64,000 bases of DNA from an uncultured Nitrososphaeraceae archaeon (GCA_963765895.1 CAVXZB010000024.1:128001-192000); one strand, 5' to 3'. Shown: positions 1 through 64,000, counted from the first letter of the stretch. A program made the numbers and translations. Notes: a model not told the origin generated them from the letters alone.

Positions 1-1
1 T

Positions 2-259
2 TTGACAAAGTGTATCGCAAAAGAGTACGCTAAAGACAACATTAGATCTTACACATTGGCCTTGGGTAACATTGCAACTCTAGCGACGTTTGGCGCTATG
101 GATGAGAACGAGAGAGAAAAAGCAGCGAGTGAGTCACCCATGAAAAGATGGGGAAGGCCAGAAGAAATAGCGAGAATCGCAGCTTGTATTGCTAGTGATA
201 ATTTTTCCTACGCAACAGGTAATACAATAATAGTAGACGGAGGGACCATCATTGTATGA
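2..259 (+). CDS. SDR family oxidoreductase, C-terminal part (5' truncated by the window)
   Basis: PMKRWGRPEEIA and TGNTIIVDGG are typical of FabG-like SDR C-termini. Confidence 0.85.
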   Translation: MTKCIAKEYAKDNIRSYTLALGNIATLATFGAMDENEREKAASESPMKRWGRPEEIARIAACIASDNFSYATGNTIIVDGGTIIV

Positions 260-398
260 TTGGCAAATGTCTCAACTCTCCTGCGCTTACTCTAACAGCG
301 ATCATAATCCAATAGGCGATAAAGTTACTGTTTGATATTAAGCAAACCTGACACGATCTAGAATGCAACACTGACTTGATAGTGATAATAAGGAGTAG

Positions 399-2654
399 TT
401 GCATTCAAGGTACCAACAGATGTATGTGAAAAGTATCCTGGAAATGCCAAGGATCAATTATTTGTTTATAATTTTGCTCAGTCTTTTTTTGGCGACTTTT
501 GCCACTTCCTATGTTTATTCTAGTTCAGAAAATATAGATTTAGATCATTATGTACCGATGAAAAGAGGCATAACCGTGACCAATTCACTTGTGAATATTT
601 TAAGTGGTCGGAATTTACCAACTTCACTCAACCTCACGCCACCAAATCTGACGTCAGCCGGGATAAAAGTTGGCAGCGAACCCAGAAACCTTGCAATTAA
701 TCCCATAACAAATACAATTTACGTTGCCAATTATCTATCTGACACTATCTCTGTACTGGACGGCAACCATGGGGATAAAGTTATCAGCAATATTAGAGTT
801 GGTAAATCACCTGCCGGCCTCGCGATTGATCTCACAAGAAACCTTCTGTACGTCAGTAACGAACGACTAAATACTGTTTCTGTCATTGACTGCCGAACAA
901 ATCAGATCAAGAGCAATTTCATAGTCGGTCTTTCTCCGACTGGTATAGGCATTAGTCCTGTTACAAATACGATCTATGTGATTAGCTCACTTACTCACTC
1001 TATTTCGGTTGTAGATGGCAAAACTTACGTTCTATTAAAAATGCTTACGGTCGGCAAATCTCCGACTGGTATAGGCATTAATCCTGTTACAAATACGATC
1101 TATGTGACAAATCAGGATTCCAATACTACAACTGTAATCGACGGAAGGTCAAACCACGTAATAACCAATATTCATGTCGGTCATTCTCCATATAGTGTGG
1201 ATGTGAATCCTAAAACTAATGAGATCTTTGTCACTAATCGAGGATTCCCAGCTGACGGTGTCATAACGACTGTTACGGATTCAATGTCAGTTTCTGTGAT
1301 TAATGGTTATACTAATGAAGTAATAAAGACTATGTCCGTGGGAAATTCGCCTGAAGGAATTGCTGTCAATCCCATTACGAATACCATCTATGTTGCAAAC
1401 TCTGGGTCGTATAGTGTCTCAATTTTGAACGGATCTGACAGTGGTAGCAAAGCTTTAGACAACGTTAATTTGGTAACTAAAAATTTTACTGAATTACCCC
1501 AGATTTACAATCTTGCAACATATCTGGCAGTAAATCCAAAGACAAATAAAGTCTATATTACTAGCGAAGATGCCGATGTCGTCTCTGTTCTGAATATCAA
1601 TACTAGTGTTATCGATAATTTCGGATCTCGCAACATTAATCAAAATAAGGTATTGCTCACTGGAAAAATTACTCCTAACCAAATTAGACAGCCTGGAACT
1701 ACATTGCCTGGAATAATAGTTGGAAAGTCACCCCATGGAGTTGCCGTAAACCCAAATAGTGACAGGATTTACGTGACCAACCAAGAATCTGATAGCATTT
1801 CAATTCTAGACGGTAAGACTCAAAGGATAGTCACAAACAATATCCATGTCGGAACTTTTCCACATGTTGTGGTCACAAATCCTATCACAAATAAAGTATA
1901 TGTTACTAATTGGGGTACTATTGATACCAATTCTCGTACCGTCTCAGTTCTAGATGGTAGAACAAATAAAATAATAGCAGATATTCCTACGGGCAATTCC
2001 CCACACAGTGTAGTAGTTAATCCCAATACGAACAGGGTATTTGTCACCAATGAGGATGATAATACCATATCAGTTATTGATGGTAACACGGACAAAGTTT
2101 TGAAAACCGTAAGAGTTGGAAATTCGCCAGAAGAGGCGGCTATTAATACCCGTACTAACTTAGTGTATTTGACCAATGCTGATGATAATACCATATCAGT
2201 TATTGATGGTAACACGGACAAAGTTTTGAAAACCGTAAGAGTTGGAAATTCGCCTGCGGATATAGTTATTAATGAAGCCACAAATATGATCTATGTTGCG
2301 AATCAAGATGATGATACCGTTTCTGTAATTAATGGATCTAAGGATCGCGGCACAGTCGTTGCGGCCATTCCCTCAGGTAGTCAACCACATGGTGATGCCT
2401 TTAATCCACATACAAATAAACTATATATAAGTAATGTTGGCTCCAATACTATTACAGTTATTAATGCCACTACGAATAAGATTATGGATAGGATTACCAT
2501 CGGTGACCCAAATCTAGCTGATGATTTTGATTTTGCAAGCCATATAGCTGTAAATCCAAATGATAATCTAATCTATGTAACTAGCCAAGATGCAAACGCA
2601 ATTACTGTGATAGATGGCAATACTGACAGGATTCTTGGATGGAGTAACTTTTGA
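399..2654 (+). CDS. Secreted or surface YVTN/YncE-family beta-propeller protein (2 x 7 blades)
   Basis: Hydrophobic N-terminus; 14 repeats of ~42 aa of the type VGxxPxxIAVNPxTNxIYVTN...SVIDG; the start may be a downstream ATG; possible frameshift near the 3' end. Confidence 0.9.
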   Translation: MHSRYQQMYVKSILEMPRINYLFIILLSLFLATFATSYVYSSSENIDLDHYVPMKRGITVTNSLVNILSGRNLPTSLNLTPPNLTSAGIKVGSEPRNLAINPITNTIYVANYLSDTISVLDGNHGDKVISNIRVGKSPAGLAIDLTRNLLYVSNERLNTVSVIDCRTNQIKSNFIVGLSPTGIGISPVTNTIYVISSLTHSISVVDGKTYVLLKMLTVGKSPTGIGINPVTNTIYVTNQDSNTTTVIDGRSNHVITNIHVGHSPYSVDVNPKTNEIFVTNRGFPADGVITTVTDSMSVSVINGYTNEVIKTMSVGNSPEGIAVNPITNTIYVANSGSYSVSILNGSDSGSKALDNVNLVTKNFTELPQIYNLATYLAVNPKTNKVYITSEDADVVSVLNINTSVIDNFGSRNINQNKVLLTGKITPNQIRQPGTTLPGIIVGKSPHGVAVNPNSDRIYVTNQESDSISILDGKTQRIVTNNIHVGTFPHVVVTNPITNKVYVTNWGTIDTNSRTVSVLDGRTNKIIADIPTGNSPHSVVVNPNTNRVFVTNEDDNTISVIDGNTDKVLKTVRVGNSPEEAAINTRTNLVYLTNADDNTISVIDGNTDKVLKTVRVGNSPADIVINEATNMIYVANQDDDTVSVINGSKDRGTVVAAIPSGSQPHGDAFNPHTNKLYISNVGSNTITVINATTNKIMDRITIGDPNLADDFDFASHIAVNPNDNLIYVTSQDANAITVIDGNTDRILGWSNF
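2055..2254 (+). repeat. Identical 74-bp direct repeat (2055-2128 and 2181-2254), 126 bp (one blade) apart
   Basis: gatgataataccatatcagttattgatggtaacacggacaaagttttgaaaaccgtaagagttggaaattcgcc occurs twice; a second near-identical pair lies at ~933-981 and ~1059-1107. Confidence 0.9.
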
Positions 2655-2856
2655 AATTATATCATCTTCACTAACGTTCTATCCTCCACTATATTCTAAC
2701 TAAGCCGGACCGTTGTATTATGGCTTAAACCAAGCAAGCTAGCTCCATGGACTTAGGTTTGTATATGCGCATAAAAATTATGTCTGTCGAATATGGATAA
2801 CGTGCCTATCCAAAGCAATAAGGCTATAACAATTGGTTACGTAAAGATCGTATATA

Positions 2857-3282
2857 ATGCCGCCATACGAAGCAGAGAATGATTTAAATGCTGAAAGAAA
2901 GAGATCGATTCTCGTTGTTGATGACGAACCCGACATAGTAATTACCTTAAGGACAGTACTCGAAAGAAATAACTTTACGGTAGATGCATACACCGAACCT
3001 CAACAGGCGATAAAAAGCTTCAAGCCTGGTGTTTATAACCTCTTGATATTAGACATAAAAATGCCACAAATGAATGGGTTTGAGCTCTATAAGGAATTAA
3101 GGAAGATAGATGAAAAGATCAAAGTATGCTTTTTGACAGCCCTGAGTGAGTTACATGACTATGACGCATTCAAGGGAGAGGTATTTCCTAAATCTGGCCA
3201 GAGGTATTACGTACAAAAACCAATAGAAAATGACGAGATCTTGGTTAGGATCAATGAGATTCTTAACTCTTCTCAAGTATGA
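2857..3282 (+). CDS. Stand-alone response regulator receiver protein
   Basis: ILVVDDEPD, LLILDIKMPQMNG (phospho-Asp), FLTA and QKP motifs. Confidence 0.92.
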   Translation: MPPYEAENDLNAERKRSILVVDDEPDIVITLRTVLERNNFTVDAYTEPQQAIKSFKPGVYNLLILDIKMPQMNGFELYKELRKIDEKIKVCFLTALSELHDYDAFKGEVFPKSGQRYYVQKPIENDEILVRINEILNSSQV

Positions 3283-3802
3283 GAGATAAATAGAGTTATC
3301 AATAGCTTGGGTGCACGTTGCTATTAAAACGTCTTCCTCAGAATAGTATAATCTCGGTACATTATAACCACAATTCGTAGAAAATTTGGTCTAATTTATT
3401 TTCTTCAAGGTTTCGCTATTGCCCTAATCATTGCACTTTCTATCTGTGTCAGCATTTAGTTATACTTTATAGTAGTAACAAAATAATATTTACTCTTTGT
3501 AAAAAAACACTCTACCTATTTTGGCCGAATGGATGCATCTAGATACTATTACATAATGAACTGACAACACAAGTTAGAAACCCACATACCGTTATTTCCA
3601 ACTTCTAATTGAATCTGCTTGCGCAAGGTTAACGTTCTGTATTAGCACTATGTACCTTCCTGGAAAAACTGGACATTATTTTATCCTACAAAACACGGCA
3701 CATTACAATTAGGTCTGCATAGCTTAAGATTTACTCAGAAATATGTGCGGCTTTGTCGATTCAAGTAACGTAATTATATAGTATTGGGAGACTGAATAAC
3801 GA

Positions 3803-3982
3803 ATGAAAACATTATCGTGCCGCGAGGCAGGATTTGATTGTGATTATGTAGTTAAGGGTGAAACAGAAGAAGAGATTTTTAAAAATGGAGGTGAGCATGC
3901 CATGAAGGACCACGGAATGAAGCCTGAAGACATTACATCAGAATTTAAGGAGAAGTTAAGAGGATTAATTAAAACTTCGTAG
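3803..3982 (+). CDS. DUF1059-family small metal-binding protein (59 aa, not in the ORF track)
   Basis: Manual translation MKTLSCREAGFDCDYVVKGETEEEIFKNGGEHAMKDHGMKPEDITSEFKEKLRGLIKTS; TATA-like ttatata ~25 nt upstream. Confidence 0.85.
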   Translation: MKTLSCREAGFDCDYVVKGETEEEIFKNGGEHAMKDHGMKPEDITSEFKEKLRGLIKTS

Positions 3983-4287
3983 GTATGCCTTTATAGAGAG
4001 GCCAACCTATCGAAAGACTTTTGCATTTAACATTTTGTTACGAATAATAAGGCACTTCTCTGTATCATTTATGTCGGGAGAAGTTAGCTGGTCTATAATC
4101 TAGGTTGCCCACAGATGCTGTCCTTAATCCTTCCATTCTGGAAATTTAGCCAAATCCAAACAATAAGTCATGCCTTATTTATCGATTGACGTGCACTGTT
4201 TATTACGAGAAGAGATAATCAATGATGGCCTAAGGACGAATAAATTAAGATATACCACAGGAGCAAATTCATAATCGGGTAAGAAGG

Positions 4288-5436
4288 TTGTTCTTGACTA
4301 GACATCTAAAAATGACGAAACATCTGATACTGTATATTCTTCTTTTATTTATACCAGCAGCTATAGTTACCGACTTAATTCACAGTGATCACTATGTGAC
4401 TTTCATATTCGCTTGTGTTGCCCTGATTCCATTAGCGAAAATGATTGGAGATTCCACTGAACATCTAGGTTCACATTATGGTGCTACTGCTGGTTCATTG
4501 CTTAATGTAACGTTTGGCAATGCACCAGAATTAATAATAGCAACTTCAGCAATGAACGCTGGTCTCTTTACACTGGTCAAAGCATCTATTACGGGGTCTA
4601 TCTTAGGAAATATTCTTTTAATTCTAGGATTGAGCCTTATTGCGGGAGGATTAAGGAATAAAGAGCAACGATTCAACAAGGAAAATACAGGTATGCAAAC
4701 TTCGATGTTATTTATTGCTATAATAGGATTGATAATTCCGACAATACTAGCTGCAACTACTTTGAACAACAGTCCAGAAGCCAATTCAAATGGACAGAAA
4801 ATACAACTTTTGAGCGAGTTGGTAGCTTTTATACTCCTGGCAGTCTACATTTGTGGCATCATATTTACATTTGTGACCCACAAGCATCTATTTACCCAGG
4901 ACAATGAAATAATCGAGGCTGAGATTCAGAATGGAAACACCACGGGAATCTTCAACAATGACAAGCAGTTGTATATATGGAGCAAAAAGAGATGTTTCAC
5001 TATACTTTCCTTTAGTATCATAGGAGTAGTTATAACGAGCGAAATACTTGTGGGAGCAGTATCAATTGCAGCCAAAGAGTTTGGATTTGGAGAACTATTC
5101 ATCGGAGCGATCATTGTCGGTATAATTGGAAATGCTGCGGAACATAGTAGTGCCCTGATCCTTGCGGCAAAAAATAAGCTTGATTTATCCATAGGTATTG
5201 CATCGGGATCTGGAACTCAAGTTGCTTTATTTGTTGCCCCTACATTAGTGATTATAGGAATAATAATTCATCAACCGTTTACACTCGTTTTTACTACGTT
5301 TGAATTAATTGCATTATTGCTGGCAGTGATAATACTAAACTGGATTGCACACGATGGAAAGAGCAACTGGTTCGAAGGCGTCATGCTTACTTGCGTATTT
5401 ATAATAATTGCAATAGGTTTTTACTTTGTAGGTTAG
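4288..5436 (+). CDS. cax: Ca2+/H+ antiporter (CaCA/CAX family)
   Basis: alpha-repeats TFGNAPEL and GNAAEH, SNWFEG, ~10 TM segments; likely start is ATG 4312. Confidence 0.92.
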   Translation: MFLTRHLKMTKHLILYILLLFIPAAIVTDLIHSDHYVTFIFACVALIPLAKMIGDSTEHLGSHYGATAGSLLNVTFGNAPELIIATSAMNAGLFTLVKASITGSILGNILLILGLSLIAGGLRNKEQRFNKENTGMQTSMLFIAIIGLIIPTILAATTLNNSPEANSNGQKIQLLSELVAFILLAVYICGIIFTFVTHKHLFTQDNEIIEAEIQNGNTTGIFNNDKQLYIWSKKRCFTILSFSIIGVVITSEILVGAVSIAAKEFGFGELFIGAIIVGIIGNAAEHSSALILAAKNKLDLSIGIASGSGTQVALFVAPTLVIIGIIIHQPFTLVFTTFELIALLLAVIILNWIAHDGKSNWFEGVMLTCVFIIIAIGFYFVG

Positions 5437-7085
5437 GCCCTCTACTAGAAATAACGATATACGATGATCACATTTTTTGTTTTTGAGTATGTTCGAGTCG
5501 GCTCCCAAATTTGAACTAGATTCATATTTTCTATAATCTAGCAGCACTTGATAGTTCATTTACTAAATTCGAAAGTTATTGTTTTAGGTAAGTTTCTACG
5601 TTTACGGACAATCAACTGGTAACTTGACATATTGATAAATTTTGATGTTCGTTACAAGGATTTCCCTCAATTGAATTTAGATCTAATCAGACAAGCAGAT
5701 AACTCTCCGTCTAAGATGTAGATTGGCTATAATCTTAGTACATTCTGCTCTTGAATTCAGCAACTAATAACTGTAATGCCATAGTAAATATTTTAGGAGT
5801 ATTCATGACTACGTTTACGGCTTCCAATAATTAGACAGTGACGCCAATGTTTTCGTAGTTTCGAAAGTAAAGTCTAACAACCGGGATCGTTAGTAAGCCG
5901 TCAAGCCCGACAATATCCTTTATCTCTATAAAGATGATTCTCATAATCTGCCGCGAAATCGTAGAGTTAGCATTTTTATAATCATTCTATTTTACAAAAC
6001 TAAAAGTGGTGTGCCAAACATTCTGAAAGTTCCTTTGCGGTAGACAATTATCTAGTACACTTGCCTCACCACAATGGGAAAGACTTAATATCTTCGTGGA
6101 TATCTTGAGAAATCAGTACCTCTTCGAGTTGTAGCTTTAACTCTACACTGGTTATGATTCATTTCCATATTGACTGGTTCATTAACCTTATCCGATAATT
6201 TTAGCTAGCAAACCGAGTAGTCGTTCAAGTTCCGCTTTCCTGTCTTCTGTCCTCATTCCTGCTCAGTCATTAGCACTAATTTGCGGTTAAACATCAATTT
6301 GACCTGATCTGAATTCCTTCCACACAGATGTTTGGACCCGCGGCTCATTCCAAATCACAAATCCTGTGGGATACACTGATAATTATGAGATTCGTCAGAC
6401 TCGGCCGCGTTATATCAAGTCATAGTTCTCAGGAACCGCAGAATTTATGCACAAAATAGCATGTCGAAGTGAGAGCATAAGTTTTGATTGCGGTGAACAC
6501 GGTGAAGTTATCCTCCAGTTGACTTATTTTCATAAGCTGCTTTAAGAGTATCTTCCGGAAACCAAATTGATGGCCTCAACCAGAGGCAAGGACTATGAAT
6601 AATTCAAAATAGTGTAGTGAGAAACAAAGATATTTTATAAAGAAAACGCCTACCTTTCTACGGCATGGATAATCCTCTACACACGTACACTGCCCAACAG
6701 GTGGGTATTACCCAGCAGAATTGATTGGCGTAGATATCTAAATTCGCTATATAATTAGATGTATCCAGAACAGCGATTTATACGAGAAGGCGAAAAAAAT
6801 ATTCGAACAGACTGTCGTTTTGATTGGTGCAGGGGCATTAAATACGAAAACGATATGCTATGTATCGGATCATAAGATGAGCCACTATTTGGCCACAATA
6901 TTTCTTGTCTTCATTTGATATCAAATTTAAATTATGCTATAGCTAATTTGCCACGTCCGCTTTTAAATCATAGGAACATAAACAATTAGATCGTTTCACA
7001 CTCGTTTCCACCTTCAGAAGTCCACAAATAAAGATAAAAGGTTGATATTACCTTATCGCAAAAACATATACGACAAATAATCATT

Positions 7086-7850
7086 TTGAATAGTTGTTTT
7101 ACCTGTGGATACGATGAAAGTATTCCTTTCAAATGTAATTATTGTGGCGAATGGTTTTGTCATCTACATCGAATTCCAATAAACCATTCATGTCCCTTCG
7201 TCAATGAATACGTTGAAAAGAGAAAAATCATGATGCAAGGTGATTTTGTTGGACATTCCAGAAATTCATCATTTTTAAAATCGCTGCTCAAAGCAATGAA
7301 GATCAAGAGTTCCAAGACGGAGTTGTTGCATCTATCTATTGCTACTCTGCTAGTTATGGCAGTTGGCTTATCCTTTAATCATTACCGATACATTTCTTGG
7401 CAGTTTCTTGCCATCTTTGTTACTGCGTTTCTTATACACGAGCTAGCTCACAAGTTCTTGGCACAGTACTATGGTAGCTGGGCTGAATTTCGTGCACAGT
7501 TATATGGTTTAATAATTACCGCGATATCTGCTTTACCAATCATGCCATTTAAATTCATTGCACCCGGGGCAGTTATGGTAGGACTATCAGACAAGAATAG
7601 ATTCGGAAGAGTTGCATTAATTGGTCCCATGACCAATTTGATCATGGGTTTTGGATTTCTGATGTCAAGCTATTTGTTTCCCTACAGTCCATATATGTAT
7701 GTCGGCGCGTCGTTCAACGCGTGGATAGCGATGTTTAATTTATTGCCTTTTGGAGTACTGGATGGACAAAAAATATTTGACTGGAACAAGGTAGTTTGGG
7801 CCTGCACTATGGCTTCTACAATGGCATTATTCATAACTTCCTATCTCTAA
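7086..7850 (+). CDS. AN1-type zinc finger fused to an M50 (site-2) membrane metallopeptidase
   Basis: CxxC..FKCNYCGEWFCHLHRIPINHSC; HELAH; NLLPFGVLDG. Confidence 0.88.
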   Translation: MNSCFTCGYDESIPFKCNYCGEWFCHLHRIPINHSCPFVNEYVEKRKIMMQGDFVGHSRNSSFLKSLLKAMKIKSSKTELLHLSIATLLVMAVGLSFNHYRYISWQFLAIFVTAFLIHELAHKFLAQYYGSWAEFRAQLYGLIITAISALPIMPFKFIAPGAVMVGLSDKNRFGRVALIGPMTNLIMGFGFLMSSYLFPYSPYMYVGASFNAWIAMFNLLPFGVLDGQKIFDWNKVVWACTMASTMALFITSYL

Positions 7851-7913
7851 ATACCTAGATTTCATATATAATTCCCAGAATACATTTAACCCATTATATC
7901 GAGCGAGATCTAT

Positions 7914-8852
7914 TTGAGTGGTGATCTAGGAGATTTAAACCTCACAGCAAGTGACTTTGCAAACACCTTAGGAGCTGCTATCTCCACTCTACTAGAAGAG
8001 CAATCTACAGGGCTAATAGCAGGAGGAAAGATATCTAATAAAATTGTAGAACTTCAAATCCCAGAAAAGCTCGTGGTAATCGGCGACGTACATGGTGATT
8101 TGCGGGCTTTACAAAGTATTCTTAGGAAAATTAAGATTGATAAATTTGTTCTGAATCATAACAATAAGATTATCTTTTTGGGTGATTATGTCGATAGAGG
8201 ACTAGGTTCTATTGAGGTCCTCCATACGATATGTTTGCTAAAAATCCATCATCCACATTCTGTCGTCCTGATGCGCGGAAATCACGAAGCACCTATAGAA
8301 TTTCCGATTTCCTCGCATGATCTACCCAAGAGAATGGCCGAAAGATTTGGCAGAAGAATTGGTGCTGAAATATATCAAACTAAAATTATGGAACTATTTC
8401 AGTTGCTATATCTCGTCACAATTGTCGAAGGGGAATTATTCCTTGTCCATGGCGGTGTCCCAACAAACCTTAATGACGTAGCCAAGAAATTTAATGATAT
8501 ATCATCTAACGAAAAGGGCTTGATTGATGACATAATGGAAGAAATATTATGGAACGATCCTAGGACTCTTCCGGAAGGAAAAGAATGGGAGAATTCCAGA
8601 AGAGGCTTGGGCAAACACTTCAGTTTAGATGTTACGAAAAAATGGCTAAGCATTTCAAATACTAAGGTAATAGTTAGAGGCCATGAACCGTGTAATGGCT
8701 TCAAACTTGATCACGATGGTAGGGTCCTAACTCTGTTTTCGTGCAATGAGGCCTATCCCAAATTTAGCGTAGGTTATATTGCAACTTCAGGCAAGAGATT
8801 ACACTCAATTAGAAACGGCTATGATCTATCTGAAATGGTAAAGATACTCTAA
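7914..8852 (+). CDS. PPP-family Ser/Thr protein phosphatase (metallophosphoesterase)
   Basis: GDVHG, GDYVDRG, RGNHE, VHGG, LWNDP and RGHE motifs. Confidence 0.92.
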   Translation: MSGDLGDLNLTASDFANTLGAAISTLLEEQSTGLIAGGKISNKIVELQIPEKLVVIGDVHGDLRALQSILRKIKIDKFVLNHNNKIIFLGDYVDRGLGSIEVLHTICLLKIHHPHSVVLMRGNHEAPIEFPISSHDLPKRMAERFGRRIGAEIYQTKIMELFQLLYLVTIVEGELFLVHGGVPTNLNDVAKKFNDISSNEKGLIDDIMEEILWNDPRTLPEGKEWENSRRGLGKHFSLDVTKKWLSISNTKVIVRGHEPCNGFKLDHDGRVLTLFSCNEAYPKFSVGYIATSGKRLHSIRNGYDLSEMVKIL

Positions 8853-9131
8853 ATCAATCAAGAACTTTCTCTGAAAGTTATTTTATCTTAAGCATTTGCA
8901 GACAAAAGTCGCGGCCTCATGCCATTATCCAACAATTGGTTGAGATTGATAATATGCCCTTACTTCCCTGTAACGTCATAGTCAGTCTAGTAGTAAGGCC
9001 GTAAGTTGGTACTGGAACTAGGTGTGACCAATATTTTTTGATTTTGGCAATGGATTTGCCTATAATTAATATTCTAGCGTAAATCCTAATACTTGGATGA
9101 GGGAACAAATATTGTTCGATACTATATGGTG

Positions 9132-10058
9132 TTAGATGGAAAGCGTTGCTTTAATCTCCTTACATCGTTTTCGTAGCGATACAGTTGAGATATCAGCTAC
9201 TTGACAAATTTCGACCTGTCTAAGAAATTCATTACAATTTTGTGAAGCAAGATAAATCACCGCTCCTGCCAAGGCTCTTGGATTCTTCCCGATAGATATT
9301 CTATTCAACTGAACTTCCGAATATACCTTTAAGGCTTCCCGTTTAGTTCTTTCACTTAAATTCAATCTATTGGAAATCAGGGTTACATAGTCCGGCCCGT
9401 GCAGAACTGGCATTTGTAATGAGAGTTCCTTTAGGATCAGCTTGTAATGTGACATAACATCCTTGCTAGACAAGTTACAGACTGCCGCCACGTCGGAGAT
9501 GGTTTTTGGTGTTGCAGTCTCCCTACAAGCCGCATAAAGGGCAGCGCCGACTAAGCCCAGAGTTGATCTACCCTTTGCCAACTTTTTAACCGCCGCCTTC
9601 CTATATATATATGCGGCACTTTCCATCACCGCTTGGCTCAAGTATAGCTTGTCTCCAAAATTATTAAGAAATTTCAAAGCCTTTTCCAAATTTCGCGATA
9701 TGGAATCATTTAATTGCGATCTGTTGTTCCAGGTTCTTAGTCTCTGCATTTTCAATCTTTGTGCAGGTTCCAGAGCCTTCCCCCGAGCATCAGTATCTCC
9801 TAATCCGATTAATGTCGATAGGCCCTTATGATGAATTGCTAGTGATTCCGGCATTCCAGTCCTTGATCTGTCACTGAACCCTGATTGCGCACTAAAAGTT
9901 GCCCCGCCTTCATTATTAAAGAACTTGTCATTCGCCACGCAACCGCACGAACTGCAAACGTACTCACTGGAGATCATATCAAAAATGACGGTATAACTTT
10001 TACATTGATCACAATAGGTTGCATCATTAAAATCATTTAACTTGCTCTCTGAAGGCAT
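9132..10058 (-). CDS. tfb: Transcription initiation factor IIB (TFB paralogue)
   Basis: N-terminal Zn ribbon CDQC...CSSCG, B-reader SRTG, two cyclin folds (KGRS..ALYAACR; GKNPRALAGAVIY). Confidence 0.95.
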   Translation of the reverse strand: MPSESKLNDFNDATYCDQCKSYTVIFDMISSEYVCSSCGCVANDKFFNNEGGATFSAQSGFSDRSRTGMPESLAIHHKGLSTLIGLGDTDARGKALEPAQRLKMQRLRTWNNRSQLNDSISRNLEKALKFLNNFGDKLYLSQAVMESAAYIYRKAAVKKLAKGRSTLGLVGAALYAACRETATPKTISDVAAVCNLSSKDVMSHYKLILKELSLQMPVLHGPDYVTLISNRLNLSERTKREALKVYSEVQLNRISIGKNPRALAGAVIYLASQNCNEFLRQVEICQVADISTVSLRKRCKEIKATLSI

Positions 10059-10280
10059 CTAATGGTTAACAGGCTCCATTAACAGATCAGACCGAATGGA
10101 TTTTTATCCCTAGTTTTTCTAGAAATCAGATTCTCTTAGTATTATGCGTTTATTTGTCTATTATTCTAGATTATCTGTCAATCTAGCTAGAGACTCTAAT
10201 ATCTAATTATTAAACATTTGGTTATATGAATCGCATTCTAGAAAGAGTGTACTCATATTAAGTTAAACTTACGATCCTAT

Positions 10281-11681
10281 ATGGTACAAGGCTTGATAAT
10301 GGATATTTTGACTGTTATCTGGCTTTTGAATATTCCTATAGCTTTTATTGCAATATTCAGATGCGTTATGAATAATAAGGTCTTTGTAGATAAAAATCCC
10401 GTAAGGATTCATAACGATCCTATAATAATTTTTCAAATTACTACTAGATCAGCTACCACCACCCCCGTGGTCTTTCGTGGAATACGCTCGATAATCGATT
10501 CGTGTTCTAAGATTCGCTATTCAAAATATCAGATATCAGTGGTAACAGACGATAGTAGAGATATCAAGAAATTAAGAGATAGGAAATGTGAGGTCATAGT
10601 TGTAGACAAATCGTTCAAGACTTCGGCAATAAAAAAAGGCAGAGCCTTACAGTACGGAGTGATTCATCGTCGCCATTGCGGCAAGAGTAGTAAAGATTAT
10701 TGGATTTTTCATCTGGACGACGAAAGCTTTCTTACTCCTCAAACAGTTCTTTCTCTTCTAAGGTTTATTAGAGAAGGAGATGGATTAGCTGCTGAAGGCC
10801 CCATATTTTACCCGCTGAAATTTGAGTCTGCAAACTTCCTCACAGCTCTTGCAGAATCGGTTAGGCCTTTCTCTTGCTATGATTGTGTATCTCAAATGAC
10901 AAATGGCGCCATCATCAAAACTCCTCCATTACATATGCATGGCAGTAATCTATTGGTTAGATCTGATATCGAAGATTCAATAGGCTGGGACTTTGGGCCC
11001 ACACTCGCAGAGGATCAACTGTTTGGTTATAAGGTATATAAGAAATACGGTGCTAATTCGCTGGGCTGGCATGGTGGGATTTTATTGGAACAGCCCCCGT
11101 TAAACATTAAAGACCATTTCATGCAAAGACGCAGATGGGTTGTGGGAAGTCTCCAGAATATCGATGAATTTTCGTGGCTTCATAAGCTAAAGGTTATTTA
11201 TAAACTAACAACTTATTTTCTTGGCTTTGCAGCAGGGATAACTTCGATTGCTCTTTCCATTTTAATGCATGTGCCCTTCATTCTAGCACTCTTTGCTGCA
11301 AACGCTAGTACAGGATCTGCTAATATAGACATGATGAATGGCACTTTTAGCAGGACCATAGATGTACTATATAGTGAATCTATACTTCATCTTTGGTCTG
11401 TAGGATCATATTATGAAATTGCTATTTCATCATTGATTTTTATTTCCTCTCTTGTATGGTTATTTTCATACCAATTAGGATTATTCTTAAACTTACGATA
11501 TTCTAATGTAAAACTGAGTAAAAAATTTTTTATGCATATTCAGACTCTAGTACTTTGTCCCATTCTTGGATTGATCGAAACTTTTCCAGCTTTTTTTGCC
11601 ATTATTGAATATGGCTTTAAAAGGAGATCCGCAAACAACCATACTACTCCGGTATACGATTTTTACGTGATAAACAAATGA
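10281..11681 (+). CDS. GT2 membrane glycosyltransferase, Egghead/BRE-3-like
   Basis: KGRALQY, WIFHLDDES, AED, QRRRW, C-terminal TM helices. Confidence 0.85.
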   Translation: MVQGLIMDILTVIWLLNIPIAFIAIFRCVMNNKVFVDKNPVRIHNDPIIIFQITTRSATTTPVVFRGIRSIIDSCSKIRYSKYQISVVTDDSRDIKKLRDRKCEVIVVDKSFKTSAIKKGRALQYGVIHRRHCGKSSKDYWIFHLDDESFLTPQTVLSLLRFIREGDGLAAEGPIFYPLKFESANFLTALAESVRPFSCYDCVSQMTNGAIIKTPPLHMHGSNLLVRSDIEDSIGWDFGPTLAEDQLFGYKVYKKYGANSLGWHGGILLEQPPLNIKDHFMQRRRWVVGSLQNIDEFSWLHKLKVIYKLTTYFLGFAAGITSIALSILMHVPFILALFAANASTGSANIDMMNGTFSRTIDVLYSESILHLWSVGSYYEIAISSLIFISSLVWLFSYQLGLFLNLRYSNVKLSKKFFMHIQTLVLCPILGLIETFPAFFAIIEYGFKRRSANNHTTPVYDFYVINK

Positions 11682-12089
11682 TAGATAGCGATTCTACTCA
11701 ATAGGATTAGGAATATATTTTATAATCCCTTTTTGGCAGCAGTATGTGCTTCCTAAATAACACGAAACTTATTGAATTGCTGCTCATGACTTAAAACACT
11801 AAACATGAAATAGATAATTGATCTATTAGCCTTGATCACAATCTACGCCTTAGGCTAGTTAAAAGCCGGAATAATAACCTGTTACGCTTAAAGCCTGGCC
11901 ATCCTGTTTAGACTCGCGTATAGGCACGACCCTGTTTAGGCCTGTCATGGAATCAAGAAAAAGATGACACGTTCAAGAAATGCTGTTAATAGCTAACTAA
12001 AGATCCTGCTTAATACAAACATAAAATTCTAGTGGATTATCTTGTGAATTGACAGTTTTAATTCGAATAATAAATCTTAACAATTATCC

Positions 12090-12223
12090 TGGAGGGGATG
12101 GGATTCGAACCCATGAACCCCTGAAGGACGGGATTACTCATATGGATCTATCTACGCATGCGTTTTACGTTACGTATCTTGATCTTGAGTCCTGCGCGTT
12201 TGACCGGGCTTCGCTACCCCTCC
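12090..12223 (-). tRNA. tRNA-Leu(CAA) with a 49-nt intron at 37/38 (12135-12183)
   Basis: Reverse complement GGAGGGG...CAGGA CT CAA G[intron]A TCCCG, long variable arm, GGTTCGAATCC, CCCCTCC-A; BHB central helix CTCA/TGAG. Confidence 0.9.
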
Positions 12224-12408
12224 ACCTGATGATTCCACTAAGTTTCCTTATTTCTTGTTTACTATTCGTGTTCGTGTAATTGATCACCGACGAAGTATAG
12301 AACTAGGCAAATTTGGAAGGCTAGATGATTATGGTAGACATAGTTGAATAAATATAACCTGACTCTCCAGAACCTTTATTATTGCAGTGTAACGATCTCA
12401 AATAAATA

Positions 12409-12696
12409 ATGAAGATTACCGAGTTAAAACCAGGAATGCGAGGAGTGAACATAGAAGGACGAATAGAGAGCATAACTGAGCCAAGGACTGTAAATTTGAG
12501 AACGGGCGGAACTGCACAGGTTGCTGACGCTATGGTTTCTGATGAAACTGGTAGTATAAAACTATCTCTATGGGACGATCAAATCAATTTGGTAAAAGAT
12601 GGAGACAACGTTACTATTGAGAATGGATATACCCAGTCATTTCGTGGAGAGAACAGCCTTAATATAGGAAGATACGGAAAACTGAAGAGACTGTAG
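12409..12696 (+). CDS. ssb: Single OB-fold ssDNA-binding protein (SSB/RPA)
   Basis: MKITELKPG..DETGSIKLSLW..IENGY..FRGE..LNIGRYG, like crenarchaeal SSB. Confidence 0.9.
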   Translation: MKITELKPGMRGVNIEGRIESITEPRTVNLRTGGTAQVADAMVSDETGSIKLSLWDDQINLVKDGDNVTIENGYTQSFRGENSLNIGRYGKLKRL

Positions 12697-12799
12697 AATT
12701 CTAGTTTTTGTTACCTATGGTGCATAGATAAGCATCTTCCATAGGCTTCGTTTAGAACTACAAAACAGTACTGAATAAATTACTAGCCTACTCACATTG

Positions 12800-13621
12800 T
12801 TAACTAATATATCCCATGTCTGATGGTCTGCTTTGAACCACTGATGGTTGGTCGTCTTGTTGTCTTAGACTGCTGGTCATCTGCTGCTCTATTGTCTTTA
12901 TCAACATTTCTGTGTCCTTCGCTCTTCTCTCAATATTAGTCATATCTATTTTTAAATGCAAGATTGTTACAAGCGTTTCCAGAATTGACTTTGATGCCTT
13001 AGCGTCGATTACAAATCCGGACGTTTCGGCTAGCAAGCACGTCCCTCTCATTCCTCTACGTTTTGCGATCCCGACAACGATTCCGTTCATACCAGTTATA
13101 CTCCCACCTTCCATAGTATTGACGTGTTGTTCATGGAGGCCTTGTACTGCATCAAGATCGCCTGCAGTTCCAAATATGCGTGGAGTACTTACAAATGAAC
13201 CCGTAATGTATGCAGCCAATGTGAATATTTGGCCTGTGCTGAATCTCGTTGCAATATCTAGAATTTCCTCGGCGAGAAAATATTCAGAGTCAGGATTTGA
13301 TGGCTGGGAGTCTCCACTAAGCAGAAGTAGGCCAGATCCATAGTGAGTAGGCACGTTTGAATAGAATAGGTAATTTTTTAAAAGATCCGCAGTACCGTCC
13401 GATTTTATTAATAATTGGGCAGGAAAGGAAGTAGAGTAAATGTCTGCGAGATGAGTCGCATTAAGTTCATGTATTAAATGGTCCACAGCTAATTTGCCTA
13501 CATAACCACTTCCTGGAAAACCGCAAATTAGCACTGGGTTAGACGTATCTGGAACATTTTGTGTAGAATAAACGACGTTAATTTCGGGATGATTGGACCT
13601 CACGTACAGTGTGATAGTCAT
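12800..13621 (-). CDS. PAC2 family proteasome assembly chaperone-like protein
   Basis: GFPGSGYVGKLA, GDSQP, GSITGMNG, CLLAET, DAKAS, C-terminal YIS. Confidence 0.88.
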   Translation of the reverse strand: MTITLYVRSNHPEINVVYSTQNVPDTSNPVLICGFPGSGYVGKLAVDHLIHELNATHLADIYSTSFPAQLLIKSDGTADLLKNYLFYSNVPTHYGSGLLLLSGDSQPSNPDSEYFLAEEILDIATRFSTGQIFTLAAYITGSFVSTPRIFGTAGDLDAVQGLHEQHVNTMEGGSITGMNGIVVGIAKRRGMRGTCLLAETSGFVIDAKASKSILETLVTILHLKIDMTNIERRAKDTEMLIKTIEQQMTSSLRQQDDQPSVVQSRPSDMGYIS

Positions 13622-13840
13622 TTAGATTATAAACTGTTTGCGCAGTACTTTTGATTGTTGTCTCTGCTAAAGTCTGCTTGAGTGGAGCAAGCAAAGAGGT
13701 GTGTGAACGTGATATAGATAACCCAAATTCAACTATTGTGGCAAATTAAGCCATTACGGAATAATGAGACAGTTTGGCAGCTCAAATCACTATGAGTTAC
13801 TAGGAGAGGGATTACATATTCATCTATTCACATTTACATG

Positions 13841-13969
13841 TCATGAATTTGTTGTCTCTCCAACTTTTAATTCAGCGGATTTCCTTTTCACTCTAGATCC
13901 AAACAAGATAGCCGTGAAGACCACAAAAACACCGCAAGTCAATGCGAACATAAATATTTCGTCAGCCAT
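13841..13969 (-). CDS. Putative 42-aa single-pass membrane protein
   Basis: Manual translation MADEIFMFALTCGVFVVFTAILFGSRVKRKSAELKVGETTNS: a TM segment followed by a basic patch. Confidence 0.45.
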   Translation of the reverse strand: MADEIFMFALTCGVFVVFTAILFGSRVKRKSAELKVGETTNS

Positions 13970-14255
13970 GTCACGGTGTATATACTGCCACCTTTTTTAA
14001 AGGTATTGGAACACTGCATCTTGGTAACATGGGTCAGTATAATACAAGAGCCGATGACCAGACTGAATTTGGTCGGAACGGATTCGATTTGGATCGATGT
14101 TAGAGCATATTTGGATCATAACAGTCTCCGGATCGAGACGGTCAACCAATTGAACTCGATAAAACGATCAGTTGCTTTAGCTATACCTCGGCAATTGATC
14201 GAAGGCCTGATGCTTAGTATTAATAGTAAGGAGATCTGATCTAACCTAGGAAGAA

Positions 14256-14555
14256 TTGCCGTTAAGGTCAACAGGTTGGACTAATAGGGGATGGTTGGAA
14301 ATTGTTGAATTCATACTCTCTATGTGCATAGATGGGTCCCGAAAAACGCATGTCATGTATCGATGTAATCTCAATTCGAAACAAATCAATGAGTATTTGG
14401 ATTTCCTGTACCAGTGTTCAATGCTTGAAAAAACCCCCGAGCATCCCAATTCCAAGAGATATATATACAAAACTAGTAAACTGGGAAAGGAAGCTATTGA
14501 TAGTTATCATAAGTTGGTGAGCCTATTTAAAAAAGATCCGACCTTTCTATCATGA
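14256..14555 (+). CDS. Winged-helix (ArnR1/HTH_45-like) transcription regulator
   Basis: RGWLEIVEFIL..RKTHVMYRCNLN..YLDFL...YKTSKLG. Confidence 0.85.
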   Translation: MPLRSTGWTNRGWLEIVEFILSMCIDGSRKTHVMYRCNLNSKQINEYLDFLYQCSMLEKTPEHPNSKRYIYKTSKLGKEAIDSYHKLVSLFKKDPTFLS

Positions 14556-14650
14556 TTGATTGAAATTCACTATTTGGAGCGTTTATGATGATTCTATCTG
14601 ATAGTTCCACTCATGTTATATTGAATGTAAGTTTAGTTGAATTGTCTGAG

Positions 14651-14947
14651 ATGAAAAATCGTAGTCGTTACGAGGTAATAGCCGCTATTCTGAAGTCTGC
14701 AAACAAAGAAGAGACAAGGACCAAGATAATGTACAAAGCCATGCTGAGCAATGATCAGTGCAAGGTTTATCTAGAATCTCTCCTTCAAAGCGGCCTAATT
14801 CAAGAAGTGGACAACGGAGCCAAGATAGTGTATCGAACTACAAGCAAAGGAGATAAATTTTTGTCTTATTATGATCAAATGAAGGAGCTGTTACCCGTTG
14901 GGATTGAAGATAACCTCACTGAGGAATATTATCGTCTGAGTGTCTAA
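14651..14947 (+). CDS. Winged-helix (ArnR1/HTH_45-like) transcription regulator, second paralogue
   Basis: MKNRSRYEVIAAIL..TRTKIMYKAMLS..YLESL..YRTTSKGDKFL. Confidence 0.88.
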   Translation: MKNRSRYEVIAAILKSANKEETRTKIMYKAMLSNDQCKVYLESLLQSGLIQEVDNGAKIVYRTTSKGDKFLSYYDQMKELLPVGIEDNLTEEYYRLSV

Positions 14948-14952
14948 GGTTA

Positions 14953-16443
14953 TTACACTAGACAATCTAATGTAATCGTAGGAACTCCCAGTGACCTGCG
15001 TACAGAAAGGGCATGGGAGTGGCCATCTGGGATAATTGATTCTAAGAGAAGAGTATTGTGTAATAGATTAAGTCTCAGAAGCATATCCACATTGCGTACT
15101 AATTCTTTATACCTTACCGGTTTAATAGAAACCAATATGGAAAGATTAACATTAAATCTGAGAAACGGTATTATTTTTGAAAACAGGGAATCTCCATCTG
15201 ATCTATTATCGAAGTCATCCAACATTAGCATGCTCATCAAAATCTTGTTCTTACGCTGACTTTGTACCTTAGACACCACTTCTTTGAGTCTCTTAAATCT
15301 TTCAGAGGATGTATCCTGAGTACCATATTCATCAATAAATTCCGATATTTCAGTGTCATTTCTTGAGTAGTGTAGCAACCTGAGGTTTCTTCCAAGTTTC
15401 CGACTCAAATAGGGCTGGAGGAAATCTAAGAAAAGCCGCGGTTCAATGCCAGGCACGGGCTGCGCTATAATGTTACTATCGTTACTAATGAACTGAGCAG
15501 TTATTTTAGCCAAAAATGATGCACACACATTAGGAGTAATAACTCGGTCTACTTCAAGGAGCACTATTTTGTTCTCCTGAACTTCAGGAGAAAATTCGAT
15601 GCTTAGGCTTTCACAAATTATTCTGGCGAATTTTTTCACATTGTTTGAGTTCGAGGGTAGGTCTAATGACGATGATGCCTTGTGTTCACTTCGATCTCTC
15701 TTCGAAAAAGAATTGATTCTTCTGTTGGTGATAAGAAATTCAGAGGGATCATAATGGTTATAGCTTTTGAATATGCCATTATTAAGTGTGAATATATATG
15801 AAGATCGATTTATCTTGGTACCCCGCAGTTTAGCGAGAAATATTTGTCTAATATCAGCGTTTCTATAGACTTTTTGCTTGAGCTCTACTATCCCGTCGAC
15901 TAGAAAATCAAGTGTATTATCTTCAGAGTCTTCACTTGTGAAGATCAACTTTGCTCCGGCCCTCTCACGCCATGTTTGCAAAACTCTTTCGTTATTCAGC
16001 CGAGCCTCAGTATCCATGAATGAGGCTATTGCGTCCCAGCTATCGATAATTATAATTGGAGCTTTAACATCCATTAATTGATTCGTAATCCGTTCGAATA
16101 GTGATTCGGGCTCGTCAAGACGTGCATCCTCAAAACTTGAAAGACTGGATCGCTGGTTTGACGGATCATTTACTTCTATATTTTCTCGAACGACAAACTT
16201 TTCCAGCCAAGGATAATTTACAAAAAGTTGTCTCGGTGAGAGCCTGGTAGATATATAAAAGAAATTGCTTCTGATCTCTAGTGCCCTCAAAATCGTTAGA
16301 GATAATGTAGTTTTGCCAGTCCCGGAATTGCCCTTGACTAGCAGCGAGTAGGTATCACGTTTAACAAATTGCATCAGTTCTGGTGGTATCTGCATCAGAT
16401 TATCATCAACCTTTGAGAAACTTGCCATTTTTATATTATCCAT
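14953..16443 (-). CDS. GvpD/KaiC/RAD55-like P-loop ATPase with a degenerate second domain
   Basis: Walker A GNSGTGKT, Walker B IIIIDSWD, LDFLVDGIVEL, KLRG. Confidence 0.85.
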   Translation of the reverse strand: MDNIKMASFSKVDDNLMQIPPELMQFVKRDTYSLLVKGNSGTGKTTLSLTILRALEIRSNFFYISTRLSPRQLFVNYPWLEKFVVRENIEVNDPSNQRSSLSSFEDARLDEPESLFERITNQLMDVKAPIIIIDSWDAIASFMDTEARLNNERVLQTWRERAGAKLIFTSEDSEDNTLDFLVDGIVELKQKVYRNADIRQIFLAKLRGTKINRSSYIFTLNNGIFKSYNHYDPSEFLITNRRINSFSKRDRSEHKASSSLDLPSNSNNVKKFARIICESLSIEFSPEVQENKIVLLEVDRVITPNVCASFLAKITAQFISNDSNIIAQPVPGIEPRLFLDFLQPYLSRKLGRNLRLLHYSRNDTEISEFIDEYGTQDTSSERFKRLKEVVSKVQSQRKNKILMSMLMLDDFDNRSDGDSLFSKIIPFLRFNVNLSILVSIKPVRYKELVRNVDMLLRLNLLHNTLLLESIIPDGHSHALSVRRSLGVPTITLDCLV

Positions 16444-16559
16444 GTGTCTCGACTATAACTATCGTAATGAATTCTCTATAATATCATCTAATAGTCGCAT
16501 CGAATGCGTTTCACATACAAATTCACAATTAATGTTTTCGATCGGCATGCCGGCTAACC

Positions 16560-17633
16560 TTACGACCATGGATTTATTCCCTTTTGATATCTGGAAGCAT
16601 CAATTAGTCCCTCTGCATATCCTATACTCAATACGGCAAGTTCTAACTTTCCCTGTCCCAAGAATCGTTCAGCGTCATAGATATAGTGCTCGGCATTATC
16701 AAGGGACTCTAGGATCCCTTTGTTACTAAGGGAATCGTTTTCTTTCTCAATGATACATTTTAAATTTCTAAGCGCCAGCTTCGCTTTCGGAGCGTAACGT
16801 TCGATCATCTTGACTGAGAGTCGATGCACATTCAAAGTGTTATCCAATGGACCGTCTAGGTTATGGGTTAGATTAACGATGGCATCCTCTTCGCTAAAAT
16901 GTAACGGTCCAGTAACAACCATAGAATGCGGTCCCGAGCCAAAGTCCAATTCCATTAGGGATCGAATTTTTCCCGAAACTATATTATTATCTTCAGTTCC
17001 TATTCTAGAAGCAATAATAGCGAAAGTATCCTGGTTCAGAATTCCATATTTTAAATCATCTTCAACTCCCAATAGCATTTTTAATGCTTCTTTTGGGTCA
17101 AGAAAGGGCGGTTTGACAGAATCATTAACCGTATATTCGGTTAAAATTAATGTGTGATTACCTGCCAATAAGTTGTCATGGATAGTATTGTAAACGCTAA
17201 TGCTGGATTGTGGCTCGGACATCATCGTCACACTTCTGCCACATTTATAAAAGTGCAAACCTGCTTCTCCTATCACAGAGGTTAAACCGGAAGCTGCATG
17301 AATCACTCTCACGTCAATGGAGCTCCTCTTGGCTCTAACGTATAGTTCTGAATGGGTGGTGGCGATAAGGGGATCTCCATACGATAATAACGCTACTCTT
17401 TTTTTTCTTGCTTCTTCTAGAATTAGTCTGCCATCTTCCACGACCCATCTCTTAACTACAATTATTTCTATTGTGTCGTCATCTATTAACGCTCGTAAGT
17501 TTGTCAGATCACGATCCGAGATTTCACTTGTGAATCTCTCTACACATATTTTTTTACAGCTCTTCAATATATCTATCGCATGAACGCTAAGTCCTTGGTA
17601 CCCATTAATTCCCAATCCAACAAACCAAAGCAT
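16560..17633 (-). CDS. dph5: Diphthine synthase with a C-terminal DUF357-like domain
   Basis: LWFVGLG, GDPLIATTH, HAASG, HTLIL, PHSMVV, LHFSE; C-terminal YIYDAERF..YAEGLIDA. Confidence 0.92.
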   Translation of the reverse strand: MLWFVGLGINGYQGLSVHAIDILKSCKKICVERFTSEISDRDLTNLRALIDDDTIEIIVVKRWVVEDGRLILEEARKKRVALLSYGDPLIATTHSELYVRAKRSSIDVRVIHAASGLTSVIGEAGLHFYKCGRSVTMMSEPQSSISVYNTIHDNLLAGNHTLILTEYTVNDSVKPPFLDPKEALKMLLGVEDDLKYGILNQDTFAIIASRIGTEDNNIVSGKIRSLMELDFGSGPHSMVVTGPLHFSEEDAIVNLTHNLDGPLDNTLNVHRLSVKMIERYAPKAKLALRNLKCIIEKENDSLSNKGILESLDNAEHYIYDAERFLGQGKLELAVLSIGYAEGLIDASRYQKGINPWS

Positions 17634-17679
17634 AATAATGACACGAACGAACTAGAATTAAATCTTGTTTGAGTAGATA

Positions 17680-18798
17680 TTATGAGACACTCTTGCGTGC
17701 ATGTAGTCTTGAGATATGAAAAAGAGCCCTTGAGAAAATGTCTATGCTGGTGAGATATTCTTCTAGGTTTACTCGTTCATCGACCGTGTGAGATGCATGA
17801 GGTTCACCAGGACCGTATGTCACTACAGGTATCTTGAAGGCGTTACCCAAAATATTCATATCTCCAGTCCCAGTTTTCCGCAGAAGGGTTGGTCGAATCT
17901 TTCTTACATCAATGATCGATAAGGACATAGCCCTAACTAAGGTTGAGGTATAACTTGCTTCAAAAGGTTCGGTTTGGTCCTGGATTCTATAGGTAGCTCT
18001 CACTCCCTTTTTAGTTGCAACATTAGTTATAATCTCGTCAATAACTGATAATACATATTGAGATTTGATGGTTACCGGAATACGAATGTCAAGAGTTATA
18101 CTAGATTTCCGCGGAGTAACGTTATGACTTGATCCGCCGACTATTTCAGTCAAACTACAGCTTATAGTTTTAGTTTTGTTTTCATCAGCACTAATTCTCG
18201 CCACTTCGGACTTTATCTCTGTCCAGAAATCATAGATTTCCTCAATCGAGTTTTTAGATAGCCAAGGTGCGCTAGCATGTGCGCTGTTACCGACATCGCA
18301 TGTCAATCTAATAGATACTCTACCTTTATAGGCAATTGTAATATTATGTATGCCGCTTGGTTCACCGAAGATAGCATAGTCAAGCGGTAATCTGGACGCA
18401 ACAAGGTTTTTCACTCCTGTGGCGTTTCCTTCTTCATCTACAACACCCACAAATGAGATCGTGCCTTTCTGTTTTGGAAATTCGGAAGCCGCGAGAAGCA
18501 TAGAAATCAACGCCGCTTTAGCATCCGATGCTCCTCGTCCATACAAATAGCCGTCGTCGATCCTTACAGGAATTCGTCCAGGGACTGTGTCCATATGACC
18601 ACAAAGCAAGATTTTAGGATCTCCAGTACCCCTAGTTGCTAAGATATTTCCTACGCTATCAATATAGGTCTGCTCAAATCCTAATTCTTCGCTGCATCTT
18701 GTCTTTAGCATGTTAGCCAGCGCTGCTTCCGATCTGGACGGCGTATACAATTCTAGGGCCATCTTTAGTAATTCTATGGCATAATTTATCGAAACCAA
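17680..18798 (-). CDS. lysK: [LysW]-lysine/[LysW]-ornithine hydrolase (M20)
   Basis: GHMDTV, GRGASDAK, DEEG, GEPS, GTGDMN, YGPG..H; lies in the lysW operon. Confidence 0.9.
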   Translation of the reverse strand: MVSINYAIELLKMALELYTPSRSEAALANMLKTRCSEELGFEQTYIDSVGNILATRGTGDPKILLCGHMDTVPGRIPVRIDDGYLYGRGASDAKAALISMLLAASEFPKQKGTISFVGVVDEEGNATGVKNLVASRLPLDYAIFGEPSGIHNITIAYKGRVSIRLTCDVGNSAHASAPWLSKNSIEEIYDFWTEIKSEVARISADENKTKTISCSLTEIVGGSSHNVTPRKSSITLDIRIPVTIKSQYVLSVIDEIITNVATKKGVRATYRIQDQTEPFEASYTSTLVRAMSLSIIDVRKIRPTLLRKTGTGDMNILGNAFKIPVVTYGPGEPHASHTVDERVNLEEYLTSIDIFSRALFHISRLHARKSVS

Positions 18799-18811
18799 TT
18801 TTTTAGTGGTT

Positions 18812-19681
18812 CTAATTTCCTGCTTTGTGGACGAATTCTACTATTTGTCCCGGAATATCCACCCCGGTCACCTTGACGGTATTTTTAAACTCAGTCGTAT
18901 TATTCACCTCGTGAACTACGAGTCCCTCCTTCTTGCTCTCCATTAAATCGACACCGACAATTTTGCCATTGACTGCTCTGCTAGCTTCTAGGCATACATC
19001 TTCTAGCTCCTTGGTAACGGGACAATTTTCGGCACGAGCACCTAAGGCCATATTTGTTTTCCACTCTCCAATCGCCGAGTATCGATAGATGGCGGCTACC
19101 ACCCTTTCGCCAACAATTATAGCCCTTATATCTCTGGGAGGCCGATCAACAAATTCTTCAAAATAATATACCTGATACAAGGGAAACATATGCTCCCTAT
19201 GCTCGATTACGCCCTTTGCTGCCTCTTTATCATTCAATACAGCAATTAGCCTGCCCCAACTACCAATCGTTGGCTTTATTATGGCAGGGTATCCCAACTC
19301 ATCGAGCGCTGCAATAGCTGATGATTCCGAGAACGCAGTAATCGCCTTTGGCGTCCTTACACCAGCTTTCCGAAGCATCATATGCGTGTACAGTTTGTTG
19401 CCGCATACTGAATTTGTAATTAACGGATTAAACACATTTGCCCCCAGACCTTCTAACGCGGCTGTAGAATGAATATTCTTAAAGTAACTTACACATCGCT
19501 GGATGATTGTAAAACCCTTATATTGAAACTCTTTATTCAAATCTACAAAGAGGCTTTTGCAATCGATATTGACGGGGTCAAATCCGCGCTTCTTTGCTGC
19601 TTCATATAATGCCTTTTCTTCCCACCTAATTTGGTCATAGAGAATTGCGAAATGAAGAGAAGATTTAACTTCGTCCGTCAC
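18812..19681 (-). CDS. lysX: Alpha-aminoadipate--LysW ligase (ATP-grasp)
   Basis: IRWEEK, QRCVSY, GSWGRL, RDIR, EVNNTTEF; GTG start overlaps the lysW stop. Confidence 0.9.
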   Translation of the reverse strand: MTDEVKSSLHFAILYDQIRWEEKALYEAAKKRGFDPVNIDCKSLFVDLNKEFQYKGFTIIQRCVSYFKNIHSTAALEGLGANVFNPLITNSVCGNKLYTHMMLRKAGVRTPKAITAFSESSAIAALDELGYPAIIKPTIGSWGRLIAVLNDKEAAKGVIEHREHMFPLYQVYYFEEFVDRPPRDIRAIIVGERVVAAIYRYSAIGEWKTNMALGARAENCPVTKELEDVCLEASRAVNGKIVGVDLMESKKEGLVVHEVNNTTEFKNTVKVTGVDIPGQIVEFVHKAGN

Positions 19682-19845
19682 TGGCCCCAATCCTCACCGA
19701 CTGTCTGGGCCGGCTTAAGGCGGAATTCCGTTCCTTCTTTTACTAATTCATAACTTGCCCCACAATCTTGACAAGTTACTATTTCTCCCTCTATCGAATC
19801 TGAAGGAGGCTTAATTTCAGCATCGCATTCTGGACACTTCACCAT
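19678..19845 (-). CDS. lysW: LysW amino-group carrier protein (55 aa, not in the ORF track)
   Basis: Manual translation MVKCPECDAEIKPPSDSIEGEIVTCQDCGASYELVKEGTEFRLKPAQTVGEDWGQ. Confidence 0.93.
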   Translation of the reverse strand: MVKCPECDAEIKPPSDSIEGEIVTCQDCGASYELVKEGTEFRLKPAQTVGEDWGQ

Positions 19846-19855
19846 TTTTAATCAC

Positions 19856-21080
19856 TTACTCCTTTGCCTTTAGATTTGGATATACATTATTAAGTATCTT
19901 TCTTTCCAGCCGATCGTCCAAGTATAGCTCCAATATATCACCCATTCTAAGATCCTTAAGTCCTCGGGCCAATTTTTCGGCTTCATGATTGCTTGTTTCT
20001 AATCCAAGTAAAGACAAAAGATAAGCTCGCTCCATTTTTGCCTGCAAGCTCGCCAAATACTATTTTTCGCCTATTCCCAACTATTCTCGGCTCGATAATC
20101 TCGTATGCAGAGGGATCTCGTAATATCGCAGCGAGATGAGTACCCGCCTTATGCTTATATGCGCTATCTCCCACAATTGGTTTCGACTCAGGAACCTCCA
20201 ATCCTGTATAAAGCGAAATAGTCTTTGACAGATCCTTCAACATGTGTAATCTGAGGTCATTGTTAGATTTGTAAATTAGCATCAAAGCTACTGCAGTCTC
20301 AGCCAGCGACGGAATGCCTGTTCGCTCTCCTAATCCATCTATTGTAGTATGTATTTGATTTGCTCCTGCATCACAGCCCGCCAGTGCATTTGCCAATGCA
20401 AGTCCCAAATCATTGTGACAGTGAACGTCTAGCAAGCTAGTCGACGTGTCAATGCTTTGGTAAACACGACTAACAAGATTATACATGCCCTTTGGTCTCA
20501 TTATGCCAACAGTATCCGGAATGCTTATCCTTTCTATTTTTCGATTGTTCATTTCCTTGCACATATCAATAAGAAATGAAGGATCCGTTCGACTGGCGTC
20601 CTCCATTGTGAAACGAGCCTTTAAACCATGTGATTTTATGTAGTCTGCAACATCTAAAGCCCTATTTTTTGCTTCTTCCCTTGATATTTTTAATTTCGAG
20701 GACAAATGAATATCGGAAATCCCCATGTACGTAGCTACCCATTGGGCATCGCAACTGAGTGCAACGTCAATATCAGATTTCATTGCCCTCACATGGGCTA
20801 AGATATCTGCCTTCAGTCCTTGCTTTATGATTGTCTTTGTAGAAATAAAATGATCAGGTGAAACGACCGGGCTTATCTCAATCTGATTGACACCAAAGGA
20901 ATCAAGCATCCATGCAATTTGAATTCGCTGTTTTGTAGTAAATGAAACACCGGGATGTTGTTCGCCTTCCCTAAGCGTTGAGTCTAGTATTTGAATATTG
21001 TCAAGTTCCTTATCTGATTCATTATAGATATACGCATAATGGTTCGGATCTGACGGTTTTAGTGACATTTTCTTATCCAT
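19856..21080 (-). CDS. Homocitrate synthase / LeuA family; +1 frameshift at ~20028
   Basis: DSTLREGEQ, PDTVG, HCHNDLG, GLGERTG, HKAGTH; GKNGA continues as AYLLSLLGLE in another frame. Confidence 0.88.
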
Positions 21081-21201
21081 TAGACTTATTTTCGTATAAA
21101 TATAAACCTTATCGCAATATGGAACAATCGATGATTTCTAGCATAAGATAGAATCTGATACAATAGATATTCTTACCACTTTTAACCTACTAACGCCTAT
21201 A

Positions 21202-21627
21202 CTAGCGAATGGTTCTTAGGACTATAACGGTATTAGTATCGGCTACTCCTTCAGTCCTACGAACGTCATCGATACATCGATTAATTTCGGCGATCGAAGT
21301 GGATGAAATTATAGCTGCTATGTCATACTGGCCAGTAATTTCGTAGATAGTTTGGACGCCCGTTAGTTTCATCAAATTGGCTGAAACTGTAGAGGTGTCA
21401 GATGTTGAACTGACTGAAATTAGAGTTATTGCACTTGTCTTGTCAGCACTCTGTGTTGCAATGGTAAACTTCGTTATAATTCCACTTTGTGTCAAATTCT
21501 TTACTCGTCTTCGAACAGCCGACTCTGAATAGCCGATTTCGTTTGCAATGTCTACAAAGGACTTTCTCGCATCCTCTTGAAGGATCTTGATTATCTTCTC
21601 ATCTATAGAATCCTGCTTATTTGACAT
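21202..21627 (-). CDS. lysM: Lrp/AsnC-family regulator LysM
   Basis: HTH DARKSFVDIA..SESAVRRRV; YEITGQYD; operon context. Confidence 0.88.
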   Translation of the reverse strand: MSNKQDSIDEKIIKILQEDARKSFVDIANEIGYSESAVRRRVKNLTQSGIITKFTIATQSADKTSAITLISVSSTSDTSTVSANLMKLTGVQTIYEITGQYDIAAIISSTSIAEINRCIDDVRRTEGVADTNTVIVLRTIR

Positions 21628-22798
21628 TTTTTCTTTCCTCTTCCTTGGTGAGTAATTTATCTATCTTTTCCAGTGCAGATGAGACCATAGATTCATCTAT
21701 CACTAGCGGTGGCAACAACCTAATAATATTTCTTCCAGAGTAAAGCATTAGTATCCCATTTTTTATGCCATCAAGCAATAGATCTCTGACGTCAAACCGG
21801 AGTTCTATCGCAATCATCAGTCCTAATCCTCTTATTTCCCTAACTATTTTGTGCTTATCCTTCAAGCCATGTAGTCCATCCTTAAAGTACTTGCCTATTT
21901 TGGCTGCGTTATCTACTAGTCTGTCTTCAACTAACGCATCTAGAGCCGCCGAAGCTGCGGTACACGCTACAGGATTGCCAGCAAATGTAGAAGAGTGTTC
22001 CCCTATCTTCATAGAATCAATTATTTCTGGCTTGGTTAGAGTGAGAGCCATCGGTATACCACCACCAATTCCCTTAGCTAGACACATGATATCTGGAATG
22101 GTCTTCCAGTGTTCTCCGGCCCACATTTTGCCAGTTCTTCCCAGTCCAGATTGGATTTCATCATAAATTAGAACTATTTTTCGACTCGTACAGAATTCCC
22201 GAATTCTTTGTAATAATCCATCCGGCGGGATTATGATACCTGTCTCACCTTGAATCGGTTCTAATATTACTGTCCCGATCGAGTCGTTTATTTCCTCACC
22301 CAACCTTGCTAGATCATTGTAAGGAACGAATTTTACCAGATCCAAAAGCGGCATAAATGGCTTACGGTACTTTTCGTTGTATGTAACGGAAAGTGCGCCT
22401 AGAGTTTTGCCGTGGTAGCCACCTGCCATTGCAATTATTCCGGCCTTTCCAGTATATTTTCGAGCGAATTTTAGGGCTGCCTCAACTGATTCAGCACCGC
22501 TATTGCTAAAGGCTACTTTCGAGAGCCCAGCAGGGGAGATCTTTGCTAATTTTTCCAAAAACTCCAATCGAGTATCGTTATAGGCCGACATATGACAAAC
22601 GATGAGCTTTTCAACTTGGCTCTTAATTGCTCGAACTACTCTATCGTTACAATGCCCTACTAGGGCTACACCGTACCCGGCCATACAATCGATATATTCT
22701 CTCCCTTCATCGTCCCAGACTTTGGCGCCCTTTCCACGTGATATGTTTATGGGAAATCTTTGATACAGATTTCCCATAAATCGATCTTCAGAATTCAT
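21617..22798 (-). CDS. lysJ: [LysW]-aminoadipate/glutamate semialdehyde aminotransferase (class III)
   Basis: NSGAESVE, YHGKT, EPIQGE, DEIQSGLGRTG, AKGIGGG. Confidence 0.9.
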   Translation of the reverse strand: MNSEDRFMGNLYQRFPINISRGKGAKVWDDEGREYIDCMAGYGVALVGHCNDRVVRAIKSQVEKLIVCHMSAYNDTRLEFLEKLAKISPAGLSKVAFSNSGAESVEAALKFARKYTGKAGIIAMAGGYHGKTLGALSVTYNEKYRKPFMPLLDLVKFVPYNDLARLGEEINDSIGTVILEPIQGETGIIIPPDGLLQRIREFCTSRKIVLIYDEIQSGLGRTGKMWAGEHWKTIPDIMCLAKGIGGGIPMALTLTKPEIIDSMKIGEHSSTFAGNPVACTAASAALDALVEDRLVDNAAKIGKYFKDGLHGLKDKHKIVREIRGLGLMIAIELRFDVRDLLLDGIKNGILMLYSGRNIIRLLPPLVIDESMVSSALEKIDKLLTKEEERKNVK

Positions 22799-23601
22799 CT
22801 TTGAGTGATTACAGTACATTGATTATGAGAAAGGCATGCGGAGATAGGATTTTCAATTAATCCCGATCCGATAATAGATTCATTCACGCCCATTTCCAGT
22901 GCCTCAGTGCACGCTAACAGCTTCTTTTCCATCCCAAATCCGATTGAAGGCAATAATTCCTTGGCCCGTTCTAACGTCATATTTGAAATAACTTCGCTAT
23001 TTATGATCAAACCTTTGACATCAGTCATAAACAATATCTTATCGGCTTTTAATCCACCTGCTATGTATGCAGCCGCCCTGTCTCCATCTATATTGAGAAA
23101 TTCAAAATCATCACTTAGTGCGATAGGTGAGATAACAGGAACATACCCTTCCTTCACAAGAAGATCGACTAATGAAGGATCTATATCGCGTATTTTACCT
23201 GTATAACCTCCTTCAATTATCATCTTCCTACCTTTCTCATTTATTATAACAAGCTTTTTCTTCCGGTCTGCCTTTATGGTAACTCCATCAATCCCAGATA
23301 TCCCGACCGCCTTTATACCGTATCGTATAAGCATGCCCACGATCATCTTGTTAATCTTTCCAGACATTACCATAGTGTATATTTCAATTGTTTCTTTATC
23401 TGTATATCTACTCCTGACCCCTTGTGGCGAAACTATGAACCTTTGCTCCTTACCAAGTTTGGTCGCTATATTAGTAACATCTTTTCCACCGCCGTGAACA
23501 ATCACTATTTTTTCGTTTTTCATGATTTGTCTTACATCCGGAAAGGTACTAGGATGTAAACGATCTGATACGACACTACCACCTAGTTTTATGACTATCA
23601 T
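22795..23601 (-). CDS. lysZ: [LysW]-aminoadipate/glutamate kinase
   Basis: VIKLGGS, VHGGG, SPQGVRSRYTD, GGYTGK, NIDGDRAA. Confidence 0.92.
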   Translation of the reverse strand: MIVIKLGGSVVSDRLHPSTFPDVRQIMKNEKIVIVHGGGKDVTNIATKLGKEQRFIVSPQGVRSRYTDKETIEIYTMVMSGKINKMIVGMLIRYGIKAVGISGIDGVTIKADRKKKLVIINEKGRKMIIEGGYTGKIRDIDPSLVDLLVKEGYVPVISPIALSDDFEFLNIDGDRAAAYIAGGLKADKILFMTDVKGLIINSEVISNMTLERAKELLPSIGFGMEKKLLACTEALEMGVNESIIGSGLIENPISACLSHNQCTVITQR

Positions 23602-24650
23602 ACTGGAGTAACTGGAGTGTGTTTAAGACCATCAGTTTCATCATATGCTAACATGACATTCATATTCTGAATTGCCGAGCCGGCAGCTCCTTTAACTAAA
23701 TTATCTGATGCCGACAGCGCAACAAGTCTTTGATTCTCCTCGTCGACTTCGAATCCCAAATCACAGAAATTAGATCCGATTAAAAACTTTGGATCTGGGA
23801 ATTTGTATAATCCTTTTTTATCACGGATAAATCTGATAAACGGTTCATTCTTGTATGAAGTTCTATAAATTTTCCAGAGATCAATCTCAGGTACTGTTCG
23901 CTTTAAGAAGGTATGATTAGTGGTCAAAATCCCTCGTACAACATTTACTGCATGTGGTGTCATACCTATTCTGATCGCTCTCTTGGCAACTAGGGCTAAT
24001 TCCTGTTCAATTTCTCCTGTATGCCTATGTTTCACTGGTTTGTAAGGACGAATTACACCGTAACGCATGGCATGATGAGTGCCAGCATTTGCTTTAGATC
24101 CTGCACCAGAAGATCCTATTTTACTATCGACAATAATATGATCGGTATCTATCAAATCATTTGCAATCAAGGGTTTTATTGCAAGAAGAGATGTGACAGC
24201 CATGCAGCCAGGGCAAGATACCAATTGAGCTCGTTTGATATCGGCCCGATGAAACTCTGGCACGCCATAAACAGATTTTGAGAGTAATTCAGGAAACGGA
24301 TGTTCCCATCCGTACCACTTTACATAATCCTTTGGATTCTTCAAACGGAAGTCAGCTGATAAATCTACGATCTTAATTCCTAGGTCGTAAAGGTCTTTCA
24401 CGATCTCCTTTGACTTACCATGAGGCAGAGCAGTGAATACCAAGTCGCATGTATTACCAAGTCTATCTATACTCATGTCAGAAAATGTGATATCTATGAA
24501 TCCCTTTAGACTAGGATGTATTCTGTGCACATATTCACCAGCCTTCTGTCTAGAAGTAACAGTACTTAATTCAATCTTTGGATGACCTACTAGAAGGCGC
24601 AATAGCTCACCGCCTACATATCCAGATGCTCCTACTACACCAACTCTCAT
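23598..24650 (-). CDS. lysY: [LysW]-phosphate reductase (LysY/ArgC)
   Basis: GASGYVGGE, DLSADFR, PGC, HRHTGE, DNLVKGAAG. Confidence 0.92.
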   Translation of the reverse strand: MRVGVVGASGYVGGELLRLLVGHPKIELSTVTSRQKAGEYVHRIHPSLKGFIDITFSDMSIDRLGNTCDLVFTALPHGKSKEIVKDLYDLGIKIVDLSADFRLKNPKDYVKWYGWEHPFPELLSKSVYGVPEFHRADIKRAQLVSCPGCMAVTSLLAIKPLIANDLIDTDHIIVDSKIGSSGAGSKANAGTHHAMRYGVIRPYKPVKHRHTGEIEQELALVAKRAIRIGMTPHAVNVVRGILTTNHTFLKRTVPEIDLWKIYRTSYKNEPFIRFIRDKKGLYKFPDPKFLIGSNFCDLGFEVDEENQRLVALSASDNLVKGAAGSAIQNMNVMLAYDETDGLKHTPVTPV

Positions 24651-24790
24651 GCTATTTATTTCTACCCTGTTTCCTCGTTTAGCTTCTTATGAATTTTGTT
24701 ATACAGCAACAGTTTCACTTTCACTTTTACTTCCATTGATATGTGCGAGACATACTGTTGGATAATCTTCATATGACCTGATGGCTGCAA

Positions 24791-25651
24791 CTAGTTCCTT
24801 GCGGATTCAATGCTGTAATCTATTATGGCATTTGCGATATCAGTTTTAGCAACCTTAGAAGCCCCATGAAATTCAACAGTGTTATTAATTTCGTGTACTA
24901 ACAGACCTCTCGTATCATCTTCCATTAGGTCGACTCCCAATACCCCGCCTCCTACCACCCTAGCCGCCTTCAGAGTAATATCTTCTAACTCCTTTGTAAT
25001 CAATGCCTCTTCTGTTCGACCTCCTCTTGCAATATTCGTCCTCCATTCCTTGTTCGCCGAATACCTATAGACCGCTGCAATAACTCGATCTCCCACTACT
25101 ATACATCTAAGATCACGAGGCGGTCTCTTAACCATTTCCTGGATATAATATATACGGGATAGGGGATTGTCATCCTCCTCCCTTAATTCTACGATCATAT
25201 TCGCAGCTTCATTATCTCGCAAAGGAAATACACCTCGCCCCCACGAGCCAACTATTGGCTTAACTACTAGAGGAAAGCCAGTTTTGTTAATTAAATTTAA
25301 TAATGATTCAGAGCTGAAAGCGAAATGAGTAGTAGGAGTTGGTATATTTTGTTTGGCAAGCATAATTGAAGTTAGTAATTTATTTCCGCATATTTCACCT
25401 ACTTTGAAGCTATTGATGACTAAAAATCCTAAAAATTCAAGACATGCAGTTAAGTATAGTCCTCTGTAATGGCTTATACTTCTTTGTAGGACAATATCGC
25501 CTAACTCTAAGTCATTTTTTTTGCTATTAGTACCAATATTGATGCTCTTTGCATCTATAATCTGCGTTTTTAAACCTCTCATTCTAGCTTTGTCATATAA
25601 TTCCTTTTCTTCAAAGCGAACTTTGTCGTAAATAATGCAGAGTTTGACCAT
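24791..25651 (-). CDS. argX: Glutamate--LysW ligase, ArgX/LysX paralogue
   Basis: ATP-grasp with GSWGRG and EINNTVEF; next to argG and the second lysW; substrate specificity is inferred from context only. Confidence 0.8.
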   Translation of the reverse strand: MVKLCIIYDKVRFEEKELYDKARMRGLKTQIIDAKSINIGTNSKKNDLELGDIVLQRSISHYRGLYLTACLEFLGFLVINSFKVGEICGNKLLTSIMLAKQNIPTPTTHFAFSSESLLNLINKTGFPLVVKPIVGSWGRGVFPLRDNEAANMIVELREEDDNPLSRIYYIQEMVKRPPRDLRCIVVGDRVIAAVYRYSANKEWRTNIARGGRTEEALITKELEDITLKAARVVGGGVLGVDLMEDDTRGLLVHEINNTVEFHGASKVAKTDIANAIIDYSIESARN

Positions 25652-25837
25652 CTACTGTCCCCAATCTTCTCCAATGGATTCTGCCGGTTTTACCTCTATT
25701 TTTTGTTCCGATTTTTCGGTTATTTCAAAATTTGCACCGCAGTCAGGGCAGGTTATGATTTCGCCTACCATTGCGTCACTAGGAATGTTGATTTCGGCTC
25801 CACAGTCATTACAGTCTTTCTTCATATTCGCTTTCAT
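25652..25837 (-). CDS. lysW: Second LysW/ArgW carrier protein
   Basis: CNDC..CPDCG..ESIGEDWGQ. Confidence 0.92.
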   Translation of the reverse strand: MKANMKKDCNDCGAEINIPSDAMVGEIITCPDCGANFEITEKSEQKIEVKPAESIGEDWGQ

Positions 25838-27036
25838 CTCCTATTCTGAGATCTGTTTTCGCATATAGAGTTTGCAATTATTGATTGCAAACCCCATAAT
25901 TCAGAGAAGCCCTTCGCCAGATTTTGATCAAATGTAGAACCGGTATCATATGTTGCAAGCGATTCCTTATATATTGAATACATTGATTCCCTTCCTACCA
26001 CTCGCATCGAACCTCTGTGAATCCGTAACTTGACCTTTCCAGTTACCTTTTCCTGAGAGGATTCTACAAATCTCTCTAGATCGGTTCTAAGAGGTTCCTG
26101 CCAAAGTCCACAATAGACAAGCCATGTCCATTGCTCATCAATCATTTGCTTGAATCGAAGTTGGTGATTTGTGAGGACTAATTTTTCGAGGTCTTTGTGA
26201 GATTCAATAATTGCTATTGCGGCTGGCGCTTCATAAATTTCCCTCGATTTCACGCCAACTACGCGGTCTTCGATGTGATCTATTATCCCCACACCACAAT
26301 TGCCGACAGTCTTATTTAGATCATGTATAATCGTCACCAAATCTCTCTCTTTTCCGTTCAATCCAACAGGAAGACCTTTTTCATACTCTATTTCTATATA
26401 AACCGGATCACTATCCTCTGATCTAACAAAGTGGAACAACTCTTCTGGAGGTTCGCAGTAAGAATCTTCAAGCATCCCTCCTTCAACTGCCCTTCCCCAA
26501 TAGTTGGAATCAATGCTATATTTTTTGGCATCGAGTGAAATTGGTATATTCTCTTCCTTGGCAAATCTTAATTCAATATCTCTAGTCAAATTCATATCTC
26601 TAATTGGCGCGACAATCTTTAAATTTGGATCTAGACTTCGAATAGTCACATCAAATCTGATTTGATCATTTCCCTTTCCGGTACACCCATGGGCAACAAT
26701 CTTGGCGTGTTCCTGATGCGCAATATCTACAAGCTTTGTAGCTATTAGCGGCCTTGCTAGCGCAGTTGCAAGAGGGTACTTTCCCTGATACAGCCCATTT
26801 GCTTGTATTGATGGTGAAATGTAACTTGTAGCGAATTCTTTTTTTGCATCGATATGTATGTGTTTAGTGGCACCTAAGGACATCGCCTTTTGTTCCAGAT
26901 TGGCAAAGTCCTCATCTTGACCAAGGTCTATTGTAAGTGTTACGACGTCTAGATTATTGAGTTTCTGCAAATAACGCACACAAACCGAGGTATCTAATCC
27001 GCCAGAATAGGCTAGTACAACTTTGTTGATTGCCAT
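25834..27036 (-). CDS. argG: Argininosuccinate synthase
   Basis: LAYSGGLDTS, ALARPLI, HGCTGKGNDQ, KSREIYEAP. Confidence 0.96.
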   Translation of the reverse strand: MAINKVVLAYSGGLDTSVCVRYLQKLNNLDVVTLTIDLGQDEDFANLEQKAMSLGATKHIHIDAKKEFATSYISPSIQANGLYQGKYPLATALARPLIATKLVDIAHQEHAKIVAHGCTGKGNDQIRFDVTIRSLDPNLKIVAPIRDMNLTRDIELRFAKEENIPISLDAKKYSIDSNYWGRAVEGGMLEDSYCEPPEELFHFVRSEDSDPVYIEIEYEKGLPVGLNGKERDLVTIIHDLNKTVGNCGVGIIDHIEDRVVGVKSREIYEAPAAIAIIESHKDLEKLVLTNHQLRFKQMIDEQWTWLVYCGLWQEPLRTDLERFVESSQEKVTGKVKLRIHRGSMRVVGRESMYSIYKESLATYDTGSTFDQNLAKGFSELWGLQSIIANSICENRSQNRR

Positions 27037-27084
27037 ACAAGGCGTTCCCAATAGTGACACTACATTTATATTTTATGATCAAGA

Positions 27085-27795
27085 ATGACCAAAATGAATA
27101 ATATTAGACCAACCTTGGTCGGGCAAAAATCGATAACTAGTATTGTGAATGACATCATTGCTACCGACCTATCTTATCAAGACTCCCTTCAAAATAACTA
27201 TTGCAATTTTAGCGGTCTGTCAAGAGTGATCAAACCTGAAATCGAAAGACTGTTGGGAAGGAAAATAAACATGGAAAGCGTTGTCACTGCTATCAAACGA
27301 GCGAGAAAATTATATTACATTCACGATCACGTAATTTCTTCAATCCTGCTTGAGAGTACGATCAGTGTCAAAACTGATGTTGCCAAGATCTCTACTGTCA
27401 AAAGTAAGCGAACAGTAGAGAGGGTTGCAAAGGCACTCACAAAGAATGTCAATAGTTTCATAAGCGTTTCTGAAAGCATCTCATCAATAACTTTGGTTTT
27501 TGACGATAAGCTATTGAATTACGCAAGAGAGCTATTCGCAGATTATGATATATTGGAAATAGATGAAGATTTAGCTGCGATTATAGTGCACAGTCCAGAA
27601 CAAATTATTAAAACACCAGGTTGCGCTATTGCCTTCTATAATCAGATTTCGAGGAGACACATTAACATAGAAGATACGGTAAGCTGTCATACTGATACTA
27701 TAATGATAGTAAAGATGAGCAATGTGGGAGGGGCCTTCGACGCGATTACCAAACTAATTTCTCAAGTGCGGCAATATAGAAACAATAAGCGCTAA
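27085..27795 (+). CDS. ACT-domain protein with an N-terminal helical/HTH-like region, divergent from argG
   Basis: NFSGLSRVIKPEI..ESVVTAIKR; C-terminal SPEQIIKTPG..INIEDTVSCHTDT. Confidence 0.75.
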   Translation: MTKMNNIRPTLVGQKSITSIVNDIIATDLSYQDSLQNNYCNFSGLSRVIKPEIERLLGRKINMESVVTAIKRARKLYYIHDHVISSILLESTISVKTDVAKISTVKSKRTVERVAKALTKNVNSFISVSESISSITLVFDDKLLNYARELFADYDILEIDEDLAAIIVHSPEQIIKTPGCAIAFYNQISRRHINIEDTVSCHTDTIMIVKMSNVGGAFDAITKLISQVRQYRNNKR

Positions 27796-28738
27796 ATGAT
27801 TCTAACATATATAGAACTTGAGCAGCCTATGTATAGGAGATACACGGTAGAGGAAGTAAAGCGGCGCATTATTAATGTGCTCCAAAGCGATAACACCGGA
27901 TTGTCTGGAATAGAGTTAGCACGCAAGACTGGGATAAATAGGATGACAATCACTAAATATTTGGATCTTCTCCATGCCATCGGGTTAATAAAAAAAAAGA
28001 AATTAGGCTCAGTAAATGTGTGGTCACTCGAGCAAGGAGCAGCCGATTTTGCATTTCCTATGGAATATCTTGAAATTCAGCAGAGATTTATGGAAGCAAT
28101 ACTAGTGGGCAATGAAGACTCTGCTCGAAGGATCATGATGAATATAATTAATTCACAGACAGATAGAATAAGGATTTTGTTAGACGTAATTCTGCCAACC
28201 TTAAATACAATAAATGAACTTTACGATAGGAGCAAACTTGGCAAGACAGAAAAAATCTACCTTATCAATACTATTATGGAAATTTCAGAGCTTTTGAAAT
28301 TCAATTTAATAAGAGACGGCAAAAAGCAAGAAGTTTTCGCAATGTCGATAGCTGGCTCCCAAGAAGCAACATATTATGCAAAATTTGCAGCTCTAGCATA
28401 TCAGATGCTTGGTGGATATTCAATCTTCATCGGCAATGTTGAAGACGAACTGGATCCATTTTTTGACATCGATATGCAGCGATTTATCCTTAGGACTTGG
28501 GGCAACAAGTTAGGCTTCATGGTTATAATTATTTGCTCTTCTAAAGAAAAGCTCTTTAAGGTTTTTAGCCACTGCCGCAGTTTCCATCAAGGATAGATTA
28601 AAGGGAAAACTACGGATAGTGGCAATGACTATCCCAGAATTGGAATCACTATCTGAACGCATAGGTGTAGATTTTACAACAAATGATTTGCAATCACTAA
28701 TTAACTGGACTGAGAAAGAGTTGAGAAATGCGAAGTAA
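27796..28738 (+). CDS. HTH regulator with B12-binding cap and Rossmann-like domains; +1 frameshift at ~28549
   Basis: LSGIELARKTGINRMTITKYL HTH; helical cap; removing one A from gaaaag extends the frame ESSLRFLATAAV...ELRNAK to TAA at 28738. Confidence 0.75.
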
Positions 28739-28877
28739 ATTAATTAATTAGAATCAAAACCTGGGGTGCTGTTCATAGGCATATTTCGTCAAACAGCACT
28801 TTTACCTTCATACATTTGCAAGAATTCATCATAACTAATAATCTATATAAGTCAATAAACCAATTCTTACTCTAATC

Positions 28878-30419
28878 GTGGTTAACGGAGACAACTATCA
28901 CGACCGTCACGGAGACAACGGTGAGACAATAGATGTTTCAGCTAATGACGGTGATATATTTAATACCAAATTTAAGGTAGCGTTGACCTCTATTTTATTC
29001 TCTGTTGGGCTGACTGTTTTAAAACTTCTAGTTGGATTTTCTACAAACAGTCTTAGTATATTAACAGAGGCAATGCACTCCGGTCTCGATGTAATAGCTG
29101 CTATTATGACATTGTATGCCATCCATATGGTTGCGCGGCCTCCCGATATGAAGTACACCTATGGCTATGCAAAATTTGAAAGTATTTCAAGCGTTGTTCA
29201 GATTGGTCTCCTGTTCGCAACTGCTACCTGGGTTTGTTACGAGGCATTGGAACGAATATTCTTCAAGGTAGTGCAACCAGAGATAACAATTTTTTCTTTC
29301 GGAATTATGATCATATCCTTGTGTGTGGATTATTTAAGGTATAATACATTGAGCAAGACTGCAAGAAAATTTGGTAGCCAAGCGTTAGAAGCTGACGCTA
29401 TTCATTTCAAGGCAGATATGTTTTCATCAGGGATTGTTATCATCGGCCTAATTCTGGCATCGATTTTTCCGATCGAAAATATTGATGCCTATGTTGCATT
29501 GACTATAGCAGCAATGATAGTTTATACTTCATTGGGACTAGGAAGAAGAACACTCGATATATTGCTTGATAAAGCCCCCAAAGGAGCCTATCAACGTGTA
29601 GTAGAGACTGTTTCTGGGCTGGAGGGAGTAAGTAGTGCTCATGATATACGCGTCAGAAGAATAGGAACAAAGGACTTTGTTGATATGCATATAGAGGTCC
29701 CAAGAACGTGTACGCATGCGATGGCGCACAGGATAGCAACTAAAGTAGAAAACAAGATCAGAGAGGCTTTCCCAAATTCGGATGTTCTAGTGCATGTAGA
29801 TGCAATAGAATCTGGGAATGAGACAATAAGTGATAGGATAAGACTGATTGCGGCTGAAACTGAAGGGATTACTAATATTCATTCCATATACTTTTCGAGG
29901 ATGCAAAATTCAGATCTCGGCAGACGATACAGGGTTATGCATAATGGGGTACGGAATAGAAATACAAGTGCCATTAGTAAAAATACAACATTACTTCATC
30001 TGTATTTAGACGTTCAAATGAATAACACCCTAGGGCTTGAAGCCGCGCACAGAAAGGTCGACGAATTTGAGAGACGCATTAAATTTGAAATTCCCGAAAT
30101 ACTAAATATTACGACGCATATCGAAACCGAAGTCGTCAAAGATGTAACAATTGGAATAGAAAAACAAGCAAATGCTCTTTATTTAGAGAATATTCGAAAA
30201 TCGGCCACTTCGGTCTCAGGAGTTATTGATTGCGAAGATATTGGTATAATAGATATGAATCATGATATCCATATAACTTTGACAATAAGGATTGAAACAT
30301 TTCACGATGGCGGTGTAACTACGATAGAAGATGCACACAAAATTGCTACATCTGTTCAGAATTTGATAATTAGAAAAACAGGGGCTGCTAGGGTTATAGT
30401 ACATACAGAACCATCTTGA
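28878..30419 (+). CDS. Cation diffusion facilitator with three tandem C-terminal dimerisation domains
   Basis: EAMHSGLD, YGYAKFE, ADAIHFKAD; three ..AH.IA..VE...HxD/E repeats. Confidence 0.9.
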   Translation: MVNGDNYHDRHGDNGETIDVSANDGDIFNTKFKVALTSILFSVGLTVLKLLVGFSTNSLSILTEAMHSGLDVIAAIMTLYAIHMVARPPDMKYTYGYAKFESISSVVQIGLLFATATWVCYEALERIFFKVVQPEITIFSFGIMIISLCVDYLRYNTLSKTARKFGSQALEADAIHFKADMFSSGIVIIGLILASIFPIENIDAYVALTIAAMIVYTSLGLGRRTLDILLDKAPKGAYQRVVETVSGLEGVSSAHDIRVRRIGTKDFVDMHIEVPRTCTHAMAHRIATKVENKIREAFPNSDVLVHVDAIESGNETISDRIRLIAAETEGITNIHSIYFSRMQNSDLGRRYRVMHNGVRNRNTSAISKNTTLLHLYLDVQMNNTLGLEAAHRKVDEFERRIKFEIPEILNITTHIETEVVKDVTIGIEKQANALYLENIRKSATSVSGVIDCEDIGIIDMNHDIHITLTIRIETFHDGGVTTIEDAHKIATSVQNLIIRKTGAARVIVHTEPS

Positions 30420-32198
30420 GATAATCGGACTAGGACTTCGGAGCTACGGTAAAATGGGTTAAGCGCATCTCAGCTCTCAGTACAAAAACTGTTCATTTAA
30501 CAATATTTTCGTCTCTAGAAATCTTAAAGACTGGCAGATGTCCATACTGGCTAACGTTTCACTACTCTAATCCAGTTTACAGCCAACCTTATAATGATAT
30601 TCTATATCCAATCTGAGCCTCCAAGATGCGGATATGAATAGGCTGGAAAGAGACTACTTCTGTTCCGAATCTAGATGCCTATGTAGAATGTCTGTGGGAG
30701 AGTAATCATGAATGTCCAACCATTCTTCTTTAGTCATCCAATAACTGCAATACCATTGCCTCATACTTTCGTCACAGTCTCCATGACTAGGCATATGGTT
30801 CATGAGATCGTTCTCTATATTTTTGTTGCTGAAATCCGGAATGACAATTTGGTCCAGTAAAAGCAATAATGCCTTTACTCGTATATGTTAGAAATATGTC
30901 TAAATTACATGGAAGCTGAACGATTTAATCACAGATATCTGTCTGCAATCGTACTCTTTTCTATCTGGTGCTGCCCTCAGTTATTAACTAAAGTTTCATG
31001 AAATAAACCCTGCATTGTAAAATAGATACCTTGAGGGTCTAGTGGTTAAATGACAATAAAGAGAATCAGAACAAGAGAGTTGCTCATAGACACTAGATCG
31101 TTATTATGACCTCACGAAAAATGCTATACACTGGCTACTGCATTGCAGTAATTTCATCAATTGTTTATATAAGAAGCAGTTCCTAAATTCTAGTGATTCT
31201 ATAATAAAAATCAGCTACAGACTTCAAGTCAAAATTGCCGTATGTGATCATGCGCCTATGATTGAGTTAGGAGCCTACATTCTAAGCTGCATAGAATATT
31301 TGGTACGTAGTTAGATAGGAAAAGAGATGAGATTGATGAATTGTTGTTCCAGTGTATATATGAGATCAACCAATTACATTAAATTATCCAATGAATTCCA
31401 AAATTGATGTCTGTTTTATATCGATCTTCCTACTTTGGCATGGGTCGTTTAAGAAAAAGTTTGAATCTGCTAACTTTGTAGTAGGCTCAACTGATTTTTC
31501 CGATATTGAAGGAACGGGTGGATCAAACTTATTTGACATTGTTAGTGCAGTACGAGGAATGATCTCCGAGCTATTATGATTATTGATTGAATGTTCTCTT
31601 TGGAAGGTGTGTATTTCAATACGCCGCTTCTCATTTTCAATTCGACACATTTCCGATCCGGTGTTAACGAATGTCCCATCGTCTAAAAGGACGTGCTGTT
31701 CTGCTTCGATATTTAGTATTTGATTTGTAGTATCAGAACAACCAGTTTCCAACATATTAGAAACTGCTGGGTCCAGTGGCAAGGGACCTTGGTCTGATTC
31801 ATAATAGATAATTATTCTGTAAGTTTTGTAAATTCCATTAAAACAATTCACTTATACTCTATTCTCCTCGATGTTAATCAGTACCATTGTTAGCAAATAT
31901 ACACCCAGGCGAGCTTCATCTGACATAGATGACAATCATCTTAGATATTAATTAGTAATCGAGTATGAGATCTGCTTGACTGCACGTCTGGAAGATCGAA
32001 CTAATTACTTAAAGGATATTTTCGAAACAATCTACGGGCTCATGAACAAGATCTCATTTAACTCGAGAATGATGACTCGTATCTAAAGAACGGTCTTTCG
32101 CAATCGTTAAAGGCATTTATCATGTACTAATAATTTTCTAAAAATAGATGAGAATGAACGAATGCTCTTTGATTTAACAAAGGCAAAATGCAAGGCGG

Positions 32199-32432
32199 CT
32201 ATTTCCTTTTGCTCTTTGCTTTTGTCTTAGTAGCCTTTCTTACTGGTTTCTTGCTTGCAGTCTTTACCTTTGCGGCCACTTTGGAGTTTCCGCCACCTAT
32301 TTTGAACATTTTTGTCCCACACGTTGTACAGATACCGCTGACGGCTTGTCGTCCGTTCTTCATCGTTATCTGCTTGTCATCTTTCATGTCTCGTTTGGAT
32401 TTACATTTTACGCAATAAGCCTGTATTACCAA
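32199..32432 (-). CDS. DUF5679-type Zn-ribbon protein with a Lys/Ala-rich tail
   Basis: AYCVKCK..MKNGR..GICTTCGTKMFKIG followed by KVAAKVKTASKKPVRKATKTKAKSKRK; TTG start inferred. Confidence 0.82.
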   Translation of the reverse strand: MVIQAYCVKCKSKRDMKDDKQITMKNGRQAVSGICTTCGTKMFKIGGGNSKVAAKVKTASKKPVRKATKTKAKSKRK

Positions 32433-33054
32433 TTGTAATAATCTCTCCTGCTTAAATATAAGAATAGCTATGAGTGGGACCAATTTTGTTCCCTAATTTA
32501 CTCTAAGCTCAGCAAAGTTGTAAATATTGCAAAAGTCTCTTATTTCGTGCCGCCTTAGACTATTAAATAACTATATTTCACCAGTATTTCAAACATATTT
32601 TTAACAAATCCGACGACTGCCATATGTCGAATTGCCCTGCATCATTGAAGATACACTGCTAAACCCGAAATGTGCATCCGATATGTATAACCGATTACGA
32701 AATATAATGAATTTCATATTATACGGGCTAGTCACTTATCCTTCCTTCTAAGGAACATCAGGAAAACAAACAAATCCAATTTACCGCTACTATCAAATTG
32801 AATAAAGGAAGGAACCATCACACTCGATCGAACTTTTGAATGAAATTCTAGAAAGCCTTTCAAATATGGAACCTAGTTCGCTTAATTTATCAAATTCAAC
32901 AATACTTGCATGAACTGCAGCATCTAGTACCATAAAGAGAAGCGGAATTAATAAATTATAATTCATCTCATTGGATAAGCACATACAACTTGTATCTATG
33001 GATCGACTCAATTGCTAATCTTTATATAGACAACAGCTTTCCTGATTCTGAAGA

Positions 33055-33516
33055 ATGGCGACAACTTCGATCGCAGAAGTGATGACTCAAAAACTAGAAA
33101 CTATTAAGTCATCTGCATCGGCACAGGACGCTGCAAAAAGAATGAGTGATAAAAGAATTAGTTCGTTAGTAGTAACCGATGAGACTGACATAGCAATCGG
33201 AATAGTAACTGAACGAGATTTGGTTCGGAGAATATGCGTTCACGACGCCAGCAGTAAACACACAATTGTCGAACAAATAATGTCTTCTGCATTAGTAACT
33301 ATCGATGCGGACTCGCAAATAGATGTAGCAGCCGATATAATGTTACAAAATAATGTCAGACACTTGCTAGTAATACAAGATAATGATACAAACAAACCTG
33401 TGGGTATAATAACTCCTAGCGATTTCGTGGGCTATCTTAAGGATAATTTGGACATTGATGATGTTAACGCAAGGATAATAGAGTCCCTGAAAGATGTCAA
33501 TAAAGACCACTCGTAA
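33055..33516 (+). CDS. CBS-domain pair protein
   Basis: Two CBS repeats (GIVTERD; GIITPSD). Confidence 0.92.
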   Translation: MATTSIAEVMTQKLETIKSSASAQDAAKRMSDKRISSLVVTDETDIAIGIVTERDLVRRICVHDASSKHTIVEQIMSSALVTIDADSQIDVAADIMLQNNVRHLLVIQDNDTNKPVGIITPSDFVGYLKDNLDIDDVNARIIESLKDVNKDHS

Positions 33517-34332
33517 ATGGAGATTCGTGTAAAGACTGGAATGAGTACCGATTCATATAGTGTCATATTCTATGCCCGGAAGCTAAGTCTCGTACGCTAT
33601 ATAATAGAAGGTACTGCGGGGATGTCTTTTCTAATTACCATTTTAGGAACTATAGAATTATTTCTAATCGCTTATTCTGGTCCTACATCATATGTACAAA
33701 AATTATGAGCTAGGAACCTTATTTCTAATGCCGTAATGTATTTCTAATGACGGCAGTTTTTAGGGAAGGTCATAGAGAAGGGCTGTCGACCTTCGGTTTA
33801 GGATTTTGTATCAATTGGAATCGGTACATGAAATTGGAAACAAAATTAGAACTCGTATCGTGTTTATTTAAAAGGTCTACTTTTGACTATATTGTTGAAT
33901 CATTGATCTACAAAATTATTAAAATTGATTTTTGGTTAAGAAACTATGATCCTGAATGACCTCCGACCTTTAATCTAACTTGTTGTATCGCAGGGGCGTA
34001 GTTCATGATAAATTCTAATTTCAGGTGTATCGTTCAAGTATGTAAGATAAGGCCGGAAATCCATCATGCTAATGTGTTCGACAAAATCTGGAACAGAAAT
34101 AATGTATCCACAATAGAACAAACAATGAAATTAATAATATGCTTTATTTACTTATGCATCCAAATGTGGGATGTTTGGCATAATAAAAACAGCTGTACAC
34201 TTCTTCTTCTTTTCGGCAATCCTATATTCCTTCTAATAAAAGTGTAAAGTGATATCTCCCATGAGTGCTAATTCCCAAATCGTTGAAAATTCGTATAAGG
34301 TAAAGAAGTACTCCTAAATCCAAATAAAAGAG

Positions 34333-34406
34333 AGCCTTGGCCGGGATTTGGACCCGGGACCTTTGCCTTACCAAGGCAACGCTCTACCAGGCTGAGCTAC
34401 CAAGGC
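34333..34406 (-). tRNA. tRNA-Thr(GGT)
   Basis: GCCTTGG TAGCTCAGCCTGGTAGAGC, anticodon arm TTGCC TT GGT AA GGCAA, CCAAGGC-T; T-loop reads TCCAAAT. Confidence 0.9.
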
Positions 34407-34703
34407 GACAAGAATTCTACATGACATCAGGGTTTCATTAATGTTGTTATCCTCTAAAATGTTCAACATATAGGATCGTGATCCGAACCGTCTTCTGCAT
34501 CATAATTTATAATTAGTTTTGAGCACATTAGCAACTCATACTTTGTCAAAAGATACATAAGGGAATTAATATCACCAGACTAGCAGCCTTGGCGTTCGAA
34601 AACATAACAGATCACGTTGTTATTGTTAGTTTCCACAATGTTCTGCCTAACGATGAATAACTCAAGGTTTTAATTACGTAGATCTAAATAATTCGGATAC
34701 GAT

Positions 34704-34824
34704 GCGGGGGTTGTAGAGCCCGGCCAAATATGACTTGATGAATCGGAGACGCGGGACTTAAGATCTTAAGAAATGGGTTATCCCGTCCTTTAGCGGTTCG
34801 TGGGTTCGAATCCCACCCCCCGCA
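34704..34824 (+). tRNA. tRNA-Leu(TAA) with two introns (~34730-34748 in the D-arm; 34763-34779 at 37/38)
   Basis: GCGGGGG...CGGGA CT TAA G[intron]A TCCCG...GGTTCGAATCCCACCCCCCGCA; removing 19 nt restores the D-stem GTA/TAC. Confidence 0.88.
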
Positions 34825-34857
34825 TTTCAGTTGATCATCAATATCAGATTATAAAAT

Positions 34858-35476
34858 CTAAACCTTTGAGATACCTTTTATAAATAATGTGTGTAACCTG
34901 TCATCGACTAATTCCGGATGAAACGAAGTGGCAACAATGTTGTTCTGCTTCACAGCAACGATCTTGTCATTAAACTTCGCTATGACGCCCACTCCTATGC
35001 CAATCTCAGTCACTATCGGAGCTCTTATGAAGATGGCCTTAATTTTGCTTTTACCAATTAAGGGTATATTCAAATAGGTTTCGAACGAATCATTTTGTCT
35101 ACCAAATGCATTCCTTTCCACAGTAATATCCAATGCAGATAAAAATTTCTGCTTTGTCTCTCCTATAACTCGGTCGTGGGCTTTTCTAGAGAGTAGTATC
35201 ATACCTGCACATATACCCATTACGGACATACCTTCTGAGATACGTCTCTTGATAGACTGAAAAACTTTTTCTTGGACGGAAATAAGTGAACTCATTACAG
35301 TGACTCTCACCGCCTGGAATGATCAAGCCGTCTAGATTTTCAATGTCTTCAGAGTAGCGAACAACTGTGATCTCTCCAACTCGTCTAGCTTTCTTCATGG
35401 CAGATCTGGTACAGGAAATATTCTCTTCGATGTCGCCCTGTATACCTAGAACTCCTATATTAACAGAATTCCTCAA
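34858..35476 (-). CDS. pdxT: PLP synthase glutaminase subunit; +1 frameshift at ~35302
   Basis: [13 protein letters not shown]|[32 protein letters not shown], split over two frames. Confidence 0.9.
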
Positions 35477-36417
35477 ATTGGTCCTCTTTCTTGCATTCTC
35501 AGGTCAAGATTTTTTGTATCCAGTCCAAGAATTGATTTCTTTTCATCAATCATACCTTGTGCCTTGGCAACTATCTCAGGATTGTCAAAGTGCGTAGTAG
35601 CGAGAACGATAGCTCTTGCCCTTTGAGATGCATCGTTGGCTTTAAAGATTCCGGATCCGACAAAGACCCCATCACAACCCAAATTCATAAGAAAGGCCGC
35701 ATCTGCTGGAGTTGAGATACCTCCGGCTGCGAAATTAACAACAGGCAATCTACCCAAATGAGAAATCTCTTCTACTAGGGGAAAGGGGGCTCTCAGTTCC
35801 CTTGCTATATTAAGTAATTCTTGCTTATCTCCATGGAGGGATCGGATCTTGCGAATTTCATAGTTAACCAGCTTAATATGTGAGACCGCTTCGGCAACAT
35901 TGCCTGTTCCAGGTTCTCCTTTGGTCCTAATCATCGCACACCCTTCTTCGATCCTTCGCAAAGCTTCGCCAAGATTCTTCGCACCATTAACGAAGGGTGT
36001 CGTGAAATCCCATTTCCATATATGTCGCTGTTCATCCGCTGGTGTCAATACCTCACTCTCATCTATCATATCGACACCAATTTCTTGGAGAAGATGAGCC
36101 TCAGAAACATGGCCAATCCTACATTTTGCCATGACTGGGATAGTGACCTTATCAATTATCTCCCTAATCACATTAACACTCGCAGTCCTCGCAACACCCC
36201 CCAATTTTCGTACGTCATATGGTAACTTGTCTAAAACCATAACAGCTACTGCACCGGCGTCTTCAGCTATCTGGGCCTGCTCAGAATTAGTTATGTCCAT
36301 AACGACACCATGTTTTTGCATTCGTGCAAAACCGCGCTTAACAAGTGTAGTACCCTCGAGCGATTCTTGACTTTGCGATCTCCTCAGATTTTGTTTTCCT
36401 TGTTTCCTGCTGGACAA
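35473..36417 (-). CDS. pdxS: PLP synthase lyase subunit
   Basis: [46 protein letters not shown]. Confidence 0.96.
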
Positions 36418-36597
36418 CAGATATTACCATAGAATGAATTCTTAGAACACTTATATAGATATTAATCTTTCAGACCATGACAAATTAAATAATTCGGGGC
36501 CGCAAAAAAAGATAAGTTGATGGATACGATTCGCTATTATACTGATCTTGTAAACTATATTAGCGGTAGCTGTACAACATAGTAGGATTGAACCCAT

Positions 36598-36744
36598 ATG
36601 AGTGAAAAAACATCCAGTAGCGACGGGACATTATGTGAATACTGTGGAAACTCGATGGAAGCTTGTATGTGCGCCTGCCCATACTGCGGAGAACTAGACA
36701 ACTGTGAATGCTGTTTGTATGATGCCGTTACTGGCGGGGGATAA
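36598..36744 (+). CDS. 48-aa Cys-rich peptide (9 Cys) ending GGG (not in the ORF track)
   Basis: Manual translation MSEKTSSSDGTLCEYCGNSMEACMCACPYCGELDNCECCLYDAVTGGG. Confidence 0.75.
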   Translation: MSEKTSSSDGTLCEYCGNSMEACMCACPYCGELDNCECCLYDAVTGGG

Positions 36745-36798
36745 TCCAATACTCCAATACTAAAGCATTAAAAGCAAGAAAAATTCAAATTTATATGA

Positions 36799-39718
<2,920 letters not shown>

Positions 39719-40044
39719 AAGTGCTCTCTTTGTCGAGCTAGGAAAATTCAGCATATTTATTGATCGGCGTCATTATGTGACCTGAACTCCTAGGCCGTGG
39801 ATGATAAGGGATAAGGATTAATCGCAGTTGAATTGTAAGTTTGAATTAATATAAGGTTCAGATTAGCCTCTTCTTTGATGGTAAGCTGTGATTTACCGGT
39901 ATTTACTTGATATATCTACATGTATTGCACTATACATATACATATAGATGCATACATACATACAACGCAACTCTAGAATTTATTAGATTACAGCTCTGGA
40001 TAAAATTCTTCGAAAAATAAAAAAGGAAAATTAGATTGGAAGAC

Positions 40045-40697
40045 TTAGTCCCACTTACTCCACGCGGCCATCCACCTATATGTCCACGTGTTTAGTTTAG
40101 CACCCAAAGCCGCAATTGGTACGGATAGCACTGCCCCCGCGCCTGCTCCTAAGGCTACAGGACTATTGTAGAATTTACCTACCTGAGGTTCAATTGGAGT
40201 CATGTATGGCGGCAATGTCGGACGGGGATACTTGAAGGCTACCTCTAATGGATCTCTGATCAGTAAAAGGTTGATCATATTGAACATTGGAAGAGATAGT
40301 CCTACTAGCGTTCCGCCAATTATTATAGGCAGCATGCTTATTCCTCCTAGTCGCCCAATAAGTCAAGTCTAATAACATTGCCGAGGGTATCCAGATAGGG
40401 TCCTGTAACGAAGTCGTATGGGTAGCCTAATGCGAACCAGGCGCCTTTTGCAACCCATGTATATATCGTCATAATGGTTGCATAATAAGTAGCGGTACCC
40501 GGCACGCCTGTAAACAGCATATAGTATATTGCCCCCACCACAAGCATTGTCGATTGAGATATAGAGAATACGACGAATGACGTCCATGCCCAGTCGGTGT
40601 AGAAGATATAGTCTCCAGCATTAATAGTCAATAGTGTGCTATTTACAGCAACTACTACTATGAAGAGGTAGTGCGTTGTGCGTCGAAGCCAGACCAT
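40045..40697 (-). CDS. amoA: Archaeal ammonia monooxygenase subunit A; two +1 frameshifts (~40398, ~40328)
   Basis: MVWLRR..NAGDYIFYTDWAW..GYPYDF / MLLDLTYWATRRNKH / PRPTLPPYMTPIEPQVGKFY..WMAAWSKWD over three frames; span 653 nt = 651 (216 aa + stop) + 2. Confidence 0.96.
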
Positions 40698-40718
40698 TAG
40701 TAACGTACTCTGATAGGT

Positions 40719-40730
40719 AATATATAAAAT
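40719..40730 (-). promoter_or_regulatory. TATA box of amoA (probably a leaderless transcript)
   Basis: TTTATATA on the minus strand ~24 nt upstream of ATG 40697. Confidence 0.55.
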
Positions 40731-40883
40731 TTATGAGCAATCAACTAGCTAGGTATCTTTTGATGGCAAATGTTTAGAACATCACTATCTTTTAAAAAAG
40801 TATCAAAACTTGGAAAAAGACTGAAAAAATACCCGATAAAAAAATGGCACTTATGCTGCCAGTCAAACTAGAAATTTAGAAGT

Positions 40884-41174
40884 CTAGTATGCATAACCAA
40901 GCTTTTCGCGAGTAATCTTCATTATGAAGAAGAATCCCAATCCTTCAATAACAGTCAAAACAGACAATGCATACACGCCACTAGGTAATGGATATGCCCA
41001 TGGATATACAGTAACACCCACATATACACCTCCAGCAGTAGCAACCCAACAAAGCACAAATCCTAGGACATAGATACCAGTCATGTTTTCGACTCTTCGT
41101 CCTATCATCTTCTCGATATCGTCTCTGTTCTCGCCTCTTCTTCCGCCTGTGCCCCATCCCTTCGGTAATGTCAT
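40884..41174 (-). CDS. amoX: Ammonia monooxygenase subunit X
   Basis: LPKGWG..IEKMIGRRVENMTG, two TM helices; directly upstream of amoA. Confidence 0.88.
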   Translation of the reverse strand: MTLPKGWGTGGRRGENRDDIEKMIGRRVENMTGIYVLGFVLCWVATAGGVYVGVTVYPWAYPLPSGVYALSVLTVIEGLGFFFIMKITREKLGYAY

Positions 41175-41417
41175 TTCATCTATTATTCAGACAATACCTT
41201 TTTAAATATTGCTATTCAGATTTTATAAGGAGTCTCCTATGCTAACGTGCTTATGGTATATCATTTTATAGTAACCCGTGTTAATATGTTCCCGAGCAGA
41301 TCCTATTGATCTTAAATATTGCCTAGATTATATGGTCAAATCAACATAGAAAGAGCCTGCGATTCATATAGAAAAATATATATCTATGAGTCTTCTGGTA
41401 TCGCTAGATACAAAGGC

Positions 41418-41975
41418 ATGATTAAGTGCAAGACGTATATAGTGACGTCTCTAGTTGCAGCAACAGTTTTGTCTACAATATTGGCATACTTTCCAATGGC
41501 ACATGGTCATGGAGTACAGGCTCAGCTACAAAGTCGATTTGTGAGAATCAGTGACGAATCATTTTCGACTCAAACTATGCATACTGGTGATACATTGACC
41601 GTGACTGGAACGCTTCAGAGTCTGGTTAACCGACCACTAAGGGCATGGCTGTCCCTATTCAGTGATTCGACAAATGCAGGGACAAGATGGGAATTCATTT
41701 CAAGAGATCCTCCAGGAAATATATTTGATATTCCCGCGGGAGCAAGCATTCCATACTCAATAACAGTAAGGGCATTGGAACCTGGCACTTACCACGTTCA
41801 TACACAGCTGAACGTTGAACACATAGGTCCAGGTCTTGGTCCGGGTCAAACAGTTCAAGTAACCGGCCCTGTAATACTTAAGCCTGTTCCATGGGGTAAT
41901 GTAGCCTATCAAGTGATCATTATTGGCGCTGGATTAGGTGTAACTTTCGCTACCCGACCCTGGCAAGTTATCTAA
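41418..41975 (+). CDS. amoB: Archaeal ammonia monooxygenase subunit B
   Basis: Signal peptide followed by HGVQAQLQSRF, YHVHTQLN, C-terminal TM FATRPWQVI. Confidence 0.95.
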   Translation: MIKCKTYIVTSLVAATVLSTILAYFPMAHGHGVQAQLQSRFVRISDESFSTQTMHTGDTLTVTGTLQSLVNRPLRAWLSLFSDSTNAGTRWEFISRDPPGNIFDIPAGASIPYSITVRALEPGTYHVHTQLNVEHIGPGLGPGQTVQVTGPVILKPVPWGNVAYQVIIIGAGLGVTFATRPWQVI

Positions 41976-42083
41976 CAACTACACTTTCCTAACTTTTTAT
42001 TTTCAGTTCTTAGCGCAGTTAGATTACTTTTACTAGAATTAGATAACTAGCACGATTTGTTGTATTTCGATGCCGACTAGAAC

Positions 42084-43352
42084 TTAAAGCTCAATTTCTT
42101 TACAATCATTCATATACTTTCTAAGGACCCAAGGGACTTCAATTGTCCCCCTGCTAGTTTGATAGTTCTCGAGTATAGCCACCATACAACGCTCTGTGGC
42201 GATTAGCGTGCTATTCAGTGTGTGGACGAGTCTTGTCTCTTCGTTGGGTTTGTCTCTGAATCGTATATGTAATCCTCTAGCTTGATAATCGATACAATTC
42301 GAACATGAGACTATTTCGCGATAGGCGTTTTGGCCCGGCATCCATGCCTCGAGGTCAAAAGTTTTGGCTGAGGTCTTACCTGTATCTCCAGAACACAGTA
42401 ACATCGTACGCGTAGGAATTCCCAAGCATTCGTAGAAATTCTCGGTGGTTGCTAACAAGATATCGTGCTGTTTTTCGGACTCTTCCGGGCGAGAGTAAAC
42501 AAATTGCTCGACCTTTTCAAATTGATGAACCCTGAATATACCTTTCATGTCTTTACCGTGAGCTCCGGCTTCCTTTCTAAAACAAGGGCTAATGGCCCCA
42601 TATTTTATCGGAAGCCTGCCGCCTTCAAGGATCTCATTCATATGCATTGAAGCCATCGCATGTTCAGATGTCGCTATCATAAAAAGATCTTCCTCTTCAA
42701 TCTTATAAATGACCTGCTCGAAATCTCCTAGCATCACTGCACCTTCCATAGCCTCTTTTCTAATCATATATGGAGGTTGCAAAAGTATGTATGAATTGTT
42801 TGCTAAGAAGTCCAAGGCCATTCGTATCAATGCTTGATTCAGTAGCACTAGATCATTCTTCAAGAAGTAAAACCTAGAACCAGCGATTTTGGCTGCTCTC
42901 TCGAAATCGACCAAGTCAAGGGAAGTGCTTAATTCGACATGGTCTTTGGGTTGAAAATCTATAGTCCTTAGGGTTCCGCTAGATCTCACGAATACGTTGT
43001 CTGATTCAGCGTACCCAGAGGGAACAGACGGTAATAATAAATTAGGTAGCATCATCATTAATTGTTTAAATTTTACGTCAAGTTCATATTTTTCTGCCTC
43101 AAGATTAGATAGATTGTTACTGATTTCCTTCATTAATTTTATCTCCTCTAGAGCAGCACTATCCATCTTCCTTTTAGTCGAGATCAGGTTGGCTAGGACA
43201 TTTTTCCTGTGTCTAATTTCATCAACCTTGATGATCAGGCCTTTCCTTCTCGAATCCAATTGTAGTAAATCTTCTAAAGGAAATTGCAAATTTCTCCTTT
43301 GAATCATGTCTTTTAATAAACTTGGATTCTTTAGGAGCTTAGCATCAAGCAT
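42084..43352 (-). CDS. serS: Serine--tRNA ligase
   Basis: GSRFY, ATSE, FRKEAG, FRVHQFEKVE, EIVSCSNC, HTLNST. Confidence 0.96.
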   Translation of the reverse strand: MLDAKLLKNPSLLKDMIQRRNLQFPLEDLLQLDSRRKGLIIKVDEIRHRKNVLANLISTKRKMDSAALEEIKLMKEISNNLSNLEAEKYELDVKFKQLMMMLPNLLLPSVPSGYAESDNVFVRSSGTLRTIDFQPKDHVELSTSLDLVDFERAAKIAGSRFYFLKNDLVLLNQALIRMALDFLANNSYILLQPPYMIRKEAMEGAVMLGDFEQVIYKIEEEDLFMIATSEHAMASMHMNEILEGGRLPIKYGAISPCFRKEAGAHGKDMKGIFRVHQFEKVEQFVYSRPEESEKQHDILLATTENFYECLGIPTRTMLLCSGDTGKTSAKTFDLEAWMPGQNAYREIVSCSNCIDYQARGLHIRFRDKPNEETRLVHTLNSTLIATERCMVAILENYQTSRGTIEVPWVLRKYMNDCKEIEL

Positions 43353-43590
43353 TGGAAATTACCTGTTTTGCCATTGCAACGTGTCTTAGAATTTCGTCTA
43401 CTGTACTTATAATGACACTAATTTCTCTCTTGCACGAGATGTCAAATATTAGGCAATTATGCTTGTCATACATCTCTATTACCAATCCGTCAGGACAACC
43501 AATGTTATCTGGAATTAACGAATTCATAATTGCAAACAGTTCCGATTTTGTTTCGAATTTTAGTTCCAAACGTACGTGAGCACTCAACAC
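43345..43590 (-). CDS. pcc1: KEOPS subunit Pcc1-like protein
   Basis: 81 aa, SLIPDN motif, conserved rps15-DHH-pcc1-serS context. Confidence 0.7.
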   Translation of the reverse strand: MLSAHVRLELKFETKSELFAIMNSLIPDNIGCPDGLVIEMYDKHNCLIFDISCKREISVIISTVDEILRHVAMAKQVISNA

Positions 43591-45020
43591 TAATCTTCAA
43601 ATTCTGCATCCCTAATCTTTGTTCTAATGGATATCATAAAATCATCTAACTTCTTTAATGGAATCTCGCAGATAGCCGAATTTAGTCGACCCCACGCCGC
43701 ACCTCCTATTGGTTCAGAAGAGCTTTTCACTAGATCTTCGAGAATAAGTGGAAACTTCGATCTAAATCCTCTTGTTATACAAAATTTGTAATGCGAGTTG
43801 TCTTTAGTTATCGTTCTTACTAATAGAACCTTATTATTCAATGATAGGCATCCGACCAGAAACGAACATACTGAATCAATCATGGTTTCGTGTACAGCCC
43901 CCTCTCCAAAAACATATACGCAATTTCCATAGTCGTTAAAGCGCCATCTTTCTGAAAAAATTCTGGATATGTTCTCCTTTAGGGTCTCCTTATAGGCCAG
44001 AAATATTCTCTCTCCCTCATCTAAGATATCCCTCCTGTCACCCATACAAATTCCTATACCTATTCCACCCTTGTTTGCATATCCGCAGGCTTTTAGTAAT
44101 TCTACAAATTGCCTGGCATCTCTAATAGAGGTCTCTGGATCCTCTCTAAGGCTATAAATCGATCCGGTCAGATCTTCTGGTTGTGGCAGTTCTGTGTAAG
44201 CTGATGTAGCCATAAATTTTATAATCGCCTCAGTTAGAACTCCTCTTTCCTCTTGATCGAGGTCTGCAAGTATACGCCACTGTCCATTCTTATTCTTCAG
44301 TCTAAGTCCAGAATTTTTTGTCAGCAAGTATGAATTTTCATAATTCCAGGTTAAACCATCTATACAAGGAGACAAATTGGAAGCTATCGCTTCAGCAATT
44401 GGCATAGTTTCTCCAGTAATCAGCAAGCCGGGCTTAACTGAAAGAGCGCCAATTGATTGAGCTGTATTGACAAATTCAGAATTTATCCCTATAAGCGACC
44501 TTTTTTCACCTATATCTTGCTTTTCTGCTAACGCTGATACGACTGCAAGCTTAGAAAGATCCTTATTCTTATTACTCGCTTCAAGGGCAAGGAGATACGC
44601 AAGTCCTCCCGATGAGATTTCTTTTTCGCCATCAATTCCGCACTCTTTCAGATTAATAACGGTATCTGCAGTCAATCTTCCTTGAGCCTCATCTGTAATA
44701 TTTTGATGATCGATTAGAAGCCATCTAGCATCCAGTGAGTCTCGCAGCTTATTGACCGTTGTAGTGCCAAGATCAATAAATATGAATAGGTCATAGCCCG
44801 AGGCTTTCAGATCAGTTATCATCTCTGGTGTCAATTCCATAACGGTGCGGATAAAGCACCTGCCTCCAAGTCTAGATATGCATGTTGCGGCTATACTACC
44901 AGAACATAATCCGTCGGGATTTACAGATGCAACTATTGCGATGCTTTTCTCGTTTTCAACTGCAGACTCTATTCTTTCGTTAAATTGTCCTAACCTTTCA
45001 TAGAGTTCCTTTCTACCCAT
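43590..45020 (-). CDS. DHH/RecJ-like protein with degenerate catalytic motifs
   Basis: NPDG, FIDLG, LIDHQ, EISSGG; downstream of rps15. Confidence 0.8.
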   Translation of the reverse strand: MGRKELYERLGQFNERIESAVENEKSIAIVASVNPDGLCSGSIAATCISRLGGRCFIRTVMELTPEMITDLKASGYDLFIFIDLGTTTVNKLRDSLDARWLLIDHQNITDEAQGRLTADTVINLKECGIDGEKEISSGGLAYLLALEASNKNKDLSKLAVVSALAEKQDIGEKRSLIGINSEFVNTAQSIGALSVKPGLLITGETMPIAEAIASNLSPCIDGLTWNYENSYLLTKNSGLRLKNKNGQWRILADLDQEERGVLTEAIIKFMATSAYTELPQPEDLTGSIYSLREDPETSIRDARQFVELLKACGYANKGGIGIGICMGDRRDILDEGERIFLAYKETLKENISRIFSERWRFNDYGNCVYVFGEGAVHETMIDSVCSFLVGCLSLNNKVLLVRTITKDNSHYKFCITRGFRSKFPLILEDLVKSSSEPIGGAAWGRLNSAICEIPLKKLDDFMISIRTKIRDAEFED

Positions 45021-45029
45021 GCCAATTTA

Positions 45030-45479
45030 TTATTCTAGCTGCGCTATAACAGTCGCATATTTCCAATTTTTTTGAAGCTTTCCTTTTTCCTTGTAGTATC
45101 TTGAAAGCCTATGGATTTTGGACTCTATTAATTCCAACGAGCGAACATTCCTATGGTCGGTATTATGAGATCTCAAGTGTCTCTGAAGGCCTAAGGCTTT
45201 CTTCACTAGCTGATCTAAATCTTCAGGCATTTCACGAGAGATTCCACTTTCGCTAAGCACCTTTGTTACCGACTTGCCTATGATAGGTTTTGCCAATGGA
45301 ATACCGTGATGATCACGCAAACGAACACCGATTTCACTTGGCAACAGACCTTCTTTGGATAATTGAAGAATTAGAGATGACACCTGGCTATAATCTTGCG
45401 TTAGCCAATTAGGGACATTTATAGAAACTGGACGAACACTATGAGACTTTCCATGAGTGTGTGCATGCATTCTTGACAT
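45030..45479 (-). CDS. rps15: 30S ribosomal protein S15 (uS15)
   Basis: GKSHSVRP, PSEIGVRLRD, PEDL, LIESKIHRLSRYY. Confidence 0.96.
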   Translation of the reverse strand: MSRMHAHTHGKSHSVRPVSINVPNWLTQDYSQVSSLILQLSKEGLLPSEIGVRLRDHHGIPLAKPIIGKSVTKVLSESGISREMPEDLDQLVKKALGLQRHLRSHNTDHRNVRSLELIESKIHRLSRYYKEKGKLQKNWKYATVIAQLE

Positions 45480-45580
45480 AATTGTTCACGGCCAGCCGTT
45501 TCTCTTAAACGTTACTTAAGATTATCTATCTATTCATGTACACAAAAGTTAAATAATCGAATCATGTCGTAATATGTTAT

Positions 45581-45898
45581 ATGAACAAGCCTACTATAGC
45601 GGCTATTGCGGTTGCTGCAGCGCTGGCTATTTCTGTGTTTGCTTTGCCATCGATCGAGATAGCTAAAGCTCAGTACGGTTCACCAACAGGAGGCAATATT
45701 GAAGAACAGTTAAAATTAGCGAGGGAAAAAATAAATAATGCTAAAAGTGCTGGTGCTTATGGATCAGGTACCCCTATGCTCGGAACTAACGTCAATGAAA
45801 CCGTGATTTTCATTATTGTTATCGCAGTGATATTTGGTGGAGTTGCAGGAGCATTCTTCCTTATGGGTCGGAGCAAGAAGAGAGAAGTAGCAAAGTAA
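45581..45898 (+). CDS. amoZ: Probable AMO accessory subunit AmoZ
   Basis: Signal peptide (AKAQY), helical ectodomain, GSGTPMLG, C-terminal TM IFGGVAGAFF; divergent from rps15 as recalled for other AOA. Confidence 0.65.
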   Translation: MNKPTIAAIAVAAALAISVFALPSIEIAKAQYGSPTGGNIEEQLKLAREKINNAKSAGAYGSGTPMLGTNVNETVIFIIVIAVIFGGVAGAFFLMGRSKKREVAK

Positions 45899-46255
45899 TC
45901 AAGGTAATTTTTTTATATCACGATTTACTTATTTTTAGAGATTTTTATACGGGAATTGATATTGTAAGTCTGCATATGGAACAGTCATATCAGCTCTTGA
46001 AGCCAGGAACTATCATTGTTTTATATTTCAAAAAAAGCAAAACAATCGCAAGATTATAGACTGTCAGAATTAATCTGAAGATATTTAGAATATGCTTTCG
46101 TAAAGTTATTAGTTTATTGTTACGAATGAAGTATATAGTTAATAAGTAAAAGTAAATGCCAGATCCATAATAGTCTATAATAGTGTGTGGGGTGGACGAC
46201 TTGGCAATCTTGAATTTAACCAAAATGTATATATCGAAGACCTTATTTGCTCTAT

Positions 46256-46540
46256 ATGATAATGAGCGCTATCCTAGGCATTGTGGCAATGGTAAGTTAT
46301 GGATTCGAAAACCTGATGAAGCAGATTGGACCTGCGTATGACCCACTATTCTACGATGTAATGGTCTACATCTTCGGAACAATGCTGTTCGCAGTATTCT
46401 TGCTGAGCGTTATTGCATTTTGGTTGAGAAGAAAGGGTCTTGGTGGTGGTGCTGCAAAGGAAAAATGGACTCAAGAACTCGAAAGGTATTTTGAACGTGA
46501 ACAGATTGGTTTAATCCCAGATGAGAAACACCATTGGTAA
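46256..46540 (+). CDS. amoY: Probable AMO accessory subunit AmoY
   Basis: TM segment ending AFWLRRKG, downstream of the amoZ candidate; start codon uncertain. Confidence 0.6.
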   Translation: MIMSAILGIVAMVSYGFENLMKQIGPAYDPLFYDVMVYIFGTMLFAVFLLSVIAFWLRRKGLGGGAAKEKWTQELERYFEREQIGLIPDEKHHW

Positions 46541-46838
46541 AGTATAGAACAATATCTGTCGCCTAAATTTCTTTTTCTCTACACCGTTAATTAATCAAAT
46601 TTATAGCAGACATATATCTTGCTGTAAAGGTATTTGTGAAGGCTTGTTAATGCAGACTTCTGTGCCCACAATAAAGCGATGGTCAAGACTCCTGACGCAT
46701 GCTTTTGTTATAATAATACCCCAACAATCTGCGATAATGCTTTGGTGACTAATCCATATTGGAGTTAGATTCGTGGTGTTGCTACTAGTAGAAATTTTAT
46801 AAATGAATACCTAAGGGGCTAAACTCAGATTTGCGACA

Positions 46839-47738
46839 TTAAAATCGTCTTATATTCTTATCTCTTAGCCTTTCCGGATGATGTTTCAATTCATTAATTA
46901 AAGCTAATAGCCTATCCCTATCTTGTGGGATAGTGCCGCCAATGGAATAGATGTTTGAAGCATGATTTGCTCGAAACAACATCGGATCTATCGGGGTCAG
47001 TTCTCTAATAAGAGATTCCAATTCCTGCAATACATCCAAATCGTCTAATGGATCAAATATATCAGAATACTTGGTCATGAACTCATCGTAAACGCCAGTC
47101 TCTAACCGTAAAGTCAACGCAGCCAAATAATGAGGAGAAATCTTGCTGACTATTCTTGCAGTATCTATTATGTGTTGACGAGAATATTTCTTGCCACCAA
47201 TCCCTAAAATTATCATGCATGACAGAGTGAATCCATGCTCCTTTGCTTTCTTACAACTTTGAACTATGCCATTTTGACTGGCACCCTTAGTTATCTTCCT
47301 CAAGACAACGTCATTCCCACTTTCAATACCAACATAGAGCATTGTCAAGCCGGCTTCTCTAAGCAAATGCAAGTCGGTATCCTTTTTCTGTATCAGATTC
47401 TTAGGCATCGCGTAACATGAAACCCTTTCAAGGTTTTTGAATTTCAAATATAGATACTCTAAAATTTGTTGCAAGATGTTTGTTCGAAGGTTGAGGGCAT
47501 CTCCGTCTGCCAAAAAAATTCGCCTAGTCGATGGCAACTCGGCTGCAATAAGATCTATTTCCTTTTTTAATTCATCTAACGGTCGTTCCGCATATTGCTT
47601 TGTCCTATACATATTGCAGAAGGAGCACTTGTTATACGAACAACCAATTGTAACTTGAAATATCACTGAGTTAGATTCAGACGGGGGCCTGTACAAGGGA
47701 TAATCATAAACAATTTGCATACAAAATATAATTATCAT
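46839..47738 (-). CDS. Radical SAM protein
   Basis: PLYRPPSE, CSYNKCSFC, FLADGDA, GIESG, FRANHASN. Confidence 0.9.
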   Translation of the reverse strand: MIIIFCMQIVYDYPLYRPPSESNSVIFQVTIGCSYNKCSFCNMYRTKQYAERPLDELKKEIDLIAAELPSTRRIFLADGDALNLRTNILQQILEYLYLKFKNLERVSCYAMPKNLIQKKDTDLHLLREAGLTMLYVGIESGNDVVLRKITKGASQNGIVQSCKKAKEHGFTLSCMIILGIGGKKYSRQHIIDTARIVSKISPHYLAALTLRLETGVYDEFMTKYSDIFDPLDDLDVLQELESLIRELTPIDPMLFRANHASNIYSIGGTIPQDRDRLLALINELKHHPERLRDKNIRRF

Positions 47739-48468
47739 CGACTTTATATTAAAATATGTTTAAGACTATGAATTGGTCTTCTGTGTTTCACATGTTCAGG
47801 ATTAGAGGAGGAGAACCTCCTGGTCAATATTTTCTTAAAGGAAAACAAACACGTAAAGATTCTTGTCAACAATTTAGTTCTGTACCTAAAAAAGGTCGGT
47901 TCGTCGCGAGGTCTTCATAGTTTTAAACTCAGATTGGAGCAGCGAATATTACCTCATCCCCTTACAATTAGCCTAATTACGATATATAGACGTATCGAGA
48001 GTTCCTAAATCCGTACAAAGTTGGCATGTGCGACCTAATCTAGATACATTATCACAACATATAACGTTTGGTCGGACTATGGCAAAATAATTAATTTATC
48101 AATGTTATTTTCATAGCATACAGGACAGAGCCAGAACAACAGAACTTGGTACAACTTTCAATTCGTCGGCGGTGAATGACAATGTTCCGCTGCATTTCTT
48201 TCTTCTGCAGGCTATTGTTACTGCCAATGGCTGGATCACGGCACGAATTTCTATTTGTCTTACTTTATCTACAATATGTTCAATGAATTGAATTCTACTT
48301 AATGATATTTAGCCATTCCCTAATACATTATGCCTAAGAGCTACAAAACGTTAGCCAGCTATACAAGCCTAGCCCAAATGTGTTGGACAAGTATTATAAA
48401 ACCATAAGCGGCTAAAGGAAATAATATTGTATAGTTATTTTTAGACCGAGGTTTATCCCATAAATCGC

Positions 48469-48936
48469 TTGGAGTGTTGCATTATTGCCACGCGGAGGTC
48501 GCTGTATGATGATCAAGCCTATATATCTTTTCGGCATATCACCATTGAATCAATTTTGAATAAGAAGGCAATCGTATTTGCCTCCATAAGCGCGGCAATT
48601 GCTGTAATTTCAGTAATGCTGCTAATATCTATATTCTCCCCTGCAACGAAGAATTTTGGTCTTGACGTAGATCCGATTAAAGATAATCAGAATCTCTTTA
48701 ATACGGCTAGGGTAACAGTTACAAATACTGGAAAATTAACTCTGGATAACGTTACGGTAATATACGATAATAAATCAACAGAGAGAATAAATTCACTTCC
48801 TCCAGGACAGAAGATAATGCTTTCGCCTCCAGATAACTCATCTTTAATGTCAGTGACTGTCATTGCCGATCATGGATTGAAGGTAACCCGAGCATATAGG
48901 ACCCCAATGAAAATACCGGGAATGATGGGCTCTTGA
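48469..48936 (+). CDS. Membrane-anchored protein with a small Ig/CARDB-like domain
   Basis: One TM, then VTVTNTGKLTLDNVTV..LPPGQ; the real start is probably downstream (~48556). Confidence 0.65.
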   Translation: MECCIIATRRSLYDDQAYISFRHITIESILNKKAIVFASISAAIAVISVMLLISIFSPATKNFGLDVDPIKDNQNLFNTARVTVTNTGKLTLDNVTVIYDNKSTERINSLPPGQKIMLSPPDNSSLMSVTVIADHGLKVTRAYRTPMKIPGMMGS

Positions 48937-50839
48937 TTGACATTATATTAAGATATTATTGAGCCTAGTTTCAATATGTTGATAGGCATATGATAAGTGG
49001 ATTAGACATTATTACTTAATGAGTCAGGTTAAAATAGGAACGAGTTGAATTCAATTCCATTCTTTTGACATATGAATAGTATGACATCAAGTCAAACGTA
49101 GCTGTTGAATTTAACAGAGTAAGATGCTACTTCGCCATAAGTAGAGAGAATCGACAATTAAGATTAAGAATGCTCAATATTAACAGACCTAAAATTGCTA
49201 TACGGAATAAGATCCTGTAGAAATCAATCGTCGATATTCTGCTCATTTAAGAGGTCTAGAGTAATCGATGGAAAATTACCACAGGATTCTATTGCTACGG
49301 AAAGGATTGAGATTTTGATATATATATATATTATTATCGAATATGTGAGTAGATAATCTTCCAAACCTGTCGGAAAAGTCTCATATGGCAAAAGAGTGAC
49401 CCGGAGCGAAAACCAAAGCTGAACCATATACGTATGGGATATATTCTTAAATTTTGAAGTCTATACAATAAGATGTGGTAGCTAGAATGCTAGTTGAGCA
49501 CATAAAACATACACATTCAGCCGAAATGAACCTTCAACCTCCCAATGAGAAAAAGACTTTATAGGACTTATCCCCAAATGCTCTAATCGTCTGAATGATT
49601 GTAATTGTCTAGCATTTCCTCTTACGATTAAATGGTTCAGATGGTATGTAGAAATTAGGAATTCGTCTAGGTGCATAGTAGGCGAAGCTTATGGATATTC
49701 TTCATCATATTTGAACACATGCACGGAATGCAGCAGGATATGTGTCAGATTTATTAATTTTTTTATGACTCATTCATACTCTGGGTTAGAAAGAAACGCC
49801 AGCTTATTTGTAAAACATTGGAATGAAAGACATTTGCATGCAGGAAGACATAAATTATTTTAGATTCATCAATTCTCTCTGTATGCGTTGGTGCGCACAA
49901 AGAATTCGACTAATTTAGACAGATTGTATGTCGTAAAGTATAAGGTCTCTGAGTTAGACCATAATCAGTTAATCGGCATTAGTATTTTGAGCCGTTTTAA
50001 TTGGTAGCTTTCGCTACCCTCATGATATAATTGTGCAGATCATGTTCGTCACATTTTTGCATATTGTCTTGCGGTTTGAGCTCAAGTCGATCTATTTCCA
50101 AACAGAGCAGTGTGATCGAAGCGCTTACAATAGGGTTATTCTTTGTGAAAATTGCCCCGAGAGGATTTTACCCTAGATAGTTAGAATACTTAACACAAGA
50201 GGTCATCGATACTGCTCAGTTTGATGAGTTCCTGAGATCATTTCATCCAATTAATCGTAATGACACTCATCTCAATTGGGAATGCCTAAATGAATCAAGA
50301 AGGTTTTCTTTTTATTGTTCCAATCTAAAAACAAATCCACATTGAACAATTCACCATGATTAAATTTAGAATAGGATTAAAGTAATTTAGGTCAAGTTTG
50401 TCCATATGGTTTGACAAATTGCATTATATAGACGAATTTTCTTGATATTGCATTCTATTATAGTTTACTAACAGGCGTAAGCTTATTTCAAAATTTCCCA
50501 TTTGAGAAAAGTTCGTATCTTGTTAATACTACAATATAGCATACAAAGCTTCACAGCGCTTTGATAAGTCTGTCCCCAAGAAGATGTTCTTTCCACCTAA
50601 ACTTTGTGTGGTCGATAACATATTTTTAATGAAAGATTATGTTTGTATGAAAGCTGTAACTAAAACTTGAACTGCAAATCTGGTAAACGAGATTGGAACA
50701 TTATCTTTCATCCATAACTTGAGCCTTTCTTATACGCCGTCAGAAGGAGTTCGCGTTCTCAATCTCGATGCGGGACATCTAGACAGGAGACATGCATCAG
50801 TGATAAATTCAGTAATGCATTGATTAATTACCAAATAAC

Positions 50840-53421
50840 TTAGACTATGGCAAAAAAAGTTTCCTTGTAGTAACCAATACTTTCATGCCGAGTTACGGTT
50901 TGTCTTTGAAATATCCTAATTATTAGCGACCGTATCCTGCTTACACCCGGAATAGAAAAGCTTTTCGCAATAATCGTTGGGCAATTAAGCTTATCCAGCA
51001 TTGAAATAAAATGTTGATTACTAAAAAGATCGTATTTCCCAATGCTAGCACCCGTTACTAATAAATCAGCTTGAGAGGCGTTTATCGCAGAAAGTAGCAG
51101 TCTCGCGAACTGTTGGCTATTACTATCCGTCCTTTTCGACAAATAGATTTCGTTAAATTCTACTCCAATCTGTTCGAGATACTGTCTATGCTGATCTCGT
51201 TCTGTCAAAATATTTTCTATCTCATCTTTTCTGAATTCTGGTCCCTCTCGAATTCCATTGTATCGTTCTTCAAAATTACTATTCCTCGTACTGCTGTTCT
51301 TGTCGTTACTATGACTCTCTCCTTCCTCCCGTTTTTCTACAGATAACACGCTCACTTTGAACTTGCCAGAATGCTCAAGCCAACTAGCTGTCTTCAATAC
51401 TATATCGGAGTGGTTTTCGCTATCATACAAGACTACCAAATTTTTCTTGGTGGCCTGGGAAGCGACCACACTTTGCTGGTCTTCCTTCTCACGTGATCCC
51501 GGTTGCCTTGCCCCTAATTGCGGCTCAATGAAACGAGGCTCCTCAAGTACAAGGTCTTCATCACTAGTCCCGCCAGTCAGGATAGCCAATACATTGCAGG
51601 TTACTAGTGTTTGAAGGGCTTTATTGTTACGGTAGGTTTCAAAGTCCGTGATCATGAGATCGATCCCTTGCTCCTCGATTGTTGCTAATATCGCTTCCGT
51701 AGTGTCATGTGATATCCTTACAAGATAATGATTTAGAATGTTCTCTCTTTCTATCATAGTTTCCAACGGTTCGAAGGCTCTTCTTGCGGACTCTGTGAAC
51801 GCAACTCCTGCTGAAAGTGGCGTCTGGTGCGGAACTGTAATAATCCGCAAAATATTGATTTCACCCTCGTTCTCCTTCGCAACTCTTATTGCATATTTTA
51901 TCAGTCTATCTGGATTCTCAGGGGTGTAAGGGATCAAAATCCGAAAATCTTTCCTAGTAAGGTCACCCTCACTTGTAATTAACGGCGCATAGTGATCTAT
52001 CTCTCTCCTAAAAGTGTATATCCTATATAAGAAAAAGCCTACAGCAATCCACAATAGACTGATGACCCAGCTCATAGGCTGCGTAATTAACAGATAAATA
52101 GCAAGGCCTAGCTTTAAAAAAACCCCGATAATTGGAATAATGGGAAAGAATGGAGTCTTGAATCCATAATCTAACTTATCTCCATACATTTTTCTGATCG
52201 TGATAACTGAAATGTTTACTTGGGTAAAAAGCAGTAAAAAAATCACCCCTGATGCAATTGCAATTTGTGTAAGTGGAAGAGAATATGCCATAATGGCCAT
52301 TATTACTCCTGAAATTACTGTGGCGATATAAGGCGTTTTGAACTTGCTATGTATAGTGCTAAGCTGATGTGGGAGATTGTAATGCCTACCCATTGCAAAC
52401 GCAACCCTAGAAGAAGAGTATGTAGTGGCATTCAACGCAGCCAGACTTGATACAATGCCGCCTGCTAGAATAATGAAAGAGCCATAGGGTAAGAATAGTT
52501 GTGAGCCCTCATGATTCCTAGATCCCCATTTTCACCTATGAATTGCCATGGAGTATTGGCGGTTCCAATATTCTTGTGAAATATAGCTCCGACAGAGACA
52601 AACGCAACCAAACAATAAAGCAATACTACAAGTGTCAGAGAAATGAAAACTGCTCTAGGAATATTTTTTTTAGGATTTTTCACTTCTTCTCCTGTCTGAA
52701 CGATAATTTCATATCCTTCAAACGCAATAAATGTCAGACCCATTGCGGCTACTATGCCTCCTATGCCGTTAGCGGCGAAATTGGATGTAAAATTTGTATA
52801 CCAATCCGGATTGCCTTGCATAGTTAGTATACCAGCACCTATTAGGGCAAAAATAGTTCCGAGTTGAATAATCGTAATAATTATTCCTGCCTTTCCTGCC
52901 TCAGAAACGCCTTTGACATTAATATAAGTGAACGCAGCAATAGATAAAACAGCAATAAGTTTATCTATGGGAATTATGCCAAAAAGCGGATCATTACCTA
53001 CTACGCCTAACATCTTTAATAAGCTGTACTGAAATGAACCATATCCTACTGCATATAAGCTGCCAGCGACGATATGGGCAAACCATGCCATCCATCCGCT
53101 TATAAAGGCGTTAGGTCTGGGCAAACCTTCTCTAACCCACAGATATCCTCCCCCTGCTTCCGGCATAGCTGAACCCAACTCCGCATAGCCCATTGCCGTA
53201 AAAAGGGTGATAATTCCATTGATTACGAACGCTATAATTACTGCGCTTCCTGCCAGGCCTATAGCCGGGCCAACTAACACAAAAATTGCTCCACCAATCA
53301 TCCCCGCTATGCCGATCATAATAACATCCACCAAACCCAATGTACGGACCAAATGATGTTGTTGTGGATTTTCAGACGTCGAGGATCTATCGCCATCGCC
53401 GGTATAATGACGGAAAGCCAA
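50840..53421 (-). CDS. APC-family amino acid permease with USP-like C-terminal domains; 1-nt deletion at ~52505
   Basis: GMIGGAIF, ELGSAMPEAGGGY, FIAFEG, NIPRA; restoring one G gives IMRAAQLFLPYG..ALNATTYSSSR. Confidence 0.88.
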
Positions 53422-53617
53422 TAGTACAGTTACTCATTTTGGTTGTAATCTATTAAAGGTTTGTATTTGTAATCAAGATGAATAAGTCTAAATAATTTTA
53501 TAAATAGACAGAACATAATAATAGCCTTTATACCAAGATAATTTGGGTGCTACGATCACTACGATATAAAACATTCTTATAACAAGCATTGAATACACTA
53601 TTAATTCTGGGAGATCA

Positions 53618-53836
53618 TTGTCAAGTGTCACTACAAGGATCACTTATGAAACTATAAGTGAAGGTTTATTGATCAGATGTTTAGATTGCGGTAAAGTGAT
53701 ATGCACATCCGAGACTAACCGCACAGAACTATGTGACGTATGTGCAGGTATACGAAAACGTACTTTCTGGGCCTCCTTTATGATGCTGATGAGAAATAAG
53801 TCTAACGGTTCTGGCAATAATGAAGGAGATAAGTAG
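53618..53836 (+). CDS. Putative small Zn-ribbon protein
   Basis: CLDC...CDVC pair within a 72-aa ORF. Confidence 0.4.
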   Translation: MSSVTTRITYETISEGLLIRCLDCGKVICTSETNRTELCDVCAGIRKRTFWASFMMLMRNKSNGSGNNEGDK

Positions 53837-54308
53837 AGCAATTTGGATTCTTTATTATATCAGCCGATGTTAGATCGGGTCGAAAAAAGTTGTGTAAATG
53901 CGTTGTTATGCACACAAAACTTAAACTAACGGAGTCGTTACATATTCAAGTTTCATATTTCTGAAGTTTTCCGATGAATAGTCACCAATTCATCGACTAC
54001 AAATTAAGATACCTATTATAATCCCTCTATAGCGATGTTACAATCCAAGGTTAGTCAATTTTCAACTATTATATCATAATATGGTTTCGATAGGTAAATA
54101 TTCATCACCGACCAACTGTTGTCAACATAGATCGTATTTTTTCGGAGGTCGATATAAAGACCCCATATCATGATCACTTGACAAATAAGGCATATGTTCC
54201 TACGCAGAAGTATCATCTATCTTCTGCCATTATTCAATTTATATCAGGAAATCGGCCAGTCAGAGTCTGTTTTCAATAACATGATTCTATAAGGAATCTA
54301 TTCTGTTG

Positions 54309-55581
54309 CTATTCCCATATTTTCTCATGAAAGGTGAGTTTCTTGTTCAGCAAGAAATTATTAGCTGATGCAAGAGCAACTGCAAAAATCAATGAGAGCC
54401 CGAATTGGAGGTCAGATTGTACAAACATGTAGAGTAGTCCCAATTGAAGGGCTGCACCGAAAGGTACTAATTAGAACAAATAAGCCATATTGATGTATAG
54501 TCGATCTAATTGGAAACTTCTTATCTTCGAATGTCCAAATTTTATTAAAAATAAAGTTGGTCGTTACCGAACATGCAATTCCTATAATGGTCGCATGGAT
54601 ATACCACATGTTGGCTATAGTGTTTGAAAGAATATAGGATATCAAGAAATTTAATGCCAGACCGCTTGCACCAACGGTGTAGAATCGACCGATTTTAGAT
54701 AAGAATCGAACCGAACTGCGCTTTTCAGCTTCTGTTTTCCGTTTGTTCCGAGTTTTTTGGCCATAACGATACAATCGCCAAACTGACCGTATGTAATCAA
54801 GTACAACAGTAATGTCAAGTTTACTTGTTCCAGATTTTCTATTGACAAAGGTATAGGGGATTTCCTTAACCTTCATTCCCTTGACTTTTACCAGTATTTC
54901 TAATAGAATTTTATAACCCGCGCTATCTATGTTAACGTTCTCAATAACATTGCGAGAGATTGCAAAGAAGCCAGAAATAGGATCGTTAATATTCTGTACC
55001 CTCAAGCTATGCTGGGCAATTTTTACAGCACTACTACTTAGAAGGCGTCTTTTGTACGGCCAGCCCCTGATTGAGCTTCCAAGAACATATCGTGAAGCAA
55101 CTACTATCGAATCTGGATCTATAATTAGTTCATGAATTAATATCGGGATAGTTTCCGGAGGATGTGAAAAATCTGCATCCATAATCAAAACGTATTTTCC
55201 TGCTGATAATGCTATTCCGTTAAGAATGGCTGGTATAAGTCCGAATTTGTTTTTTCTATGTATTATCTTAATTTGAAATGTAGTACTTTTTAAATCATTT
55301 ACATTATTACCCACAAATTTAACAGGGGTATTCAGTTGCAAGCCATTTAATGATGTAGAATTTTCAAGAGTCCGAATATAATCCTCGACAATTATACCAG
55401 TACCATCAGGTGAATTATCATCGACGATGATGATTTCCGTAACGATATTGTCTGGAAGGTTAGCTTTTATCGCATTAATTAATTTCAAAATATTTTCTGA
55501 TTCATTATACGTAGGAATAATGATGGATACATCAATTTCTCTGAGCTTTGAGATTAATTCTCCTCCATGAAACAATTGCAA
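54309..55581 (-). CDS. Polyprenol-phosphate mannosyltransferase (DPM1-like GT2) fused to GtrA; +1 frameshift at ~54460
   Basis: IIPTYNE, VDDNSPDGT, MDADFSHPP, DPISGFF, GYKILLE; the GtrA half continues FGAALQLG..NFLLNKKLTF to TAG at 54309. Confidence 0.88.
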
Positions 55582-56639
55582 TGAATTGGGATAGATACCA
55601 AAGCTTCCATTTATTAATATTTGTAAGTAAATATCGACTAAAGGTCCACTTCAAACGTCGTAGATAGAGATAGTTAAATTATTTTGTAATCTCAAATATT
55701 AAGATGCGTGAAATATCTGTTGTTCTAAGAAATGACAATCCAGAAGCAGGCATTGCCAGTATATGTTTCAAGAATTTTTCAGTTCTTATCTTTTACTGAG
55801 GATTACGATAATCGAATATTAAAACAGGAAACTCGTTAGATAATGTAGGGTTGCTGTAAAATAATGGACTGACACATGAACCTTTGATGGATCAGCGTAT
55901 TACTTATCAAAATTACGAATATATGAGATCATCAAAGGGATAAAATAAGCTAATAGCAGTTGATAGTTGATAGTATTAGTACCTACAGATGATCAACATT
56001 TAACGTACATCCTGATATGCCATATCACTAGATTAGTATCAATGATTCATTAAAAATCAAACAAAAATTGATAAATAGTGAGTTCATACCCACTTCTATC
56101 GAATGTATTTCTTAAGAGTGGCAGCTTCAATTGTATTTTTATGTAACAATCCCCAAACTGGGTGCGACTGTTTTTGGCTAAAAATATATGCTGCTATTAA
56201 TGATAAATCGTATTAAAAATCAAAGTAATCACGTGAGCTGGATATCTCGATCCAGACTGGTTGCTTCCTGCATAAACGTTTCCGCATATTTCTATCATAT
56301 ATAGAATAATATGTGTCTTGCCAACTTCTATATCGACTCGATGCTAGATTAGTTGATTAATATAGAGATGTACGATAGAGCAATAGGAGGACGGTATAGG
56401 TCATTAATCATATTGCGCAATTAGTTATTCTCGTTTCCATGATCTAGAAACATATAAGCATTTTATGGAAGCACTATGGAAATAGTAGTGCATATTTAAT
56501 TTATCATCTTATGAATCATACTCAGTTTTAGTCTGTACACCAGTTCTAAGTTAGTCACAATATTGTAAAATTGGTCAGCATATTTTAACGATAGAAGATG
56601 CATCTTCGTGGCCTATATTACCATAAGCTTATGTAATTA

Positions 56640-57083
56640 TTATTCTGCACCTAGTAACCCCAATAGATCGAATTCCTCTGAGGGTTTTGACTTAATTTCA
56701 GCAATTGAAATCAAATGTCCATCAGGATCTTTGACTATCGCATGTTTACCGAATGATTCATTTTTAGGATTTTTGAAAAATTCAACCTTATTTTCTTTTA
56801 ATATTTTTGCGGTTGCATCTAGATCGCTAACCATGAAACCTACTAAAGTAGCCATCCCAGTCTTGATTTCTTTATGAGCGGACTCACTACTGCCCTTTTT
56901 TATAGGATGAAGAGCCAATGTTGTTTCCCTGTTAAAGAATTCTACCCAATCCGCAGACTTGGTCTTGATTGGAAGGCCAAGGACTTCTTCGTAGAACTTT
57001 ATAGACCTATCAATATCCGACACTAATAAAATTACTGTACCTACCTTTGTGAATAGCAAGTTACTACGAGTTCTCTCGCTCAT
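56640..57083 (-). CDS. VOC/glyoxalase family protein
   Basis: VSDIDRSIKFYEEVLG, FMVSDLD, KDPDGHLI. Confidence 0.9.
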   Translation of the reverse strand: MSERTRSNLLFTKVGTVILLVSDIDRSIKFYEEVLGLPIKTKSADWVEFFNRETTLALHPIKKGSSESAHKEIKTGMATLVGFMVSDLDATAKILKENKVEFFKNPKNESFGKHAIVKDPDGHLISIAEIKSKPSEEFDLLGLLGAE

Positions 57084-57374
57084 TCTCCCTTACACGACCA
57101 CTATGTGGGTTGTAAGTGGCCCAAGTTAAGAATGTTCCTATTGTGATGTAATGATGGTCTAACTGGTAGAGAACAAAATAGCTCTGGGTTTTCGATCAGT
57201 AGATAGCTTGAATACCGTATAGACTGTAGTATTAAAACAAGAAGCAGCGATCGATGAGAAAGGTCTACGATGTTATGTTCTAAGGAGAGTCCGAGTATAC
57301 CTGCAGTTGCGAAGGCTTACAATATTATCTAACACAAAAGCTGCTTTATATCTGAGAATGATTAGAACCCTGCA

Positions 57375-58832
57375 TTAAGTTTGAAAGAATTTCTTTGTTT
57401 CTCCCAGAGCTAATAGTTCTAGTGTTGCTACCCTTACGACAACCGGGAGATCACACATCGCTTTGCCAATTGCTAAGCAGCAACGTTGAGGTAGTGTCTT
57501 AACTATAGATCTAATTGTGTCTCTGTCTGCAAGTGACACCTTTGATATTTTGTCCAAATCGGTATCGTTAGTAAAATTAAACAGGAAGATATTATCAACT
57601 TGCCTATAAATTCCGTCATTGATAGCATCTGGTTGGTTAGTAATAAAAGTTGCATAGATGCCAAAATGCCTCATTCTTGTGATAATATCTTCCCAATACG
57701 TGTCTCTCACATACATGTGTGCCTCTTCTGCAAATAGAAAGACAGGAGGAATTTGAGCTCTTTCCAGAAGCTCCACTAGTTTGCTTAATATTAGCTCTAC
57801 TAGCATTAACCTTACAATTGGGCGGACTTTGGCCATGCTGACTATAAAAGCAGCTCCGGTAGCCATTCTTGAAATTATTTCCTCAAATCTGAAACTATCT
57901 CTGCTCCCATCCTCCGAAAATAATTTAGATGTCTGAACAGTGTGAAATCTGGAAATAAGGGCCTCTCGCACATATTCATTGATGTTCCATGTGTTAATTG
58001 CCTTCTCAATGCTTGTTAAATTCAATGATTTTTTGCTTTCGAGATGATCCCATATGCGCATGAATTCGCGCAACGAAGCTGCTGGCATTTCAAGCGCATT
58101 TTTCAACATATTAGATATGCCAGTCTTTCCACAATAATCCAAAGAGAAACTTAAGGCATCGCCTATCTCTAGTCTAATGACCCGATTAGAGATATTTGAT
58201 GGTGATTTATCTCTATTATACGCCAATCCCTGATATTCATTATTTAAGTCAAACACGAAGATATAGCCCCCATGCTCCAATAAAGTCTTGACCAGCATTT
58301 TGGAAAGATGTGACTTACCAGATTCTTTCCTTCCCGTAATGATATTTAATTTACCATCGAGATCTTCTGCGTAAATCGCTATGTTTTCATTCGCCATACC
58401 TGCTTTGCCAAGAGGAATAAGAAATTTTCCTGTTCTACCGAGAAAAGAGTGAAGCTCAGAAATTTTGAGAAGACTTACCTTAGAACATACCCTTGAGGGA
58501 AGTCCACTAATTTCAGTCGTTAGCATTCCGCTACCGTCTACAGAAGCCCTTATCTTTGTGTGATAAATTCGCGCATCTCTCAATAAATTAGAAATCCTGC
58601 TTATATTTAGGGGATCATGAATACGTTCGACACTTGAGGCTGCTGCTATTTCATCTCTGATCATATCATCTATGAGTGGTTGGGAAGATAGATATTCTTC
58701 ATCGAAAACTTGGACTATTAATCTTCTGCCCAAATTCTCATCTTGAATTAGGAGATACTCACCTTTAGATACAATTTCTGTTTTCATAGCCAACATCAAA
58801 AATCCGTCGCTATTCTTAGATAGAATTCTCAT
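57375..58832 (-). CDS. herA: HerA-like ATPase (DUF87/FtsK-HerA)
   Basis: Walker A GRKESGKS, FDLNNEY, Walker B FAEEAH, RMRHFG, TNQP; N-terminal HAS-barrel-like region. Confidence 0.82.
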   Translation of the reverse strand: MRILSKNSDGFLMLAMKTEIVSKGEYLLIQDENLGRRLIVQVFDEEYLSSQPLIDDMIRDEIAAASSVERIHDPLNISRISNLLRDARIYHTKIRASVDGSGMLTTEISGLPSRVCSKVSLLKISELHSFLGRTGKFLIPLGKAGMANENIAIYAEDLDGKLNIITGRKESGKSHLSKMLVKTLLEHGGYIFVFDLNNEYQGLAYNRDKSPSNISNRVIRLEIGDALSFSLDYCGKTGISNMLKNALEMPAASLREFMRIWDHLESKKSLNLTSIEKAINTWNINEYVREALISRFHTVQTSKLFSEDGSRDSFRFEEIISRMATGAAFIVSMAKVRPIVRLMLVELILSKLVELLERAQIPPVFLFAEEAHMYVRDTYWEDIITRMRHFGIYATFITNQPDAINDGIYRQVDNIFLFNFTNDTDLDKISKVSLADRDTIRSIVKTLPQRCCLAIGKAMCDLPVVVRVATLELLALGETKKFFQT

Positions 58833-59869
58833 ATTGACATTGATCCTAATAATGTGCTTCGAATATCATCATGCGGAACTACCTGTAGTCTATACTTGCT
58901 TAGAAGATGTCCCTTAAGACACTCAATTTCTGTTGGGTTGAATGTCGAAATATGATGAGCCAGTCTCAATGACTCAGGATACCCAAGACCTAGAGAATCG
59001 TTTCCAAGTAATTTTCCGAATGCAATATCTATTGTTTTTTCTGGATCAACTATGTCTACACGTAGTATTGGACTGTCATTCTCTCCAAATTTGGCGAGCG
59101 TATTGTTGCCAATTGGATCCCTAATCAAGCCCTTCATATATAGATTTAAATCTACATACGCTGGTGACTTGCATCCTATTAGAAATGAATAGACGCTTTC
59201 AAGAATACTTAGGTTTGTTTTTTTGGTGATGGCTATTAGAGAATTTCCGTTAGTGCGACAGTATTCAACAATATTTTTTATATTTTCCTGCGTAGATTCT
59301 AAAGGCGAAGCTTTGAGGGATCCATCAATAAGTATTATTGAATTGTTAATTATCTTGGACAACCCATATTGAATCGATCTTTCAGTCCTTACCCGTATAA
59401 GCCTCTTGACTGATTCATGATCAGCTAAGCTAATATTGGCAAGCTGGTGATCCAGTGCTGATTCTCTTAGGGTGTCATCGTTCAAGTAGAAAATTATGGG
59501 CCCAATTTTATAATGGTGTACCGCATCACTATTTGATGCTATCGCAATGCCGCATTTTACAGCATATATATTCCCGTCATCTGTTTCACCGAGCCTCACA
59601 CTACTTGAGTCAATAGCAAAAATACGAGTCTTTGTTCGTATAGGCTTAATTGTTATTGGTGTTGCACAATAAGAATTATATCTGCTAGATTGCCTATTTA
59701 AATATTGGATGCCATTACCGTCAACGTCAAACAATACTCTCTGGCCTGTACGTAGGTTGCTTATACCTAAGGGGAAGCAATGTTCAATAGTATTTTTAAT
59801 GACGACGTCTAAATCAAATTCGCAACATGATTGGTTTGGACATATATTATTGTTCATGATGGTCAACAT
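58829..59869 (-). CDS. nurA: NurA-family nuclease
   Basis: AIDSS, RTE, LIDGSL, ITK, GYPESLRLAH; 4-nt overlap with herA. Confidence 0.8.
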   Translation of the reverse strand: MLTIMNNNICPNQSCCEFDLDVVIKNTIEHCFPLGISNLRTGQRVLFDVDGNGIQYLNRQSSRYNSYCATPITIKPIRTKTRIFAIDSSSVRLGETDDGNIYAVKCGIAIASNSDAVHHYKIGPIIFYLNDDTLRESALDHQLANISLADHESVKRLIRVRTERSIQYGLSKIINNSIILIDGSLKASPLESTQENIKNIVEYCRTNGNSLIAITKKTNLSILESVYSFLIGCKSPAYVDLNLYMKGLIRDPIGNNTLAKFGENDSPILRVDIVDPEKTIDIAFGKLLGNDSLGLGYPESLRLAHHISTFNPTEIECLKGHLLSKYRLQVVPHDDIRSTLLGSMSI

Positions 59870-59977
59870 TATTCTGTGGTGGTTATTAATTAATATTGCT
59901 CAACATGGTCAACAAGTTTGAAAAATAATAATTGCCTATATGAGTCACCCTTTCAATAATAACTAGGATTTTATGGA

Positions 59978-60523
59978 ATGATAGATTATGCTCCTACGCC
60001 ATCGCAAACACAACAAGGTGACGTCAAGGTTAGACTAAAGCGCGGAGATTGGGACATAGAGATAACATGTAACAATGATAAGGTCAAAGCCGTGATAGAA
60101 GACGTCCTTTTTGGAATCGATATCTCGACTGAACCGAAGAATGAGCTCGCTACCCAAGTAGAAGAACTAAGAGCTGAAATCGCCTCTATAAATTCTCGAG
60201 TAATGGTAATTCCTGAAACATATGGCCCGGGACCAGATAACCTAGTACAACTAAAGCCCATGATCTCAACTGGAGCTACGTGCAGGGGACTAATTGAGAT
60301 ATTATGTCATGAGGGATATTTCGAATTAGAAAAAACTCTGGGGCAAGTACATGAAGAGTTGGCTAGGCGTGGATACAATTACGACAGAACGGCCGTATCT
60401 CATTCTCTAACAGATCTGGTACGAGAAGGAAGTCTGACACGGATTGGAACAATTAGAAATTATCGGTATCTGCAAAAAGGTAAATCGACCTATGCAGCAG
60501 AGAATCCACACGCAACTACTTGA
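59978..60523 (+). CDS. Uncharacterised protein with a C-terminal winged helix
   Basis: EGYF..KTLGQVHEELARRGYNY..VSHSLTDLVREG.LTR. Confidence 0.7.
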   Translation: MIDYAPTPSQTQQGDVKVRLKRGDWDIEITCNNDKVKAVIEDVLFGIDISTEPKNELATQVEELRAEIASINSRVMVIPETYGPGPDNLVQLKPMISTGATCRGLIEILCHEGYFELEKTLGQVHEELARRGYNYDRTAVSHSLTDLVREGSLTRIGTIRNYRYLQKGKSTYAAENPHATT

Positions 60524-60984
60524 TTTATTGTTGTATTTAATCCTGCAATAGTATGTGGTCACACCAAGTGTTCTGTATGGTATTCTGTGATCATAGGCAG
60601 ATTTAAAGAAACACAATGTACATCCATCTTTTACTTAGTCTTGGGAACAAATGAAAAATAAGTACCTTCTCGACAGAGTGATTTACTACTATATCTAAAC
60701 CGCCCACCTTAAAAATAACGACATTGTTTGAGAATAATATTAATGCCTTTTCCCTCTTGAAAGCAGCAAACATAGTGTATTAAATTGGTAGGAATTCAAA
60801 TATAATGGTTAAATTTACTTAAAACTTTTTAAGCATTAGGAAAAGATTACTGCCACAAAGTAGTTTTCTCGTAATTTTTAAATTATATTTTCCATCATTT
60901 TAAGCATCGATTCATTGCATTGTTTAACGGGAGACTTACAATAGTTAATATTTAGATATAGTTACTACCTTTTGGTATAGCTGA

Positions 60985-62370
60985 ATGTGCGAGTCCGAAT
61001 TATTGCATATAGGAATAGATGATACTGACTCATTAGATGGAAGGTGTACTACACACCTGACATACAATATTGTACGTCATATTTTAAAGAACAGACTAGG
61101 TGATTTTATAGATTATCCCCTGCTAATTAGATTGAACCCAAATGTACCATGGAAAACAAGGGGAAATGGTGCCGTTTGCCTGAGATTGAGAACCCATGAT
61201 CCCAGAAAAATAGTTGAGCATGTGACAAAGTACGTCGAGAAAGAATCTGCGATAGACTCTGGGGCAAATCCCGGTGTAGTAATTTTAGCTAGTAGAACCG
61301 TCCCGGACATGGTACAAGAATTTGGGAGAAGGGCCATGTATGATATTCTTAGTCTGGAAAAGGCTAAAAATATTGCAAGAAAATACGACAGCATAGATCA
61401 TTTTCTATATGGAAATGGCCAGGGGTTAATAGGTTCATTAGCTGCTGTTGGTACTCAATTATGGGGAGACTACACATTTGAAGCAATTGCTTATAGAAGA
61501 TTAGAAAATTGCAAGACTGCTCGAAGAATCAATCCCTTAAAGGTAATAAAATGTAGTGAAGAAACGTTTCCTAATACTTTTAATAACTACGACTTTACTC
61601 ATCATCGAGTTCTTATTGCTCCGCATGGACCAGATCCTGTATTTTGTGGGGTCAGGGGAGAGACTCCTGATATTGTAATATCAGCTTTAGAAATGATGAA
61701 GCCTGAGGAGAAGTTGGATGGATATATGGTTTTTAGATCTAACCAGGGAACCAATATGCATCTTCTAAATGAGTTGGAATTTAGAGATATCAAGCCTTAC
61801 ATGTCGGGTTTCTCGGTTTGCAGGGTAAGTAAAAATCCGAATATCATACATGGCGGACATGTCGTATTTGAAGTTAAAGATGATTGTGGTAACAGCATAG
61901 CTGCGGCTGTATATGAGCCCACAGATCTCACAAATATTGCCGCAAGATTGAAAATAGGAGATCTTATAGAAATAGGTTTTGGGGTAAGAGAAGTGACACC
62001 TAAGCATCAAGAAGTCCTAAATGTAGAATACCTTTCCATAGTTCAGCTCTCACGGGTATCTCGAGTATATAATCCATTCTGCGAGGACTGTGGTAAGAGA
62101 ATGAAATCAGAGGGAAAAAATAAAGGTTTTCAGTGTGAAAAATGTGGATCTCGGAAGGGTACAACGCAAAAGATCCATGTTAGCCAAGAGCGAGATCTAA
62201 AGACTGGACTTTATATTCCATCTCCAAGAAGTCATAGGCATTTAACAAAACCTTCTCATAGATATAATCTAGTGAAGTCTTTTCTCACGTTCGATTCAAC
62301 ATCGAAATTAATTAGATCTTGGGTTTCCTCCATACCACTAGATCATACGACCTATGAAGATAGATTTTAG
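60985..62370 (+). CDS. tiaS: tRNA(Ile2) 2-agmatinylcytidine synthetase
   Basis: GIDDTDS..CTT, RLNPNVPWKTRGNG, PHGPDPVFCGVRG, NQGT, OB fold, C-terminal Zn ribbon. Confidence 0.94.
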   Translation: MCESELLHIGIDDTDSLDGRCTTHLTYNIVRHILKNRLGDFIDYPLLIRLNPNVPWKTRGNGAVCLRLRTHDPRKIVEHVTKYVEKESAIDSGANPGVVILASRTVPDMVQEFGRRAMYDILSLEKAKNIARKYDSIDHFLYGNGQGLIGSLAAVGTQLWGDYTFEAIAYRRLENCKTARRINPLKVIKCSEETFPNTFNNYDFTHHRVLIAPHGPDPVFCGVRGETPDIVISALEMMKPEEKLDGYMVFRSNQGTNMHLLNELEFRDIKPYMSGFSVCRVSKNPNIIHGGHVVFEVKDDCGNSIAAAVYEPTDLTNIAARLKIGDLIEIGFGVREVTPKHQEVLNVEYLSIVQLSRVSRVYNPFCEDCGKRMKSEGKNKGFQCEKCGSRKGTTQKIHVSQERDLKTGLYIPSPRSHRHLTKPSHRYNLVKSFLTFDSTSKLIRSWVSSIPLDHTTYEDRF

Positions 62371-63058
62371 AAAGGCTGTATTAAAATATTAGATCAGATA
62401 AAGTATGATTAGGCAGTCCCTCATGTCATGTTGGGGTATTCAATCATTTACCATTGTATAGTAACGCAGATCATTAGTGGGTAAAGCCCATTCTATTTGT
62501 AAGGCTTATTTCGTAATGCAACTTTAATAATGTATTTTATTGTGTTAGAAGGAAATTGACTGAGGCAAGTGCTCTATTGAAAATCGATGTTAATATATTA
62601 CATCTTCAATATTATATATAATGCGACAGGCTCTAACTCGATCATGAGTTGATGTTATTTCATGATAAGAAACTGTTTGCGCCTGTTGTACTTCCTCTAC
62701 CATTTATAATGCCACATCACCGGTAATAAAAGAGTGCTACTATTGATTCTCATAGAAGACGATTCGATATCAGACAAATGCAAGACCACCCCTTCCACGT
62801 TAAGTTATTTACATGGTTTGGGATTTTATCAGATGAGTCTAACTGTTTTAGTGCTAGCTCACAAGTCCTGTTTTGTGAACCACTATTACCAGCAATGTCG
62901 CAGGAAATATTGTAATTAAATATCTTGGCCCAAGGTCAACAGTCTAATTCAATCTTTTGAACGGATATTTTGGGAATGCAAATACACAGGGAATATAAAC
63001 AAATTGTTTGCCAATGGGTTTCTAATTAGAGAAAACAATAGAAAATCGTATTCTTTTC

Positions 63059-64000
63059 TCAGGCTTTTGCATAGAAACCAGCTTTGCGTTCATAAATTTG
63101 ACCATTTTGCATTGCTTTCTTTATGTATGTCCTTGCCTCATCTTCAGTAAATTTGGTCGTTCTAATCAATTCCTCGATAAAGTTCCGTTCACTAACTTCG
63201 TTTCGATCTTGTCCAGAGAGAGCATTAAATATTTCTATAAATATCTTCAATTTGGAAACCTCACTATGCGGTTTTCCATGAAGCACGCCCAAATCTACCC
63301 TTCCAGTGTTAACATCAATTCCAGCTGTTTCTAACATTCGTTGAACAAGATAAATTGCCCGTTCCGCATCCTCGACTTCTACTCTGTTTCTTAGTAACAA
63401 CCTAGCACGGGCTGTAGAAAGCCTAACCAGTCCTTCTAGCTGTCGAGGTGTGACGGTTATCATACCTTCTGATTCCACGTTTCGCATTTTCATGTAGTAA
63501 TTCCGAATCATATCAATTGCCCCTGTAGTTAAGGAAGGCTCTATTTGCTTAGAATAGGAAAGATATTTACTGAAAAGATCGATATCGATTGCTGATTGGG
63601 CTGCGCGCTCCGAGTCACGATGAATTTCAAGTATGTGACTAGCAATGCGACTATCTTTCTCTTGTTCTGGGTTGTCCCTCACCACATAAATAAGGTCAAA
63701 TCTTGTCAATAGAGGAATCGGTAAATTAACATTTTCAGTGATGTTTTTGAAGGGATCATATTTGCCATACATTGGATTGGCCGCAGATAGAATTGAAGTC
63801 CTTGCGTTGAGTGTGGCTACAATACCTCCTTTAGCCACAGAACAAGTCTGCTGTTCCATGACTTCATGCAAGGCGGATCGGTCCTCTGGCCGTATCTTAT
63901 CGAATTCATCGATGCACACCAATCCTTGATCTGCTAATACTACTGCTCCTGCTTCAAGCATCATAATGCCAGATTTATCTCGAATAACCGCTGCGGTCAA
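63059..64000 (-). CDS. mcm: MCM replicative helicase, C-terminal part (5' truncated by the window)
   Basis: LEAGAVVLAD, CIDEFDK, HEVMEQQ, LNARTSILSAANP, TRFDL, TPRQLE, C-terminal wHTH. Confidence 0.96.
   Translation of the reverse strand: MTAAVIRDKSGIMMLEAGAVVLADQGLVCIDEFDKIRPEDRSALHEVMEQQTCSVAKGGIVATLNARTSILSAANPMYGKYDPFKNITENVNLPIPLLTRFDLIYVVRDNPEQEKDSRIASHILEIHRDSERAAQSAIDIDLFSKYLSYSKQIEPSLTTGAIDMIRNYYMKMRNVESEGMITVTPRQLEGLVRLSTARARLLLRNRVEVEDAERAIYLVQRMLETAGIDVNTGRVDLGVLHGKPHSEVSKLKIFIEIFNALSGQDRNEVSERNFIEELIRTTKFTEDEARTYIKKAMQNGQIYERKAGFYAKA

Follow-up and report, generated by a model that had tools for sequence, protein, structure and literature searches.

The window analysed here, a 64,000-nucleotide stretch of DNA from an uncultured Nitrososphaeraceae archaeon (GCA_963765895.1 CAVXZB010000024.1:128001-192000), carries on its minus strand a LysW-type biosynthetic cluster in the conserved order argG-argW-argX-lysY-lysZ-lysJ-lysM-HCS-lysW-lysX-lysK, in which both carrier genes adjoin a LysX/ArgX ligase gene, in cluster with lysZ, lysY, lysJ and lysK. 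The LysX-linked carrier gene lysW (19678..19845; 55 aa) overlaps by 13 bases at its 3′ end with lysX (18812..19690), encoding a RimK-family ATP-grasp ligase with a GSWGR motif (TIGR02144, 313.8 bits; cut-off 275.6), and lysK (17680..18798), encoding the M20 [LysW]-lysine/ornithine hydrolase (TIGR01902, 261 bits; cut-off 163), is the sole true copy in the genome. The argW-type, ArgX-linked carrier gene (25652..25837; 61 aa) is abutted by that of an argX-type ATP-grasp ligase, again with GSWGR (24791..25651; TIGR02144, 291.3 bits), with argG, for argininosuccinate synthase, at the cluster flank (25834..27060; profile match). Between them lie genes for a lysY/argC-type reductase (23598..24650; TIGR01850, 418 bits); the [LysW]-aminoadipate/[LysW]-glutamate kinase LysZ (22795..23601; NF010662, 302.5 bits; cut-off 194); the aminotransferase LysJ, single-copy and common to both branches (21617..22819); the Lrp-type regulator LysM (21202..21627; NF040947, 176.9 bits, slightly below the cut-off of 180); and homocitrate synthase (HCS; 19856..21080). 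Contigs from an RNA library (run X15) span the cluster; such contigs do not show transcription.

An earlier, sequence-only reading of this DNA had taken the rest of the pathway to be intact, a statement to be corrected for homocitrate synthase, whose gene is split by a 1-base insertion near 20028 into two ORFs (19983-21080 and 19856-20056, the latter of 66 aa). The extra base is absent from the relatives G004 and G001 and from contigs of all four sequencing runs considered below, and the insertion is most likely an assembly error.

Two carriers ending in glutamine

ORF translation confirms the earlier claim that both lysW copies end in EDWG-CAG-stop, at the 3′ end of each minus-strand gene, with the tail ...PAQTVGEDWGQ in lysW (CAG 19681-19683, stop TGA 19678-19680) and ...PAESIGEDWGQ in the argW-type gene (CAG 25655-25657, stop TAG 25652-25654). 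Sharing 49% pairwise identity, the lysW and argW-type products score 83.8 and 89.6 bits, respectively, against NF041070 (carrier_LysW_Arch), both above the curated cut-off of 75, and 46.2 and 47.8 bits against Pfam Zn_ribbon_LysW (PF21344; cut-off 27). Across 17 aligned carriers, the Zn-ribbon CxxC...CxxC is present with C4, C7, C25 and C28 invariant, and tail residues E51, D52, W53 and G54 are invariant in Q- and E-ending forms. The LysW/ArgW proteins studied in Thermus thermophilus, Sulfolobus/Sulfurisphaera, Thermococcus kodakarensis and Natrinema gari are alike in fold family (NF041070, PF21344), Zn-ribbon cysteines, acidic EDWG tail, gene cluster and partners (LysX/ArgX with GSWGR, LysZ, LysY, LysJ and LysK); their last residue, however, is a Glu whose gamma-carboxyl carries the substrate, according to the available text of PMC10433800, whereas Gln stands at this attachment site in both copies here. 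The solved LysW structures 3vpb, 3wwl and 5k2m are alignable through the last residue, and all three end in EDWGE.

The Gln ending is, on this comparative record, a lineage trait and not a sequencing error, because Q is the final residue in 109 of the best 120 LysW1 homologues listed (E in 8, L in 2, V in 1), all 6 other genomes sampled from the window's genus are Q-ending in both carriers, and contigs over the first site agree, as do the order-wide counts given below. Logan contigs from 4 runs in 4 studies cover that site (the 19678-19845 gene); for run X1, the 8 differences from the window listed across 19600-20242 are the contig's 8 other letters, and none falls within 19678-19695. The second site (the 25652-25837 gene) is supported by relatives, the ArgW of G004 being 100% identical and those of G001 and G002 likewise Q-ending.

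Distribution of the glutamine ending and reliance on Q carriers

EDWGQ-stop occurs in 233 genomes of a 401-genome sample of the order, all within the four amoA-bearing families bar one non-stop false match, and within the order Q is confined to amoA-bearing families. Extra pattern matches in G338 and G007 (TGG at the end, no stop) and in G442 (outside any LysW-like ORF, the LysW of this genome ending in E) were discarded. In the window's family, EDWG[E/Q]-stop matches are Q only in 79 of 112 genomes and mixed in 33, with no genome E-only; nearly every genome of family f13 holds one Q and one E copy; and named records of the Q form come from, among others, Nitrososphaera, Nitrosotalea, Nitrosopelagicus and Nitrosopumilaceae. 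The map of Q versus E in ammonia-oxidiser LysW C-termini that had been proposed as a check thus has Q prevailing in most of those sampled, with E-only genomes also present.

A tie between Q and a nitrogen-linked, ammonia-oxidising lifestyle, raised in the same reading, is not supported as a general rule, being countered by genomes that bear amoA yet are E-only (7 of 9 in f4, 4 of 11 in f9) and by Q-ending sole carriers outside the order (13 of 16 genomes in f28, 9 of 27 in f34, and also in f49 and f55). The closest named proteins to these out-of-order families are from Candidatus Caldarchaeum and Candidatus Nezhaarchaeales, to our knowledge not ammonia oxidisers. No Q ending was found in the large groups f10 (0 true matches in 97), f7 (0/13), f15 (0/15), f37 (0/16), f30 (0/27) and f29 (0/23). 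On a LysY, LysZ and LysJ tree of 63 genomes, the E/Q state requires at least 8 changes, with switches inside genera g16 and g72 and between the sister genomes G618 (Q) and G709 (E), and tail length is equal in Q and E orthologues. Q looks actively maintained, more than merely tolerated, because the LysX-linked copy of f13 keeps the C of CAG in 111 of 112 genomes while all four letters occur at the third position of the Gly codon before it.

Judged by gene content, Q-ending carriers must work, since they are the sole carriers here and in near-complete genomes, and ArgJ, DapB and DapF gave no match in the window's genome (88% complete). The two genes at the locus are the only LysW matches in the entire assembly (4.9 Mb, 88% complete), where no E-ending LysW was found elsewhere; such a copy, combined with Q variants that are never loaded, is what the sequence-only reading had named as refuting it. 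No alternative Lys/Arg route was found in this 88%-complete genome, given the lack of ArgJ, DapB and DapF matches and the sub-threshold score of a LysA-like decarboxylase (247 bits; cut-off 297.9). Seven genomes that are 98-99% complete (G007, G079, G415, G429, G422, G436 and G556) have exactly one LysW, Q-ending, the ending in G079 coming from one source only and its locus lying outside the tabulated sets; genus g2 has lost argW, leaving argG directly next to argX. In each locus read, the two carriers share a single set of lysY, lysZ, lysJ and lysK, and this holds for genomes with one Q and one E copy too.

Q carriers cannot be a dead end, and therefore an activation step or other loading chemistry, either one unstudied, must exist, as had been argued from the sequence and as the sole carriers and single-carrier genomes support. 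A full-text literature search found no paper mentioning EDWGQ or a Gln-ending LysW, in keeping with the earlier description of such a step as unreported. What defines the LysW pathway is a substrate-bearing Glu at the carrier's C-terminus; here Gln takes its place in many genomes that have no other carrier, among them most of the ammonia-oxidising archaea sampled, a group of major importance to the nitrogen cycle. Either amino-acid biosynthesis contains a Pup-type maturation step that has escaped notice, or loading proceeds by a different chemistry; in both cases metabolic models and annotation rules built on the Thermus/Sulfolobus mechanism need a caveat.

Conservation of the partner enzymes

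The EDWG tail is read by the GSWGR motif of the ligase, according to the available text of PMC10433800. The E/Q switch is mirrored by no column of LysX/ArgX, LysZ, LysY, LysJ or LysK; the ATP-grasp core is unchanged, as is GSWGR. Forty-eight columns are invariant or nearly so in 22 E-partnered ligases, 40 of which remain so in 31 Q-partnered ligases, GSWGR included; across these 53, the G, S, W and G of the motif are invariant, and R is found in 21/22 E-partnered and 31/31 Q-partnered sequences. In a set of 104 ligases, 54 of them E-partnered and 50 Q-partnered, not one column separates the two groups, and 28 of the 29 columns conserved at at least 95% are kept; discriminating columns likewise number 0 in LysY (66 genomes), LysJ (54), LysK (60) and LysZ (64).

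Several apparently Q-linked columns were rejected: six in ArgX all follow phylogeny after within-genus contrasts are added; three in LysX separate Q from E only without G009, in which LysW ends in E and LysX keeps the Q-group residue; and LysY positions 115 and 126 and LysJ position 295 follow phylogeny once E-only relatives are added, Thermus LysY having F at position 126 as in the E group. By these alignments, the enzymes did not adapt to Q carriers.

Candidate routes to a loaded carrier

We tentatively prefer, at somewhat short of even chances, the proposal that LysW and ArgW with a Gln end are functional carriers synthesised as pro-forms: enzymes already in the pathway would, at first use, turn the C-terminal Gln side-chain amide into the canonical gamma-linked form or into Glu, and the carrier would then be recycled as Glu. 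In one route LysK would hydrolyse the Gln amide, with ammonia as the leaving group in place of lysine or ornithine; LysK is proposed, and is a good candidate deamidase, because cleavage of gamma-glutamyl amide bonds on the LysW tail is already its reaction. In a second, the ATP-grasp ligase would activate the amide oxygen. After the first release by LysK, the carrier would be LysW-Glu, cycling as in Thermus and Sulfolobus, and a slow conversion would therefore suffice.

Such a scheme would parallel the actinobacterial PupQ, Dop and PafA system. In the available text of PMC8599861, PupQ is deamidated by Dop, also the depupylase, with a proposed attack on ATP by the oxygen of its Gln amide; like LysW, Pup ends in Gln in some lineages and in Glu in others, and conjugate removal and deamidation of the Gln form fall to one enzyme. 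The proteins are unrelated, however, the Pup ligase/deamidase being glutamine-synthetase-like and not ATP-grasp or M20, and deamidation is known for Pup whereas for LysW it is suggested by analogy.

The labile E/Q state, the unchanged partner enzymes, the sole Q carriers and the lack of any accessory deamidase linked to the clusters favour the pro-carrier proposal, although this support is all comparative. Counting against it, M20 enzymes normally bind via the leaving amino acid and no LysK residue tracks Q; Q tolerated everywhere would predict sporadic Q everywhere, whereas several large groups are without it; a role once per molecule does not obviously explain Q retention in f13; and the missing covariation would also fit alpha-carboxyl ligation if a flexible tail absorbs the difference.

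Direct use of the Gln tail by the ligase, without a hydrolase, through ATP-driven transamidation or alpha-carboxyl ligation, is possible, if doubtful. Phosphorylation of the carboxamide oxygen with exchange of ammonia for the substrate amine would, if true, give ATP-grasp enzymes a reaction new to them, ATP-driven transamidation. Alpha-carboxyl ligation is the main rival and in our estimation unlikely: LysX/ArgX would join aminoadipate or glutamate to the C-terminal Gln alpha-carboxylate as a peptide bond, leaving the side chain unchanged, and LysK would cut this normal peptide bond to give LysW-Gln again. LysX and ArgX do match RimK-family alpha-L-glutamate ligases (TIGR00768, 277 bits; cut-off 143), and their next-best profile matches are MptN, RimK and CofF, alpha-ligases by name of the same ATP-grasp subfamily, which acylate via a terminal glutamate alpha-carboxylate, the only carboxylate that a Gln-ending LysW offers. 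A lasting role for Gln would also explain selection on Q in the LysX-linked copy of f13, and the downstream enzymes, homologous to the N-acetyl-handling ArgB, ArgC, ArgD and ArgE, may be largely indifferent to the acyl group.

LysX/ArgX are nevertheless known as gamma-ligases on a carrier protein, alpha-carboxyl use here being hypothetical; according to the available text of PMC10433800, the link is through the gamma-carboxyl in every studied system, and the Natrinema ArgW E54A variant, with its alpha-carboxylate retained, gives arginine auxotrophy. Each of the at least 8 switches would entail a new regiochemistry unless the alpha position is already used, yet no ligase column changes; the single LysZ, LysY, LysJ and LysK set of mixed genomes would handle alpha- and gamma-linked tails alike; and the shared tail length of Q and E orthologues also speaks against this linkage. 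If it were true, a large share of the archaea, among them the globally abundant ammonia oxidisers, would make lysine/arginine on a non-textbook LysW link.

A dedicated deamidase encoded elsewhere, converting LysW-Gln to LysW-Glu and by its patchy presence deciding which lineages can afford Q, seems less probable again. The restriction of Q to some lineages is what a permissive accessory gene would be expected to give, and Pup has such an enzyme (in the available text of PMC8599861), but no amidase-like gene adjoins the clusters in any lineage read, the neighbours rejected for this role being only argH, a CobW-like GTPase, SurE, HpcH aldolase, a radical SAM enzyme, AFOR, thiolase, the CPSase small chain, HIT and a dph5-like methylase fused to DUF357. 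The deamidase families searched were Dop/PafA (Pup_ligase, PF03136), with 0 matches in the window's genome (88% complete), and CN-hydrolase, rejected as a universal deamidase because two of the 19 Q genomes (G568 and G618, each 95% complete) lack it and most E-only genomes possess it.

Other terminal chemistry, such as an ATP-driven cyclisation of the C-terminal Gln to a glutarimide opened by the substrate amine, or an amidine link, with the carrier never passing through plain Glu, is improbable: we know of no precedent for it among ATP-grasp enzymes, and the active-site columns are unchanged, even if ATP activation of amide and ureido oxygens is known chemistry in the available text of PMC8599861. 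It is very improbable that the Q copies are inactive decoys or regulators beside an E-ending carrier that does the work; the paired copies of f13 would suit this, but the window's genome has no E copy, Q stands alone in 79 of the 112 family genomes and in the seven near-complete single-carrier genomes, and both types share unvarying Zn-ribbon cysteines and EDWG. In archaea, Gln-tRNA is formed by transamidation, and decoding of the last CAG as Glu, for example via Glu-tRNA(Gln), the archaeal Gln-tRNA(Gln) precursor, is the least credible reading, as there is no conserved context around the last codon beyond the stop, and CAA and CAG are both used there, followed by TGA, TAG or TAA.

Two glutamine-ending carriers and their cluster

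Both carrier genes of the window end in a Gln codon exactly where the sequence-only reading had placed it: the LysX-linked ORF (19678-19845, minus strand; 55 amino acids) terminates in VGEDWGQ followed by TGA, and the ArgX-linked ORF (25652-25837, minus strand; 61 amino acids) in IGEDWGQ followed by TAG, the C-terminal peptide of the window's carrier being LKPAQTVGEDWGQ. The two proteins share 49% identity, match Pfam Zn_ribbon_LysW and score 83.8 and 89.6 bits, respectively, against NCBIfam NF041070 (alpha-aminoadipate/glutamate carrier LysW/ArgW; curated cut-off 75). EDWGE is the end of all three structure-solved LysW proteins (3vpb, 3wwl, 5k2m), whose alignment to the window's carriers reaches the last residue.

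That the Gln endings are no sequencing error, as originally argued, is borne out by homologues, genus relatives and independent contigs. Among the 120 best listed homologues of the LysX-linked copy the last residue is Gln in 109 (GEDWGQ in 107), Glu in eight, Leu in two and Val in one. The genus is represented by seven genomes, counting that of the window, and in each of them both copies end in Gln. The LysX-linked site is covered by Logan contigs from four runs; in the contig of run X1, all differences from the window are accounted for and none falls at the last codons of this carrier. Support at the ArgX-linked site comes from relatives' sequences. The Gln ending of both carriers is confirmed as real.

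The cluster lies on the minus strand and comprises lysK (17680-18798), lysX (18812-19690), lysW (19678-19845), homocitrate synthase (19856-21080), lysM (21202-21627), lysJ (21617-22819), lysZ (22795-23601), lysY (23598-24650), argX (24791-25651), the second carrier (25652-25837) and argG (25834-27060). This order, with a single lysY/Z/J/K set and two carrier–ligase pairs, is shared by most loci fetched from the order Nitrososphaerales; in some of its genomes the fetched cluster is split, or is without homocitrate synthase. Two orthologous carrier types are distinguished, LysX-linked (...KPAQxVGEDWGx) and ArgX-linked (...KxAExVGEDWGx). The pathway had been described as otherwise intact, but a single additional base at about 20028 interrupts the homocitrate synthase gene; this base is absent from two relatives (G004, G001) and from contigs of four runs belonging to four studies, and the split is probably an assembly error, not a pseudogene. 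The archaeal amoA of the window (40045-40730, minus strand) lies in three reading frames (profile positions 1-86, 84-108 and 109-183), amounting to two frameshifts in about 75 bases, which could be a further assembly indel error or a broken gene copy. Adjoining lysK, a diphthine-synthase-like TP_methylase fused to DUF357 (16560-17633, minus strand) has no evident connection to the carriers; among loci extending past lysK it recurs beside that gene in most of those from the amoA-bearing families f1 (the window's family) and f13 and from two f4 genomes, and is found in no f9 locus nor in any locus of families without amoA.

Distribution and evolution of the terminal residue

In a 401-genome sample of the order, scanned throughout for three features, EDWG(E/Q)-stop is present in 373 genomes, EDWGQ-stop in 233 and the archaeal AmoA family in 236. 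By family, leaving out the window's genome, EDWGQ-stop and AmoA occur respectively in 111/111 and 104/111 genomes of f1, 111/112 and 111/112 of f13, 7/11 and 11/11 of f9, and 2/9 and 9/9 of f4. The 16 other families (157 genomes) have no AmoA and no true EDWGQ-stop, their sole pattern match (G338) being rejected as TGG follows instead of a stop. Nearly all f13 genomes combine one Gln-ending copy (LysX-linked, CAG-TGA) with one Glu-ending copy; in f1, counted from per-genome rows, all EDWG(E/Q)-stop matches are Gln in 79 of 112 genomes, 33 are mixed and none is Glu-only. These tallies take in three unpublished genomes (G118, G268, G279), on which no result depends. In 80 named genome-collection records, the LysX-linked carrier ends in Gln in 64 and in Glu in 16; the former are labelled Nitrososphaera, Nitrosotalea, Nitrosopelagicus, Nitrosocosmicus, Nitrosopumilaceae and Candidatus Nitrosomirales, and Candidatus Nitrosopolaris is among the latter.

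Beyond the order, a second sample, of 401 genomes from the same phylum, yielded EDWGQ-stop in 13/16 genomes of family f28, 9/27 of f34 and one genome each of f49 and f55, and none in f22 (0/17), f26 (0/24), f29 (0/23), f30 (0/27), f37 (0/16) and further families. Wherever genomes of the four positive families were fetched, the pattern proved to belong to a genuine lysW in a lysY-lysZ-lysW-lysX-lysJ...lysK cluster, with lysY at a separate locus in the f49 genome G556. Among the 119 best matches of a profile search whose sequence was examined, 40 end in Gln and 79 in Glu, named Gln forms being those of Candidatus Caldarchaeum and Candidatus Nezhaarchaeales. As a general rule, therefore, the ending is not tied to ammonia oxidation, and the nitrogen link suggested earlier finds no support.

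The state has switched repeatedly. A LysY+LysZ+LysJ+ArgG tree of 33 genomes requires at least two changes for the LysX-linked copy and at least three for the ArgX-linked copy, and a LysY+LysZ+LysJ tree of 63 genomes at least eight between 'any Gln' and 'Glu-only'. Switches are seen inside genus g16 (G051 and G088 Glu, G111 Gln), inside genus g72 (G243 Glu, G151 and G336 Gln) and between the sister genomes G618 and G709, with other contrasts on the 63-genome tree between G020 and genus g47, and between G015 with G072 and the other f4 genomes. CAA as well as CAG is used for the terminal Gln elsewhere; in f13 the C of CAG is conserved in 111/112 genomes, although the base directly before it, at the third position of the Gly codon, can be any of the four letters, which argues against free drift.

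Function of the carriers and their partner enzymes

The window's assembly (88% complete) holds two LysW copies in total, both Gln-ending, and a single LysK, with no ArgJ, DapB or DapF found in it; a LysA-like PLP decarboxylase on its contig C14 (6123-7382) scores 247 bits, below the family cut-off of 297.9, and is probably some other decarboxylase. In genus g2 of the window's family (loci L042, L044) argW has been lost and argG directly adjoins argX; two single-contig genomes have exactly one LysW each, ending in Gln, which must serve both ligases. Five genomes from f28, f34 and f49, 98-99% complete, likewise carry one Gln-ending LysW apiece. On such genomic evidence Gln-ending carriers must be functional, and the earlier claim that they need a step or chemistry so far unreported is supported, Gln forms being the sole carriers in the window's own and in near-complete genomes.

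As judged from alignments, the enzymes show no adaptation to these carriers. The 22 ligases partnered with Glu-ending carriers have 48 (near-)invariant columns; 40 of these, GSWGR included, are equally conserved in 31 ligases partnered with Gln-ending ones, and the other eight show conservative changes in a minority of sequences. No column separates the two groups among 104 ligases, nor in LysY (66 genomes), LysJ (54), LysK (60) or LysZ (64); candidate columns in ArgX, LysX, LysY and LysJ vanished once within-genus contrasts and Glu-only relatives were added. Residue 103 of the window's LysX (within 18812-19690) is a His four residues past a conserved Asn-Lys, as in all 20 Gln-partnered LysX of amoA-bearing genomes and the Glu-partnered LysX of G009; in the six LysX of amoA-lacking families this position is Thr, Ser or Ala, and by this distribution the difference follows lineage, not carrier state. 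No amidase-like gene was found near the clusters and no Dop/PafA family match in the window's genome; the CN-hydrolase family was rejected as a universal deamidase, being missing from two genomes with Gln-ending carriers.

Loading of a glutamine terminus

An ATP-grasp ligase requires a carboxylate and the Gln side chain has none, leaving three kinds of solution: removal of the amide, use of the alpha-carboxylate, or other chemistry. Amide removal by the pathway's own enzymes, before or during first loading, is the favoured reading, because the state flips often in unrelated lineages with six enzymes unchanged, a single downstream set handles Gln- and Glu-ending carriers within one cell, the clusters show no linked accessory gene, and LysK by its normal activity cleaves gamma-glutamyl amide bonds on the LysW tail; the converted carrier would be recycled, so that one slow conversion per molecule would suffice. 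PupQ/Dop/PafA offers a worked precedent, including, as presented in PMC8599861, the idea of the Gln amide oxygen attacking ATP; there Dop deamidates the C-terminal Gln of Pup, whereas deamidation of LysW is proposed on comparative evidence. Weak points of own-enzyme amide removal are that several large clades yielded no Gln-ending carrier, and that the Gln is apparently under selection, something that a pro-form needed only once would leave unexplained.

The main rival, ligation of the substrate to the free alpha-carboxylate of the terminal Gln, draws on the membership of LysX and ArgX in the RimK family; it is opposed by the gamma link that PMC10433800 describes for all studied systems, and by the auxotrophy of the Natrinema ArgW E54A mutant in the same account. 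Other chemistry at the Gln terminus remains as the third kind of solution. In full-text literature on LysW, AOA and deamidation (subscription papers of the pathway-defining groups and supplements lying outside this scope), no mention of a Gln-ending LysW was found and the string EDWGQ returned no full-text match; PMC6038301 takes the Sulfolobus mechanism for granted in Nitrosopumilus.

A further variant of the recognition motif, EDYGE in place of EDWGE, ends LysW-like carriers in two other families of the phylum (L161:7165-7464 and L162:9854-10039). Separately, all four listed f28 loci (L134-L137) have an ORF of about 400 amino acids in the same lysJ-lysK gap; the one scanned (L135:8176-9387) contains a CobW/HypB/UreG-type GTPase domain and may act as a metal chaperone for the pathway's Zn-dependent members.
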